64,000 nucleotides of DNA. It comes from Candidatus Spongiisociaceae bacterium. Its GTDB lineage: Bacteria; Actinomycetota; Acidimicrobiia; Spongiisociales; Spongiisociaceae. Under the pieces are notes generated by a model. That model was given only the letters and a program-made list of their open reading frames with translations, did no database searches and was not told where the DNA came from. Below are positions 1 to 64,000 of the stretch, piece by piece (position 1 is the stretch's first letter; each line of letters starts with the position of its first letter). The translations under genes were made by a program, and so were the position numbers. The stretch covers positions 1,568,001 to 1,632,000 of the forward strand of contig OZ241841.1 in assembly GCA_965202665.1 (NCBI GenBank). Direction: 5' to 3'.

Positions 1-193
1 AGTGGCCCGGTTGATGGAAGCGGCGGCCGCGGCGGGGGCCCGCTACGTGTGCTGGTCGGGGGCGGGCCCGTCGGTTCTGGCCTTGGCCCGCCGGGGGGAG
101 GAGAAGCGGGTGGCGGAGGCCGTGTCGGGTTCGGTGTCCGGCCCCGGCGGGCGGGTGCTGATACTGGAACCGGACGCCCACGGCGCCCTCTAG
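1..193 (+). CDS. thrB: Homoserine kinase, C-terminal fragment (truncated by window edge)
   Basis: GHMP kinase C-terminal motif WSGAGPSVLAL; only the last ~63 aa visible. Confidence 0.7.
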   Translation, partial: VARLMEAAAAAGARYVCWSGAGPSVLALARRGEEKRVAEAVSGSVSGPGGRVLILEPDAHGAL

Positions 194-243
194 CCCCGCT
201 TGGCCGGCGGACGCCTATAGAAGCCCGCCGATTCTCCGGGGGG

Positions 244-519
244 TCAGGGTTGAGAGGAGGGGGTGAAAATGGCGGTGATTTCCGGACCGCATTCGGCTTC
301 TACGGCCTCCAGCGCCGAATCGTGCCGGGCGACGTCGGCGAGGATGCCCGCCGCCCGTTCGGGTGTCACCCCTTCGTTGCGCAGCTGCCGGCACGCCTCC
401 CACGCCAGGTAGCGCAGGTCGTCCGGCGACGGCCCCTCTTTGCCGCCGCCGCATCCGGTCGCCAAAACGGCCGCCGCCGCCATCGCCGCCAGGACGCGCC
501 GCCCGCCCGTTCGCGTCAC
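244..519 (-). CDS. Small hypothetical lipoprotein
   Basis: GTG start overlapping the clpB stop; [17 protein letters not shown] lipobox-type signal peptide. Confidence 0.6.
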
Positions 520-3092
520 GGCTTGGAGAAAGCGGGCCGCCCGTCTTCCATGGTCACTTGCACGGCGTCCCCGGCCGTGAATCGGCCTTCTAGGAGGGCC
601 AAGGCCAGCGGGTCGGTCACCGTCCGTTGCAGGAGCCTTTTCAAAGGGCGGGCTCCGTAGGCCGGGTCGTAACCTTCTTCGGCCAGCCATCGGGCCGCCT
701 CCGGGGTCAACTCCAAGTTGATGTCCCGTTGTCCGGCCGCCCGTTCCGCCACCCGCCGGAACTGCAACTCCACGATGCGGGCCAAGTCGTCCCGGGCCAA
801 GCGGGAGAACACGATTATGTCATCGATCCGGTTCAGGAACTCAGGCCGGAAGCGGGCTTTGACCACGTCCATCACCCGGTTGCGCACCGTTTCCTCCGGC
901 AAGTCGGGGGTGATCATCTCCGACCCCAGGTTGGAGGTCATTATCAGCGCCGCGTTGGTGAAATCGACGGTTCGCCCCTGTCCGTCGGTGAGCCTTCCGT
1001 CGTCCAACACCTGCAACAGCGCCCCGAACACATCCGGATGGGCTTTCTCCACTTCGTCCAGCAGCACCACCGAATAGGGCCGCCTCCGCACCGCTTCCGT
1101 CAGCTGCCCCCCTTCGTCGTATCCCACATAGCCGGGCGGGGCCCCCACCAGCCGCGACACCGAATGTTTCTCCATGTATTCGGACATGTCGATCCGCACC
1201 ATGGCCCGCTCGTCGTCGAACATCAATTCGGCCAAAGCCTTGGCCAACTCGGTTTTGCCGACTCCGGTCGGCCCCAAAAACAGGAACGACCCGATGGGGC
1301 GGTGCGGGTCGGCCAAACCGGACCGGCTGCGGCGCAGGGCGTTGGCTACCGCCGCCACCGCCTCCCTCTGCCCGATCACCCGCCGGTGCAGATGATCTTC
1401 CAGCCGGATCAACTTGGCCGTTTCGCTTTCCATCAAACTGCTTAGGGGGATTCCCGTCCAGCGGCTCACCACCTCCGCCACATCCTCCTCCCCCACCTCT
1501 TCGGAGAGCATGGTGGATTCCGACTGGATGCGGGCCAGGGCTTCTTCCCCGGCGGCCAACTCTTTCCCCAGCTGCGGCAACAGGCCGTACTGGATTTCCG
1601 CCGCCCGTTGCAGATCCGCCCCCCGGGTGGCCCGCTCCGCTTCCCCTTTGGCGTCTTCGATCCGTTGTTTGACGGCGCGGATCTCCTCGATTTGGTCTTT
1701 TTCGGAACGCCATTGGGCGGTGAGACGGTCCAGTTCTTCGCCCAAATCGGCCAGTTCGCTTTCCACCGCCGCCAGCCGATTCCGGGAGGGGTCGTCGGTT
1801 TCCTTGCCCAACGCGTTGCGTTCAATCTCCAACTGCCGCTGGCGGCGGGCCAGGGCGTCGATTTCCTCCGGCATGGAGTCGATTTGGATTCGCAACCGGG
1901 AGGCGGACTCGTCGATTAGGTCGATGGCCTTGTCGGGCAGGCGGCGGGAAGTGATGTAGCGGTCGGACAGGACGGCGGCCGCCACCAGCGCCCCGTCGGT
2001 GATGCGCACCCCGTGATGCACCTCGTACCGTTCTTTCAGGCCGCGCAGGATGCCCACCGTGTCGTCAATGCCCGGTTGTTCCACCAGCACCGGCTGGAAC
2101 CGGCGCTCCAAAGCGGCGTCGGACTCCACGTATTTGCGGTATTCGTCCAAAGTGGTGGCCCCGATCATGCGCAACTCCCCCCGGGCCAGCAACGGCTTCA
2201 ACATGTTGGAGGCGTCCATGGAACCTTCCGCGGCCCCCGCTCCCACCAAGGTGTGCATTTCGTCGATGAAGGTGATGATTTCCCCTTCGGCGTCGGTAAT
2301 TTCATCCAAAGAGGCTTTCAGGCGCTCCTCGAATTCGCCCCGGTATTTGGCCCCGGCCACCATCGCTCCCAAATCCAAGGCCACGATGCGCTTGGTTTTC
2401 AACCCTTGCGGAACATCGCCGTCCAAAATGCGCAGGGCCAACCCTTCGGCGATGGCCGTTTTGCCCACCCCCGGCTCGCCGATCAGCACCGGATTGTTTT
2501 TGGTGCGGCGGCTCAGCACCTGGATCACCCGTCTGATTTCCTCATCCCGGCCGATCACCGGGTCCAGCTTGCCGTCCCGGGCCAGCTCCACCAGATCCCG
2601 TCCGTATTTGGCCAGCGCGTCCCAAGTGGCCTCCGGATTGTCGGTGGTTATCTTGCGGGATCCGCGGATGGCCCGCACCGCCTCCCGGATGCCCTCCCGG
2701 GTGACCCCGGCGTCGCGCAAGGCCTCCCCGGCCCCGGTGGGGGAGGCGGCGATGGCCGACAGGAGATGCTCCACCGAGATGTAGGAGTCCCCGGCGGCGG
2801 TCATTTCCGCCTCGGCGTCCCGCAACACCGACAGGGCGCTTTGGGAAAAGCCGGCTTCGGCGGCCCCGTAGGCTTTGGGCAGGCGTTCGATCAGGTTACC
2901 GGCGGCGGCTTGCAGGGCGGCGGGTTGCGCCCCCAGTTTGGCCGCCAGCGGCAGGGCCACCGTGTCCGGCTGCCCCAGCAGGGCGACCAACAGGTGGGCC
3001 GGCTCCGTCTCCGGATTGTTGTTCTCCCCGGCCAGCCGCAACGCATCCGAGATCGCCTGTTGCGATTTTTGCGTGAAACGATTTATGTCCAT
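516..3092 (-). CDS. clpB: ATP-dependent chaperone ClpB
   Basis: 858 aa; two AAA+ modules ([16 protein letters not shown]), coiled-coil middle domain, GAPPGYVGY. Confidence 0.98.
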
Positions 3093-3263
3093 GGTTCGGT
3101 TTCCTTGCTTTCCCGTTGTTCCGGCATTCCCACCGGCCTTATATATTGTATAACCGGAAAAGCCGGGAAAATATGCCCGAAAATCTAAGTCGGGTCATAT
3201 AAGATTATAGGCGGGCCGAACGACCGGACGGCATCCGGTCGCCGGACGGGGTAGGATGCTCCC

Positions 3264-3881
3264 ATGAGCTGGACTTTTGACAACGGGACCATCCTGGTCA
3301 AGGCCGCCCTGCTGGGGGGTTTCGCCAACAACGTCTTCGTGGTGGCCTGCGCCCAAACCGGGCGGGGGGTGATCATCGACGCCGCCGCCGAACCGGATCG
3401 CATACTGGAGTTGGCCGACGGGACCGACATTGGGGCGGTGCTCACCACCCACGGCCATCCCGACCATCTACAGGCTCTGGACGCGGTGCTGGAAAGCCTG
3501 CGGGTCCCCTTTCTGTTGCATCCGGCCGACGACCGGTTGGCGGCCCGCACCGTCTCCGCCGTTCCCGACCCGCTGGCCGACGGGCAGGCGATAGAAATCG
3601 GGGAGACCAGCCTTTTGACCATGCACACCCCGGGGCACACCCCTGGTTCCGTATGCTTCCTCAGCCCGGGGGTGCTGTTCAGCGGGGACACCCTGTTTCC
3701 GGGCGGGCCGGGGGCCACCAGTTACGAGGGCGGCGACTTCGATCTGATTATCAAAACCATCAAAGAACGGCTTTTCACGTTGGACGACTCCACCGAGGTT
3801 TATCCCGGCCACGGCCCCGCCGCCACCACCATCGGCAAAGAGAAACCGGACCTGCCGGAGTGGATTAGACGGGGCTGGTGA
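3264..3881 (+). CDS. MBL-fold metallo-hydrolase (glyoxalase II-like)
   Basis: THGHPDH, HTPGHT, SGDTLF, PGHG motifs. Confidence 0.92.
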   Translation: MSWTFDNGTILVKAALLGGFANNVFVVACAQTGRGVIIDAAAEPDRILELADGTDIGAVLTTHGHPDHLQALDAVLESLRVPFLLHPADDRLAARTVSAVPDPLADGQAIEIGETSLLTMHTPGHTPGSVCFLSPGVLFSGDTLFPGGPGATSYEGGDFDLIIKTIKERLFTLDDSTEVYPGHGPAATTIGKEKPDLPEWIRRGW

Positions 3882-4062
3882 AGCGGTCCGGGCGGGGCGT
3901 CCGGCCCGTCGCCCGTGGTAGGATGGGGGCTGGCCGGCGGCGGTAGGCGCGACCCACACGGGCGGGCAGGCCGCGTTGCCGACACGAATAAAACCTTGTT
4001 GCCCGTTCCGGCTCCGGCCGGAGGGCGTCCCCCAACCGGACAGGTGGGGAGAAAAGGAGTGG

Positions 4063-4974
4063 ATGATGTCCGATTCGCAGTCCGTTCCGGGCCGGGATCG
4101 CCGCCCGGCGACCGTCCCTGAAATACGCTCCCGCAAGCGGCGGGACGACCGCCACTCCCAGCCTTTGACAATGGTGACCGCCTACGACTACCCCAGCGCG
4201 CAGACGGCGGACCGGGCCGGGGTGGACATGATCCTGGTGGGCGATTCGCTGGCCAACGTGATACTGGGCTTCGAAACCACCAACGCGGTGACCGTCGACG
4301 ACATGGTGCGTCACACGGCGGCGGTTTCCCGGGCCCGTCCCCGGGCCTTGGTGGTGGGGGACATGCCGTGGATGAGTTTTCACGTAAGTCGGGAGGACAC
4401 CCTGGGCAACGCCGCCCGTTTGATACGGGAAGGGGGGGCGGAGGCGGTGAAATTGGAGGGAGGGGCGGAACGGACGGAGATGATAGAAGCCCTCCTTTCC
4501 GCCGAGATTCCGGTGATGGGCCACATTGGCTTGACCCCGCAGTCGGTGCACGCCACCGGCGGTTACAAGGTGGCGGGCCGGGGGTTGGAGGACGCCCGGC
4601 GCCTGATCGGGGAAGCCCGGGCCTTGGAGGAGGCGGGGGTGTTCGCCATGGTGTTGGAAGGGGTTCCCGCCACTTTGGCCAAGGTCATCACCGAACGGTC
4701 GTCGGTTCCCACCATCGGCATCGGGGCCGGGCCGCACACCGACGGGCAGGTGCTGGTGTATCACGACCTGCTGGGCCTCCACTTCGGGCGTTATCCCAAG
4801 TTCGTCCGCAAATACGCCGACCTGGCCGGGACGGCGGTGGCCGCCATTGAAAACTGGATGGCCGATGTCCGCTCCGGCGATTTCCCCGCCCCCGACGAGT
4901 CCTACCACATGATCGAAGAGGCGGCCCACCTCCTCTTAGAGGAACAATCCGGCCCCCTCACCCGCCTCGCCTAA
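4063..4974 (+). CDS. panB: 3-methyl-2-oxobutanoate hydroxymethyltransferase
   Basis: MVTAYD, LVGDSL, VKLEGG, GHIGLTPQ, GIGAG; start placed after AAGGAG. Confidence 0.96.
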   Translation: MMSDSQSVPGRDRRPATVPEIRSRKRRDDRHSQPLTMVTAYDYPSAQTADRAGVDMILVGDSLANVILGFETTNAVTVDDMVRHTAAVSRARPRALVVGDMPWMSFHVSREDTLGNAARLIREGGAEAVKLEGGAERTEMIEALLSAEIPVMGHIGLTPQSVHATGGYKVAGRGLEDARRLIGEARALEEAGVFAMVLEGVPATLAKVITERSSVPTIGIGAGPHTDGQVLVYHDLLGLHFGRYPKFVRKYADLAGTAVAAIENWMADVRSGDFPAPDESYHMIEEAAHLLLEEQSGPLTRLA

Positions 4975-5066
4975 ACCTTAAAGCCAGGAAAGCGGAAAAC
5001 CCCACACGCAGAGGTCGCCTGCATTCTTTATTCCCGGGCGGAGGCGTCCGCTATAGCTGGCGTAAC

Positions 5067-5687
5067 TCAAAACTGGTCCCAATCTGACTCTTCCGAGTAT
5101 TCCCAATCTTCTTCCGCTACCCACTCCCAGGCCCGCCGGGGGATGTCCCAATCTGATTCTTCCGAGTGTTCCCAATCTCCCAGAGGCGAATAGAGTTCGA
5201 GCTCATCTAAGTAGCCCGCTATGCGCGCCTTCGATTTTTTGGCCTTGGCCAGTGCTACTTTCATTTTGGCAACAAGGGTCGGCACTTCGAAGCTGGCGGC
5301 GCGCGCCATCATCTCAAAGTTATGTCGCAAGCCCTGTTCGGTGAGGTTGGCGGATCCGACCAACGCAACGTATCCATCGGGTTGCTTGACAATCCAAGCC
5401 TTGGCGTGGGCGATAGCCTCCCTGCCTGGAGTTTTTTTGCTGTACCAGGTTTTAACTGTCACGTCGTTGCGACTGAGAAATTCCAAAGCGGTCATCCGGT
5501 CGGACTCGGCGGCTTTGGCGAATCGTTTTTTTCTGGCATCGCCGGTCAACAAAGTCACCGGCCGGTCGAAAGTAAGCTCATGCAACCAGGCCAAACCCCA
5601 GACGCTGGCGTATCCGGTTAAGACGTACAGGTGTCCCTGCGGATTCTCATCCAGGAATTCGATAATGCGCTGTTCGGCGTCGAGTAT
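5067..5687 (-). CDS. Phospholipase D-superfamily nuclease-like protein with Trp/acidic C-terminal repeat
   Basis: TGYAS...HAKAW...GSANLT...NFE motif series; frame stays open upstream of the track's TTG (5594) to an ATA at 5687 behind GGAGAAAGG; lower GC than neighbours. Confidence 0.7.
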   Translation of the reverse strand: MLDAEQRIIEFLDENPQGHLYVLTGYASVWGLAWLHELTFDRPVTLLTGDARKKRFAKAAESDRMTALEFLSRNDVTVKTWYSKKTPGREAIAHAKAWIVKQPDGYVALVGSANLTEQGLRHNFEMMARAASFEVPTLVAKMKVALAKAKKSKARIAGYLDELELYSPLGDWEHSEESDWDIPRRAWEWVAEEDWEYSEESDWDQF

Positions 5688-5724
5688 GGCGGCCCTTTCT
5701 CCGATTGCGATAACGAGCGTTGGG

Positions 5725-6498
5725 TTAGTGGGCGGTCCAGCCTCCGTCTACGGTTAGCACGGAGCCGGTGATGTAGCTGGCGGCGTCGGAGGCGAGGAAC
5801 AGGGCCGCTCCTTGGATTTCCCGCAACTCCCCCCACCGTTTCAGGGCCACCTCCTGGTTGATGACCCGTACCGCGTGCGGACTGTGCTGATGGTCCACGT
5901 TGAGGGGGGTTAGGAACGGGCCGGGGGCGATGGCATTGACCATAACGCCGTCGTCGGCCCATTCCATGGCCAAAGCCCGGGTGAGTTGGGTGATGGCCCC
6001 TTTGCTGGAGGTGTAGGCGGTGCGGTCGGCCGTCCCCACCAGCCCGAAGGTGGAGGAAATGTTGATGACCCGCCCCCGTCCGGATTTTCCGAGGTGGGGG
6101 GCGGCGGCCTTGCACATCGCCCACGCTCCGGTCACATTGACCGAAAGGGAACGTTCAAAGTCGGCCCGGCTGACCTGGTCGATGGAGCCGCGCACGATGA
6201 TGCCCGCGTTGTTGACCAGAATATCGATTCCGCCCAACTCGTCTACGGTTCGGGCGACCACCCGGGACACATCCTCATCGACGCTTACGTCGCCCGGCGC
6301 GGCGATGACTTTCCCGCCGGTGGTTTCCCCCATGCGCCGGGCGGCATCGGCCAAGTTCTGCGGGTTGCGGCTCATCAGGGCCACCGACGCCCCCGCCCAG
6401 GACAGGGCTTCGGCCATCGCCTCCCCCAACCCTTGCGATCCGCCGGTCACCAAAGCCACCCGCCCCCGCAGTTGAAACATTTCCAGAGGATTGTCCAT
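5725..6498 (-). CDS. SDR family oxidoreductase
   Basis: TGGSQGLG, NNAG, YTSSK, VDGG motifs; exact start uncertain. Confidence 0.93.
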   Translation of the reverse strand: MDNPLEMFQLRGRVALVTGGSQGLGEAMAEALSWAGASVALMSRNPQNLADAARRMGETTGGKVIAAPGDVSVDEDVSRVVARTVDELGGIDILVNNAGIIVRGSIDQVSRADFERSLSVNVTGAWAMCKAAAPHLGKSGRGRVINISSTFGLVGTADRTAYTSSKGAITQLTRALAMEWADDGVMVNAIAPGPFLTPLNVDHQHSPHAVRVINQEVALKRWGELREIQGAALFLASDAASYITGSVLTVDGGWTAH

Positions 6499-6557
6499 CC
6501 CGCCTTCCGGTAGCTGATTCCCCAACCATACCCGCCGCCCGCGTTACAGTTTGGCCG

Positions 6558-7448
6558 ATGGCAGTCCGACAAGTTTCCGAAATCTTCGATCCCTCCGCCT
6601 GGCGGGAAGTGGAAGGGTTCGAGCTCGCCGACCTCACCTACCACCGGGCGACGGGGCAGGGAACGGTGCGCATCGCCTTCGACCGGCCGGAGGTGCGCAA
6701 CGCCTTCCGCCCGCAAACGGTGGACGAGTTGATCGCCGCCCTGCAACACGCCTACCAGCAAGCCGATGTGGGGGTGGTGCTGCTCACCGGCAACGGCCCC
6801 TCCCCCAAGGACGGGGGGTGGGCTTTCTGCTCCGGCGGCGACCAGCGCATCCGGGGCGCCGACGGCTACCAGTACCAGGACGGGTCCGCCGGCCCCGGCC
6901 GCCTGCATGTGATGGAAGCCCAGCGGCTCATCCGGTTTATGCCGAAGGTGGTAATAGCGGTGGTGCCCGGTTGGGCGGTGGGCGGCGGACACAGCCTGCA
7001 CGTGGTGTGCGATTTGACTTTGGCCTCCCGCCAGCACGCCGTTTTCAAACAGACCGACGCCGACGTGGCCAGTTTCGACGCCGGATACGGTTCCGCCTAC
7101 CTGACCCGGCAGATCGGCCAGAAGCGGGCCCGGGAAATCTTCTTTCGGGGGGCGGACCATTCGGCGGAGGAGGCGCACCGGATGGGGATGGTCAACGCGG
7201 TGGCGGAGCACGCCGATTTGGAAACCACCGCTTTGGAGTGGGCCCGGGAAATAAACAGCAAAAGCCCGATGTCCATCCGCATGTTGAAATACGCCTTCAA
7301 TCTCATCGACGACGGGTTGGTCGGCCAGCAGCTGTTCGCAGCCGAAGCCACCCGCCTGGGCTACATGACCGATGAAGCCCGGGAAGGCCGCGACGCCTTT
7401 GTGGAAAAACGGCCCCGGGATTTCACCCGTTTCCCCTGGCATTACTGA
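6558..7448 (+). CDS. menB: 1,4-dihydroxy-2-naphthoyl-CoA synthase
   Basis: RPEVRNAFRP, FCSGGDQ, GGGHSLHVVCDL, FKQTDADVASFD. Confidence 0.97.
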   Translation: MAVRQVSEIFDPSAWREVEGFELADLTYHRATGQGTVRIAFDRPEVRNAFRPQTVDELIAALQHAYQQADVGVVLLTGNGPSPKDGGWAFCSGGDQRIRGADGYQYQDGSAGPGRLHVMEAQRLIRFMPKVVIAVVPGWAVGGGHSLHVVCDLTLASRQHAVFKQTDADVASFDAGYGSAYLTRQIGQKRAREIFFRGADHSAEEAHRMGMVNAVAEHADLETTALEWAREINSKSPMSIRMLKYAFNLIDDGLVGQQLFAAEATRLGYMTDEAREGRDAFVEKRPRDFTRFPWHY

Positions 7449-7513
7449 CCAGCCGCCAGCGCCAAACCATTCGGGTTTCCGCTATGAGAGTTAGTACTCC
7501 TAGAGTGGGAGCT

Positions 7514-8308
7514 ATGACGGATGTTTCACCGATTTCCCCGCCGCCGGTTCCGACCGCCCCGGATGCGCCGACCGGTCCCGTCTTGCGGGTGGAGCAGGCG
7601 GCGGCGGAGGCGGGGGTGGGAGTGGACACCATCCGTTATTACCAGGGGATGGGGCTGTTGCCCCCGGTGGGACGGGATGGGCGCAACGCCCTATACGGGC
7701 CGGAGCATCTCACCAGGTTGCGCACCATCCGCGCCTTGGCCGACGATGGTTTCACCCTCGCCCAGATCAAACGGCTGTTGGCCGAAGCCGGCGACCCGTT
7801 GCTGGTCTCCCTGGTGGGGGGGGCGGACGGGCTGAGCCGGGACGAGTTGGCCGAACTTTCCGGCCTGGATCGGGAAATGGTGGACCTGGCCGCCTCCGCC
7901 GGCCTGATCCAACGGTTGGGCGGCCCGGATCAAACCGACGAAAGATTCGCCCCCGAAGCCGCCCCCATGCTGGCCGCGGGCCGCACTTTGCTGGAAGCCG
8001 GTTTTCCGATGCACCGTTTGGCCGCCCTGGCCGCCCGTCACGCCACCGGGGTGGAAGAGGTGGTGGACGAAGCGATTGACCTTTTCGCCGAATACGTGCG
8101 CCCCGGGCAGTCCGACCACCCGGATGAGTTGGCCCGCCTGTTCCGCACTCTGGCGGCCATGGTCGCCCGGTTGGTGGCCCAGCATTTTCAGCAGACGGTG
8201 TTCAACCGGACGCGGGAACGTCTGGCCGAATCCGATGACCGGGCCCTGATTGGAGCCTTGGAGGAGGCGGGACGGCGCAATCTGGTCATAACCGCCGAAT
8301 GGCGGTAG
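7514..8308 (+). CDS. MerR family transcriptional regulator
   Basis: N-terminal HTH (VDTIRYYQGMGLL...GFTLAQI) plus a second degenerate HTH. Confidence 0.88.
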   Translation: MTDVSPISPPPVPTAPDAPTGPVLRVEQAAAEAGVGVDTIRYYQGMGLLPPVGRDGRNALYGPEHLTRLRTIRALADDGFTLAQIKRLLAEAGDPLLVSLVGGADGLSRDELAELSGLDREMVDLAASAGLIQRLGGPDQTDERFAPEAAPMLAAGRTLLEAGFPMHRLAALAARHATGVEEVVDEAIDLFAEYVRPGQSDHPDELARLFRTLAAMVARLVAQHFQQTVFNRTRERLAESDDRALIGALEEAGRRNLVITAEWR

Positions 8309-8318
8309 CGCGGCGGCG

Positions 8319-9707
8319 ATGAACCGGCGGGCCCGCCTGGCGGAGCGGTTGGCGGAGGCGGAAGCGCGGGCCGGGGCGTTGGGGCGGTCCGCCTTTTTCA
8401 CCTTGGCCGTTCCCGCCGGGGATAGGGCGGATCCCTTGGCGGCGGCGGTCGGCTCGGAGGCCCCTTTCGCTTTCTGGGAGCAACCGGCCCGCGGGATTTC
8501 GTTCGCCGCTTTGGGTTCCGCCCATTCCCTCCTCGTCTCCGGAGGGGCCGATCGGTTCACCGCTATGTCAAACGCCCTGCGGGAGTTGCGGGCCCGCACC
8601 TTGCATCAGTCGTGGGACGGGGCCGACCGGACCCCCCTTTTGATAGGAGGGTTTTCCTTCGCCGGCGACTCCGGTTGGCCGGGCTTTCCCGCCGGGCGGC
8701 TGACCTTGCCCGCGCTGGCCCTCATCCGCCGTCCGTCCGGGACGGCCTGGGTGGCGGCGGCGCGGGTTCGCCGGGGGGATGACCCGCATCGGTTGGCCGA
8801 CTCCCTCATGGAGCGGGTGGAGCGGGCCGACGCCCGTCCCCCGCCCGTCCCCCGCCCTGCCGCCCCCGACCTTCGGGCGGCGGCGGAGGCGGACCTGTCG
8901 GATCCCCTTTTCAGGGAGACGGCGCAAGCGGCCGTCGAAGAGACAATCAACGGCGGCCTGTCCAAAGTGGTTCCCGCCCGCCGTCTGACGGTGGAAAGAC
9001 GCCCCGACCCGGGCCCCTTCCTGGCCGCCCTGCGGGAACATTTCACCGAATGCGCCATCTTTGCCTTCGCCGCCCCGGAAGGTGTTTTCTGCGGGGCCAC
9101 CCCGGAACTTTTGGCCCGGGTGGAGGGAGTGTCGGTGTCCACCGCGGCGTTGGCGGGCACCGCTCGGCGCGGGGCGGACGCCGCGCAGGATGAAAACATC
9201 GCCCGATGGCTGCGCGGCGACCCCAAGCAGGCCGAGGAGCACGATTACGTGCATTCGGAGATACGCCGCCGTCTGCAACAGGGCGGTTTCGCAGTGGACC
9301 CCCCGGCGCCGACCGAGGTGATGCGGTTGCCCGGACTGCAGCATCTGCGCACCCCGGTCACCGCCGCCGCCCCGGTGGGAACCAACGTCTTGGACGTGAC
9401 CGGGGCCCTGCATCCCACCCCGGCCGTGGCCGGCCTTCCCACCGGGGAGGCTTTGGAATGGTTGCGGGCGCATGAGGGATTCGACCGAGGATGGTTCGCC
9501 GGTCCGGTCGGGTTCTGCGATCTGGCCGGGCAGGGCGAGTTTCACGCCGCGTTGCGGTGCGCCCTGTTGCGCCGGACTGATTGCGACCTGTTCGCCGGGG
9601 CGGGGGTGGTGGCCGCCTCCGTTCCCGAGCGGGAACTGGAGGAAACCGAACTGAAACTGCGGGCGTTGCTCCCCTGGGCGCTGGGCTCGGAACCGGCGCC
9701 GCCGTAA
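8319..9707 (+). CDS. menF: Isochorismate synthase
   Basis: KVVPAR, GATPELL, ALAGT, LHPTPAV, FAGAGVV; men gene context. Confidence 0.92.
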   Translation: MNRRARLAERLAEAEARAGALGRSAFFTLAVPAGDRADPLAAAVGSEAPFAFWEQPARGISFAALGSAHSLLVSGGADRFTAMSNALRELRARTLHQSWDGADRTPLLIGGFSFAGDSGWPGFPAGRLTLPALALIRRPSGTAWVAAARVRRGDDPHRLADSLMERVERADARPPPVPRPAAPDLRAAAEADLSDPLFRETAQAAVEETINGGLSKVVPARRLTVERRPDPGPFLAALREHFTECAIFAFAAPEGVFCGATPELLARVEGVSVSTAALAGTARRGADAAQDENIARWLRGDPKQAEEHDYVHSEIRRRLQQGGFAVDPPAPTEVMRLPGLQHLRTPVTAAAPVGTNVLDVTGALHPTPAVAGLPTGEALEWLRAHEGFDRGWFAGPVGFCDLAGQGEFHAALRCALLRRTDCDLFAGAGVVAASVPERELEETELKLRALLPWALGSEPAPP

Positions 9708-9727
9708 AGGGGGTGGGAGGTGTTGAT

Positions 9728-11407
9728 GTGGTGAACGATGTGCGGGGCGGGGCTTATCGTACCGCGGCCGCGGTTTTGGGGGCGCTGGCCGAGTTGGGAA
9801 TGAGGACGGTGTTCGTCTCGCCCGGTTCCCGTTCGGCTCCCCTGGCGGCCTCCGCCGATGCTATGGCCGGTTTGGATGTCCGTATGATGTTGGACGAGCG
9901 TTGCGCCGGGTTCGCCGCTTTGGGGACGGCCGCCGCCTCCGGGCGGATGACCGGGCTGATCTGCACCTCCGGTTCGGCGGGGGCCCATTACCTGCCGGCC
10001 GCGGTGGAAGCCAACCGGGCCCGTATCCCCCTGGCTCTTCTAACCGCCGACCGCCCCCCCGGTTTTTTGGAACGGGACGCCCCGCAGACCATCGACCAAT
10101 CCAACCTGTTCGGAGCGCAGGTGCGGTCCTTCCTCGGCCTGCCCGTAGCCCACGAGGCGGAGCCGGGGGAGGCGGCCCGTCTGGTCTATGAGGCGGCCCG
10201 GGCCGGGTTGCCGCCCAACGCCGGGCCGGTGCACGTCAACCTGCCGTTCGCCAAGCCTTTGGAGCCGCCGCCCGAATGGGCGCCCGCCCCCCGCCCCGCC
10301 GGGGACGGAGAACCGCCGGAGGAGCCGGCCCCGCCCGCTCCGGAGTCGGTGGAGAAGATGCGCCGCTTCGCCGGGGAGGGGCGGCGGGGGCTGGTGGTAG
10401 CCGGGCCGAGGAGAGTCGGGCTGGCGGAGCGGGCCGCCCTGGCGGCGTGGGCGGCGGCGGCCGGATGGCCGATAGCGGCCGACCCGCTGTCCGGGTTGCG
10501 CACCGGCCCTTGCCCGCAGGTGATTTCCACCGGGGAGATGCTGGCGGGCGATGACCGGTTCGCCGCCGCCCACCGCCCGCAGGCCGTGTTGCGGGTGGGC
10601 GGAATCCCCACCGGCCGCCGCACCCAGCAGTGGCTGGAATCTTTGGAATGCCCGCAGTTGATACTCGATCCCGACCGGTGGTGGACCGCCCCCGGCCCGC
10701 AGACGGTGTTGCGGGACCCCCTGCCCGGTTTGCTGGCCGGGGCGCCGGCGGGGGCGGCGGACGGGGCTTGGGGGGAGGCTTGGCGGGAAGCCGACCGGGA
10801 AGCTTCCGTCCGCAGGCGGGAGGAGCGGCGGTCGCATCCGGATACGGAACCGGCCTTGGCGGCGGCGGTTCTGGAAAGGTCGGAGACGGTGTGGGTTGGG
10901 GGGAGTATGCCGGTCCGTCACTTGGATCTGATGATGGAAGCCGGCTCAGGGACGGCGGTGATGGGCGCCCGGGGGGCGTGCGGCATCGACGGCTCCGTCG
11001 CCGCCGCCGCCGGGGCCTCCTTGGGGACGGGAAAGCGGGTGACGGCCCTGATGGGCGACCTGGCTTTTCTGCATGATTTGGGTTCCCTTCCGGCGGCCGC
11101 CCGCATGGGGGCGGAGTTGACGGTGGCGGTGTTGGATAACGGGGGCGGGGCCATCTTCGGCATGTTGCCCATCGCCCGCTCCCCGGGAGTGGATTTGGAG
11201 CGGTTGTTCACTTTTCCCCATCATTTGGATTTGACGGAGGCCGCCTCCGGGCTGGGGGCGCGGGTGAGGCGGGCCGGAACGCTTGATATGCCGGGGGTTT
11301 TGGCGCAGGCGGCGGAGGAGGGCGGGACGTGGGTGGTGGTGGCGGAAACCGATCCCGGCCAGATGCGAGCCGTCTACCAACGACTGACCGGGGGTTGGCG
11401 GGAATAA
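9728..11407 (+). CDS. menD: SEPHCHC synthase (ThDP-dependent)
   Basis: SPGSRSAPL, DERCAGF, TADRP, RGACGIDG, GDLAFLHD, DNGGGAIF; GTG start after GGAGG. Confidence 0.94.
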   Translation: MVNDVRGGAYRTAAAVLGALAELGMRTVFVSPGSRSAPLAASADAMAGLDVRMMLDERCAGFAALGTAAASGRMTGLICTSGSAGAHYLPAAVEANRARIPLALLTADRPPGFLERDAPQTIDQSNLFGAQVRSFLGLPVAHEAEPGEAARLVYEAARAGLPPNAGPVHVNLPFAKPLEPPPEWAPAPRPAGDGEPPEEPAPPAPESVEKMRRFAGEGRRGLVVAGPRRVGLAERAALAAWAAAAGWPIAADPLSGLRTGPCPQVISTGEMLAGDDRFAAAHRPQAVLRVGGIPTGRRTQQWLESLECPQLILDPDRWWTAPGPQTVLRDPLPGLLAGAPAGAADGAWGEAWREADREASVRRREERRSHPDTEPALAAAVLERSETVWVGGSMPVRHLDLMMEAGSGTAVMGARGACGIDGSVAAAAGASLGTGKRVTALMGDLAFLHDLGSLPAAARMGAELTVAVLDNGGGAIFGMLPIARSPGVDLERLFTFPHHLDLTEAASGLGARVRRAGTLDMPGVLAQAAEEGGTWVVVAETDPGQMRAVYQRLTGGWRE

Positions 11408-11483
11408 GGCGGCGGCGGACCTAAGAAATCCCTATCATCCAGGGGTTTTTTTATCCCCGAATGGGCGGGCTGGGGGGATTTAC

Positions 11484-11512
11484 TTGACAAATTAGGGGGG
11501 GGGGGGTAGCGT
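11484..11512 (+). promoter_or_regulatory. Sigma70-type promoter with poly-G spacer (copy 1: G12, 17-bp spacer)
   Basis: TTGACA-AATTA-G12-TAGCGT. Confidence 0.8.
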
Positions 11513-11598
11513 TTTTCCCTGTTGGGCTTTACGGCGTGTGAGGTTGCCCGCCCGATGGCCTGCGTGGTTAAAGAAAATCCTGAGGAAGGAGGATGTAA

Positions 11599-14500
11599 AT
11601 GTCGGTTCGCGTGTCGGGGAAGGTTTGGCTTATAGGATTGTTGGTGTTGGGTTTGACGGCGAGTTTGCTGGGTGCGGCTCCGCCGGGTGCGGTGGGGACG
11701 CATGGGGATGATGCGGATGTGGATTATGAGCCATCGTATTCGGCCTGCGTGGGGGCGGCGACGGAGTCTTTCGGGTTTGAGGACACGGAAGGATCGTTCG
11801 CGGAGGAGGCTATCAATTGTTTGGCGCATTATGGGATCACCACCGGCCGGTCGGCGACGATGTTCGCTCCCAACGATTCGGTGTTGCGGTGGCAGATGGC
11901 CCTGTTTTTGGCGAGGGCGGCCGCGGCGGCGGGGATCGTGTTGGCGAACCCGGCTACCGATCAGGGTTTCACGGATGTTGGGGGAGTGTCGGGGGAGGCC
12001 CGTAACGCTATCAACGGTTTAGCGGCGGCGGGGATTATGCCCGGCACGTCGCAGACGACGTTTAGTCCGAATAGTTCGGTGACGCGTGGTTCCATGGCTG
12101 TGTTGTTGGATGCTTTCCTGGCGCGGGCGACGTTGGGGGCGGGGGCGTTTGGGGGTGAGATTGAGAAGCATTCGGATATAGAGGTGGATAATTTCAATGT
12201 GTTTAGCGATATTGATGGGGTGTCGTTGAATACGTATAATGCGATTTATCGTATTTATGAGGTGGGGGTGACGCAGGGGGTGGGTGATCATCAGTTCGGT
12301 CCGGGTCGTAACGTGACAAGGGCGCAGATGGCGGCCTTCATCACCCGGGCCTTTGCGCACACCGTAGCCCGTCCGGCCGGGGTGTCTATTCAGGCGGAGA
12401 AAGATTCGGTGTTGGGGGAGTCGTCGGTGCAACTTATTGTGTCGGTGCGGGATGCGATGTTTCAGCCGGTGGTGGATGCGTCGGTGGATGTGTTCCGTTC
12501 CACCGACCCTGACAACGCTCTGAAGGACGACGGGACTTGCGATACAGCCAGTGTTAGTCAGGTGGCTGGTATTGGCCGGGCGGCGTGTGAGGTGGATACG
12601 GGGGATGAAACAACGGACGCGGCGGGGGATGTTACCGCGTTGCAGTTGCAGGTGTCGGATGCGGATGTGACGGTGTGGGCGTGGACCGGGGACCGGGCTG
12701 ACAAGTTTGATTCCGATGACACCACCGCCGCCCAGCTGACCGTCGGTTTCTCCAAGGCGGCCAGCCAGTTGCTGGTGACCGACAATTTGGAGGAGGGGCA
12801 GACCCATCTGCAGTTTGGGGAAACAGCCACGCTGACGGTGCAGGTGGCTAATGAGGATGATGAGCCGGTGGCGGAGAAGGATGTGGGGGTGAAGGTCGCC
12901 CAGGTTACCACTCCGGATGTGAGCAAGACGACGGAAACTAACTCGTCAACCAACACCTATACCACTGATGCGTCGGGCAAGTTTCAGTTGTCGTTTACCC
13001 AGACCGATCCCAGTTCCGGTGATGATGAGGACGCAACGGTGGTGGTTACTTTGAGCGAACCGTCCTCTTATACACTCCAGGATGAAGACGGCGAGGCATT
13101 CGCCTCCAAAACCTACACTTGGTCCGACGAGGCGGGGGTTCCGGCCAAGTTGGTGTTGGAAACGCGGCAGGAGTACGCCGAAGCGTCCGATGAGGGCCGG
13201 GGGGCGGTGGCGGCGGTTACCGCCACTTTGACCGACCAGTTCGGCAACCCGGTGCGCGGCCAGCGAATCCACTTCTGGTCCGACGACCCAGCCGGAGTGG
13301 GCCAGAAATCGGACGATATTGCTCTGGAATGGGTGCGGAACGCAATCACTTTGGCCGCCACCGGTACTGTTAATTCGGCCAACGTCCAGTGGCGGCGAGT
13401 GGGTTTCCGCATTTTGCGGAATTTGATGCCCCAGGTTACTTACACCCGTACCACCAACCGGTCGGGTGCGGCCACATTGTCCTACAGCCGGGATGCGACG
13501 GGGGGCGTGATCGAGACGATCCGGGCCCGGTTGGTGCGGGGTGAGGACGACGCCACCACGAGGAGCGAGAGGTGGCCGTGGAGCCGCGCCAGCGAAGCGG
13601 AGGATCCCCGAGACCTGGTGAGCGAGAGGGCGACCTTTTATTGGGCCGAAGAGTTGGACGACGACGATTCGGCGAAAGGCCGGATTTTGGTGAAAGACGC
13701 CGATGCCCGCCGGCTGGTGTTCGGAGCTGATGACGGCCGGGTGAGAATGATCACCTACGACGGCAACGACCAGTTCCGAACGAACGGGACCCCAATCGTG
13801 ATGTCCGAGTTCGAAAAGTATCTGAAAGGCACCGCCGCTCATATCATCATCAACGAATATTCCGATACTGCGAGCGACGTCAGTTCGTTCGACACGACGG
13901 CGGAATGGCCGCAGGTGGATATGAGCAAGATTCCGGTGCCGCAGGCATCGGGACGGACGGTGGAGGCCGTTGGCAACGGCATGGTCATTTTAGCGGCCGA
14001 CGGCGGCGCTATCGTGGTCGGTTCTTTCTGGGAGAACAACTACGCCGGTGCGGTGTATGTCTTCGACGGGGTGGACGATGACGCCCCTCAGAAGTTGACC
14101 GCCCCCACTCCGCAACCCACCACTTTCACCGATAGCCATGTCACTAACCATTGGTATAACAAGCCGTGGGAATTCAACCTGCCGACTTCGGGAGGGCATT
14201 TCGGCTATGCGGTGGACATCCGGGGCGACACTATCGTGGTGGGCGAACCGGGCCGCCTCAGCACCCATACGATCAACAAAGGAACCTCCGACCCTCGGAC
14301 TGGGGTGGCAACCGACGGAGCGGTTTACGTTTACACCAAGAACGCTTCCGGCACCTGGGAGTTGGACGCCACGTTGACGTTGGCGGACTTCGTGGGCTCG
14401 GAGAACGGCCGGATCACCGGCGGTTGGGACGCGGGAATGGAGCTGGGCCGGTCAGTGGTGGTTTCCGAAGATGAAACCACCATCGCCGCCTCCGCACCCC

Positions 14501-15447
14501 GGTTTTTAACTAACCAGAACAGCCGACGAATGGGCGGGGTGCACATTTTCAAACGGCCCGATCAAACTGGCCGGAACACGGCAACCATCGGCAAATGGGA
14601 TGATGCTACGGGGGCCGCAACCTCCCGACTGGATGTGTCTACCAATTATATAAACACCAATAAAAACAGCGGAAACCGGACCTTGGCCCGCGATAGGGAG
14701 TTGGCTATTTCTCGAGATGGAAGCACGGTGGTAGTGGGCAACAGCTGGTTTAGCCGGGTGTTGGATAATGTGAAACATGATTGGGTGGGAGGGGCGTTTA
14801 TCTACACCGCCCCATCCGGCGGATGGGTAGCCGCCGCGCAATATGAGGAAGACACCGTCTTGCAGTCCCCCACCCCCTACTCCGGGGAGAGAATGGCCGT
14901 GTCGCTGGGGGTGTCCGCTGATGGAAGCACGGTGGTGGTGTCGGCTCACTTCCGGCCCGAGTTGATGCGACAAGGCAAGGTGCTGATCTACGAGAGGCCC
15001 GACCAGAGCGGCCGTTCCGCGGGCGACAAATGGGGCGACGCCGACAACCTGATGGACCCCAGCGCCGTTTTGACGCATCCTTTGGAGCATCCGGATAAGC
15101 CCGACGGTTGCTTGGCTTCGGCCGGTCCGGTGCTGGGATGCAACATTGGGGAGACTTTCGGACAATGGGTGGACATCAACGATGCCGGCGACCGTATTCT
15201 GGCCGCCCACCCCGCCCGTACCGAAGGCCGCTATCTGGGTTCCACGCGTCTCTTCACCGAGCCGGCGGGCGGCTGGTCGACGGTCACCGCCGACAACCAG
15301 CCCTCTTCGGTGGAGTTCTTAGGGGCGGACCCCGGGGCTTTCGCGGGATGGCGAAACCATTTCGATCAAGACACCGGCGACATCTACATGATGGATTCCG
15401 ATCCCGACGCCAATGGCGCCGTCCGCGCCTACAAAATAACGCCTTAG
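11599..15447 (+). CDS. Large surface protein, paralogue 1: signal peptide, 3 SLH domains, Ig-like domains, FG-GAP-like propeller repeats
   Basis: SLH motifs (FAPNDSVLRWQMA, FSPNSSVTRGSMA, FGPGRNVTRAQMA); FGYAVDIRGDTIVVG/GAVYVY repeats; GGAGG SD. Confidence 0.9.
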   Translation: MSVRVSGKVWLIGLLVLGLTASLLGAAPPGAVGTHGDDADVDYEPSYSACVGAATESFGFEDTEGSFAEEAINCLAHYGITTGRSATMFAPNDSVLRWQMALFLARAAAAAGIVLANPATDQGFTDVGGVSGEARNAINGLAAAGIMPGTSQTTFSPNSSVTRGSMAVLLDAFLARATLGAGAFGGEIEKHSDIEVDNFNVFSDIDGVSLNTYNAIYRIYEVGVTQGVGDHQFGPGRNVTRAQMAAFITRAFAHTVARPAGVSIQAEKDSVLGESSVQLIVSVRDAMFQPVVDASVDVFRSTDPDNALKDDGTCDTASVSQVAGIGRAACEVDTGDETTDAAGDVTALQLQVSDADVTVWAWTGDRADKFDSDDTTAAQLTVGFSKAASQLLVTDNLEEGQTHLQFGETATLTVQVANEDDEPVAEKDVGVKVAQVTTPDVSKTTETNSSTNTYTTDASGKFQLSFTQTDPSSGDDEDATVVVTLSEPSSYTLQDEDGEAFASKTYTWSDEAGVPAKLVLETRQEYAEASDEGRGAVAAVTATLTDQFGNPVRGQRIHFWSDDPAGVGQKSDDIALEWVRNAITLAATGTVNSANVQWRRVGFRILRNLMPQVTYTRTTNRSGAATLSYSRDATGGVIETIRARLVRGEDDATTRSERWPWSRASEAEDPRDLVSERATFYWAEELDDDDSAKGRILVKDADARRLVFGADDGRVRMITYDGNDQFRTNGTPIVMSEFEKYLKGTAAHIIINEYSDTASDVSSFDTTAEWPQVDMSKIPVPQASGRTVEAVGNGMVILAADGGAIVVGSFWENNYAGAVYVFDGVDDDAPQKLTAPTPQPTTFTDSHVTNHWYNKPWEFNLPTSGGHFGYAVDIRGDTIVVGEPGRLSTHTINKGTSDPRTGVATDGAVYVYTKNASGTWELDATLTLADFVGSENGRITGGWDAGMELGRSVVVSEDETTIAASAPRFLTNQNSRRMGGVHIFKRPDQTGRNTATIGKWDDATGAATSRLDVSTNYINTNKNSGNRTLARDRELAISRDGSTVVVGNSWFSRVLDNVKHDWVGGAFIYTAPSGGWVAAAQYEEDTVLQSPTPYSGERMAVSLGVSADGSTVVVSAHFRPELMRQGKVLIYERPDQSGRSAGDKWGDADNLMDPSAVLTHPLEHPDKPDGCLASAGPVLGCNIGETFGQWVDINDAGDRILAAHPARTEGRYLGSTRLFTEPAGGWSTVTADNQPSSVEFLGADPGAFAGWRNHFDQDTGDIYMMDSDPDANGAVRAYKITP

Positions 15448-15469
15448 TCGCTTCACGCAACCCAACACG

Positions 15470-15510
15470 ACAGGAAACCCCCCGCACCGAAGCGGGGGGC
15501 TTTCCTGTTT
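15470..15510 (+). terminator. Intrinsic terminator
   Basis: ACAGGAAACCCCCCGC-ACCGAA-GCGGGGGGCTTTCCTGTTT hairpin. Confidence 0.8.
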
Positions 15511-15552
15511 AAACCAAACTTCAGGGGATGGGGGCGGGTTGGAGGGATTGAC

Positions 15553-15579
15553 TTGACAAATTGGGGGGGGGGGTAGCGT
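15553..15579 (+). promoter_or_regulatory. Sigma70-type promoter with poly-G spacer (copy 2: G11, 15-bp spacer)
   Basis: TTGACA-AATT-G11-TAGCGT. Confidence 0.75.
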
Positions 15580-15665
15580 TTTAGTCTGTTGGGCTTTACG
15601 GCGTGTGAGGTTGCCCGCTGAGTGGTCTGCGTAGTTAACGAAAAATCCTGGATTCGGAAGGAGGA

Positions 15666-18600
15666 ATGATAATGGCGGCTCGTGTGTTGGGTAGGGTTTG
15701 GCTTGTAGGATTGTTGGTGTTGGGTCTGGTGGCCAGTTTGTTGGGTGCGGCTCCGCCGGGTGCGGTGGGGACGCATGGGGATGATGCGGATGTGGATTAT
15801 GAGCCGTCGTATTCGGCCTGTGTGGGGGCGGCGACGGAGTCTTTCGGGTTTGAGGACACGGAAGGGTCGTTCGCGGAGGGGGCGATTGATTGTTTGGCGC
15901 ATTATGGGATAACGACCGGTCGGTCGGCGACGATGTTTGCTCCCAATGATTCGGTGTTGCGGTGGCAGATGGCCCTGTTTTTGGCGAGGGCGGCCGCGGC
16001 GGCGGGGATCGTGTTGGCGAATCCGGCTGCTGATCAGGGGTTTACGGATGTGGGGGCGGTGTCGGGGGAGGCCCGTAACGCTATCAACGGTTTAGCGGCG
16101 GCGGGAATCATGCCCGGCATGTCGCAGACGACGTTTAGTCCGAATAGTTCGGTGACGCGTGGTTCCATGGCTGTGTTGTTGGACGCTTTCCTGGCGCGGG
16201 CGACTCCGGGGGCGGGGGCGTTTGGGGGTGAGATTGAGAAGTATTCGGATGTGATGGTGGATAGTTCCGATGTTTTCAATGATATTAGTGGGGTGTCGTT
16301 GAATACTTATAATGCGATTTATCGTATTTATGAGGTGGGGGTGACGCAGGGGGTGGGGGATCATCAGTTCGGGCCGGGTCGTAATGTGACGCGGGCGCAG
16401 ATGGCGGCGTTTATCACGAGGGCGTTTGCGCATACGGTGGCTCGTCCGGCGGGGGTGTCGATTCAGGCGGAGCGGGATTCGGTGTTGGGGGAGTCGTCGG
16501 TGCAGTTGATTGTGTCGGTGCGGGATGCGATGTTTCAGCCGGTGGTGGATGCGTCGGTGGATGTGTTCCGTTCCACCGATCCCGACAACGCTTTGAAGGA
16601 CGACGGCACATGCGATACAGCTAGTGTTGGTCAGGTGGCTGGTATTGGCAGGGCGGCGTGTGAGGTGGATACGGGGGATGAGACGACTGATGCGGCGGGG
16701 GACGTTACCGCGTTGCAGTTGCAGGTGTCGGATGCGGATGTGACGGTGTGGGCGTGGACCGGGGACCGGGATGACAAGTTCGATTCCGACGACACGGCTT
16801 CGGCGCAGTTGACCGTCGGTTTCTCTAAGGCGGCCAGCCAGTTGTTGGTGACCGACAATTTGGAGGAGGGGCAGACCCATTTGCAGTTCGGGGAAACGGC
16901 TACGTTGACGGTGCAGGTGGCTAATGAGGATGATGAGCCGGTGGCGGAGAAGGGGGTGGGGGTGAAGGTCGCCCAGGTTACCACTCCCGATGTGAGCAAG
17001 ACGACGGAGACCAACTCGTCCACCAATACCTATACCACTGACGCGTCGGGCAAGTTTCAGTTGTCGTTCACCCTGACCGATCCCAGCTCCGGCGACGATG
17101 AGGACGCGACGGTGGCGGTTACTTTGAGCGAACCGTCCTCTTATTCCCTCCAAGACGAAGACGGCACCGCATTCTCCTCCAAGACCTACACTTGGTCCGA
17201 TGATGTGGGGGTTCCGGCCAAGTTGGTGTTGGAAACGCAGAATATGTGGGCCGAGGCGTCGGATGAGGGCCGGGGGGCGGTAGCGGCGGTTACCGCCACT
17301 TTGACCGACCAGTTCGGCAACCCGGTACGGGGACAGCGAATCCACTTTTGGTCCGACGACCCAGCCGGGGTAAGTGAGAAATCTGAAGATGCCCTGTTGG
17401 CCAGGGTGCGGACCACCGCCACCAGCGGCAGCCAAAATTCCCACAAGGATTTTCACTTCACCGTGTTGCATGATTTGATCGGCGAGGCTCAGTACGCGCG
17501 TACTACCAACCGGGCGGGTAGGGCTGTATTGACCTACAACCGGGATGCGACGGCGGGTGTCATTGAGACGGTGCGGGCCCGAATAATACGGGGAGCGGAC
17601 GACGCCAAAAGAGTAAGCGACGACGACCCTGATCTGTTGAGCGAGAAAGTGTCTTTCTTTTGGGCTGAAGAGTTGGACGACGACGATTCGGATTCTGGTC
17701 GAATTTTGGTGAAGGAGGCGGACGCCCGGCGGGTGGTGTTTGCGGCCCAGGATGGCCGGGTGAGAATGATCACCTACGATGGCAACGACCAGTTCCGGCG
17801 GGCGGGCGTTCCGATAACGAGTGCGGATTTTGAAAAATATCTGAAAGACACCGCCGCCCATATTACGGTCAACATTTATTCCGACACCGCAGGCGGCGTC
17901 AGTTCGTTTGACGCGACGGCGGAATGGCCGTCTACCGATCTGACCGAAATTCCGGTTCCGACGGCGTTGGGTCAGACCGCCACCGAACTCCACAACGGAA
18001 TGATTCATTACGCGGTAGATAGTGACACGATCGTGGTTGGTTCTTTCATGGATAACAACTACGCCGGCGCGGTATACGTTTACGACGGGGTGGACGATGA
18101 AACACCCCAGAAGTTGACCGCTCCCACCCCGCAACCCACCACTTTCACTGGGGATTGGCGTACCGCTGCTTGGAACCTCAAGCCGTGGTCTCTCAACCTG
18201 GCGATTTCGGGAGGGCAGTTCGGCTATGCGGTGGATATCCGGGGCGATACCATCGTGGTGGGAGAGCCCGGTCGTTTGAGCAACAGTGTTATAGCCGCTT
18301 CCCGCGTTCGTAATGGAGTCACCCAGGCTAGCATCCGGAATGGGCGGGCGGCCGACGGCGCGGTTTACGTTTACACCAAGAACAGTTCCGGAACCTGGGA
18401 GTTGGACGCCACTTTGACGGCCAACGGCTCCACTTTGCGCGGGGGGCGGATACCGTTGAACGACTGGGGGGCGAGAGGGTTTCAGATGGGCAGGGCGGTG
18501 GCGGTCTCCGGCGACGAAACCCACATTGCCGCTAGCACTCCCGGCTTCCTAACCGTCCAAAGGCGGATAGGCGGGGCCTTCGTGTTTGAACGGCCCGACC

Positions 18601-19463
18601 AAACCGGACGGAACACGGCAACCAACGGCAAATGGGACGATGATAACGGAGCCAACTCGGACCGCTTTGAGCCGGGAGCCGACAACGTGAACCAAAACCA
18701 AAATCGTTGGAGCGAGCTTTTCGGGGCGGACCGGGAGTTGGCGATCTCGAACAACGGGCTGACGGTGGTGGTGGGGGCCCACTACTTCAACCGAACAGTG
18801 GAGGGGGTGCGATACACCTGGGGAGGAGGGGCGTATATCTTCACCAGCGCTGACTGGAATGACGGCACGGCAAACATTTATGAACAGGACGCCGTCCTGA
18901 ACTCCCCCAACCCGTACACGTCTGAGGGGTTTGGGGCGTCGGTGGCGGTGGACGACGACGGGTCGACGGTGGTGGTTTCCGCCAACTTCCGTCCCAACAT
19001 GTTACGACGGGGCAAAGCCCTGATCTTCGAACGTCCCGACCAGTCCGGACGTTCCGCCAACAACCAATGGGAGAACGAGATGAATCCCACCGCTGTCCTC
19101 ACGGCCCCGGATCATCCAGACGCGCCTGATAATTGCACGGCCGCAGCCGGCCCGGTGCTGGGATGCAACATCGGAGAGGTGTTCGGACAGTGGGTGGACA
19201 TCACCGGCGACGGCGGGAAAATCTTAGCCTCCCGGGGTTTCCGGACCGAGGGCGCCCTGCGGGGTTCAAGCCTTATCTTCACCGAACCGGCCGGCGGTTG
19301 GTCGACGGTCACCGCCGACCGGCAACCCTCCAATGTGGAATATCTGGGCTCCGAACTGGAATCGCTACTTGGATGGCGCAACCATTTCGACCAAGCCAAC
19401 GGCAAGTTTTACGTCTATGAGGAACCCGAGGGCGGGATACTCATATACCAGATAACGCCTTAG
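15666..19463 (+). CDS. Large SLH/Ig/FG-GAP surface protein, paralogue 2
   Basis: N-terminal ~570 aa nearly identical to paralogue 1; same architecture. Confidence 0.9.
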   Translation: MIMAARVLGRVWLVGLLVLGLVASLLGAAPPGAVGTHGDDADVDYEPSYSACVGAATESFGFEDTEGSFAEGAIDCLAHYGITTGRSATMFAPNDSVLRWQMALFLARAAAAAGIVLANPAADQGFTDVGAVSGEARNAINGLAAAGIMPGMSQTTFSPNSSVTRGSMAVLLDAFLARATPGAGAFGGEIEKYSDVMVDSSDVFNDISGVSLNTYNAIYRIYEVGVTQGVGDHQFGPGRNVTRAQMAAFITRAFAHTVARPAGVSIQAERDSVLGESSVQLIVSVRDAMFQPVVDASVDVFRSTDPDNALKDDGTCDTASVGQVAGIGRAACEVDTGDETTDAAGDVTALQLQVSDADVTVWAWTGDRDDKFDSDDTASAQLTVGFSKAASQLLVTDNLEEGQTHLQFGETATLTVQVANEDDEPVAEKGVGVKVAQVTTPDVSKTTETNSSTNTYTTDASGKFQLSFTLTDPSSGDDEDATVAVTLSEPSSYSLQDEDGTAFSSKTYTWSDDVGVPAKLVLETQNMWAEASDEGRGAVAAVTATLTDQFGNPVRGQRIHFWSDDPAGVSEKSEDALLARVRTTATSGSQNSHKDFHFTVLHDLIGEAQYARTTNRAGRAVLTYNRDATAGVIETVRARIIRGADDAKRVSDDDPDLLSEKVSFFWAEELDDDDSDSGRILVKEADARRVVFAAQDGRVRMITYDGNDQFRRAGVPITSADFEKYLKDTAAHITVNIYSDTAGGVSSFDATAEWPSTDLTEIPVPTALGQTATELHNGMIHYAVDSDTIVVGSFMDNNYAGAVYVYDGVDDETPQKLTAPTPQPTTFTGDWRTAAWNLKPWSLNLAISGGQFGYAVDIRGDTIVVGEPGRLSNSVIAASRVRNGVTQASIRNGRAADGAVYVYTKNSSGTWELDATLTANGSTLRGGRIPLNDWGARGFQMGRAVAVSGDETHIAASTPGFLTVQRRIGGAFVFERPDQTGRNTATNGKWDDDNGANSDRFEPGADNVNQNQNRWSELFGADRELAISNNGLTVVVGAHYFNRTVEGVRYTWGGGAYIFTSADWNDGTANIYEQDAVLNSPNPYTSEGFGASVAVDDDGSTVVVSANFRPNMLRRGKALIFERPDQSGRSANNQWENEMNPTAVLTAPDHPDAPDNCTAAAGPVLGCNIGEVFGQWVDITGDGGKILASRGFRTEGALRGSSLIFTEPAGGWSTVTADRQPSNVEYLGSELESLLGWRNHFDQANGKFYVYEEPEGGILIYQITP

Positions 19464-19485
19464 CCGCTTCACGCAACCCAACACG

Positions 19486-19525
19486 ACGGGAAGCCCCCCG
19501 CACCGAAGCGGGGGGCTTCCTGTTT
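19486..19525 (+). terminator. Intrinsic terminator
   Basis: GGAAGCCCCCCGC-ACCGAA-GCGGGGGGCTTCC-TGTTT. Confidence 0.8.
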
Positions 19526-19568
19526 ACCCCAAACTTCAGGGGATTGGGGCGGGTTGGGGCGGATTGAC

Positions 19569-19597
19569 TTGACAAATTAGGGGGGGGGGGGTAGCGT
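19569..19597 (+). promoter_or_regulatory. Sigma70-type promoter with poly-G spacer (copy 3: G12, 17-bp spacer)
   Basis: TTGACA-AATTA-G12-TAGCGT. Confidence 0.8.
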
Positions 19598-19689
19598 TTT
19601 GGACTGTTGGGCTTTACGGCGTGTGAGGTTGCCCGCTGAATGACCTGCGTAGTTAACAAAAAAATCCTGGATTCGGAAGGAGGATGTAA

Positions 19690-22600
19690 ATGTCGGTTCG
19701 CGTGTCGGGGAAGGTTTGGCTTGTAGGATTGTTGGTGTTGGGTTTGACGGCGAGTTTGCTGGGTGCGGCTCCGCCGGGGGCGGTGGGGACGCATGGGGAT
19801 GATGCGGATGTTGATTATGAGCCATCGTATTCGGCCTGCGTGGGGGCGGCGACGGAGTCTTTCGGGTTTGAGGACACGGAGGGGTCGTTCGCGGAGGGGG
19901 CGATTGATTGTTTGGCGCATTATGGGATCACCACGGGACGGTCGGCGACGATGTTCGCTCCCAATGATTCGGTGTTGCGGTGGCAGATGGCCCTGTTTTT
20001 GGCGAGGGCGGCCGCGGCGGCGGGGATCGTGTTGGCGAACCCGGCGGCTGATCAGGGTTTCACGGATGTGGGGGCGGTGTCGGGGGAGGCCCGTAACGCT
20101 ATCAACGGTTTAGCGGCGGCGGGAATCATGCCTGGTGTGTCGCAGACGACGTTTAGTCCGAATAGTTCGGTGACGCGTGGTTCCATGGCTGTGTTGCTGG
20201 ACGCGTTTTTAGCGCGGGCGACGTTGGGGGCGGGGGCGTTTGGGGGTGAGATTGAGAAGTATTCGGATATAGAGGTGGATAATTTCAATGTGTTTAGCGA
20301 TATTGATGGGGTGTCGTTGAATACTTATAATGCGATTTATCGGATTTATGAGGTGGGGGTGACGCAGGGGGTGGGGGATCATCAGTTCGGGCCGGGTCGT
20401 AATGTGACGCGGGCGCAGATGGCGGCGTTCATCACCCGGGCGTTTGCGCACACCGTAGCCCGTCCGGCCGGGGTGTCCATACAAGCGGAGAAAGATTCGG
20501 TGCTGGGGGAATCATCGGTGCAACTTATCGTATCGGTGCGGGATGCGATGTTTCAGCCGGTGGTGGATGCGTCGGTGGATGTGTTCCGTTCCACCGATCC
20601 CGACAACGCGTTGAATGATGATGGCAGGTGTAATGCGGCCAGTGTTGGTCAGGTGGCTGGTATCGGCAGGGCGGCTTGTGAGGTGGATACGGGGGATGAG
20701 ACTACGGACGCGGCGGGGGATATCACCTCCTTGCAACTGCAGGTGTCGGATGCGGATGTGACGGTGTGGGCGTGGACCGGGGACCGGGCTGACAAGTTTG
20801 ATTCCGATGACACCACCGCCGCCCAGTTGACCGTCGGGTTTTCCAAGGCGGCCAGCCAGTTGTTGGTGACTGACAATTTGGAGGAGGGGCAGACCCGTTT
20901 GCAGTTCGGGGAGACGGCTACGCTGACGGTGCAGGTGGCTAATGAGGATGATGAGCCGGTGGCGGAGAAGGGGGTGGGGGTGAAGGTCGCCCAGGTTACT
21001 ACTCCGGATGTGAGCAAGGCGACGGAGACCAACTCGTCCACCAACACCTATACCACGGACGCTACCGGGAAGTTTCAGTTGTCGTTTACCCAGACCGATC
21101 CCAGTTCCGGTGATGATGAGGACGCAACGGTGGTGGTTACTTTGAGCGAACCGTCCTCTTATTCCCTCCAAGACGAAGACGGGACCGCGTTCTCCTCCAA
21201 GACCTACACCTGGTCCGATGATGTGGGGGTTCCGACCAAACTGGTGTTGGAAACCCGGCAGATGTGGGCCGAAGCGTCTGAAGAGGGCCGGGGGGCGGTG
21301 GCGTCGGTTACCGCCACTTTGACCGACCAGTTCGGCAACCCGGTGCGGGGCCAGCGAATTCATTTCTGGTCCGATGACCCAGCCGGGGTAAGCGAGAAAT
21401 CTGAAGATGCCCTGTTGACCAGGGTGCGGACCACCGCTGCCAGCGACGCCAACAATATCCATCGTGCTTTTCCCTTCACCGTGTTGCATAATCTGGTCGG
21501 TGAGGCTCAGTACGCGCGTACCACCAACCGGGCAGGCGCGGCCACATTGACCTACAACCGGGATGCGACGGCGGGTGTCATCGAGACGGTGCGGGCCCGG
21601 ATGATACGGGGGGAGGACGACGCTAAAAGAGAAAGCGGCGACGACCCCGATCTGTTAAGCGATAAAGTGTCTTTCTTTTGGGCTGAAGAGTTGGACGACG
21701 ACGATTCGGATTCTGGTCGAATTTTGGTGAAGGAGGAGGACGCCCGGCGGGTGGTGTTTGCGGCTGAGGATGGCCGGGTGAGAATGATCACCTACGATGG
21801 CAACGACCAGTTCCGGCGGGCGGGCGCTCCGATAACGAGTGCGGATTTTGAAAAATATCTGAAAGACACCGCCGCCCATATTACGGTCAACATTTATTCC
21901 GACACCGCAGGCGGCGTCAGTTCGTTCGACGCGACGGCGGAATGGCCGTCTACCGATCTGCCCAAAATTCCGGTTCCGACGGCGCTGGGCCGGACCGTCA
22001 CCAGGCTCCACAACGGAATGATTCATTACGCGGTGGATGGGGGCACGATCGTGGTTGGTTCTTTCTTGGAGAACAACTACGCCGGCGCGGTGTACGTTTA
22101 TGACGGGGTGGGCGATGAAACGCCCCAGAAGTTGACCGCCCCCACCCCGCAACCCACCACTTTCACCGGGGATTGGACTACCACTGCTTGGAACGTCAAG
22201 CCGTGGTCTCTCAACTTGGCGACTTCGGGAGGGCAGTTCGGTTATGCGGTGGATATCCGGGGCGACACCATCGTGGTGGGAGAGCCCGGTCGTTTGAGCA
22301 ACAGTGTCATAGCCGCTTCCCGCGTTCGTAATGGAGTGACCCAGACTAGCATCCGGAACGGGCGGGCAGCCGACGGCGCGGTTTACGTTTACACCAAGAA
22401 CAGTTCCGGAACCTGGGAGTTGGACGCCACTTTGACGGCTAACGGCTCCACTTTGCGCGGGGGACGGATACCGTTGAACGACTGGGGGGCGAGAGGGTTT
22501 CAGATGGGCCTGGCGGTGGCGGTCTCCGGCGACGAAACCCACATTGCGGCCAGCACTCCCGGCTTCTTAACCGTCCAAAGGCGGATAGGCGGGGCCTTCG

Positions 22601-23466
22601 TGTTTGAACGGCCCACCAGTGCTGCCAACGGCAAATGGGACGATGACAACGGGGCCAACTCGGACCGCTTTGAGCCGGGAGCCGACAACGTGAACGAAAA
22701 CCAAAATCGTTGGAGCGAGCTTTTCGGGGCGGACCGGGAGTTGGCGATCTCGAACAACGGACTGACGGTGGTGGTGGGGGCCAACCTTTTCAACCGAACA
22801 GTGGAGGGGGTGCGATACACCTGGGGGGGAGGGGCGTATATCTTTACCAGCACCAACTGGAATGACGGCGCGGCGGACATTTATGAACAGGACGCCGTCC
22901 TGAACTCCCCCAACCCGTTCTGGGCTGAGAAGTTTGGCCGGTCGGTGGCGGTGGACGATGACGGGTCGACGGTGGTGGTTTCCTCCAACTTCCGTCCCAA
23001 CATGTTGCGACGGGGCAACGCGCTGATCTACGAACGTCCAGCCGGACCTCTAGACAACGACCAATGGGAGGACGAGATGAATCCCACCGCTATCCTCACC
23101 GCCCCGGATCATCCAGACGCGCCTGATAATTGCACGGCCGCGTTGGGCCCGGTGCTGGGATGCAACGTTGGGGAGGTGTTCGGACAGTGGGTGGACATCA
23201 CCGGCGACGGCGAGAAGATCTTAGCCTCCCGGGGTTACCGGACCGAGGGCGCCCTGCGGGGTTCAACCCTTCTCTTCACCGAACCGTCCGGCGGCTGGTC
23301 GACGGTCACCGCCGACCGGCAACCCTCCAATGTGGAATATCTGGGTTCCGAACTGGAGGGGCTGTTTGGATGGCGCAACCATTTCGACCAAGCCAGCGAC
23401 AACGACGATATTTACTCCTATGAGGATCCCGAAGGCGGGATACTCATATACCAGATAACGCCTTAG
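19690..23466 (+). CDS. Large SLH/Ig/FG-GAP surface protein, paralogue 3
   Basis: Same architecture; C-terminal half closest to paralogue 2. Confidence 0.9.
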   Translation: MSVRVSGKVWLVGLLVLGLTASLLGAAPPGAVGTHGDDADVDYEPSYSACVGAATESFGFEDTEGSFAEGAIDCLAHYGITTGRSATMFAPNDSVLRWQMALFLARAAAAAGIVLANPAADQGFTDVGAVSGEARNAINGLAAAGIMPGVSQTTFSPNSSVTRGSMAVLLDAFLARATLGAGAFGGEIEKYSDIEVDNFNVFSDIDGVSLNTYNAIYRIYEVGVTQGVGDHQFGPGRNVTRAQMAAFITRAFAHTVARPAGVSIQAEKDSVLGESSVQLIVSVRDAMFQPVVDASVDVFRSTDPDNALNDDGRCNAASVGQVAGIGRAACEVDTGDETTDAAGDITSLQLQVSDADVTVWAWTGDRADKFDSDDTTAAQLTVGFSKAASQLLVTDNLEEGQTRLQFGETATLTVQVANEDDEPVAEKGVGVKVAQVTTPDVSKATETNSSTNTYTTDATGKFQLSFTQTDPSSGDDEDATVVVTLSEPSSYSLQDEDGTAFSSKTYTWSDDVGVPTKLVLETRQMWAEASEEGRGAVASVTATLTDQFGNPVRGQRIHFWSDDPAGVSEKSEDALLTRVRTTAASDANNIHRAFPFTVLHNLVGEAQYARTTNRAGAATLTYNRDATAGVIETVRARMIRGEDDAKRESGDDPDLLSDKVSFFWAEELDDDDSDSGRILVKEEDARRVVFAAEDGRVRMITYDGNDQFRRAGAPITSADFEKYLKDTAAHITVNIYSDTAGGVSSFDATAEWPSTDLPKIPVPTALGRTVTRLHNGMIHYAVDGGTIVVGSFLENNYAGAVYVYDGVGDETPQKLTAPTPQPTTFTGDWTTTAWNVKPWSLNLATSGGQFGYAVDIRGDTIVVGEPGRLSNSVIAASRVRNGVTQTSIRNGRAADGAVYVYTKNSSGTWELDATLTANGSTLRGGRIPLNDWGARGFQMGLAVAVSGDETHIAASTPGFLTVQRRIGGAFVFERPTSAANGKWDDDNGANSDRFEPGADNVNENQNRWSELFGADRELAISNNGLTVVVGANLFNRTVEGVRYTWGGGAYIFTSTNWNDGAADIYEQDAVLNSPNPFWAEKFGRSVAVDDDGSTVVVSSNFRPNMLRRGNALIYERPAGPLDNDQWEDEMNPTAILTAPDHPDAPDNCTAALGPVLGCNVGEVFGQWVDITGDGEKILASRGYRTEGALRGSTLLFTEPSGGWSTVTADRQPSNVEYLGSELEGLFGWRNHFDQASDNDDIYSYEDPEGGILIYQITP

Positions 23467-23489
23467 CCGTTTCACGCAACCCAACACGC

Positions 23490-23527
23490 CGGGAGGCCTC
23501 CCGCTAAAGCGGGGGGCTTCCTGTTTT
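23490..23527 (+). terminator. Intrinsic terminator
   Basis: GGGAGGCCTCCCGC-TAAA-GCGGGGGGCTTCC-TGTTTT. Confidence 0.75.
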
Positions 23528-23550
23528 GGGGAGGGGAGCGGGCGACGGGG

Positions 23551-24825
23551 TCAGCCGGGGCGCCGGGCGGCGGCGGCCCGCGCCGGGCGGGGGGAGCCGC
23601 CGTCGTCGATGGGCAGGTGGATGAGCATGGCGAACAGCCCCAGCCCTATGGCCGCCAGCCACACCGCCCGGTAGTCGCCGGTGGCGTCGAACAGGCGGCC
23701 TCCCAGCCACACTCCCAGAAACGACCCTATCTGATGGCTGAAAAACACCACGCCGAACATGGTGGACAGATACCGCACTCCGCCCAGGTGGGCGGCGGTG
23801 GCGGAAGTGAGGGGGACGGTGGCCAGCCAGACGAACCCGATGGCCGCCCCGAAGACGATGGCCGTGACCGGGGTGAGCGGGACGGCCAACAGCCCGATCA
23901 TCAGCGCGGTGCGGGCGGCGTAGAGGGCGGCCAGCAGGCTCCGTTTGCGGAAAAAGTTTCCGAGGTAGCCGAAGACCGCCGACCCGGCGATGTTGAACAG
24001 GCCGATGGCGGCCAGGGAAAAGGACGCCGCCCGCAAGGACAGGCCCCGGTCCGTCAGGTAGGCGGGAAGGTGGGTGGCTACGAACCCCACGTGAAACCCG
24101 CACACGAAGAAACCGGAGTTGAGCAACAGGTAGCTGCGGTTGAGGGCTTTCCCGGTCAGGGTTCGCAAAGACAGGTCGGTACCTTCTCCTCCGGCGGAGT
24201 CTTCCCGGCGTCCGGGAAAAGCCCAGGCCAGGGCGGCCATTACCACGGAAGAAGCGGCGATTATTCCGAAGGAGGGGCGCCACCCGACCAGTTCTATGGC
24301 CGCCTCGAAGGCGGGGGCCAGGACGAACATTCCCAGGGAGGCGGCGGCGGTTATCAACCCCAGGGCGGTGGTGCGTTGCGCTTCGGGGGCCAACTGCCCG
24401 ACGGCGGCGATCACCAACGCCAGGGAAACGGCGCTCATCCCCACTCCGGCGGCCACTCCCAACAGCAACACCAGCCCGGCCCCCGATTCCGCCGCCGACG
24501 CCCCCAGCATGGCCGCCCCATACACCGCCGACCCGGCCGCCAGGATGTAACGGTGGTTGAACCGGTCGGCCAGGTAGGCGGCGATGGGGAAGCCCATTAT
24601 CAGGTTGAGCAGGGCCACCGCCAGGCTGAAAGTTTCCCGGCCCGTTCCCAGGCCGTCGCTCACCGCCGGCAGGAACACCCCCAGCGAAGCCCGGGTTCCC
24701 ATAATCAAAAAAACGATCCCGGATCCGGCCGCGGTGACCCCCCATATTCCCCGCCCTCTTTTTCCGCTCCCGGAGAGCAGGGCGGAGGGGCTCCCGCCGG
24801 TCGGGCGGGGGGCGCGGTCGGTCAT
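23551..24825 (-). CDS. MFS transporter
   Basis: ~12 hydrophobic segments, LADRFNHR motif A-like, GFFVCGFHVGF. Confidence 0.92.
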   Translation of the reverse strand: MTDRAPRPTGGSPSALLSGSGKRGRGIWGVTAAGSGIVFLIMGTRASLGVFLPAVSDGLGTGRETFSLAVALLNLIMGFPIAAYLADRFNHRYILAAGSAVYGAAMLGASAAESGAGLVLLLGVAAGVGMSAVSLALVIAAVGQLAPEAQRTTALGLITAAASLGMFVLAPAFEAAIELVGWRPSFGIIAASSVVMAALAWAFPGRREDSAGGEGTDLSLRTLTGKALNRSYLLLNSGFFVCGFHVGFVATHLPAYLTDRGLSLRAASFSLAAIGLFNIAGSAVFGYLGNFFRKRSLLAALYAARTALMIGLLAVPLTPVTAIVFGAAIGFVWLATVPLTSATAAHLGGVRYLSTMFGVVFFSHQIGSFLGVWLGGRLFDATGDYRAVWLAAIGLGLFAMLIHLPIDDGGSPRPARAAAARRPG

Positions 24826-24856
24826 CGGCGGCCTTTCCGGGTCGGGGCGGCGGCGG

Positions 24857-26386
24857 TTATCCGGAGGCCCGGAAGTCGGCCAGCATTTTCTGTTTCAGAT
24901 CGGACAGGCCGGGGCTGAGCGACACATGATATATGTGCGGGTTGACCAGGCGGCGCACCCCGGGGTCCAGCCTTTCCAAGTCGGCCGCCCGCCGGGACTG
25001 CGCTTCCGCCACCCCCCCCAGTTGGAAAACCCGCCGCCCCCGGTCCAGCATCAACTGTTGCAAAGGCTCCACTTCCGACACCTGTTCGGCGCGCAAAGAG
25101 CGGTGGATGTCGGGGAACATGGGATGCACCAGCTCCAGGGGGCGCCGGTTCGGGTCATAGGAGTCCAAGGTGATCAGATCGGCGGTGGCCCGTCCCCGCC
25201 GGTCGTAGATGCGCCACAGGGATTTGCGGCCTGGTATGGGTATTTTGGCCGGTGTTTCCGAAATTTTGATGGCCGGAACCATCTCGGCCTCCCCGTGCGC
25301 GGCCACCAGTTTGAACACCCCGTCCAGGTAGGGGGCGCCGTAGGAGGCGGCCATCCGCGAACCCACCCCGTAGGCCAGGCGGTCCAGCAACTTTCCGGCG
25401 TCCACCCCGTAGCGGGGGGCTTCGTCGATGATCTGGTTGCGTATCTGCCATATGGTCAGTTCGTCCAGTTGGGTGGACAGGACGATGGAGGTTTCCCCAA
25501 ATCCGGCTTCGTCCAGCATGGCCGCCGTCCGCACCGCCAAATGGGCCAGATCCCCCGAATCCAAACGCACCCCTTTCGGCTTGTGCCCCCGGCGGCGCAG
25601 TTCTTCGAACACGGTGATGGCGTTGGGGACGCCCGATTCCAAAGTGTCGATGGTGTCCACCAGCAGCACGCAGTCGTCCGGATAGAGGTCGGCGTAGGCC
25701 CGGAAGGCCTCCACTTCCCCTCCGGCCAGGGCCATGAACACCTGGATCATGGAATGGCCGTGGGTGCCTTTGGGGGGCGACCCCAGTTGGTGGGACATTC
25801 CGAAGTTGGAGGAGCCGACCGCCCCTCCGATGAGAGCGGCCCGGGCGGCGGCGTTGGCGGCCGACCCGGGGGCGCGGCGCATTCCGAAGTCGATTACGTC
25901 CCCCCCGCCCGCCGCTTCCACCGCCCGGGAGGCTTTGGTGGCCACCAAAGTCGGATAGTTCAGTTGGTTGAGCAGGGGGGTTTCCAGAATCTGGGCGATG
26001 GCCAGCGGGGCTTCCACGGTGGCCACCGGGGTGTGGGCGTGGACGATGCGGCCTTCGGGAACGGCCCGCAAGGTGACTTGCCGGAACGTTCCGGCTTCCA
26101 GCAACCAGTCCAGGAAGCCGTCGGCGAACAGGGGTTGGCCGGAGCCGGAGCGCACCTCGGCCAGGGCTTGCCGGTCGGTTTCCCCCATCCGGGTTTGCCC
26201 CATCCAATCCAAAAGCGGCCCCAGCCCGGCGGTTACGCAATATCCGGCCCGATGGCTTCCGTAGTCGGGATAGGAGCGGAAAACGTAGTCGAACAGGGCG
26301 CGGCGTTCGGCCAGCCCGTAGCGGTGGTAGAGCTGGGCCATAGTCAGCTGATAGTGGTCGGTGAATAGGAATCCGTCGGAGGGCAC
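24857..26386 (-). CDS. pncB: Nicotinate phosphoribosyltransferase
   Basis: TDHYQLTM, DFGMRRA, GTHGHS, LVDTID, VRLDSGD; start moved to GTG 26386 to avoid overlap with pncA. Confidence 0.93.
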   Translation of the reverse strand: MPSDGFLFTDHYQLTMAQLYHRYGLAERRALFDYVFRSYPDYGSHRAGYCVTAGLGPLLDWMGQTRMGETDRQALAEVRSGSGQPLFADGFLDWLLEAGTFRQVTLRAVPEGRIVHAHTPVATVEAPLAIAQILETPLLNQLNYPTLVATKASRAVEAAGGGDVIDFGMRRAPGSAANAAARAALIGGAVGSSNFGMSHQLGSPPKGTHGHSMIQVFMALAGGEVEAFRAYADLYPDDCVLLVDTIDTLESGVPNAITVFEELRRRGHKPKGVRLDSGDLAHLAVRTAAMLDEAGFGETSIVLSTQLDELTIWQIRNQIIDEAPRYGVDAGKLLDRLAYGVGSRMAASYGAPYLDGVFKLVAAHGEAEMVPAIKISETPAKIPIPGRKSLWRIYDRRGRATADLITLDSYDPNRRPLELVHPMFPDIHRSLRAEQVSEVEPLQQLMLDRGRRVFQLGGVAEAQSRRAADLERLDPGVRRLVNPHIYHVSLSPGLSDLKQKMLADFRASG

Positions 26387-26423
26387 GGTTAATACGATAC
26401 CCCTTTCCCGTATAATTGGGGGC

Positions 26424-27014
26424 ATGCGGGAGTATGACCGGGGGGCGGCTTTGGTGGTGGTGGACGTCCAAAACGATTTCGCCGACCCGTCCGGGGCCTT
26501 GTACGTGCCGGGGGGGGATGAGCGGGTGGTTCCCGCCGTGAACCGGGAGACGGAGGCGGCGGTTGCAGCCGGGGCGGGGGTGTTTTATTCGCAGGACTGG
26601 CATCCGCCCCGCACTCCCCATTTTGACATCGACGGCGGGTTGTGGCCGGTGCACTGCGTGGCCGGAACCTGGGGGGCCCGGTTTCATCCCGGGTTGGGGG
26701 AGTTGGCCGGTCCGGTGATACGCAAAGGAACGGGGGGCGAAGACGGATATTCGGCTTTCACGATGGCCGACCCGCAGTCCGGGGAGACCGCCCCCACCGG
26801 TTTGGAGGAGATGTTGCGGGAGGAGGGGCGGCGGCGGGTGACGGTGGTCGGTTTGGCCTTGGATTACTGCGTGAAAGCCACCGCCCTAGACGCGGCCGCC
26901 GCCGGTTTCGCGGTAACGGTCCCGCTGTCCGCCACCGCCGCCGTAAACCTAAACCCCGCCGACGGCGAAAAAGCAATAACCGAACTAACCCAAGCCGGCA
27001 TAACCATCCTCTGA
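26424..27014 (+). CDS. pncA: Nicotinamidase (isochorismatase family)
   Basis: VVDVQNDF, QDWH, WPVHCV, GLALDYCV; divergent from pncB. Confidence 0.92.
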   Translation: MREYDRGAALVVVDVQNDFADPSGALYVPGGDERVVPAVNRETEAAVAAGAGVFYSQDWHPPRTPHFDIDGGLWPVHCVAGTWGARFHPGLGELAGPVIRKGTGGEDGYSAFTMADPQSGETAPTGLEEMLREEGRRRVTVVGLALDYCVKATALDAAAAGFAVTVPLSATAAVNLNPADGEKAITELTQAGITIL

Positions 27015-27197
27015 CCTAGGGAGGGCGACAACGCCCCGCCAGACTGTTTGTTTTGTTTAGTACGGTCGGATGCGTGGTGGACTGACGGAAAAAGGGTGAT
27101 TTTTACTACGACAGAGTCCCCAAAAGGTGTTCGTTGACTATTATAATCCAACGAAGATATTTTCATTATTCATGGCTGTTGCATATTTATTGTATCC

Positions 27198-27326
27198 GCA
27201 GGTCAGAGGTTGTTTCCAGATTCCCGGTTTCTTAATATTTTTTTCGCGTTCTTCAAAACTGCAGGTCAGAGGCGTCTTTTGTTTTCAACCCTTTTCGAAC
27301 CCAGTTTTAACAAACCCGCAGGTCAG
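27198..27326 (+). repeat. Three GCAGGTCAG direct repeats in an AT-rich intergenic tract
   Basis: Copies at 27198, 27261 and 27318, separated by T-rich runs. Confidence 0.75.
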
Positions 27327-27945
27327 GGCATATGTCCCTTTTTTATGCACGCGTTTATGCACCCTTAATTAGGTAGAAGCACCGGTAAAAGCCGGTTCGT
27401 GAGCGAGGAGGTTCTTATGTGGAACATTCCGGAAGGGGTTCGGGTGGTGAATGTGGGTTCCGCGTATGTGGGATGGACGGGTGGATGGTCTACGCTGACC
27501 GGCAGGCACCGCCTTCGGTTTTGTAGAGGAGGCATCAGGGCGGGTGGCGACGGTACGTCCGCGGCTTGCAGTTGGCGGAGGGCCTCGTAGGTGTTCATGT
27601 CCCCCACCCCCGTCTCGTCGGCTGCGAGGGGCAGCTGGGAGAAGGAACCGGTTCCCTCAGTCCAGGTTACGGAGAAGGAACCTTCCCCATCCCCCGATGC
27701 CCGGTAACACCAGGCCAGCACACCTTGCGGTAGGGAGACGGTCTTGGTGAAGTTTCCGTCCCCGTGCCATTGGAATCCGGCGAAGTCCTCCGGGGCTTCA
27801 TTTTCCTAGCCGGGACCTCGATATCCAAAGAACAGGCGGAAAGCAGGGGCAACAGCCGCCGTTGCGATAATGACACTAATGTATTTCATGGACGAAAGGT
27901 TAATCTCCGGGCCGATGAAACCCGGATTTGGACGAAAGGGAAATA

Positions 27946-28365
27946 ATGTCTGACAACCTGAACGAATTTCGCCCCAAAGATGCCAACTCCATCGGGGACA
28001 CGCCCCCCGACCCGTGCTATTACCGGACGGACGGATGGAGCGCGGGACGTTTCGACTACGAGAGAGATCCTGACTCTGAAGGCGGGCCGCCCTCCGGGAA
28101 GGTTGCGCGGGTGTGGTTGTTTTCTCCGATGTTGCGTGACGAAGCCGGGAAAAACATTAAAGGCTCCGCCACCGAATATCAGGTGCAGCGCAACGGCGAA
28201 TATCTCTTCCCGCAAGACGAGGCGATGAGCCTGGTGTCAGCTATACAAAAACGTGGGCGGGTAAGCGACCTTCCACGCGAGGTGCGGTTGGTAGCGCAGT
28301 CCAGCAAAAGGGTACTTGTGGGCGGCCACGCTGCCGGAAAAGGGTGGCCTGTTCCCTCCGCCTAA
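27946..28365 (+). CDS. Hypothetical protein (139 aa)
   Basis: ATG after GAAAGGGA; plausible composition; no recognisable motif. Confidence 0.55.
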   Translation: MSDNLNEFRPKDANSIGDTPPDPCYYRTDGWSAGRFDYERDPDSEGGPPSGKVARVWLFSPMLRDEAGKNIKGSATEYQVQRNGEYLFPQDEAMSLVSAIQKRGRVSDLPREVRLVAQSSKRVLVGGHAAGKGWPVPSA

Positions 28366-28376
28366 CCGGCGGGGGC

Positions 28377-28452
28377 GGTGGAGACAAAGGGATTCGAACC
28401 CCCGACCTCCTCATTGCGAGTGAGGCGCTCTTCCAGACTGAGCTACGGCCCC
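28377..28452 (-). tRNA. tRNA-Ala(CGC)
   Basis: GGGGCCGTAGCTCAG...CCTCA-CTCGCAA-TGAGG...GGTTCGAATCC; G3:U70 identity pair; imperfect 3' half. Confidence 0.9.
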
Positions 28453-28475
28453 GTGAATATTGGGTTTACTGTCCG

Positions 28476-28550
28476 CGCCCCCGGAAGGAGATTCGAACCT
28501 TCGGCCAAGAGATTAGAAGGCTCTTGCTCTATCCGCTGAGCTACGAGGAC
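28476..28550 (-). tRNA. tRNA-Arg(TCT) with 2-nt insertion in the T arm
   Basis: GTCCTCGTAGCTCAG...CTTCTAA anticodon loop...GAAGGTTCGAAT-CT-CCTTC. Confidence 0.8.
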
Positions 28551-28664
28551 GGAGCAGGGCGCAACCGTCGAATGTCGCCAATGATTTTTGAGCAACCGTT
28601 TGACCTTCGAATCCGACTGCGGGAATGCTATAGCCAAGTCTTCCAGTGGTGCGGAGAAGCGGAT

Positions 28665-28764
28665 GGTGGCTGGGCCGTGAACAGCACCCGCCGGTGCTCC
28701 GGCCCGAGTCCACCGGATCCGGCAATGTGACTGGGGGGCCGGTTTCTTGCGCGATATCGCAAGC
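28665..28764 (+). pseudogene. Degenerate partial duplicate of the downstream DUF433 gene
   Basis: Matches 28878-28994 with small deletions and substitutions. Confidence 0.8.
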
Positions 28765-28819
28765 TCCATGTTCTTAGGAAGGGAGGGCGACGCTGAACAA
28801 TGAAAACTTGGGCCGTGAG

Positions 28820-29458
28820 ATGTATTCGGCAGCGGAGGCGGCCCGCCTGCTCAGCGTTTCCTCGGCGACTCTGCGTCGGTGGCTGGAGGGCCGTGAACAG
28901 TATTCGCCGGTGCTCCGGCCCGAGCCCACCGGATCCGGCAATGTGACTTGGGGGGAGTTTGTGGAGGCCGGTTTCCTGCGCGAATATGGCAAGCGTCGCA
29001 GCCTGCAACATCTACGACCGGTTATCGCCCGGTTGCGGGCGGAATTTGATGTTTTGTACCCGCTTGCCACTGGTCAGCCCTTCGTAGGTCCGGGAATGGG
29101 TTTAACTCTGCGAACTCAACGCAACGAGAACCTTCCCGATGAGTTGGCCATCGTTCATGAGATCGTTTCGGGGCAGTTGGTTCTTACGCCCTTAACCAGC
29201 CGGTTTTTGGAGAGAGTCGATTTTTCTGAGGAGCCGCCCTATGGGTCGTTGCGGATTTTTCCGATGGGCAAGGATTCGCCAGTGGTCATCGATCCTGAAT
29301 ATTCATTCGGTTCCCCCACGGTGCGCGGCATCCGGACGGAGGTCATCGCCGAGTTGGTGGAGGCCGGTGAGGATATTGATGAAGTCGCTGAAGATTTTTC
29401 CTTGAAAGCCGTAGAAGTCCGGGCGGCGGTAGCCTACGAATGGCAACTGGCGGCCTGA
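28820..29458 (+). CDS. HTH + DUF433 protein (VapB45/Rv2018-like antitoxin)
   Basis: MYSAAEAARLL...TLRRW HTH; VIDPEYSFGSPTVRGIRTE...VAEDF DUF433 motif; start may be the TTG at 28808. Confidence 0.85.
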   Translation: MYSAAEAARLLSVSSATLRRWLEGREQYSPVLRPEPTGSGNVTWGEFVEAGFLREYGKRRSLQHLRPVIARLRAEFDVLYPLATGQPFVGPGMGLTLRTQRNENLPDELAIVHEIVSGQLVLTPLTSRFLERVDFSEEPPYGSLRIFPMGKDSPVVIDPEYSFGSPTVRGIRTEVIAELVEAGEDIDEVAEDFSLKAVEVRAAVAYEWQLAA

Positions 29459-29526
29459 CATCCCGCATCCCCCCGGCGTGTGAACATTTGGGATTGGCTA
29501 CTGGAAGAGGGGTACTCCTTAAACGC

Positions 29527-29564
29527 GAGCCGGGCTGCTCACCGTCCGGTGAGCAGCCCGGCTC
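29527..29564. terminator. Perfect 17-bp hairpin between convergent genes
   Basis: GAGCCGGGCTGCTCACC-GTCC-GGTGAGCAGCCCGGCTC. Confidence 0.7.
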
Positions 29565-29650
29565 ACTTCCTCCGGCATGATTGTCCTTTGGCGTCTCCTA
29601 GTCTAACCCTGGGAGCGAGTTCCCGTCGGAGGGCTTGGGCGGGGGGTGGG

Positions 29651-30577
29651 TTAGCGGGCGGCGGTTTGCACCATTTGCTTGAAGCGGGGGATGTTGATTT
29701 CCTTGATTACTTCGCAGTTGGGGGGGCGGCCGGTCACTCCTAGGGAATCCACCACCGACATTCCCCTGGTCAGGGGGCTTTCCGCCTCCACTTCCACGTA
29801 GTGGCGGGCGGAGGCGGTTACCACCCCCTCTTTGTCCAGCGCCACCGCCATGGCCGTCGGGTCGGGCAGCTCCAGTCGGTCGGAACCCGACTGTTCTTTT
29901 ATGGCGGCGATGGCGGCGGCGTTGCAGTCCACGAAGAAATGGCCCAGAGGGGTGTCCAAATCTTTCAAAGCCCGCTGTTCGTCCCCGTCCAGACCGGCCT
30001 CCCCCCGGCAGATCTCCCAGGGGACCATCTCCAGCGGCAGGCCGGAGGCGAACACGGCCGCCGCCGCATGCGGGTCGAACCACAGGTTGAATTCGGCGGC
30101 CGGGGTCACGTTGCCCACCGCGTTGGCCGTCCCGCCCATAACCACGCACCGTCCCGTCTTCTCCACAATGTCCGGGGCCTGGCGAACCGCCAACGCCACG
30201 TTGGTGAGCGGCCCCAAAGTGACCAGAACGGCCCCCGGATGGGCCCGGATGGCATCGATCAGCCCCCGCACTCCGTCCAACGGTTCCGGCGCCCGTTGCG
30301 GCGGCGGATAGCCCTGATCGCCCAAACCGTCCTCCCCGTGGAACCAGGTGGCGAACCGGGACTCCGCCAGCAACGGCCCGGCCGCCCCGACGAACACCGG
30401 AACCTCCGACCCGCACAACTCCGCCGTGTACAAGGCGTTGCGGGCGGCCTGTTCCACGGGGCAGTTGCCGGCCACGGCGGTGATGGCCGCCACCTCCACA
30501 TCGGGGCGGCGCAGGGCCATCGCCAGGGCCACCGCGTCGTCGGAGGCGGTGTCGGTGTCGATGATCATGGTCGTCAT
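29651..30577 (-). CDS. Nucleoside hydrolase (IU-NH family)
   Basis: IIDTDTASDD, HGEDGLGD, LGPLTNVA, AEFN. Confidence 0.93.
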   Translation of the reverse strand: MTTMIIDTDTASDDAVALAMALRRPDVEVAAITAVAGNCPVEQAARNALYTAELCGSEVPVFVGAAGPLLAESRFATWFHGEDGLGDQGYPPPQRAPEPLDGVRGLIDAIRAHPGAVLVTLGPLTNVALAVRQAPDIVEKTGRCVVMGGTANAVGNVTPAAEFNLWFDPHAAAAVFASGLPLEMVPWEICRGEAGLDGDEQRALKDLDTPLGHFFVDCNAAAIAAIKEQSGSDRLELPDPTAMAVALDKEGVVTASARHYVEVEAESPLTRGMSVVDSLGVTGRPPNCEVIKEINIPRFKQMVQTAAR

Positions 30578-30594
30578 CAGGTTCTGGTTCCTTC

Positions 30595-31500
30595 CTATTC
30601 CGTTCCTGTTCCCGCAGTCGGACGAGGCGGGAAAGCCCCGTCCAGTTGGGCCCGGGAGGCCAAGCCGTCCAGCGCCCCCCGGCGGGTCACCGCGTACGCC
30701 CCCGCCCGCAGGCCCAGTTCCACCCCGGCCTCCAAACCCGCTTCCGCCAGGCCGACCGCCAGCCCGGCGTTGAAAGCGTCGCCCGCTCCGGTGGCGTCCA
30801 CCGCCTCCGCCGGACGGGCCGGAAAAGAGACCGAACCGTCCGGCCCGTGCCGCACCGCCCCCTCCGCCCCCAAAGTCGCCACCACTTGCACTCCCCGTTC
30901 CGTCATCTCCCGCACCGACCCCTCCCGGGTCAGTTCGGCCAGTTCGGACTGATTGGGCGTCAGCACATCGGCCACCTCCCACGCCCCGGCGGGCAACGGG
31001 GCGGCCGGAGCGGGATTCAGAACCACTTTCGTTCCGTGCGCCCGGGCGATTCGACCGGCCCTGATGAAAGCCTCCACCGGGGTTTCCAGTTGGGCGAGCA
31101 ACACGTCCGCCCCGGCGATGATCTCCCCGCGTTCCTCCACCATCTCCGGGGTCACCGCCCGGTTCGCCCCCGGGGCCACCGCAATCTGGTTCTCTCCCCG
31201 GTCGTCCACCACGATCAGGGCCACCCCGGTCGGTTCGTCCATCACGGCCAAACCCGAATCGTCTATTCCCTCCCGTTGGAGAAGGGCGCGGGCGGCCCGC
31301 CCGTACTCATCATCGCCCACCGCTCCCAGAAAAGCGGTTTCCGCCCCCAGCCGCCGGGCGCCGACGGCCTGATTGGAGCCTTTGCCCCCCGGACCTTGGA
31401 AAAAAGAGCGGCCCAGAACGGTGCGTCCCGGGCCGGGCAGGACGGGCGCGGCCACCGCCAAATCCATATTAAAAGAGCCGAGCACCGCTACCGAAACCAT
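30595..31500 (-). CDS. rbsK: Ribokinase
   Basis: GSFNMDL, GGKGSNQA, DATGAGDAF. Confidence 0.92.
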   Translation of the reverse strand: MVSVAVLGSFNMDLAVAAPVLPGPGRTVLGRSFFQGPGGKGSNQAVGARRLGAETAFLGAVGDDEYGRAARALLQREGIDDSGLAVMDEPTGVALIVVDDRGENQIAVAPGANRAVTPEMVEERGEIIAGADVLLAQLETPVEAFIRAGRIARAHGTKVVLNPAPAAPLPAGAWEVADVLTPNQSELAELTREGSVREMTERGVQVVATLGAEGAVRHGPDGSVSFPARPAEAVDATGAGDAFNAGLAVGLAEAGLEAGVELGLRAGAYAVTRRGALDGLASRAQLDGAFPPRPTAGTGTE

Positions 31501-31552
31501 CCCGCCAGACTAGCCGCCGCCCCTCCGCCCCCCGTTTCCGCGCGGCGGGGGG

Positions 31553-32773
31553 TCAGCCGGCCGTGGCCACCTTTACCTCTTGATAGCCGCGGATGGCGAA
31601 GCCGTCCTCCCGTTCCGGTTCGGCGGCCAGCGCCAGACGGGGGAAGGCGGACGCCAGGCCTTCCACGGCCGCCGCCAGTTCCATACGGGCCAGCGGGGCC
31701 CCCAGGCAGAAGTGGGCCCCGCCTCCGAAAGTGATGTGGTCGGCGTCGCCCCGGTCCACCAGAAACTCATCCGGGTCCCGGTAGCGGCGGGGGTCCCGGT
31801 TGGCCGCCCCGAACAGCATCGCCACCTCGTCCCCCACCGGAAGCGGGCGTCCGGCTATCTCCACCCCCTCCTCCAAAACGAACCGCTCGAACATCTGCAA
31901 AGGCGGGTCGAAGCGCATCATCTCTTCGATGGCGTCCGCCGCCGCCGTCTCCCCGGAAACCACCCGCGGCCAGGCGTCGCCGCGCCGCAGCATGGCCGTC
32001 ATCCCGTTGCCCAAAGTGTTGACGGTCGCCTCATGCCCGGCGTTCAGGAGCAGAATCACCGTGCTGACGATTTCGGCTTCGCTGAGCATCCCCTCCTCCG
32101 TTTCGGCCCGGCACAGGGCGGTGATCAGGTCGTCCTCCGGCTGAGCCCGGCGGCGGGCGATCAACTCCCTGGTCCAAGCGGCGAAATCCCGGGAGGCGGC
32201 CGCCGCCGCCCGGGCCTGTTCGGGGGTGGTGTGCATCTCGTACATTTTCACGATGGCGTGCGACCAGGCCAGAAGCAGGCCGGCGTCGTCGGTGGGCGCC
32301 CCCAGCAGGGCGGCGATCACCCGTACCGAAAAAGGTTCGGCGAAGTCGGACAGCAGGTCGAAGGCGGGACGGTCCGCCAAATCCTCCAACAACCCCCGGG
32401 CGATGGCCGCGACCGGCTCCCGCAGGTCCCGCACCCGCCGGGGGGCGAAAGCCCGGCTGACCAGCCCCCGCAACCGGGCGTGCTCCGGCCCTTCCAGCAT
32501 CAGCAGCGAATGCCGCTCCACCGCGTAATAGGATTCCCAGTCGTCCACTTCCAGTTCCCGGAGCGGGCGGAAGTCGGCGGGCCGGGCGTGTCCGTCCCGC
32601 ACCCGGCCCAGCCTGCGGTCCAGTTGCGCCGCCCGCACATCGTCGTGCCGGGTTATCAACCACAGATTCCAGTCCGACTCCCAATGCAACGGCCCCGCCT
32701 CCCGCAGGGCGTTCAAAGTCGGGTAGGGGTCTTTGATGAAATCGGGATCGGCGGGATCGAAGAAGACGGGCAT
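31553..32773 (-). CDS. Cytochrome P450
   Basis: AGHEAT I-helix, EEMMR (ExxR), FGGGAHFCLG haem motif. Confidence 0.95.
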   Translation of the reverse strand: MPVFFDPADPDFIKDPYPTLNALREAGPLHWESDWNLWLITRHDDVRAAQLDRRLGRVRDGHARPADFRPLRELEVDDWESYYAVERHSLLMLEGPEHARLRGLVSRAFAPRRVRDLREPVAAIARGLLEDLADRPAFDLLSDFAEPFSVRVIAALLGAPTDDAGLLLAWSHAIVKMYEMHTTPEQARAAAAASRDFAAWTRELIARRRAQPEDDLITALCRAETEEGMLSEAEIVSTVILLLNAGHEATVNTLGNGMTAMLRRGDAWPRVVSGETAAADAIEEMMRFDPPLQMFERFVLEEGVEIAGRPLPVGDEVAMLFGAANRDPRRYRDPDEFLVDRGDADHITFGGGAHFCLGAPLARMELAAAVEGLASAFPRLALAAEPEREDGFAIRGYQEVKVATAG

Positions 32774-32781
32774 CCCGGGAT

Positions 32782-33687
32782 CTAAGAAAAGTCGGCGGCG
32801 GTGGTCCTCGGCGACGACGGCCGCAGATCCCGGCCCCAGAATCTGATCTCCGCCAGGGCCAACTCATCAAAAGCGGCGTTGCCTCCCACATCTTCGGAAG
32901 GATGGGTGGAGGTGATTCTGATAACCAGCTGGGTGGTTTCGGTGGTGGGGGTGGAAACCACCAGCGGGCCGGTGTTTTCATTGTTAAGATTTTCCACGAA
33001 CTGCACGCCGGGCGCATCGTTGGGGGTGATTTCCACGCCGTTGATTCGGTAGTTTCGGCGGAAGCTCAGATTATCGGCCACATTCCAAAACTGGACTTGC
33101 GTAAGTTGCACCGCGGTGGGGAAAGTTATGGTGAACATCGCCCCCACTCCCCGCAGGCTGTTGTCGTTCCAATAGGTGGCGGTGTCGCCGTCGATCAGGT
33201 TTTCGCACCGTAAACGTTCGCTGTATTCGGATGAACACACCACGCTCACCGGGATAATTTCCTGGACCGGGGCCGCCTCTTCCACCACGGTGCTGGTGGT
33301 GGAAGTGTCCTCCGCCCCCGGCTCTTCAGGGTCGTCGCCGCCCCGGATGGCCAGCCAGATGAGGGCCCCCCCCACCACAACCGCCAACACCACCGCGATG
33401 GCCGCCAACGCCCGGCTTCCGGCGCTTACCGAAGGGAGAGGGGCGGGCGCCACCGGAGTCCGCCCGTAAAGCACCAGCTGGGCCCCGCATTCCTCGCAGT
33501 GGCGGTTGGAGGATATTTGAACGGCGGCGCAGGAAGGGCAGGACACCGTGGCGATGTCGTCGTAACCCTCGGGGTGGTCGTCTTCCTCTTGTTCTCCGTA
33601 GTCCCAGGACTGCGGATCCAAATTAAATTCTTCGAAGTCGGGGTCCCGGTGGGAATGTTCCCAGCCTTCTCCGTTGCGGTCGGTCAA
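32782..33687 (-). CDS. Membrane protein: zinc ribbon, TM helix, discoidin/galactose-binding-like domain
   Basis: CPSC...CEEC; one hydrophobic span; NLIDGDTATYW...LAEIRFW. Confidence 0.75.
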   Translation of the reverse strand: MTDRNGEGWEHSHRDPDFEEFNLDPQSWDYGEQEEDDHPEGYDDIATVSCPSCAAVQISSNRHCEECGAQLVLYGRTPVAPAPLPSVSAGSRALAAIAVVLAVVVGGALIWLAIRGGDDPEEPGAEDTSTTSTVVEEAAPVQEIIPVSVVCSSEYSERLRCENLIDGDTATYWNDNSLRGVGAMFTITFPTAVQLTQVQFWNVADNLSFRRNYRINGVEITPNDAPGVQFVENLNNENTGPLVVSTPTTETTQLVIRITSTHPSEDVGGNAAFDELALAEIRFWGRDLRPSSPRTTAADFS

Positions 33688-33889
33688 TCCAATACACTCC
33701 CTGCCGGTTGAACGTCCCGCTTATGTTAGTTGTTTCCCGCCCCTTTTTGCCAACAAGCGCCGTCCAGCGGATTTCACCGCCCGTTTTCGCCCCCGGGCGG
33801 GGCGTCCGGCGGGCGCGGCGCAGCGCCGTTTTGCATTAATATGCGGCAAGGCGGAACCACCGTTGGCGGACGACTAACCTTGTGAACCG

Positions 33890-34939
33890 ATGACCGAATC
33901 TTCCAAACTGCGGGATGTTCTCAGCCGGGTCGCCCCCGGCGCTCCGTTGCGTTCCGCCATGGAACGAATCGTGCAGCAAGGCCAAGGGGCCCTGATAGTC
34001 CTCGGGTGGGACGAGCAGATGGAGAAAATCTCTTCCGGCGGCTTCCGGCTGGCCGATGTCAATTTCACCCCGGCCAAACTGGCGGAGTTGGCCAAGATGG
34101 ACGGGGCCATCATTCTGGACGACGCCTGTGACTACATTTTGCGGGCCAACGCCCACCTCTTGCCCGACCCGTCCCTGGAAACGGATGAGACGGGCGCCCG
34201 GTTCCGCACCGCCCAACGACTGGCCCGGCAAACCGGCCGTCCGGTGCTGGCGGTAAGCGAAGAGAGGGGGAGCATTACCGTTTTTTGCGGCGATGACAAG
34301 CGGGAGTTGCCCATAGCCGCCGAGTTGCTGGCCTTGGTCAACCAGCATTTGCATACCCAGGAACGGTGCCGCAACGCTCTGGAGAAAGCCCGGGCCCATT
34401 TGGACCGTTTGGAGATCAGCGACAACGTTACTTTGTACGAGGTGGTGACCGTTCTGCATCGGGCGGAGATGGTGCGGAGGGTGGGGGAGCAGATCGACTT
34501 TTTGAAAGTGGGGCTGGGGCGGGAGTCGTATTTGGTGGAACTGCCGCACGCCAACCTGGCCGAAGGGGCCGGTGAACTGTTGGAACTGGTGGCGCGGGAC
34601 TATGTGAAAGGCGGCAAAGCGGGGGCCGCACGGGCCCTGCGGGACTTGCGGGTGATGTCGGCCGATGATCTGCACTATCCGGAACGGGTGTGCTCCCAAC
34701 TCGGTTTGGATCATCCCGCCACCGAGGTGCGCCCGCTGGGCCACCGGATGCTGAGCGATGTCCCCCGGTTGCCCGCCGGGGTGCGGGAGGCGCTGGTGAA
34801 GCATTTCCGCGACGCCCGCAAAATGCTGGTGGCCTCCATCGAGGATCTGAGCGCCGTGTCCGGAGTGGGGGAAACCCGGGCCAGGGAACTGCGAAAACAC
34901 TTGGACCGGATGAAACGGATAGCCCTGGCCCCGGACTGA
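33890..34939 (+). CDS. disA: DNA integrity scanning diadenylate cyclase DisA
   Basis: ELAKMDGA, ETGARFRTA (RHR-like), C-terminal HhH VSGVGETRA. Confidence 0.93.
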   Translation: MTESSKLRDVLSRVAPGAPLRSAMERIVQQGQGALIVLGWDEQMEKISSGGFRLADVNFTPAKLAELAKMDGAIILDDACDYILRANAHLLPDPSLETDETGARFRTAQRLARQTGRPVLAVSEERGSITVFCGDDKRELPIAAELLALVNQHLHTQERCRNALEKARAHLDRLEISDNVTLYEVVTVLHRAEMVRRVGEQIDFLKVGLGRESYLVELPHANLAEGAGELLELVARDYVKGGKAGAARALRDLRVMSADDLHYPERVCSQLGLDHPATEVRPLGHRMLSDVPRLPAGVREALVKHFRDARKMLVASIEDLSAVSGVGETRARELRKHLDRMKRIALAPD

Positions 34940-34991
34940 AAACCGACAACGCGCCGGTAATTCGCAAACGGTGTTACAATATGGGGACAGA

Positions 34992-36917
34992 ATGACGACT
35001 CGAACCCCCACTCGCGCCTCTTCGTCCCGCAGTTCCGCCCCCGCCCCGGCCAAAGCCGCGGGGAAAACCGGGGCTAAAAAGGCAACCGGCGGCGCCGCCG
35101 CCCGTCGTCCCGCTACCCGGAAAACCGCCGCCAAGTCAGGCGCGGGGTCGAAAACCCCCGTCCGCAAGGCACCGGCCCAGGCGGCCCGCAAGACGGCCCC
35201 GGCGAAGAAAGCGGCGAAATCCGCGGCGGCCAAAAAGCCCGCTCCGGCGAAGAAAACCCCAACCGCGAAGTCGGCGTCGGCGGCGAAGGCCCCGGCCAAA
35301 AAAACCCCCGCATCCAAAGGCACCGCCCCCAAGACTCCGGCGAAAAAACCGGCGGCGGCGAAAAAAGCCCCGGTTAAAAAAGCGGCTACGGCCAAAGCCC
35401 CGGCCAAGAAGGCGTCGGCGGCGAAGAAGTCTTCAGCCAAGCCTGTGAAGGCTTCCTCTAAGGCAGCTGGTAAAACAACCGCCAAGGCGGCATCGGCGAA
35501 GGCCCCGGCCAAAAAGGCGGCGAAGAAAGCCCCGGCTAAGACTCCGGCGGCGAAGGCCAAGACCCCCGCAAAGTCGGTTGCGGCGGCAAAGGCCCCGCCT
35601 AAGAAGGCCGGTACGGCATCGGCGAAGGCCCCGGCTAAAGCGACCAAGACTCCGCCTAAGGCGGCCGGCAAGGCAACGGCTAAGAAGGCCCCCGGCGGCA
35701 AGTCGGCGGCGGCTAAAAAAGCTCCGGCAAAGAAACAGGTCGCGGCGGCCCCCAAATCCGGTGCCGAAAAGCCCGTCTCCAAGAAGAAGCCCGCCCCCAA
35801 GCCGGTTGCCAAAAAGGCCCCGGCTCGGAAACCGGCCCCTAAAAAAAGGGTTCCCCGGTTTTCGGTGGGGGACAGGGTGGCGCATCCCCGGCATGGGACG
35901 GCCGTCATCACCGGCGTGAAGCAGATTGAAATCGACGGGGAGAAGCGGGACGGTTTAGTGTTGGGCGTTTTCGTGGAGCAACTCACCGTTCCGGTTCCGA
36001 CGGGCGGCGACGATCAGGCCATCCGTCCGATTGTTTCCAAGACGGCGGCGGGCAGGGTGTTGCGGGTTTTGAGGGACGAGCCGCAGGAAGCGGACAGTGA
36101 CTGGAGGGTCTGGTACAAGGCATTGGGCGAGAAGAAAGACTCGGGGGATATTTTTCAGGCGGCGGAGGTGGTGCGCGACCTGACCCACGCTAAAAACCAA
36201 AAACGCATTTCCGATACTTTGAAGCGGATGTTGTCCGAATCCCGCCGGGCGCTCATCGGCGAAATCGCATTCGCCTTGGAAATCGGCCAAGAAGAGGCCG
36301 CGGCGCGGGTGGACAAGGCGCTGATGGTTCCGGCAAAACCCCCCGCCCCCCCCAAGCCGGCTGCCAAGAAGGCCCCGGCTCGGAAACGGGCCCCCAGGAA
36401 GCAGTCCCCTAAGAACAGGGCGTCCCGGTTTTCGGTGGGGGACAAAGTGGCGCATCCCCAGCATGGGGTGGCCGTCATCACCGGCGTTAAGCAGATTGAT
36501 CTCGACGGGGAGGAACGGGACTACTTCGTGTTGGACATCTTCATTGAGCAACTCACCGTTTCGGTTCCGATGGACAGCATCGATCAGTCCATTCGTCCGG
36601 TCATTTCCAAGACGGCGGTGAGCAGGGTGCTGCGTGTTTTGCGGGATGAGCCGCAGGACGCGGGCAGCAACTGGAGTCGCTGGTACAAGGTGCTGGGCGA
36701 GAAGAAAGACTCGGGGGACATTTATCAGGTGGCGGAGGTGGTGCGCGACCTGACCCACTCCCAGAACCGGAAAGGCATTTCCCCGGCTTTGAAGCGGATG
36801 CTGTCCAAATCCCGCCAGATTCTCACCGGCGAAATCGCCTTCGCCCTGAACGTCGACCAAGAGGAGGCCGCGGCGCGGGTGGACAAGGTTCTGCCCTTGT
36901 CGGAGTCCCGGTCCTGA
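34992..36917 (+). CDS. carD: CarD-family regulator with Lys/Ala/Pro-rich H1-like N-terminus and two tandem CarD modules
   Basis: FSVGDxVAHPxHG twice; DWRVWYK/NWSRWYK; AEVVRDL twice; sits in the disA-carD-ispD-ispF-cysS-rlmB locus. Confidence 0.88.
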   Translation: MTTRTPTRASSSRSSAPAPAKAAGKTGAKKATGGAAARRPATRKTAAKSGAGSKTPVRKAPAQAARKTAPAKKAAKSAAAKKPAPAKKTPTAKSASAAKAPAKKTPASKGTAPKTPAKKPAAAKKAPVKKAATAKAPAKKASAAKKSSAKPVKASSKAAGKTTAKAASAKAPAKKAAKKAPAKTPAAKAKTPAKSVAAAKAPPKKAGTASAKAPAKATKTPPKAAGKATAKKAPGGKSAAAKKAPAKKQVAAAPKSGAEKPVSKKKPAPKPVAKKAPARKPAPKKRVPRFSVGDRVAHPRHGTAVITGVKQIEIDGEKRDGLVLGVFVEQLTVPVPTGGDDQAIRPIVSKTAAGRVLRVLRDEPQEADSDWRVWYKALGEKKDSGDIFQAAEVVRDLTHAKNQKRISDTLKRMLSESRRALIGEIAFALEIGQEEAAARVDKALMVPAKPPAPPKPAAKKAPARKRAPRKQSPKNRASRFSVGDKVAHPQHGVAVITGVKQIDLDGEERDYFVLDIFIEQLTVSVPMDSIDQSIRPVISKTAVSRVLRVLRDEPQDAGSNWSRWYKVLGEKKDSGDIYQVAEVVRDLTHSQNRKGISPALKRMLSKSRQILTGEIAFALNVDQEEAAARVDKVLPLSESRS

Positions 36918-36940
36918 ACCCGCCGGGACGCGTCCCGCAA

Positions 36941-37549
36941 ATGTGGGGGATCGTGGTTGCCGCCGGTTCCGGTTCCCGGTTCGGCGGCCGCAAGCAAGAC
37001 GCCCTCTTAGACGGCCGTCCCCTGTGGATGTGGGCCCGCGACGCCTTGCTGGCCGGAGGGGCGGCGCAGGTCGTCGTGGTGGGGACGGAGGACGGCGCGC
37101 CGGGAGGCGAACGGCGGCGGGATTCGGTTGCGGCCGGGTTGGCGGAGGTTCCCGCCGAAACGGATCTGATTGCGGTGCATGACGCCGCCCGCCCTTTGGC
37201 CCCCGCCCGCCTGCTGGCCGCCTTGGCGGAGGCCCTGCGGACGGAGCAGGCGGATGGGGCGGTGCCCGTCCTGCCGATAGTCGACGCCGTCAAACAGGTG
37301 CGGGGCAATCTGGTGACGGCCACCCCCGACCGGTCCGGCCTGGCCTCCGCCCAGACACCGCAGCTGTTCCAAGCGGGGGCGTTGCGGGAGGCCCACGCCC
37401 GCTATCCGGGCGAGGCCGCCGACGATGCGGCAATGGTGGAGGCTTTGGGGGGGCGGGTGGTCGCGGTCCCGGGGGAGCGGGCCGCCTTCAAAGTGACTTT
37501 TCCGGAGGATTTGCGGTTGGCCCGGGCCTGGTTGGAGGCGGGTCGGTGA
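36941..37549 (+). CDS. ispD: MEP cytidylyltransferase
   Basis: VAAGSGSRFG, VHDAARP, AQTPQ, KVTFPEDL. Confidence 0.93.
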   Translation: MWGIVVAAGSGSRFGGRKQDALLDGRPLWMWARDALLAGGAAQVVVVGTEDGAPGGERRRDSVAAGLAEVPAETDLIAVHDAARPLAPARLLAALAEALRTEQADGAVPVLPIVDAVKQVRGNLVTATPDRSGLASAQTPQLFQAGALREAHARYPGEAADDAAMVEALGGRVVAVPGERAAFKVTFPEDLRLARAWLEAGR

Positions 37550-38034
37550 CGGCCGGGTTGCGGGTCGGTTTCGGCTTGGACGTCCATGCCTTGGGCGGCG
37601 CCCCCCCTTTGCTGTTGGCGGGGGAGCCGGTCGACCGGACTAAAGGGCTGATAGGCGATTCGGACGCCGATGTTTTGTCCCACGCGGTGGCCGACGCCCT
37701 GTTGGGGGCGGCCGGGCTGGGCGATCTGGGGGATCATTTCCCCTCCGGGGACCCGCGCTGGCGGGGGGCGGCCGGGCTGGACCTGTTGGGCCGGGCGGCG
37801 GAGATGGCCGCCGGGGAAGGCTGGTCGGTGGTGAACGCGGACGCGGTGGTGGTGGCGCAGTCGGTGCGCATCCAACCCCATCGCCCGCGGTTGCGGGCCA
37901 ACCTGGCGGGGGCGTTGCGGACGGAGACGGAGCGGGTGTCGGTGAAAGCCACCACCACCGACCGGTTGGGGGCGATGGGCCGCGAGGAGGGGGTGGCCGC
38001 CTACGCCGTCGTTCTGCTGACCGGGGGGGAGTAG
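37546..38034 (+). CDS. ispF: MECDP synthase
   Basis: RVGFGLDVH, SDADV..HAVADALLGA, SVKATT. Confidence 0.94.
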   Translation: MTAGLRVGFGLDVHALGGAPPLLLAGEPVDRTKGLIGDSDADVLSHAVADALLGAAGLGDLGDHFPSGDPRWRGAAGLDLLGRAAEMAAGEGWSVVNADAVVVAQSVRIQPHRPRLRANLAGALRTETERVSVKATTTDRLGAMGREEGVAAYAVVLLTGGE

Positions 38035-38064
38035 GGCCGGGGGGCGACCGGTTAGCCTGGCGTT

Positions 38065-39474
38065 GTGATTCACCTTTACAACACTTTGGGGCGGAGGCTC
38101 CAGCCTTTGCGGCCTTTGGAACCGGACCATGTGCGAATGTACGCGTGCGGTCCCACCGTGCAGTCCGAACCTCATCTGGGACACGGGCGGAGCGCGGTGG
38201 CCTTCGATGTGATACGGCGCTACCTGATGTGGCGCGGTTTCCGGGTGACTTTCGTACGCAACGTGACCGACGTGGACGACAAGATTATCGAAGAGGCCCG
38301 TCGTCGGGGGGCGCCTCCGGAGGAGCTGGCGGCGGAGATGACCGCCCGTTTCCGGGAAACCTTTCAGGCGTTGAACGTTGCGCCGCCGGATGCGGAACCG
38401 GCCGCCACCGACCACATCGGGGAGATGCTGCAAATGATCGCCCGGTTGGAGGAGCGGGGCTTGGCCTACCCGTCCGGGGGCGATGTCTATTTCCGAGTGC
38501 GGGAAATGGATGATTACGGAAAGTTGTCGGGCCGCAATCCGGACGAGTTGCTGGCCGGGGCGCGGGTGGAGCCGGGGGAGGCCAAGCGCGATCCGCTGGA
38601 CTTCGCCCTGTGGAAGGGGGCCAAGCCGGGGGAGCCGTTTTGGGAGTCGCCTTGGGGGAAGGGCCGCCCCGGATGGCACATTGAATGTTCGGCGATGTCG
38701 GCCCGGTATTTGGGGATTCCGTTTGACATCCACGCCGGGGGGGCGGATTTGATTTTTCCCCATCACGAAAACGAAATCGCCCAGTCGGAGGGGGCTTACG
38801 GCGAGACTTTCGCCCGCTACTGGTTGCACAACGGAATGGTGAACCTGCAAGGTGAGAAAATGTCCAAATCCACCGGGCTGCTGATCGATTTGGCCGGGGC
38901 TATTGAGCGGTCGGGCGGGGCGGCCCTGCGCCTCTTTTACCTGCGGGCCGCCTACCGCTCCCCTTTGGAGTTCTCGCCCCGGCATTTGGATGAGGCGGAG
39001 GCCAACCTGGAGCGCCTGCGGGCCTTTCGGCGCCGCAGCCCGGCCGAAGGCCCCCCCGACCCGGCGGTGATGGCCCGTTTCACAGAAGTCATGGATGATG
39101 ATTTCAACACCGCCGAAGGGCTGGCGGTCCTGTTCGAGGCGGTGCGGGAAGGCAACATCCGCTTGGACCGGGGACGGCCGGCGGGCGGCCTGGCGGCGGC
39201 CGCGGCCGAAATCGCCGCCGTGCTGGGGGTCGTTTTAGACGGGGGCGAAGGGGGGGATAGCGCGGAGGAATCCGCCGGGTTGCGTTCTTTGGCCGGGGTT
39301 TACGACGTAACCGGGGACGACCCCGAAAAGTTGCTGGCCGGGTTGGTGGCGGCGCGTAGCCGGGCCCGGGAGGCCCGGGATTGGGAGAGGGCGGACGGGA
39401 TACGGGAGGGGCTGTCCCGCCTGGGCATCGTCTTGGAGGATTCAGCTGGTGGCACCCGCTGGCATAGGAGCTAG
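38065..39474 (+). CDS. cysS: Cysteine--tRNA ligase
   Basis: CGPTV, HLGH, GRPGWHIECS, KMSKS. Confidence 0.98.
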   Translation: MIHLYNTLGRRLQPLRPLEPDHVRMYACGPTVQSEPHLGHGRSAVAFDVIRRYLMWRGFRVTFVRNVTDVDDKIIEEARRRGAPPEELAAEMTARFRETFQALNVAPPDAEPAATDHIGEMLQMIARLEERGLAYPSGGDVYFRVREMDDYGKLSGRNPDELLAGARVEPGEAKRDPLDFALWKGAKPGEPFWESPWGKGRPGWHIECSAMSARYLGIPFDIHAGGADLIFPHHENEIAQSEGAYGETFARYWLHNGMVNLQGEKMSKSTGLLIDLAGAIERSGGAALRLFYLRAAYRSPLEFSPRHLDEAEANLERLRAFRRRSPAEGPPDPAVMARFTEVMDDDFNTAEGLAVLFEAVREGNIRLDRGRPAGGLAAAAAEIAAVLGVVLDGGEGGDSAEESAGLRSLAGVYDVTGDDPEKLLAGLVAARSRAREARDWERADGIREGLSRLGIVLEDSAGGTRWHRS

Positions 39475-40177
39475 GGTGGAGGGGGTGCGGGCGGTGGCCG
39501 CCGCCTTGGCCGCGGGCCGGGTTACCAGGTTGCTGATTGAACGGGGACGACGCGACTTGGAGGATTTGGCGGAGCGGGCCCGGGCCGCCGGAGCGGAGGT
39601 GTCGGTGGTTTCTTCGCTGGCCGGCCGGGCCCAGACCGCCGCTCCGCAGGGGGTGGCGGCCGACGCCCGCCCCATTCCCTGGGCGCGGCTGGACGACTTG
39701 TTGTCCGGCCGGGCCGCCTTGTTGGCGTTGGACCATTTGGAGGACCCCGGCAATGTGGGGGCGGCGGCCCGTTCCGCTTTGGCGGCCGGGATGACCGGTT
39801 TGGTGGTCCCGTCCCGCCGGGCCTCCCCGATTTCGGCGGTCGCTTTCAAAGCCGCGGCCGGGGCGTTGGAGACTTTGCCGGTGGCGTCGGTGTCGTCGGT
39901 GGCGGAGTCGGCGGCGGCCATGGGCCGGGCCGGGGTGTGGACGGTCGGTTTGGACGCCGGGGCGGAGCGCTCCCTGTTCGGTTTGGAAATACTCACCGAA
40001 CCGGTGGGAATTTTCGCCGGGGCGGAGGGCAAAGGTTTGGGCAGGCTGACCCTGCAACGTATGGATTTGGTGGTTTCCATCCCGGCCAACCCGGCTTTTT
40101 CCAGCCTCAACGCCGCTACTGCGGCGGCGGTGGCCTGTTTCGAACTGCGTCGCGCCCGTTTTTCCGCCCAGTTGTGA
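39449..40177 (+). CDS. rlmB: 23S rRNA Gm2251 methyltransferase (SpoU family)
   Basis: DPGNVGAAARS, GAEGKG, SLNAA; follows cysS. Confidence 0.88.
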   Translation: MAPAGIGARVEGVRAVAAALAAGRVTRLLIERGRRDLEDLAERARAAGAEVSVVSSLAGRAQTAAPQGVAADARPIPWARLDDLLSGRAALLALDHLEDPGNVGAAARSALAAGMTGLVVPSRRASPISAVAFKAAAGALETLPVASVSSVAESAAAMGRAGVWTVGLDAGAERSLFGLEILTEPVGIFAGAEGKGLGRLTLQRMDLVVSIPANPAFSSLNAATAAAVACFELRRARFSAQL

Positions 40178-40328
40178 AATCCGCTCCCGTTTGTCATCTA
40201 GGAGGGGCGCGCGAGCAAATGGTATAATGAATGAGAATGCCGGTCAGGCCCCGGAGGGGCGCCGGTCGGCGGCGGGCCTTTCGGGTTGAGGCGGAAACGG
40301 ACGGAGAAAAGAATAAACGGGAGGGCGG

Positions 40329-41582
40329 ATGCGACTCTTTGGGCGCCAGGTTTGGCTGGGGTTGTCGGCGGCGTTGTTGTTGGCGACGGCGGCCTGCGGA
40401 GAGGATCAGTTTGAGCCCGGTCCGTTGGGGGCGGTGGAGGTGGCGGAGGGGGAGCGGATACAGATACGTTCCCTGGAATGGTTCATCAACGGCGAGCCTT
40501 CCAAAATGGAGCGGGCCGCCCAGTTGGCTGTACAAGATTACGGGCCGATCAAAGGATATGAGGTGGATCTCGGGCGGGGCTTGGACGAAATGTGCACGGC
40601 GGAGGGCGGTTTGGCCGGGGCGCAAACCATCACCGCCGACCCGAAAGTGGCGGGGGTGATCGGAACTTCCTGCTCAGTGGCGGCTGCAGCGGCCATGCCG
40701 TTGATTTCCGATGCGGGGATGGTAATGATTTCCGGGAGCAATGATGCGCCCGGCTTGACATCTGATCTGGAAGGCAACCCGGGTGACCACTATCGCAAAG
40801 GTTATTACCGGGTTTCCCACAACGCATTGCACGCGTCGGAGACGGTGGCGGCTTTTTTGCGCAACGGTTTGGGTTTGGACCGGGCGGCGGTCATCTTTCA
40901 GGACGATGTGCTGATGAAGGCTTTAGCGCATGATTTTCGCCGATTTTTTGAGGTTTTCGGAGGGGAGGTGACCAGTTTCATTCAGATTAAACCGGACCGC
41001 GTCTCGCGGGAGGATTTGGATCCGGTTTTGGATGAAATAGTGGCCGGCGGCGCGCAGGCGGTGTTCATACCGGTGTTTTTCGCGCTGGGCCAGGCGGTGG
41101 TGGAAGCGGCGCATCATCACGAAGGCGCCACCGATATTCCGCTGGTCCTGCAAACTCTGAACCCCGCTTTCCGCGGACATGCCGAATCGGCGGGCGTTTA
41201 TTTCACCAACCCGGACCGGAACTTCGATGCCCATGTCAACGACCACACCGGCCGCAACGGCCATCAGGTGAAGGAAGAGTACGTGGAGGCTTACGGGGAT
41301 CCTTTCGATAATCGTTTTTGGCCCGGCGGATACGATGCGGCCACCATGCTGTTGGCGGCCATCGACGAAGTGGCGGTGGAGCGGGGCGGGTCGTTGTGGA
41401 TCGATCGCCAAGCTTTGCGGGATGCGTTGGACGCCGCCGATTTCAACGGCATCACCGGCTTGGTCAAATGCGATGAATTCGGGGATTGCGGCAGAGGCTT
41501 AATCGACATTCTCCACCACGAGAACCCGGACGATATTGAGGGCACCCATGACAAGGTCGTTTTCGAATTCACCCCCGAATGA
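40329..41582 (+). CDS. Branched-chain amino acid ABC-type substrate-binding lipoprotein (LivJ-like)
   Basis: Lipobox ATAAC; VIGTSCS; YDAA; FNGITG. Confidence 0.88.
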   Translation: MRLFGRQVWLGLSAALLLATAACGEDQFEPGPLGAVEVAEGERIQIRSLEWFINGEPSKMERAAQLAVQDYGPIKGYEVDLGRGLDEMCTAEGGLAGAQTITADPKVAGVIGTSCSVAAAAAMPLISDAGMVMISGSNDAPGLTSDLEGNPGDHYRKGYYRVSHNALHASETVAAFLRNGLGLDRAAVIFQDDVLMKALAHDFRRFFEVFGGEVTSFIQIKPDRVSREDLDPVLDEIVAGGAQAVFIPVFFALGQAVVEAAHHHEGATDIPLVLQTLNPAFRGHAESAGVYFTNPDRNFDAHVNDHTGRNGHQVKEEYVEAYGDPFDNRFWPGGYDAATMLLAAIDEVAVERGGSLWIDRQALRDALDAADFNGITGLVKCDEFGDCGRGLIDILHHENPDDIEGTHDKVVFEFTPE

Positions 41583-41619
41583 TCCGCGCCGACCGGCCGT
41601 TGTTTCGGCGGGGGCGGGC

Positions 41620-42873
41620 ATGAGTAAGGGTTTCAGGCTGGCGGTGGCCGCCTTGGCCCTGCTCGGGGCGGCCGCCTGCGGCGGGGAGTCTTTTCAGCCG
41701 GGGGAGTTGGGGGCGGTGCGGGTGGAGGCGGGCGATGACATCCAGATTCGCTCCATGCAGGCCATTTCCGGCGACTTCGCCGCCCTCGGCCTCACCAATC
41801 AGCGGGGGATGGAGTTGGGGGTGCGGGATTACGGCCCGATTATGGGCCGCTCCGTCAACATCGGCCCCGGCTTGGACAGCTTGTGCTCGCCGGACGGGGG
41901 GCAGGCGGCCGCCCAGCAGGTGGTGGCCGAACCGCAGGTAGCGGGGGTGATCGGCACTTCCTGTTCCAGCGCCGCCACCGCCGCCTCGCCCCTCATTTCG
42001 GCGGCCGGGCTGGTGATGATCGCCTCCTCCAACACTTCGCCCGCCCTCACTTCGGATCTGGCGGGCTCTCCCGGTTCGGCTTGGAACAAGGGCTACTATC
42101 GGACTTCCCACAACGACCTGCACCAGGGCCGGGCGGTGGCCGACTTCGTCAAAAACCAGCTGGGTTTGACGACGGCGGCGGTCATCCACGACGGCGACAC
42201 CTACACCCAGGGGCTGGCTTCGGCTTTCGCCGACTCTTTCACCGCTTTGGGGGGCGAAGTGACGATTAAGACCGGCATCAACAAGGGCGACGCCGATATG
42301 ACCCCGGTGCTGACCGAAGTGGCCGCCACCCGTCCGCAGGCCCTGTTCATTCCCATTTTTCCGCCGGAGGGCGGGTTCATAGCCCAGCAGATGGGGGGCG
42401 TAGCCGGTTTGGAAGAAACGGTTCTCATCGGGTCGGCGGCCCTGTTGGTGGACAACCACATGGAAATTCCGGAGACGGAGGGAATGTACCTGGCCGGCCC
42501 GGACCTGCGTTTCGAGGCCAACCGCAATCAGGTGACCGGCCGGACCGCCGTGGGTTTGCTGGAGGCCTACCAGGCTGAATTCGGCGAGCCGCCCCCCGGC
42601 CCCTACTGGGCTCATTCCTACGACGCCGCGGTGATGTTGCTGTCCGCCATCGAGTCGGCGGCGGTGGAAAGGGACGGATCGTTGTGGATCGACCGGGCGG
42701 CGGTGCGGGATGCTTTGGACGCCGCCGATTTTGAAGGCGTGACGGGCCGCGTCTCCTGCGATGAGTTCGGGGACTGCGGGGTGGGCACGATCGCCGTCAT
42801 CCTCCACTCCGACTCCGCCGATTTGGAGGCCAGTCGCAACAACGTGGTGTTCTCCTACGCCCCGGAGCGCTAA
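41620..42873 (+). CDS. Second LivJ-like substrate-binding lipoprotein
   Basis: Lipobox GAAAC; VIGTSCS; HDGDTYTQGLA; paralogue of the previous gene. Confidence 0.9.
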   Translation: MSKGFRLAVAALALLGAAACGGESFQPGELGAVRVEAGDDIQIRSMQAISGDFAALGLTNQRGMELGVRDYGPIMGRSVNIGPGLDSLCSPDGGQAAAQQVVAEPQVAGVIGTSCSSAATAASPLISAAGLVMIASSNTSPALTSDLAGSPGSAWNKGYYRTSHNDLHQGRAVADFVKNQLGLTTAAVIHDGDTYTQGLASAFADSFTALGGEVTIKTGINKGDADMTPVLTEVAATRPQALFIPIFPPEGGFIAQQMGGVAGLEETVLIGSAALLVDNHMEIPETEGMYLAGPDLRFEANRNQVTGRTAVGLLEAYQAEFGEPPPGPYWAHSYDAAVMLLSAIESAAVERDGSLWIDRAAVRDALDAADFEGVTGRVSCDEFGDCGVGTIAVILHSDSADLEASRNNVVFSYAPER

Positions 42874-42922
42874 CCGGGCGGGGAGGCGGGCGGCGGGCCG
42901 GGGGGCGGGCGATAATGGGGCT

Positions 42923-43264
42923 ATGGGCAGGAGAAAGAAAGAACCCGAAATTTCGTTTCCGCGTTTCCAAGTGTTCGCCTTCGGGAGCGAGGTGGAACTT
43001 TTGGAGGCCTTCGGCAGTTTGGAGCGGGCGGAGGCCGAATGGCGGGCGGTGCGGGACCGGTTTTTGGAAGGGTGGAACTTGTGGGGGATGCCCGCCGCCT
43101 GGTGGCGCTTCGAGCCGGGGGTGCCCGATGATATCCGCTCCGGCCCGCACGCCATCATCACCGCCCGGGACATGGCGGAATGGGAGCGGATCGAAGCCGC
43201 CCGGCGCCGCTTCCTGGCCGAACGGGGATTGGACGCCGCCCTGCCCCCTTCCCCCTCGGAGTAG
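42923..43264 (+). CDS. Hypothetical protein (113 aa)
   Basis: Host-like codon usage; Trp-rich; ends before a hairpin. Confidence 0.65.
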   Translation: MGRRKKEPEISFPRFQVFAFGSEVELLEAFGSLERAEAEWRAVRDRFLEGWNLWGMPAAWWRFEPGVPDDIRSGPHAIITARDMAEWERIEAARRRFLAERGLDAALPPSPSE

Positions 43265-43281
43265 GCCCGCCCCCGGATAAA

Positions 43282-43311
43282 CCAGAGCCCCCGCGGGCGC
43301 GGGGGCTCTGG
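43282..43311. terminator. Hairpin between convergent genes
   Basis: CCAGAGCCCCCGCG-GG-CGCGGGGGCTCTGG. Confidence 0.75.
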
Positions 43312-43330
43312 CGGGCGGAGGGAGGAGAAG

Positions 43331-44302
43331 TTAGTTGGACATGTCGCTCCCCCTTTCGGCCTGTTCCATCCGGTTTATCAGGTTGGCGATGTCATCGGCT
43401 TGGGTTTGGGTGATGACTCCGTCGGCTACGGCTGCGGTGAGCAGGTCGGCCGGGTCGTCGTAGTCGTCCAGGTCGGGGCCCTGGGTTTTCATCCAGGTGA
43501 CGATGGCCGGAATCTGCTCCCGGTCGATCACCCCTTCCGAGGCCAAATCTTCCAGCAGGACGTTCAAAACGTCCTCTTCGGTCGGGCACTCGTCCGCCTC
43601 GTCCATCTGCTTCATCTGTTCGATGAGGGCGGTGATGTCGTCGGCTTGGGTTTGGGTGATGACTCCGTCGGTTACGGCTGCGGTGAGCAGGTCGGCCGGG
43701 TTGTCGTAGTCTTTCAGGTCGGGGCCCTGGGTTTTCATCCAGCTGATGATGGCCGGGATTTGGTCCTGGTTGATTACGCCTTCGGCGGCCAGCTCGGCGA
43801 GCATCCCGTTGACTTCATCCTCCTCGGAGCCGTGTTCTTCGCCTTCCATCTCTTTCCATTGGTTGATCAGGTTGGTGATGTCGTCGGCTTGGGTTTGGGT
43901 GATGACTCCGTCGGTTACGGCTGCGGTGAGCAGGTCGGCCGGGTTGTCGTAGTCTTTCAGGTCGGGGCCCTGGGTTTTCATCCAGCTGATGATGGCCGGG
44001 ATTTGGTCCTGGTTGATTACGCCTTCGGCGGCCAGCTCGGCGAGCAACAGCTCTTCGCCGTCCTCCGGTTCGCACCATCCGTCCTCGTCCTCATCATCGA
44101 CGGCTCCGGCGTCTTCGGGCGTCCCTTCGTCCCCGTCCTCCGAGGCGTCCCCATCCGGGGCGGTCCCCGGGACGGCGGGCTGCTCGGCGGCCGCCGCGGT
44201 CTGCGGAGGGGCCTCCGAGCCGCCGTCTTGGGCGACGGCCACCACCGCCAGGAGGGCGATGGCGGTCAGCAGGCCGACCACCATGGTCAGTATCTTTTTC
44301 AT
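43331..44302 (-). CDS. Secreted acidic protein with three ~81-aa tandem repeats
   Basis: Signal peptide MKKILTMVVG...AVAQ; LAAEGVINQDQIPAIISWMKTQGPD...AVTDGVITQTQADDI repeated three times. Confidence 0.85.
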   Translation of the reverse strand: MKKILTMVVGLLTAIALLAVVAVAQDGGSEAPPQTAAAAEQPAVPGTAPDGDASEDGDEGTPEDAGAVDDEDEDGWCEPEDGEELLLAELAAEGVINQDQIPAIISWMKTQGPDLKDYDNPADLLTAAVTDGVITQTQADDITNLINQWKEMEGEEHGSEEDEVNGMLAELAAEGVINQDQIPAIISWMKTQGPDLKDYDNPADLLTAAVTDGVITQTQADDITALIEQMKQMDEADECPTEEDVLNVLLEDLASEGVIDREQIPAIVTWMKTQGPDLDDYDDPADLLTAAVADGVITQTQADDIANLINRMEQAERGSDMSN

Positions 44303-44498
44303 GGTCTTTCCTTTCCTGTCGGATGCGACCCGGTTTTCGGATCGCACGATCTGTTTGATCGTGCGCCCAGCATCCGCCCCCCACATTGGAAAAACCTGAA
44401 AACGGATTAAACAACAGATGAGAAAAAAAGGGGGGCTTCGGGCGGCGCGATCCGGCTGGGCGAACGGGCTAATCGGAAGAAGCGTCTATAATGGGGGG

Positions 44499-45341
44499 AT
44501 GTTTAGAAACTCCATCGCTTTGGCCAAGTCGTCCTGGCAGGTTCTGAAAGCCGACAAGGAACTGATGCTGTTGCCGGTTATTTCCGGTTTGGCTTCTTTG
44601 GCGGTTATGGCCCTGTTCATCGTTCCCCTGTTCGTCACCTCGTTGCCCAATGACGGGCTGAGCGCGGTCGGCTACGTTCTGCTGTTCGCGATGTATTTCG
44701 TGCTGGCCTACATCACCATTTTTTTCAACGCCGCCCTGATCAGCGCCGCCCACGAACGGCTGGAAGGCGGCGACCCGACGGTGGGCAGCGCCCTGCGGGG
44801 GGCGGCCCGGCGGGCGGGCAAGATCCTGCCTTGGGCTTTGGTGACCGCCACCGTGTCCATTATTCTGCGCGCCATTGAGGAACGGGTGGGCTTCATCGGC
44901 CAGATAGTTGTTTCCATAATCGGCTTGGCGTGGGCGGTGGTGACTTTCCTGGTGTTGCCCGCCATCGTAATTGAGGGCGTGGGGGTGAGGGACGCTTTCC
45001 GCAAGTCCACCGGCCTGTTGCGCAACACATGGGGGGAGAACCTGGCGGGCCAGGCCGGGTTGGGCCTGCTCGGTTTCCTGCTGATTCTGCCCGGGGTGGC
45101 GGTGGGCGTGCTGGCCGCGCTGGCCGGAGGCGTAGTGATGGTGGCGGGCATAGCGGCAGCGGGCGTCTGGATGGCGTTGGTGGCGGTGACGATGGCCGCC
45201 CTGTCCGGCATCTACCAAACCGCCCTCTACCACTACGCGGTGGACGGCCAAGTCCCCTCCAATTACTTCGACAACAACGTAATGCAAGCCGCCTTCCGCC
45301 CCCGCCGGGGCCTAAGAGGCCCCTCCGGCATAGCCGGCTAA
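44499..45341 (+). CDS. Conserved membrane protein (DUF6159-like)
   Basis: KSSWQVLKADKELM...FFNAAL...RNTWGE; ~6 TM segments. Confidence 0.8.
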   Translation: MFRNSIALAKSSWQVLKADKELMLLPVISGLASLAVMALFIVPLFVTSLPNDGLSAVGYVLLFAMYFVLAYITIFFNAALISAAHERLEGGDPTVGSALRGAARRAGKILPWALVTATVSIILRAIEERVGFIGQIVVSIIGLAWAVVTFLVLPAIVIEGVGVRDAFRKSTGLLRNTWGENLAGQAGLGLLGFLLILPGVAVGVLAALAGGVVMVAGIAAAGVWMALVAVTMAALSGIYQTALYHYAVDGQVPSNYFDNNVMQAAFRPRRGLRGPSGIAG

Positions 45342-45360
45342 CCCCTTCCCGGCCCCAGTT

Positions 45361-45440
45361 CCTCGTTGAGCGCGTAGAACTGAAAACCCGCCGGTCGAAT
45401 ATGCGCCGCAATGAGGGAGGAGCGCTGGCACCCCTAGTTG
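45361..45440 (-). CRISPR. Detached degenerate repeat-spacer unit at the array trailer
   Basis: Repeat 45405-45440 has 4 mismatches to consensus; 36-nt spacer 45369-45404; 8-nt repeat remnant CCTCGTTG ends at 45368. Confidence 0.8.
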
Positions 45441-45666
45441 GAGGTTCCGCGGGTGGTCGGGTTGTAACATTTTCTGGTCGGATTTTGGCTGGGGGTGGTG
45501 GCGTGGCTGATGTCCGCCCGGCTACCGGGTGGAGCCATTCGGGAGCCTCATTACGGATGGAGAACACGATGACAGGTCACGTAACCGTCCTTGTGGTATC
45601 CCTGGACAGGTTAGATGTACTTGGCCAGGACGTTGGTGACGGTTGACACGGCCGGGGTTGCCCCCC

Positions 45667-45837
45667 TCACCCCTTCTCCGGAGGTGGAGGTGGAGGTTGC
45701 TCCTTGTCGGGACCCAAGTTCGGGGTGGGAACTTGGGTGGGCGTCTCCGTCTGCTTCATGCTCTCGTCGGGGCCGAGCGTCGGGCGGGGCACCTGGGTGG
45801 GCGTCTCAGTGAACTCTACTTTGATGTTGTCGTCCAT
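45667..45837 (-). CDS. 56-aa Pro/Thr-rich small protein with internal repeat (below the ORF-track cut-off)
   Basis: AAAGGAGGA SD then MDDNIKVEFTETPTQVPRPTLGPDESMKQTETPTQVPTPNLGPDKEQPPPPPPEKG*; TAGCCT -10-like box upstream. Confidence 0.7.
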   Translation of the reverse strand: MDDNIKVEFTETPTQVPRPTLGPDESMKQTETPTQVPTPNLGPDKEQPPPPPPEKG

Positions 45838-45944
45838 CGTTCCTCCTTTGGTCGGTCGGCCGGGATTAGGCTAGCGCGGCCAGCAGGACACCCTTCGCCC
45901 CTCGTTGCGGGACAGGCGGGCGGAGCGGGAAAGGGCGAGGCGCT

Positions 45945-48900
45945 GCCGCAATGAGGGAGGGGCGCCGGCGCCCCTCGTTGGGATGTTCCCGCATCCCGGC
46001 TACCCGATAGCCGACCGCCGCAATGAGGGAGGGGCGCCGGCGCCCCTCGTTGGGTGGCCGTTACCCCCAGGGTATACGACCATCTAGACGCCGCAATGAG
46101 GGAGGGGCGCCGGCGCCCCTCGTTGGGCGCGGCGGTGCCCGCACCCGTCGCACCGCTCCCAGCCGCAATGAGGGAGGGGCGCCGGCGCCCCTCGTTGCTA
46201 CAGGGGCATTATGTATGAGGCCTTTGTAGTCAAGCCGCAATGAGGGAGGGGCGCCGGCGCCCCTCGTTGTGGTCTGTCAGGTAAGGAACTTCAGGCCTGG
46301 TGGCTGCCGCAATGAGGGAGGGGCGCCGGCGCCCCTCGTTGGGAACGCTGTTTCTTCCGCCCCCGCGGACGACCAGGCCGCAATGAGGGAGGGGCGCCGG
46401 CGCCCCTCGTTGCGTTGCGGGCCCGGCGGCCAACGGCGGCGGAACCGGCGCCGCAATGAGGGAGGGGCGCCGGCGCCCCTCGTTGCACCCGCATAAAAAA
46501 CGCCATCACCGACGGCATATTCACCGCAATGAGGGAGGGGCGCCGGCGCCCCTCGTTGATACTTTGAAAGGGGGACTTCCAGGTCGTTGCCCTCCAGACC
46601 GCAATGAGGGAGGGGCGCCGGCGCCCCTCGTTGCAGCACCAGCGGGCTCACCGTCGCGTCCACGGGCTGACCGCAATGAGGGAGGGGCGCCGGCGCCCCT
46701 CGTTGTTTGCGGACGGCGACCGCTACTACGGCGCTACCGGACACCGCAATGAGGGAGGGGCGCCGGCGCCCCTCGTTGGCGCAGGCCGTGTTTGCTTTGA
46801 AAGGACAGACTATGACCGCAATGAGGGAGGGGCGCCGGCGCCCCTCGTTGTTGTGTGGTGGCCGGAGTGCTGGCCGCCTTCTTCGGACCGCAATGAGGGA
46901 GGGGCGCCGGCGCCCCTCGTTGGGCCAGGCCGTTCTCGTTGATGAACTGCCAGTTCAAACCGCAATGAGGGAGGGGCGCCGGCGCCCCTCGTTGTCCCCT
47001 TCGGACAAACAAACCTAGACCCCGAATACATACCGCAATGAGGGAGGGGCGCCGGCGCCCCTCGTTGGGCGCTCCGTCCCCTCCAGTCCTCGTCGGCGTC
47101 GAGCACCGCAATGAGGGAGGGGCGCCGGCGCCCCTCGTTGGTGAATGTGGTGCCTCCACCTGCCAGCCACTGCCTACCGCAATGAGGGAGGGGCGCCGGC
47201 GCCCCTCGTTGGGACGGACAGCGGACATCATCCTTGAAACCGAATGCACCGCAATGAGGGAGGGGCGCCGGCGCCCCTCGTTGCGACTTCAGGGTTCGGT
47301 TCTCCCATCGCGGTCAAACCACCGCAATGAGGGAGGGGCGCCGGCGCCCCTCGTTGGACGGGAACTCTCGTAGGACATTCCTTTCAGGAACCCACCGCAA
47401 TGAGGGAGGGGCGCCGGCGCCCCTCGTTGCCAGGACGAAGACGGAGACGGGGAAACCCCCACTCCGGACCGCAATGAGGGAGGGGCGCCGGCGCCCCTCG
47501 TTGCTATGCCGTTTGCTTCCCAGCCTGCCGTCGACAGCACCGCAATGAGGGAGGGGCGCCAGCGCCCCTCGTTGGCGGCCAGCCTCCGCTATCGCCAACA
47601 CGCACTACCACCGCAATGAGGGAGGGGCGCCAGCGCCCCTCGTTGCTCGCCGCCCCGATGCTGGTCAAACGGCGCCTTGCCACCGCAATGAGGGAGGGGC
47701 GCCAGCGCCCCTCGTTGCGGAGGACGGCCGTTCTTTGTCCGTCCGCCGGGACGACCGCAATGAGGGAGGGGCGCCAGCGCCCCTCGTTGGAGCAGACTGG
47801 CCTGCTGGTCTGGTGCCTGTCAGCAGACCGCAATGAGGGAGGGGCGCCAGCGCCCCTCGTTGTGAAAAAACATCAGCAATGACCGCCTTGTTCGACGGGA
47901 CCGCAATGAGGGAGGGGCGCCAGCGCCCCTCGTTGCCCGCAGTCGGCTTCCGGAGTGTTGGCGTAGAACGCACCGCAATGAGGGAGGGGCGCCAGCGCCC
48001 CTCGTTGAAAGAGGCCGCCAGGTTGCCCGTGTTTGCCGTGGTGACCGCAATGAGGGAGGGGCGCCAGCGCCCCTCGTTGGCCCGCCTCCGAACATACGGG
48101 CGGTGCGACCGCGCGCACCGCAATGAGGGAGGGGCGCCAGCGCCCCTCGTTGCGCTACGAGGACAGCCGGGGACGGCGGGGAGCACCCGACCGCAATGAG
48201 GGAGGGGCGCCAGCGCCCCTCGTTGGGGGGTGAGGGTGCCGACCATCGGCGACTCGGCGGAACCGCAATGAGGGAGGGGCGCCAGCGCCCCTCGTTGCGC
48301 TCCGGCCACCGCAGTCCCGCCGCCGTATGAGGGAACCGCAATGAGGGAGGGGCGCCAGCGCCCCTCGTTGGAACAAGGCCGGAGAACGATCCGCCACCGT
48401 ACAGCAAACCGCAATGAGGGAGGGGCGCCAGCGCCCCTCGTTGGGCGGTACCGCAGGGCACCTTCGCGTTACGAACCGAAACCGCAATGAGGGAGGGGCG
48501 CCAGCGCCCCTCGTTGGGGCTGATGCGAGGAGCCGCCCGCCTATGGAAATGCACCGCAATGAGGGAGGGGCGCCAGCGCCCCTCGTTGCCCTCTACCAGA
48601 TCCGCCGCCAAAACCTCCAAGACACCGCAATGAGGGAGGGGCGCCAGCGCCCCTCGTTGTCGCCAACCCCGAGGAAGAACGAGACGAACGATTCCACCGC
48701 AATGAGGGAGGGGCGCCAGCGCCCCTCGTTGCGCATATCGGATGCGACGACGATGCGGCCCATGCTCACCGCAATGAGGGAGGGGCGCCAGCGCCCCTCG
48801 TTGCCCCGACCTGATCGTATTGTCGCTGGGCGGCGGTGTTACCGCAATGAGGGAGGGGCGCCAGCGCCCCTCGTTGAGGCTGCCCGGCGGGTGGCGCACC

Positions 48901-50334
48901 AGCGTGGACAAACCGCAATGAGGGAGGGGCGCCAGCGCCCCTCGTTGCAGCGGAAGGGACGGTGAGGCTCCGGAAACTGACGTAACCGCAATGAGGGAGG
49001 GGCGCCAGCGCCCCTCGTTGACCCACCCCCAACGCCGAAAGCATAACCCCCCAATAGACCGCAATGAGGGAGGGGCGCCAGCGCCCCTCGTTGGACGCTT
49101 TCGGGTTGTATTTCCCTGCTGGCATAGTGACCGCAATGAGGGAGGGGCGCCAGCGCCCCTCGTTGGCAGGTTCTTAAAGCCTGTCTGACCATCACAATAG
49201 CACCGCAATGAGGGAGGGGCGCCAGCGCCCCTCGTTGTGGCATCTTGTTTATCACTGGCCAACTGCCAGCAGGACCGCAATGAGGGAGGGGCGCCAGCGC
49301 CCCTCGTTGTTCAATGTCAGCACCTTAGGAGGCACAGCCTTAGAAGACCGCAATGAGGGAGGGGCGCCAGCGCCCCTCGTTGGTTCATTATTATTATTTC
49401 TCCGTGTAAGTAATACCGACCGCAATGAGGGAGGGGCGCCAGCGCCCCTCGTTGTTACCTGAGTGCTGTGGCGGCTGGTAATGGAATGCTACCGCAATGA
49501 GGGAGGGGCGCCAGCGCCCCTCGTTGCGGGCACGCTTACGGAAAGAGCATCCGGGACTCGGTACCGCAATGAGGGAGGGGCGCCAGCGCCCCTCGTTGTA
49601 TAAGGACAGGTGGGCGGGTTATGGCTGGATACTTTACCGCAATGAGGGAGGGGCGCCAGCGCCCCTCGTTGGGGTGGTGCCTAGGTTGGACGGAGCCGGG
49701 AGGATTGTACCGCAATGAGGGAGGGGCGCCAGCGCCCCTCGTTGATGGACAGAAGGCCAAGCCACTACTGCTGAAGACCTACCGCAATGAGGGAGGGGCG
49801 CCAGCGCCCCTCGTTGACCCCGGCCAGCCAGCTTACCGCCAAACCATACCAAACCGCAATGAGGGAGGGGCGCCAGCGCCCCTCGTTGCCGGTCGCTGGT
49901 CGGGGGGCGGATACGGATACTTTCACCGCAATGAGGGAGGGGCGCCAGCGCCCCTCGTTGTACGGGCCCCTCGATGGTGAAACTATCGGGGAATGGACCG
50001 CAATGAGGGAGGGGCGCCAGCGCCCCTCGTTGCGGGGGGGACGCCCAACAGAACGCTGAGGACTACGGACCGCAATGAGGGAGGGGCGCCAGCGCCCCTC
50101 GTTGGGAAACCCCCAAATCCGTTCCCGATGAGGCCGCTAAACCGCAATGAGGGAGGGGCGCCAGCGCCCCTCGTTGTCCGCAAAAGTCAGGGTGGTCAAA
50201 GGGATGGCGGTACCGCAATGAGGGAGGGGCGCCAGCGCCCCTCGTTGGCCGGACGCTGGCCGGTGCCGTAACACCGCGCCGTTAAGTCCGTCCAAGTCAC
50301 CGCAATGAGGGAGGGGCGCCAGCGCCCCTCGTTG
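45945..50334 (-). CRISPR. Type I-G CRISPR array: 61 repeats of 36 bp, 60 spacers
   Basis: Minus-strand repeat CAACGAGGGGCGC(T/C)GGCGCCCCTCCCTCATTGCGG(T/C); spacers 35-38 nt except one of 51 nt; leader next to cas2. Confidence 0.99.
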
Positions 50335-50504
50335 AGCTCGCATTATAACCTGGCTTTTACCTGGGGGTTTGCAGGGGGTTGCGAGTGGCGCGTAAGCACA
50401 TACGCGTGATTTTGAGGGGACTTTACTTGTCAAAGAGCCGCGACTCTTGTCTTGTATGGGGACGAGTGCTGGCCGGGTTTGTTGACCTGACCTTACCACT
50501 CGCA
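50335..50504 (-). promoter_or_regulatory. CRISPR leader
   Basis: Between the cas2 stop and first repeat; minus-strand TATAAT at 50347-50342; inverted repeat TGCGAGTGG/CCACTCGCA. Confidence 0.85.
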
Positions 50505-50804
50505 TCAGATAATAACAGGTCCGCTGGTTGGCAAAGGTTCGTTTTGGCCCATGAAACTGAAACACTTGCTTCCCCTTTCTTCGGGCGGTCCCAGGTCTAT
50601 TATGGCGATCGAATCTGATCCGTGATGGATGATACCGCTTAACTCGGTGCGCATCTCCGTCAACTCCATCACGTCCAAATCGCATATGAAGACGCTGTAC
50701 TGCATCGCCCATCCGAAGCCTTTCATTGTCCGGTGGACTTGGCGTAAACGTTTGTCATCCCGGATGTCGTAGGCCACTAAAAACCTTTGTCTGCCGTTTG
50801 CCAT
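50505..50804 (-). CDS. cas2: CRISPR-associated endoribonuclease Cas2
   Basis: FLVAYDIRDDKRL...QYSVF; 99 aa. Confidence 0.95.
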   Translation of the reverse strand: MANGRQRFLVAYDIRDDKRLRQVHRTMKGFGWAMQYSVFICDLDVMELTEMRTELSGIIHHGSDSIAIIDLGPPEERGSKCFSFMGQNEPLPTSGPVII

Positions 50805-50806
50805 CG

Positions 50807-52456
50807 TTATCTCGTCATAAACGGGACGTATTCCGGGATTTCGCCCAGAAGATACGCCCCTAGTATACGGGCCTGCACCTCCAAGACCCGCCTGTAGGTG
50901 ATTCGGTATCCGTAAGTAGGGTGGGTTACCTCCTGGTCCATCCGTCGCTCGTAGGACTTGATGAACGCCTGCCGTCCCTGCTTGGTCATCGCCACCCCTT
51001 GCGCCCGAATCGTGAACGCACCGCGGCGCATCTCGCCGTTGTTGACCGAATTGACCGCCACCGACTCGGCGATCAGGGGGCGAAACTCTTCCGCCAAGTC
51101 CAAGGCCAAAGCCGGTCGGCCGAACCGGGGACGATGGTAAACGCCCAGATAAGGGTCGAATCCCACCGCCCACACGGTGGCAGTCACATCTTTCGTCAAC
51201 AGGGCGTACGCGAACGACAGCAGGCAGTTGATCGGATCTCGGGGCGGGCGGCGGTTGCGGCCCTCGAAATCGAAGGTGCCCAGATCGTCGTTGCGCAACA
51301 CATTGGAAAACCGGGAAAAATACAATCGGGCGGCCGTGCCCTCTATTCCCAGCAGCGACTCCACCGCCTCCGCCTCCGCCGCCTGCTCGGCTAGAACCCC
51401 CAGTTGGGACACCACCAAATTCACCTCGTCCCGGTTGCGGGCGTTGCGACGCAGAAAAGTACGCGAGTTCCTAATTTTGCCCTCTACCAGCCGCCGGGCG
51501 ATAGGCAACCCGGCTTGGGCGGCGATGCTGACCTGCCGCCTCCGCAACTCCACATGTTTGGACGGCAGACCTTGGGCCATGCCCTGAAACCAGCCGCCGT
51601 AGGAAAACCAGCATACGGGCGTCTGCCGTGAAAAAGCGGCCCGCATCATCTGCGAAGTTATCTGAACGTTCCCGTACACCGAAACTTGGGAAACGTCCAG
51701 CATGCGCATCGCCTGCAACTCCTGGTTGCCTTTGGTAACGGTTACCCGCCCGGCCTGGATGCCGATCTTCGCCCCCTGTTCCGTTACATACAGGGGCCGG
51801 GCGGCCGAATCGCTCGGAGTAAGCCGGCGGGGGGTTTCACGGGAACGCTTGGCGTGCAGGTTGGTTTCATCGGGGAGGCAGATGCCCACCAGGGAACAGC
51901 GGGGGCATTTTGGACTGTTAACCAACGGGGGAGGGGGATCGTGGTTGGCCGCCACCTTCCGCATTTCGCCAACCAAAGCCAAAGTTCTGTTTACCAGAAA
52001 TTCGTCAAAAGGAATCGTGACCCGTTGCCGGATCTCGGCGAAGAATATTTGCCCCTCGTCGCATTGGTATCCGTTGTCGCGCAGGATCAATCCGATAACG
52101 CACAGTTGGACCAGTTCCGGAGACCAAGCCGGGCCGTGGGCGGGCGGTCTCCCCCTTTTGACCTCGATGGGAACAACCGACCCCTCTTCTCCCTCAATAA
52201 TGTCCGCTTTGGCTATCAAGCCTAGTTTTTCGGAACCAAGCATGACGGATCGTGCTTTGCTGACCGGGTTATCCGCCTCCGGGGAATCCATATTCCCACC
52301 GCCGGAATCCACCGCGCGGTGAACATAGCGGCCTTCCACAGTGTCCGGGTTGTCCTCAAACTGCGACTGCACCCACTCTAAGTAAAAAAGTCTAGGGCAG
52401 TATTCAAATTCGTTGACCATCCTGGCCGGAATAAGGTCAGGGACGGTATCGGTCAT
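50807..52456 (-). CDS. cas4/cas1: Cas4-Cas1 fusion
   Basis: YCPRLFY...CPRCSLVGIC Fe-S Cys motif, RecB-like EVK; Cas1 LLGIEG, RRPPRDPIN, LDLAEEFR. Confidence 0.96.
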   Translation of the reverse strand: MTDTVPDLIPARMVNEFEYCPRLFYLEWVQSQFEDNPDTVEGRYVHRAVDSGGGNMDSPEADNPVSKARSVMLGSEKLGLIAKADIIEGEEGSVVPIEVKRGRPPAHGPAWSPELVQLCVIGLILRDNGYQCDEGQIFFAEIRQRVTIPFDEFLVNRTLALVGEMRKVAANHDPPPPLVNSPKCPRCSLVGICLPDETNLHAKRSRETPRRLTPSDSAARPLYVTEQGAKIGIQAGRVTVTKGNQELQAMRMLDVSQVSVYGNVQITSQMMRAAFSRQTPVCWFSYGGWFQGMAQGLPSKHVELRRRQVSIAAQAGLPIARRLVEGKIRNSRTFLRRNARNRDEVNLVVSQLGVLAEQAAEAEAVESLLGIEGTAARLYFSRFSNVLRNDDLGTFDFEGRNRRPPRDPINCLLSFAYALLTKDVTATVWAVGFDPYLGVYHRPRFGRPALALDLAEEFRPLIAESVAVNSVNNGEMRRGAFTIRAQGVAMTKQGRQAFIKSYERRMDQEVTHPTYGYRITYRRVLEVQARILGAYLLGEIPEYVPFMTR

Positions 52457-52457
52457 T

Positions 52458-57806
<5,349 letters not shown>

Positions 57807-57810
57807 GACG

Positions 57811-59031
57811 TCACTCCCCGGGTTGCTGGGCGGCCGACAGTTCGCGGCTGCGCTTGATCAAATCGGCCAACTTGGGGGCGGGGACCATTTTGATCTCGTC
57901 GGTTTCCCATCCGATTCCCTGCTCCGCCGCATAGGAGGCGGCCCGTTGCAGGATGTCGGCCGCCGTTGACTGGTCCAGATCCACCGTCTCGGCCGGGGAT
58001 CCGTCCCGGCCCAGCAACTCCACGCGGGGGGAATGTTCGGGTATCAGCAGGCACCGCGACCGCAGGTCGTAGTCCATCTCGTGCTGGTAGGCGATGGCCG
58101 CCACCCCCAGGGCCGCCACCGCGGTGCGGGCCGCGGTTTCCGCCGCCCGGCTGTGCCCGGCGAACCGCAAACGCCGCAGGGCGGCCAGCGAGATGACCGT
58201 GATGTGCACCGCGGAGGAAATGGTTACCCCTCCCGCGTCGCCGTCTATGGAAGGAGCGATGTTTCCGTGGTTGATCTCGGAAGGGCGGCCCTCGCCTTTC
58301 GCTTTCGGCTTGCCTTTGTCTTGGACGGCTTCCGCCGGGTCCATCGTCCACACTTGGTCGGAGTCCCGGTGTTCGTAGATTTCCCGGTTGGCCGCTTCCT
58401 TCTCGATCTGCAAGGGGTCCAGCCTACTGCTTACTTTCCGCCCCGCTTCGGCGTCCAAGCCCACGATCTCCGATACGTAGGCCCGCTGGAATTTGGAGCC
58501 CAGCCCGCCTTTCGGCCCGGTGGAATCCCACATCCCGAACAGCAACCCGGTGGGGGAGTAGCGGAACAGGGCGGCGGCGTTGCGGGGGGTGGCGTCGGTG
58601 ACGGCCCGTCCCATATCCGAAAGCCGGAACAAAGTGCCGTCCAACAGGCTGTCCCGGAAGATGGCGTCGGCCAGGCGGTGCGGTGCTTCCAGCACGGTCA
58701 ACTTGCCCAAGTCGGCCAGATCCGCGTCCTCGGTGAAATCCACGAACGGAACCGGAAAGGACAGTTCCCCTCGTTCGTGGCCTTCCAGCAAGGCCAGCTC
58801 GGCCCGGTTGGCTTGGGAGGCCACCGAATCCAGCAGGACGGAGGTGGAAACCTTGTCGCCCTCCCCCAACCGGCGTTCCTCCGTGGCGTACTTGCTGCCC
58901 GAGCCGACCGCATAGGTGGGGGGGAACACTTTGTCCCCCGCCCCGCCCGCCGGTTGCAGGGCGGTGCGCGACCGCAGTGCCACCGCGGCCCCCTCCACCG
59001 CCTCTTTAAGTCTTTCGAATGTCAAAGCCAT
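57811..59031 (-). CDS. csb1: Type I-G Cas7 backbone (Csb1)
   Basis: LQPAGG..DKVFPPTY, LLDSVASQANRAE, PHRLAD, FGMWDS, LRSRCLL. Confidence 0.95.
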   Translation of the reverse strand: MALTFERLKEAVEGAAVALRSRTALQPAGGAGDKVFPPTYAVGSGSKYATEERRLGEGDKVSTSVLLDSVASQANRAELALLEGHERGELSFPVPFVDFTEDADLADLGKLTVLEAPHRLADAIFRDSLLDGTLFRLSDMGRAVTDATPRNAAALFRYSPTGLLFGMWDSTGPKGGLGSKFQRAYVSEIVGLDAEAGRKVSSRLDPLQIEKEAANREIYEHRDSDQVWTMDPAEAVQDKGKPKAKGEGRPSEINHGNIAPSIDGDAGGVTISSAVHITVISLAALRRLRFAGHSRAAETAARTAVAALGVAAIAYQHEMDYDLRSRCLLIPEHSPRVELLGRDGSPAETVDLDQSTAADILQRAASYAAEQGIGWETDEIKMVPAPKLADLIKRSRELSAAQQPGE

Positions 59032-59059
59032 TTCTTGGCCTCCTCTCTTATTCTATCTG

Positions 59060-59084
59060 TTTTATTAATGAGGTAAAGATTATA
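59060..59084 (-). promoter_or_regulatory. cas operon promoter (-10 box and predicted TSS region)
   Basis: Minus-strand TATAAT at 59084-59079; GAGGAGG SD before the csb1 ATG. Confidence 0.75.
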
Positions 59085-59142
59085 CCCTAAACGAAATTTT
59101 GAATGCCTGCAAATTGAAATGAACGGCGAGGGTGGGTGTTAT

Positions 59143-59220
59143 CATCAAAGGCGTGGCCGGCCCGCCCCTCATTGCGGCTTTTAGTAATGCGGTGCCCGGC
59201 CTTGGGCGTAACCGCACCGG
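59143..59220 (+). ncRNA. Candidate crRNA-like regulatory RNA (solitary degenerate repeat plus self-promoter-matching spacer)
   Basis: Ends in CCCTCATTGCGGC like the array repeat; the next 15 nt match 59060-59074 except positions 6 and 12; TGtTATCAT extended -10 upstream; hairpin downstream. Confidence 0.75.
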
Positions 59221-59450
59221 CGGGCGTCGGCCACCTAAGTTGATCCGGACGTTCAGTTGTCATACGCCTCCTTCTGTTCGGTTGCGCACAGGTTGGCAGG
59301 GGGGTGTGACAAAAACGGGGGATGGGCGGAGAACGCGAAAAAAATACTTAGGGCCGGGTTCGGCGGGGGTCGGGCGGAGATCGGATTTACAGCGAGAGTG
59401 ATTGGCGCAAGGGCGCAACGAGCCGACCTGGGGGAGCGGTGGGGAGAGGG

Positions 59451-59523
59451 TGGGCCCGGCGGGAATCGAACCCGCGACCTTCGGATTAAAAGTCCGCTGC
59501 TCTGCCGATTGAGCTACAGGCCC
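59451..59523 (-). tRNA. tRNA-Lys(TTT)
   Basis: GGGCCTGTAGCTCAATCGG...CGGA-CTTTTAA-TCCG...GGTTCGATTCC...GGGCCCA. Confidence 0.96.
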
Positions 59524-59584
59524 GCCGGTAAGACTAGCCGAACCTACAACCCCTCCGGACCGCCGTCCCGATAAGCTGAGGCGG

Positions 59585-61384
59585 ATGATACGTTACGGCT
59601 ATTCGGGGATGCCGTCCGCCGGGGTTGACGACGGGGAGTTTCTGGACGGGCTGGCGGAACGGGGCCATCAGGCCTTTGAGTTGTCTTTTGCCAAAGGCTT
59701 CCCGTGGGAGGAAAAACGCTGCGCCTCGTTCGCCGTCGCCGCCGCCGAACGGGGCATTCGCCTCACCGCCCACGCCCCCTACTTCGCCACGCTCACCGTC
59801 GCCGACCAGGAGCGGGCCAAGCGGTGCCGCTCCGCCATGGAGCACGCCGTAAAATTGGGGGCGGAGCTGGACGCCCGGCTGGTGGTGGCCCATTTGGGGG
59901 CGTTGCGGGACGAAACCGCCGACCGCGTCTTCCCCCGCGTTCGGAAGCATCTGGACTGGATGGGCGGCAAAATCTCCCATTTGGGGGTGGGGCTGGGTTT
60001 GGAGACGGCGGGCAAAGCCAACCAGTTGGGCAGCCTGGGCGACATCGCCTTGCTGGCCGCGGAGTTTCCTTTCATCCGTCCGGTGGTGGATTGGGCGCAC
60101 CTGCACGCCGTCACCAGGGGCGGCTTCCGCTCGCCGGAGCCTTTCACGGAGGTGTTCGGTTTTCTGCGGGACAACTTCCCGGCCTGGATGCTGGATTCCC
60201 TCCACACCCATTTCAGCGATGTGCTTTTCGGGGAGGCGGGGGAGATACGGCACCTTCCCTACGGGGAGGGGACTTTGCGGGCCGCCCCTTTGGCGGAGGC
60301 GGTCCGGCGGGCGGGCCTGCGCATCACGGTCATCTCCGAATCCCGCCATCAAGCGTCGCACGACGCCATCCATCGGGAGATTCGGGAAACCTGGGCCGCG
60401 CCCCTCCCGGAGCCGGATGACATCCCAGTCGCCAGCGGACTGGTCGACTTCCCGTTCGTTCCCCGCGCCCGGCCCGCCGCCCGCGGATTTGAGACATCCG
60501 GCCCCCGCCCTCTCCGCCTCACCAACCTGGACAAGCCTTTTTTCCCGGACGGTTTCACGAAGGGCGACCTGATCTCCTACTACGCCTCCGTCGCCCCGGT
60601 CCTCGTTCCCCACTTGGCGGGGCGGGCCATCGTGATGTCCCGTTACCCGGATGGGGCGGAAGGCGCCTCTTTTTACGAGAAGCAGGCCCCCGGCCATCAG
60701 CCGGAGTGGATGCCCCTCGCCCCGTTGGATTCGGCCCGGCGGGGCGGGGCGATCGAATATGTGACGGCCGGGGACGCCGAGTCCCTTATGTGGCTGGCCA
60801 ATATGGGATGCATAGAAATCCACTCCTGGCTGTCCCGGACGGAAACGGCGCGGTTCCCCGACTTCGCAGTGTTCGATTTGGACCCGGCCCGGGGCGCAAC
60901 CTGGGAGCAGGTGGTGGAAACCGCCCAACTGCTGAAAACGGCCCTGGACCAACTTGGTTTGCGCGGTTGCCCCAAGACGTCCGGAGCGCGGGGCCTGCAC
61001 GTCTATGTTCCGTTGCAACCGGTGCATGAATACGAGCGGGTGCGCCGGTTCGTGGAACGGCTGGGCGGGGCGCTGGCCGCCGCCGACCCGGGCAATGTAA
61101 CCATGGAGCGGCGCATCCCCCATCGGGCGGGCCGGGTTTTCATCGATTCCGGACAGAATCGGGGCGGGGCCACCCTGGCCGCCGCCTACTCGGTCCGCCC
61201 CCGGCCCGGAGCCCCGGTGTCCGCTCCGCTCCTGTGGGGGGAGTTGGAGGGGATACGCCCCGCTGATTTCACCATCGCCTCCATTTGGGAGCGTATTGCC
61301 CGCCACGGCGATCCGTTCGCCCCGGTCTTGGCCGGCGGGCAGATGTTGGATGAGGCCGAAACCGAACTGGGCTTAACCTCCTGA
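59585..61384 (+). CDS. Fusion of endonuclease IV-like TIM barrel and LigD-type primase-polymerase (AEP) domain
   Basis: HAPY, VAHLG, LETAG, DWAHLH, HTHFSD, ISES; then LTNLDKPFFP, RYPDG, FDLDP, KTSGARGLHV, YSVRPRP. Confidence 0.88.
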   Translation: MIRYGYSGMPSAGVDDGEFLDGLAERGHQAFELSFAKGFPWEEKRCASFAVAAAERGIRLTAHAPYFATLTVADQERAKRCRSAMEHAVKLGAELDARLVVAHLGALRDETADRVFPRVRKHLDWMGGKISHLGVGLGLETAGKANQLGSLGDIALLAAEFPFIRPVVDWAHLHAVTRGGFRSPEPFTEVFGFLRDNFPAWMLDSLHTHFSDVLFGEAGEIRHLPYGEGTLRAAPLAEAVRRAGLRITVISESRHQASHDAIHREIRETWAAPLPEPDDIPVASGLVDFPFVPRARPAARGFETSGPRPLRLTNLDKPFFPDGFTKGDLISYYASVAPVLVPHLAGRAIVMSRYPDGAEGASFYEKQAPGHQPEWMPLAPLDSARRGGAIEYVTAGDAESLMWLANMGCIEIHSWLSRTETARFPDFAVFDLDPARGATWEQVVETAQLLKTALDQLGLRGCPKTSGARGLHVYVPLQPVHEYERVRRFVERLGGALAAADPGNVTMERRIPHRAGRVFIDSGQNRGGATLAAAYSVRPRPGAPVSAPLLWGELEGIRPADFTIASIWERIARHGDPFAPVLAGGQMLDEAETELGLTS

Positions 61385-61481
61385 CAACTTTGATAACAAC
61401 CGCCCGGCGCGCTAGTTTGGGAGGAGGGGCCCGTCCGGAGGCGGGAGGCGGAGAGCCGGAAATCTAGGAAAGGGAACCGTT

Positions 61482-61955
61482 ATGGACATCGAACTTTGGC
61501 GGTGGATATGGACCATTTTTGCGGTGCTGATGCTGATCGGCGAAACCATCAGCCTGGGTTTTTTTCTGCTCCCGTTCGGGGTGGGCGGGGCGCTGGCGGC
61601 CGTCGCCGCTTGGATAGGTTGGAATTTGGCGGTGCAATGGTTGCTCTTTTTCGTCGGCACCGGAGCGGCTTTTCTGGTGGTGCGCCGCTACATCAGCCGA
61701 CAGGACGAAGACGACGGGCTTCTCATCGGTCCGGAACGTTACGTGGGGGAGCGGGGGCTGATTTTGGAGACGGTGGATATGGAGGCCAACACCGGTTTGG
61801 TGCGGGTGCAGGCCGATGAGTGGCGGGCCATCACCGACGGGGAGCCGATTCCGGAGGGGGCGGAGGTGGAGGTGGCGGAAGTGCGCGGCACCCGGCTGGT
61901 GGTGTCGCAAATAGACGACGGAGGCGGGGCGGGGACGCCCGGCGAAACTCCCTAG
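61482..61955 (+). CDS. NfeD family protein
   Basis: N-terminal TM helices, C-terminal OB fold (GLVRVQADEWRA); precedes the SPFH gene. Confidence 0.9.
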   Translation: MDIELWRWIWTIFAVLMLIGETISLGFFLLPFGVGGALAAVAAWIGWNLAVQWLLFFVGTGAAFLVVRRYISRQDEDDGLLIGPERYVGERGLILETVDMEANTGLVRVQADEWRAITDGEPIPEGAEVEVAEVRGTRLVVSQIDDGGGAGTPGETP

Positions 61956-61989
61956 ATTGAAAAAGACCCTGTAAACAAAGGAGAAGACA

Positions 61990-62919
61990 ATGGCCACTGC
62001 CGGCATTATTTTGCTATCGGTCATCACCGCGGTTCTGTTGCTGATCGCGATTACCGGTTTCCGCATCATCCGCCCCTTCGAGCAGGGGTTGGTGGAACTG
62101 CTGGGCAAGTACCGGAACACGGTGTCCCCCGGCCTGCGGTTCGTGATTCCGTTCCTGCAACGGTTGTTGAAAGTGGATATGCGGGAGCAGGTGGTGGACG
62201 TGCCGCCCCAGGAGGTGATCACCAAGGACAACGTGGTGGTCACTGTGGACGCGGTCATCTATTACGAAGCCACCGATCCGGTGAAACTGAAGTACGCGGT
62301 GGGCAACTTCATTTTGGCCATCACCAAACTGGCCCAGACCAACCTGCGGAACGTGGTGGGCGATCTGCAATTGGACGAGGCACTGGTGTCGCGGGAGCTT
62401 ATCAACAGCAAACTGCGGCAGATTCTGGACGACGCCACCGACAAGTGGGGGACGCGGGTGGTGCGGGTGGAAATCCAGCGCATCGAACCGCCGCCGGATG
62501 TCACCGACGCCATGCACCGCCAGATGAAGGCCGAACGGGACCGGCGGGCGGCGGTGACCGAAGCGGAAGGCGACAAGCGGGCCGCCATTCTCACCGCCGA
62601 AGGGGTGAAAGAGGCGGCTATCCTGCGGGCGGAGGGGGAAGCGGAGGCCATCAAGCGGGTGGCGGACGCCGACAAGTATCAGAAGCTGACCGTGGCCGAA
62701 GGGGAAGGCCAGGCCATCGAGCGGGTGTTCGCGGCCATCCACAACGGCGATCCCACCGAAGATCTGATCGCCATCAAATATTTGGAGGCGTTGCAGGGCG
62801 TGGCCGACGGCAAGGCCACCAAGATTTTCCTGCCTTTGGACACTTCGGGGGTGCTGGGGGCGGTGGCCGCCATGGGCGAAATGTGGAAGGAGCGGGCCGC
62901 CGCCGCGGAATCCGAATAG
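61990..62919 (+). CDS. SPFH/band 7 (stomatin-like) protein
   Basis: [30 protein letters not shown] repeats. Confidence 0.95.
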
Positions 62920-62955
62920 CCGCCGGCCCTAGGGGGCGGGCGGGAAGAGGCCGAG

Positions 62956-62980
62956 CCGTCCCTCCGCCGGAGGGACGGCC
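62956..62980. terminator. Hairpin between convergent genes
   Basis: GCCGTCCCTCC-GCC-GGAGGGACGGC. Confidence 0.7.
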
Positions 62981-62999
62981 CCTTTAGACCGGGGGGAGG

Positions 63000-64000
63000 T
63001 CAGGAGGGGGCCAGGTTGGCGAACTTGGTGTAGTCCTCTTGGAATGACACTTTCACCGTGCCGGTGGGCCCGGAGCGGTGTTTGGCGATGATCAGCTGGG
63101 CGATGCCCCGTTCTTCGCTTTCGTCGTTGTAACGTTCGTCGCGGTGGATGAGGATGACCACGTCGGCGTCCTGTTCTATCGCCCCCGACTCCCGCAGGTC
63201 GCTCAGTTGGGGTCGTTTGTCGTTGCGGGTTTCCAGTTGCCGGTTCAGCTGGGAGACGGCGATTACCGGCAAGTTCAGTTCCTGGGCCAGTCCTTTCAGG
63301 GAGCGGCTGATTTCGGCTATTTCGGTTTGCCGGTTCTCCGGTTTGCGGTGTCCCTGCATTAGTTGCAGGTAGTCCACTATTACCAGTTTGAGCCCTTTAG
63401 TGCGCTGCAGGCGCCGGCTTTTGGCCCGGATTTCCATCACCGACGTCCCGGTGGCTTCGTCCACGTACAGGGGCAGTTCGTAGAGGTCGCCCGCCGCCCG
63501 CATCAGATCCTCCCATTTTTCCCCCACTTGGCCGGTTTTCAGTTTCAGGGAGTTGATTTTTCCGTGGGCGCAGAGGATGCGCTGCGCCACTTCCTGTCGG
63601 GACATTTCCAGGCTGAACAGGGCCACCGGACCGTGGTGCAGTCCGACGTGGGCGGCGATGGTGGTGGCCAGGGCGCTTTTGCCCATGGAGGTTCGTCCGG
63701 CTATCACCACCAGGTTGCCTTTCTGCAGGCCGGCCAGCTTCTTGTCCAGGTCGATGAGGCCGGTGGCCACCCCGGTGATGTCGGAGCCGCTGGCTTCCAG
63801 TTCCTCTATTTTTTTCATAACCGGGTTGAACTGGTCCCCGACCTGCTCCAAGCCGTCCCCCAGGCGCCGGTTGGCCACCGACAGCACTTCCTGCTCCGCC
63901 AAGTCCAGCATGGTGTTGATTTCGATGTCAAGGGAGGTGGCCAGTTGGTTGATCTCGGCGCCGGCCAGTATCATGGACCGGCGGCTGGCGTGTTCGGCCA
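63000..64000 (-). CDS. dnaB: Replicative DNA helicase (5' part outside window)
   Basis: AGRTSMGKS, FSLEMS, VDYLQLM, SQLNR, LRESGAIEQDAD, AKHRSGPTG. Confidence 0.97.
   Translation of the reverse strand, partial: AEHASRRSMILAGAEINQLATSLDIEINTMLDLAEQEVLSVANRRLGDGLEQVGDQFNPVMKKIEELEASGSDITGVATGLIDLDKKLAGLQKGNLVVIAGRTSMGKSALATTIAAHVGLHHGPVALFSLEMSRQEVAQRILCAHGKINSLKLKTGQVGEKWEDLMRAAGDLYELPLYVDEATGTSVMEIRAKSRRLQRTKGLKLVIVDYLQLMQGHRKPENRQTEIAEISRSLKGLAQELNLPVIAVSQLNRQLETRNDKRPQLSDLRESGAIEQDADVVILIHRDERYNDESEERGIAQLIIAKHRSGPTGTVKVSFQEDYTKFANLAPS

Follow-up and report, generated by a model that had tools for sequence, protein, structure and literature searches.

Variable poly-G tracts in the predicted promoter spacers of giant SLH-anchored proteins suggest graded phase variation in a likely sponge-dwelling actinobacterium

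Does a run of guanines lying between the predicted -35 and -10 hexamers of three neighboring surface-protein genes act as a phase-variation switch, and are the three copies caught in different states? The question is raised by a 64,000-nucleotide stretch of DNA (the window) whose array proteins have their closest homologues in Candidatus Spongiisociaceae and whose host is likely an uncultured, sponge-dwelling actinobacterium. The original prediction of TTGACA-AATT(A)-Gn-TAGCGT at three paralogues, with spacers of 17, 15 and 17 nt, was confirmed letter by letter by exact pattern match in the window. On the forward strand, as for every feature given here, copy 1 has a predicted -35 hexamer TTGACA at 11484..11489, a 17-nt spacer at 11490..11506 made up of the fixed linker AATTA and G12 (11495-11506), and a predicted -10 hexamer TAGCGT at 11507..11512 that fits TAnnnT. 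The predicted promoter of copy 2 (15553..15579) reads TTGACA-AATT-G11-TAGCGT with its G run at 15563-15573 and a 15-nt spacer, and that of copy 3 (19569..19597) reads TTGACA-AATTA-G12-TAGCGT with its G run at 19580-19591 and a 17-nt spacer. The two-base shortfall of copy 2 consists of one base in the slippery tract and one in the fixed linker (AATT vs AATTA). With the hexamers predicted from consensus and conservation, the homopolymer falls inside the -35/-10 spacer, as in transcriptional phase variation of the porA or vlp type. A generic sigma-70 scan did not return the three tract promoters because TAGCGT matches TATAAT at only 3/6 positions.

These predicted promoters lie about 85-95 nt 5' of three open reading frames of 1258-1282 aa with SLH domains. 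Copy 1 (11599..15447, 1282 aa, ribosome-binding site AGGAGG at 11587-11592) encodes three SLH domains, a weak Ig-like stalk and an FG-GAP beta-propeller head, and the same architecture recurs in copy 2 (15666..19463, 1265 aa, start probably at 15672) and copy 3 (19690..23466, 1258 aa), which are 75% and 76% identical to copy 1, respectively. The SLH family PF00395 was matched in two to three stretches per protein with E values of about 1e-24 to 1e-26, and signal-peptide-like starts were judged by eye alone. The genome has one gene of the CsaB-type transferase family PF04230, a match that does not imply a substrate assignment to wall-polymer pyruvylation. A hairpin with a T-rich 3' arm (11423..11451, -14.4 kcal/mol, z -2.45) follows the upstream gene, whose TPP-enzyme domains come from a domain search and which is menD-like; this hairpin is likely a terminator that insulates copy 1. 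Strong hairpins, also likely terminators, follow copy 1 (15469..15509, -32.1 kcal/mol, z -8.6) and copy 2 (19485..19524, -37.1 kcal/mol, z -7.9), and folding and the domain search place a 15-bp hairpin, again a likely terminator, after copy 3 (23490..23523), facing a convergent MFS gene. The idea of one independent unit per gene is thus borne out by a predicted promoter for each gene and by hairpins with predicted termination 3' of every copy and 5' of copy 1. An Rfam search of the window returned nothing beyond tRNAs.

Genome-wide, the array's three promoters are joined by 21 others for a total of 24 TTGACA-Gn-TAnnnT sites with G runs of 11-13, of which eight have spacers of 15 nt, 11 of 16 nt and five of 17 nt. 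All but one of these sites (23/24) precede large secreted surface proteins, and the cassette is present in 23/33 SLH-type open reading frames of at least 1100 aa vs 0/28 smaller ones, a tally that includes one manually added 4492-aa paralogue that is true but lacks an SLH match. The stretch 966794-970375, considered as a tract-free paralogue with a 17-nt promoter, was rejected and left out of the tally since it is not an SLH gene. The claim originally limited to three genes understates the scope, which extends to 24 promoters and three surface-protein families plus coding tracts in restriction-modification (R-M) genes. Since the three copies are near-identical in their upstream regions and over their first 565 residues, spread of the promoter by copying is certain. 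A pattern scan of JGI metagenome contigs gave seven matches, none with the flanks of the array's family. A plain G8 search of the window found no enrichment (19 matches vs a shuffle mean of 38), so G-richness by itself is no signal; what stands out is how run lengths are distributed in the genome. G/C runs of 7, 8, 9 and 10 number 865, 96, 1 and 0 in the genome, and those of 11, 12 and 13 number 24, 28 and 14; the 75 runs of at least 11 compare with about 0.15 expected by geometric extrapolation. A TTGnnn-(14-22)-TAnnnT frame encloses 26/75 of these long runs vs 7/961 runs of 7-8.

What a change in tract length would do can be gauged from the genome's own tract-free promoters. Genome-wide, TTGACA without a tract is followed by TAnnnT at 15, 16, 17, 18 and 19 nt in 2, 6, 22, 22 and 10 cases. 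This distribution agrees with the predicted 17-bp optimum, since it peaks at 17-18 and rarely falls at 15, and a 15-nt spacer is therefore likely low or off. Tract-free paralogues at 915748 and 1775981 have 16-nt spacers, so 16 nt may also be active; this would make the tract a graded dial like that of porA, not an ON/OFF switch, and at copies 1 and 3 having G11 or G12 may make little difference.

Allele evidence came from contigs assembled from public runs of unrecorded library type, among them X1 and X2, two libraries of one sample (S1) that may be the assembly's own. Both G11 (16 nt) and G12 (17 nt) occur in S1 at copy 1 and at copy 3, in roughly equal parts. Contig depths in X2 were 16.4 for G11 and 10.3 for G12 at copy 1 and 10.5 and 5.8 at copy 3, and in X1 the G11 allele accounted for 55 of 130.9 at copy 1, so that its share there is about 42% in X1 vs 58% in X2. 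These different shares, together with a drop in X2 depth across the tract, indicate that library stutter contributes part of the mixture. Copies 1 and 3 split in X1, whereas copy 2 is one unbroken G11 contig at a depth of 123.9 (vs about 137-141 for unique sequence). This 63-base contig, TTGACAAATT-G11-copy-2 flank, was also found in X7 from a different study, and with two studies giving it copy 2 is not an assembly artefact. A copy-3-like promoter has G12 in this genome's assembly, G11 in X3 and G10 in X7; the paralogue at 2270985 has G11 in the assembly and G12 in a 2214-base X7 contig; long contigs of X3 and X7 give G12 at the paralogue 1466357; and a contig of X4 spans copy 1 and has exactly G12 there. 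On these contig data the tracts are hypervariable within and between samples rather than invariant, and the states originally described as currently ON/low/ON give way to a snapshot of mixed populations, with copies 1 and 3 both mixed in S1.

Many of the other long G/C runs sit in R-M genes. With gene context taken from open-frame lengths, the frames 3' of non-promoter tracts matched methylase, R-M or DUF1156 families in 11/20 cases scanned, and repeat tracts in methyltransferase reading frames included both in-frame and out-of-frame cases, a feature expected of a phasevarion, in which methylation state would in addition alter the expression of other genes. Promoter and coding tracts have a common 11-13 length spectrum. 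As for repair, a search of the genome, which is 94% complete, found NucS and did not find MutS or MutL, and NucS of M. smegmatis is described as not repairing 1-2 bp indels (PMC11551767).

Relatives carry the arrangement as well. A congener (G001) has 40 cassette sites, 19/40 of them at 15 nt. A sister genus (g4) has a layout of its own, in which a G run occupies the equivalent functional position between different flanks, spacers are mostly too long and we read the putative -35 as TTGCGG; where the run of one copy is interrupted, the spacer is exactly 17 nt. This sister-genus tally is of 20 regions chosen for a homologue or a tract rather than an unbiased census, and one of them (L126) is without a promoter. 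Many sister-genus promoters have an extended TG -10, which would weaken spacer dependence. Long runs number 3-15 in single-contig genomes of the family's other genera vs 44-81 in g4 and in g1, the genus of this genome.

Taken together, we consider it likely that slippage of the G run within predicted housekeeping-type promoter spacers raises or lowers transcription of each gene at random, heritably and reversibly, which is phase variation. The mechanism would be slipped-strand phase variation at the level of transcription, as at porA and vlp, and its output would probably be graded and not ON/OFF. The replication polymerase would slip on G11-G13 and, with NucS and no detectable MutS/MutL, one-base loops would likely be left unrepaired if the mycobacterial data apply. 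Each G gained or lost would shift TTGACA by one base relative to the weak TAGCGT -10, with 15 nt likely low or off, 16 nt intermediate or active and 17-18 nt high, judging by tract-free promoters. The fixed linker would set the resting point: a copy with AATT would alternate mostly between spacers of 15 and 16 nt, and one with AATTA (copies 1 and 3) between spacers of 16 and 17 nt. The proposed switch per gene keeps its spacer position, variable tract and separate units and probably loses its ON/OFF character. With the cassette at 24 sites, the set of wall-anchored proteins on display, whose heads are an integrin-alpha-like propeller or Calx-beta, would differ from cell to cell, and coding tracts of equal length would make the state of R-M systems random as well. 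Candidate selecting agents are phage, sponge phagocytes and adhesion niches, with phage as a first guess because R-M genes share the same device.

Three other explanations merit consideration. The tract might be hypermutable and yet near-neutral, with 16 and 17 nt both working, expression set otherwise and the promoter copied by duplication or gene conversion, an account that we regard as improbable but the strongest of the three. The 16-nt spacers of the tract-free paralogues at 915748 and 1775981 fit it, as do the near-identical 5' regions of the array, and the spectrum common to promoter and coding tracts suggests that mutation, not promoter selection, sets tract length. Near-neutrality sits poorly, however, with 75 runs of at least 11 being kept, mostly at surface and R-M genes, while runs of 9-10 are almost absent, and with a sister genus filling the same functional slot by a different layout. 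It also leaves unexplained why 8/24 sites here and 19/40 in the congener rest at 15 nt, a spacing rare in tract-free promoters.

Much the same contig data could be read as stutter, in sequencing or assembly, around a tract that is a fixed structural element such as a G-quadruplex seed or a regulator site. Every sequencing platform makes errors in runs of G11-G12, the two libraries of S1 disagree in their allele shares and the data are contigs, not raw reads. We nevertheless find this reading very unlikely given the unsplit G11 of copy 2 beside split copies 1 and 3 in X1, the exact G12 across copy 1 in X4 and the G12 that long contigs of both X3 and X7 have at paralogue 1466357, which speaks against blanket under-calling; the contrast in long runs between g1 and g4 and the family's other genera points the same way. 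Slimmer still is the chance that the true promoter lies elsewhere, with the tract exerting its effect from a position upstream of that promoter or within the leader, as outside-core tracts do in other bacteria. The poor match of TAGCGT to TATAAT and the predicted status of the -10/-35 assignment lend it some weight, but TAnnnT is the actinobacterial -10 consensus (PMC3890552, PMC6742748), TTGACA is perfect, the hexamer pair is kept at 24 sites here and 40 in the congener while flanks diverge, and hairpins on the upstream side restrict the space in which another promoter could lie. Slippage in a predicted promoter spacer remains our preferred reading.

Repeat-driven phase variation is known mainly from vertebrate pathogens and commensals, with antibodies as the selection. 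The 75 tracts of a sponge symbiont, about one in three of which lies in the promoter spacer of a giant surface protein, suggest that the strategy can also be maintained, and on a larger scale, by phage or by innate recognition in the host. Searches of the literature on sponges or symbionts with phase variation or homopolymers found no paper on this system (subscription journals were mostly outside their scope), the name Spongiisociaceae returned nomenclature only, and 'phase variation', 'SLH' and 'FG-GAP' are absent from the main text of PMC11706023. A bolder synthesis, which we offer tentatively and would not bet on as a whole, is that the promoter-based phasome of this sponge-symbiont clade ranks among the largest known. 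Between 24 and 40 genes for giant adhesins would carry a portable cassette whose runs are held at 11-13 by mutation, and the linker would leave the spacer of most genes slightly away from the optimum, on the short side here and on the long side in the sister genus (convergent, with opposite polarity). Of the integrin-like and Calx-beta heads, any one cell would expose only a few, picked at random, with R-M systems flipping alike. This would amount to antigenic variation of the kind seen in pathogens, in a host that lacks adaptive immunity. In practical terms, per-locus tract histograms from existing metagenomes across sponge individuals could report the surface state of an uncultured symbiont, and the 24-40 near-identical promoters form a natural series for spacer effects in Actinomycetota. 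Tract lengths and frameshifts in such MAGs are better read as population snapshots than as fixed states or pseudogenes.

Among known systems, Neisseria meningitidis porA is likewise a surface-protein gene with a G run of about 11 in its -35/-10 spacer, and its one-base steps are graded, with expression about 2-fold lower at 10G and 6- to 13-fold lower at 9G than at 11G (PMC3639595). However, porA is a single gene in a Gram-negative pathogen with MutS, whereas here an actinobacterium with NucS has 24-40 such promoters, one cassette serves unrelated SLH-anchored families and the majority of copies have resting spacers shorter than the predicted optimum. Spacer indels also switch transcription of the surface proteins vlp of Mycoplasma hyorhinis, maa2 of M. 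arthritidis and vmm of M. mycoides (PMC2268961). In all of these, as here, the length change lies inside the -35/-10 spacer of surface-protein genes. The vlp genes reportedly form a family of paralogues, each with a switch of its own, whose display is combinatorial (Rosengarten and Wise 1991). They comprise a handful of small lipoprotein genes with a poly-A tract, unlike the poly-G, the proteins of 1200-4500 aa, the several times larger set and the fixed 4-6 nt linkers that shift resting points here. Campylobacter resembles this genome in its phasome, where dozens of poly-G/C tracts whose lengths cluster tightly sit in surface and R-M genes, but its tracts are mostly G9-G10 with 77% in open reading frames (PMC6321876), compared with a peak at G11-G13 and 26/75 in promoter spacers here. 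In terms of structure, an array protein has an FG-GAP_2 domain match, and its predicted head (pLDDT 84.7, pTM 0.90) had integrin alpha heads in all top matches listed (best E 5e-12, TM about 0.5). Identity to integrin alpha chains is 11-16%, an N-terminal SLH anchor replaces their membrane helix and the predicted common fold is no demonstration of integrin-like function. The trick itself is known from pathogens, and what sets the present case apart is its unusually large scale.

The three neighbouring SLH surface-protein genes of the window (copies 1, 2 and 3) each lie behind a predicted poly-G promoter whose sequence exactly matches the motifs and spacers of the original prediction. Copies 1 and 3 are preceded by TTGACA-AATTA-G12-TAGCGT at 11484 and 19569 (17-nt spacer) and copy 2 by TTGACA-AATT-G11-TAGCGT at 15553 (15-nt spacer), ~85-95 nt before ORFs of 1258-1282 aa. 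An ATG-TAA start-stop pair overlaps the true start of copies 1 and 3 (ATGTAAATG, 11593-11601 and 19684-19692), with ATGATAATG at the equivalent position of copy 2. Because hairpins follow each gene and another lies 5' of copy 1, the copies are likely separate transcription units. All three proteins carry N-terminal SLH domains, FG-GAP repeats and weak mid-protein Ig-like matches that fall under the Pfam cut-off. Copies 2 and 3 are 75-76% identical to copy 1, with the first 565 residues near-identical and the head divergent. The 515-aa head of copy 1 gave a confident predicted structure from a 27-sequence alignment (pLDDT 84.7, pTM 0.90), for which all Foldseek matches listed are integrin alpha heads (best E 5e-12, TM ~0.5, 11-16% identity). 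SLH anchoring would need a polysaccharide pyruvyl-transferase, and the genome (G000) has one such gene. The closest titled homologues of the surface proteins belong to Candidatus Spongiisociaceae MAGs and remoter ones to other Acidimicrobiia, and 18 sequencing runs contain the stretch, of which five bear the label sponge metagenome and four that of marine metagenome; judging from these homologues and labels, the organism appears to be a sponge-associated member of Candidatus Spongiisociaceae. The window also holds tRNA-Ala, tRNA-Arg and tRNA-Lys genes (28377-28550 and 59449-59523); a tRNA-Glu call at 8687-8780 falls within a coding gene and has no Rfam support.

The signal is the run-length spectrum of the genome (2.77 Mb, single contig, 64% GC), plain G8 matches in the window being not enriched and below chance (19 against 38 expected). 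G/C runs number 865 at length 7, 96 at 8, one at 9, none at 10, 24 at 11, 28 at 12, 14 at 13 and nine beyond, giving 75 runs of at least 11 where extrapolation predicts ~0.15. A -35/-10 frame surrounds 26 of these 75, compared with 7 of 961 runs of 7-8. The sole run longer than 19, a G33 at G000:C1:640404, sits in AT-rich context. The promoter cassette (TTGACA-N4/5-G11..13-(T)-TAnnnT) occurs at 24 sites, with spacers of 15 (n = 8), 16 (n = 11) and 17 nt (n = 5). Behind them lie nine members of the window's 1200-1400 aa family, eleven proteins of 1840-2400 aa and three of 4500 aa; one representative of each of the latter two classes has a C-terminal SLH match, the 4500-aa one with Calx-beta as well. 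The 24th site (G000:C1:844000-847500) precedes a 95-aa restriction-like remnant followed by a methylase-HNH gene. In a tally of SLH-type ORFs that includes one paralogue added by hand, the cassette is found at 23 of 33 of at least 1100 aa and at 0 of 28 shorter ones. Poly-C variants with 18-nt spacers stand upstream of giant SLH proteins of 10,406 aa (TTGCAA-C12-AATCTA-TAGAAT, G000:C1:1172644) and 12,734 aa (TTGCTT-T-C13-TCTT-TATCAT, G000:C1:2390131); a C12 run at 1652180, before an 8083-aa SLH protein, has no clear promoter frame. At G000:C1:1775000-1787000, the promoter of one paralogue has a 16-nt spacer and lacks a tract; this paralogue opens with the same TTGACTTGACAA, and the locus also holds a partial copy in inverted orientation with out-of-frame runs of C14 and C15 in its signal-peptide region.

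Tract length was read from assembled contigs of public sequencing runs, assigned by comparison with paralogue flanks, and in these contigs it differs both within and between samples rather than being invariant. In X2, G11 and G12 contigs coexist at copy 1 (depths 16.4 and 10.3) and copy 3 (10.5 and 5.8); in X1, a second library of the same sample, G11 accounts for 55 of 130.9 at copy 1 and 50 of 139.8 at copy 3, where the depth sums point to a third contig (depth 57) that probably carries G12. Runs from other studies show G11 (X3), or G10 beside a G12 form (X7; alleles or two paralogues), at a promoter like that of copy 3; a contig of X4 bridges copy 1 with exactly G12. The paralogue at 2270985 has G11 in the assembly and G12 in a 2214-base X7 contig, and that at 1466357 keeps G12 in X3 and X7. 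A fixed element whose apparent length differences are stutter is very unlikely in our judgment. The length differences nevertheless call for caution: library types are unrecorded, depth halves across the tract in X2, G11/G12 shares are unlike in X1 and X2, and these two runs may be the source of the assembly itself. Copy 2 is a single unbroken AATT-G11 contig in X1 (depth 123.9) and X7, and its difference is therefore real, little mixed and not an assembly artefact.

Downstream of 468 TTGACA sites that lack a tract, TAnnnT is found 8, 3, 4, 2, 6, 22, 22, 10, 1, 2 and 8 times at spacers of 12-22 nt, a native preference for 17-18 nt in which 16 is weak and 15 is background; TAnnnT is the reported actinobacterial -10 consensus, and 16-19 nt was the spacer range allowed for C. 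glutamicum (PMC3890552, PMC6742748). That the actual promoter lies elsewhere is highly improbable. Since TAGCGT, which escapes a generic promoter scan, is weak and has no TG extension, these promoters should depend on their perfect -35. Spacers of 16 nt at two paralogues that lack a tract, however, place the predicted sharp step more probably between 15 and 16-17 nt than between 16 and 17. NucS is present in the genome (94% complete), a search of which found no MutS/MutL, and mycobacterial NucS is reported not to repair 1-2 bp indels (PMC11551767). A hypervariable but near-neutral tract is unlikely in our judgment. We consider slippage-driven graded phase variation probable, and the predicted switch is partly supported, by spacer position, over-representation, variation between samples and separate units. 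Under slippage-driven phase variation, tract lengths would arise by slipped-strand events, changes would be reversible and would alter transcription of the gene behind, surface proteins would be displayed in combinations, and some selective agent would presumably underlie the switching.

Long tracts also occur in coding sequence, where in-frame and out-of-frame states are both present. Among 20 frames scanned beside non-promoter tracts, ten matched methylase or restriction-modification (R-M) families, one DUF1156 and three other families, with six giving no match. At G000:C1:1213000-1232999, three tandem ORFs (1415-1582 aa), helicase/R-M-like by eye, contain 11 G11-G13 runs at recurring positions, several near the C-terminus. 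Separately, four near-identical AT-rich TTGACA-17-TAGAAT promoters lie ~100 nt before ~1.3-kb genes (for example 454804-456108, 1196762-1198036, 2445041-2446315 and 2531568-2532851 in G000), possibly copies of one mobile element.

The congener in genus g1 has 40 distinct cassette promoters, with spacers of 15 (n = 19), 16 (n = 15), 17 (n = 2), 18 (n = 3) and 19 nt (n = 1), before SLH and adhesin-like genes and one N6-methylase gene; at locus L069, as at one site of G000, the cassette precedes an R-M-type gene. The exact TTGACA-linker-G8 pattern was found in 6 of 40 genomes searched, strong only in g1 and weaker in its sister genus g4. The g1 genomes have 75 and 81 runs of at least 11, and the g4 genomes 74, 76 and 44. 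In the family's other genera, genomes assembled into one contig have 3-15 (a fragmented g7 genome has 45), and counts outside the family are 0-1, except for 15 in G033. Homologues in g4 have a different layout, TTGC-Gn-linker-TATAAT-like, with spacers of 17 (n = 3), 18 (n = 1), 19 (n = 5), 20 (n = 7) and 21 nt (n = 3) in 19 of the 20 regions chosen by hand. The sole copy with an interrupted G run has a 17-nt spacer. As neither g1 genome has a G10 run in promoters or coding sequence, the distribution points to mutation as what sets the length band, with the linker placing this band on the promoter response curve. In G009, a g4 genome, loci L119-L122 and L126 have a second G run within signal-peptide codons, ~190 nt past the promoter run (G11 in frame in four of five, G12 out of frame in L121), a predicted double switch, transcriptional and translational.

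Our literature search found no published account of this promoter system; the accessible text of PMC11868660 does not contain the word 'symbiont', and that of PMC11706023 describes sponge Actinobacteriota as enriched in Calx-beta and R-M, with no mention of phase variation. The predicted switch resembles N. meningitidis porA, where poly-G between -35 and -10 gives the graded steps that are expected here (PMC3639595), and mycoplasma vlp/maa2/vmm in its paralogue set with one switch per gene (PMC2268961), and the genome-wide picture recalls the Campylobacter phasome (PMC6321876). Unlike these systems, the one described here is larger in scale, shares one cassette among unrelated protein families, has linker-set resting points that are predicted to lie mostly off optimum, their polarity being reversed in the sister genus, and resides in a sponge-associated actinobacterium.
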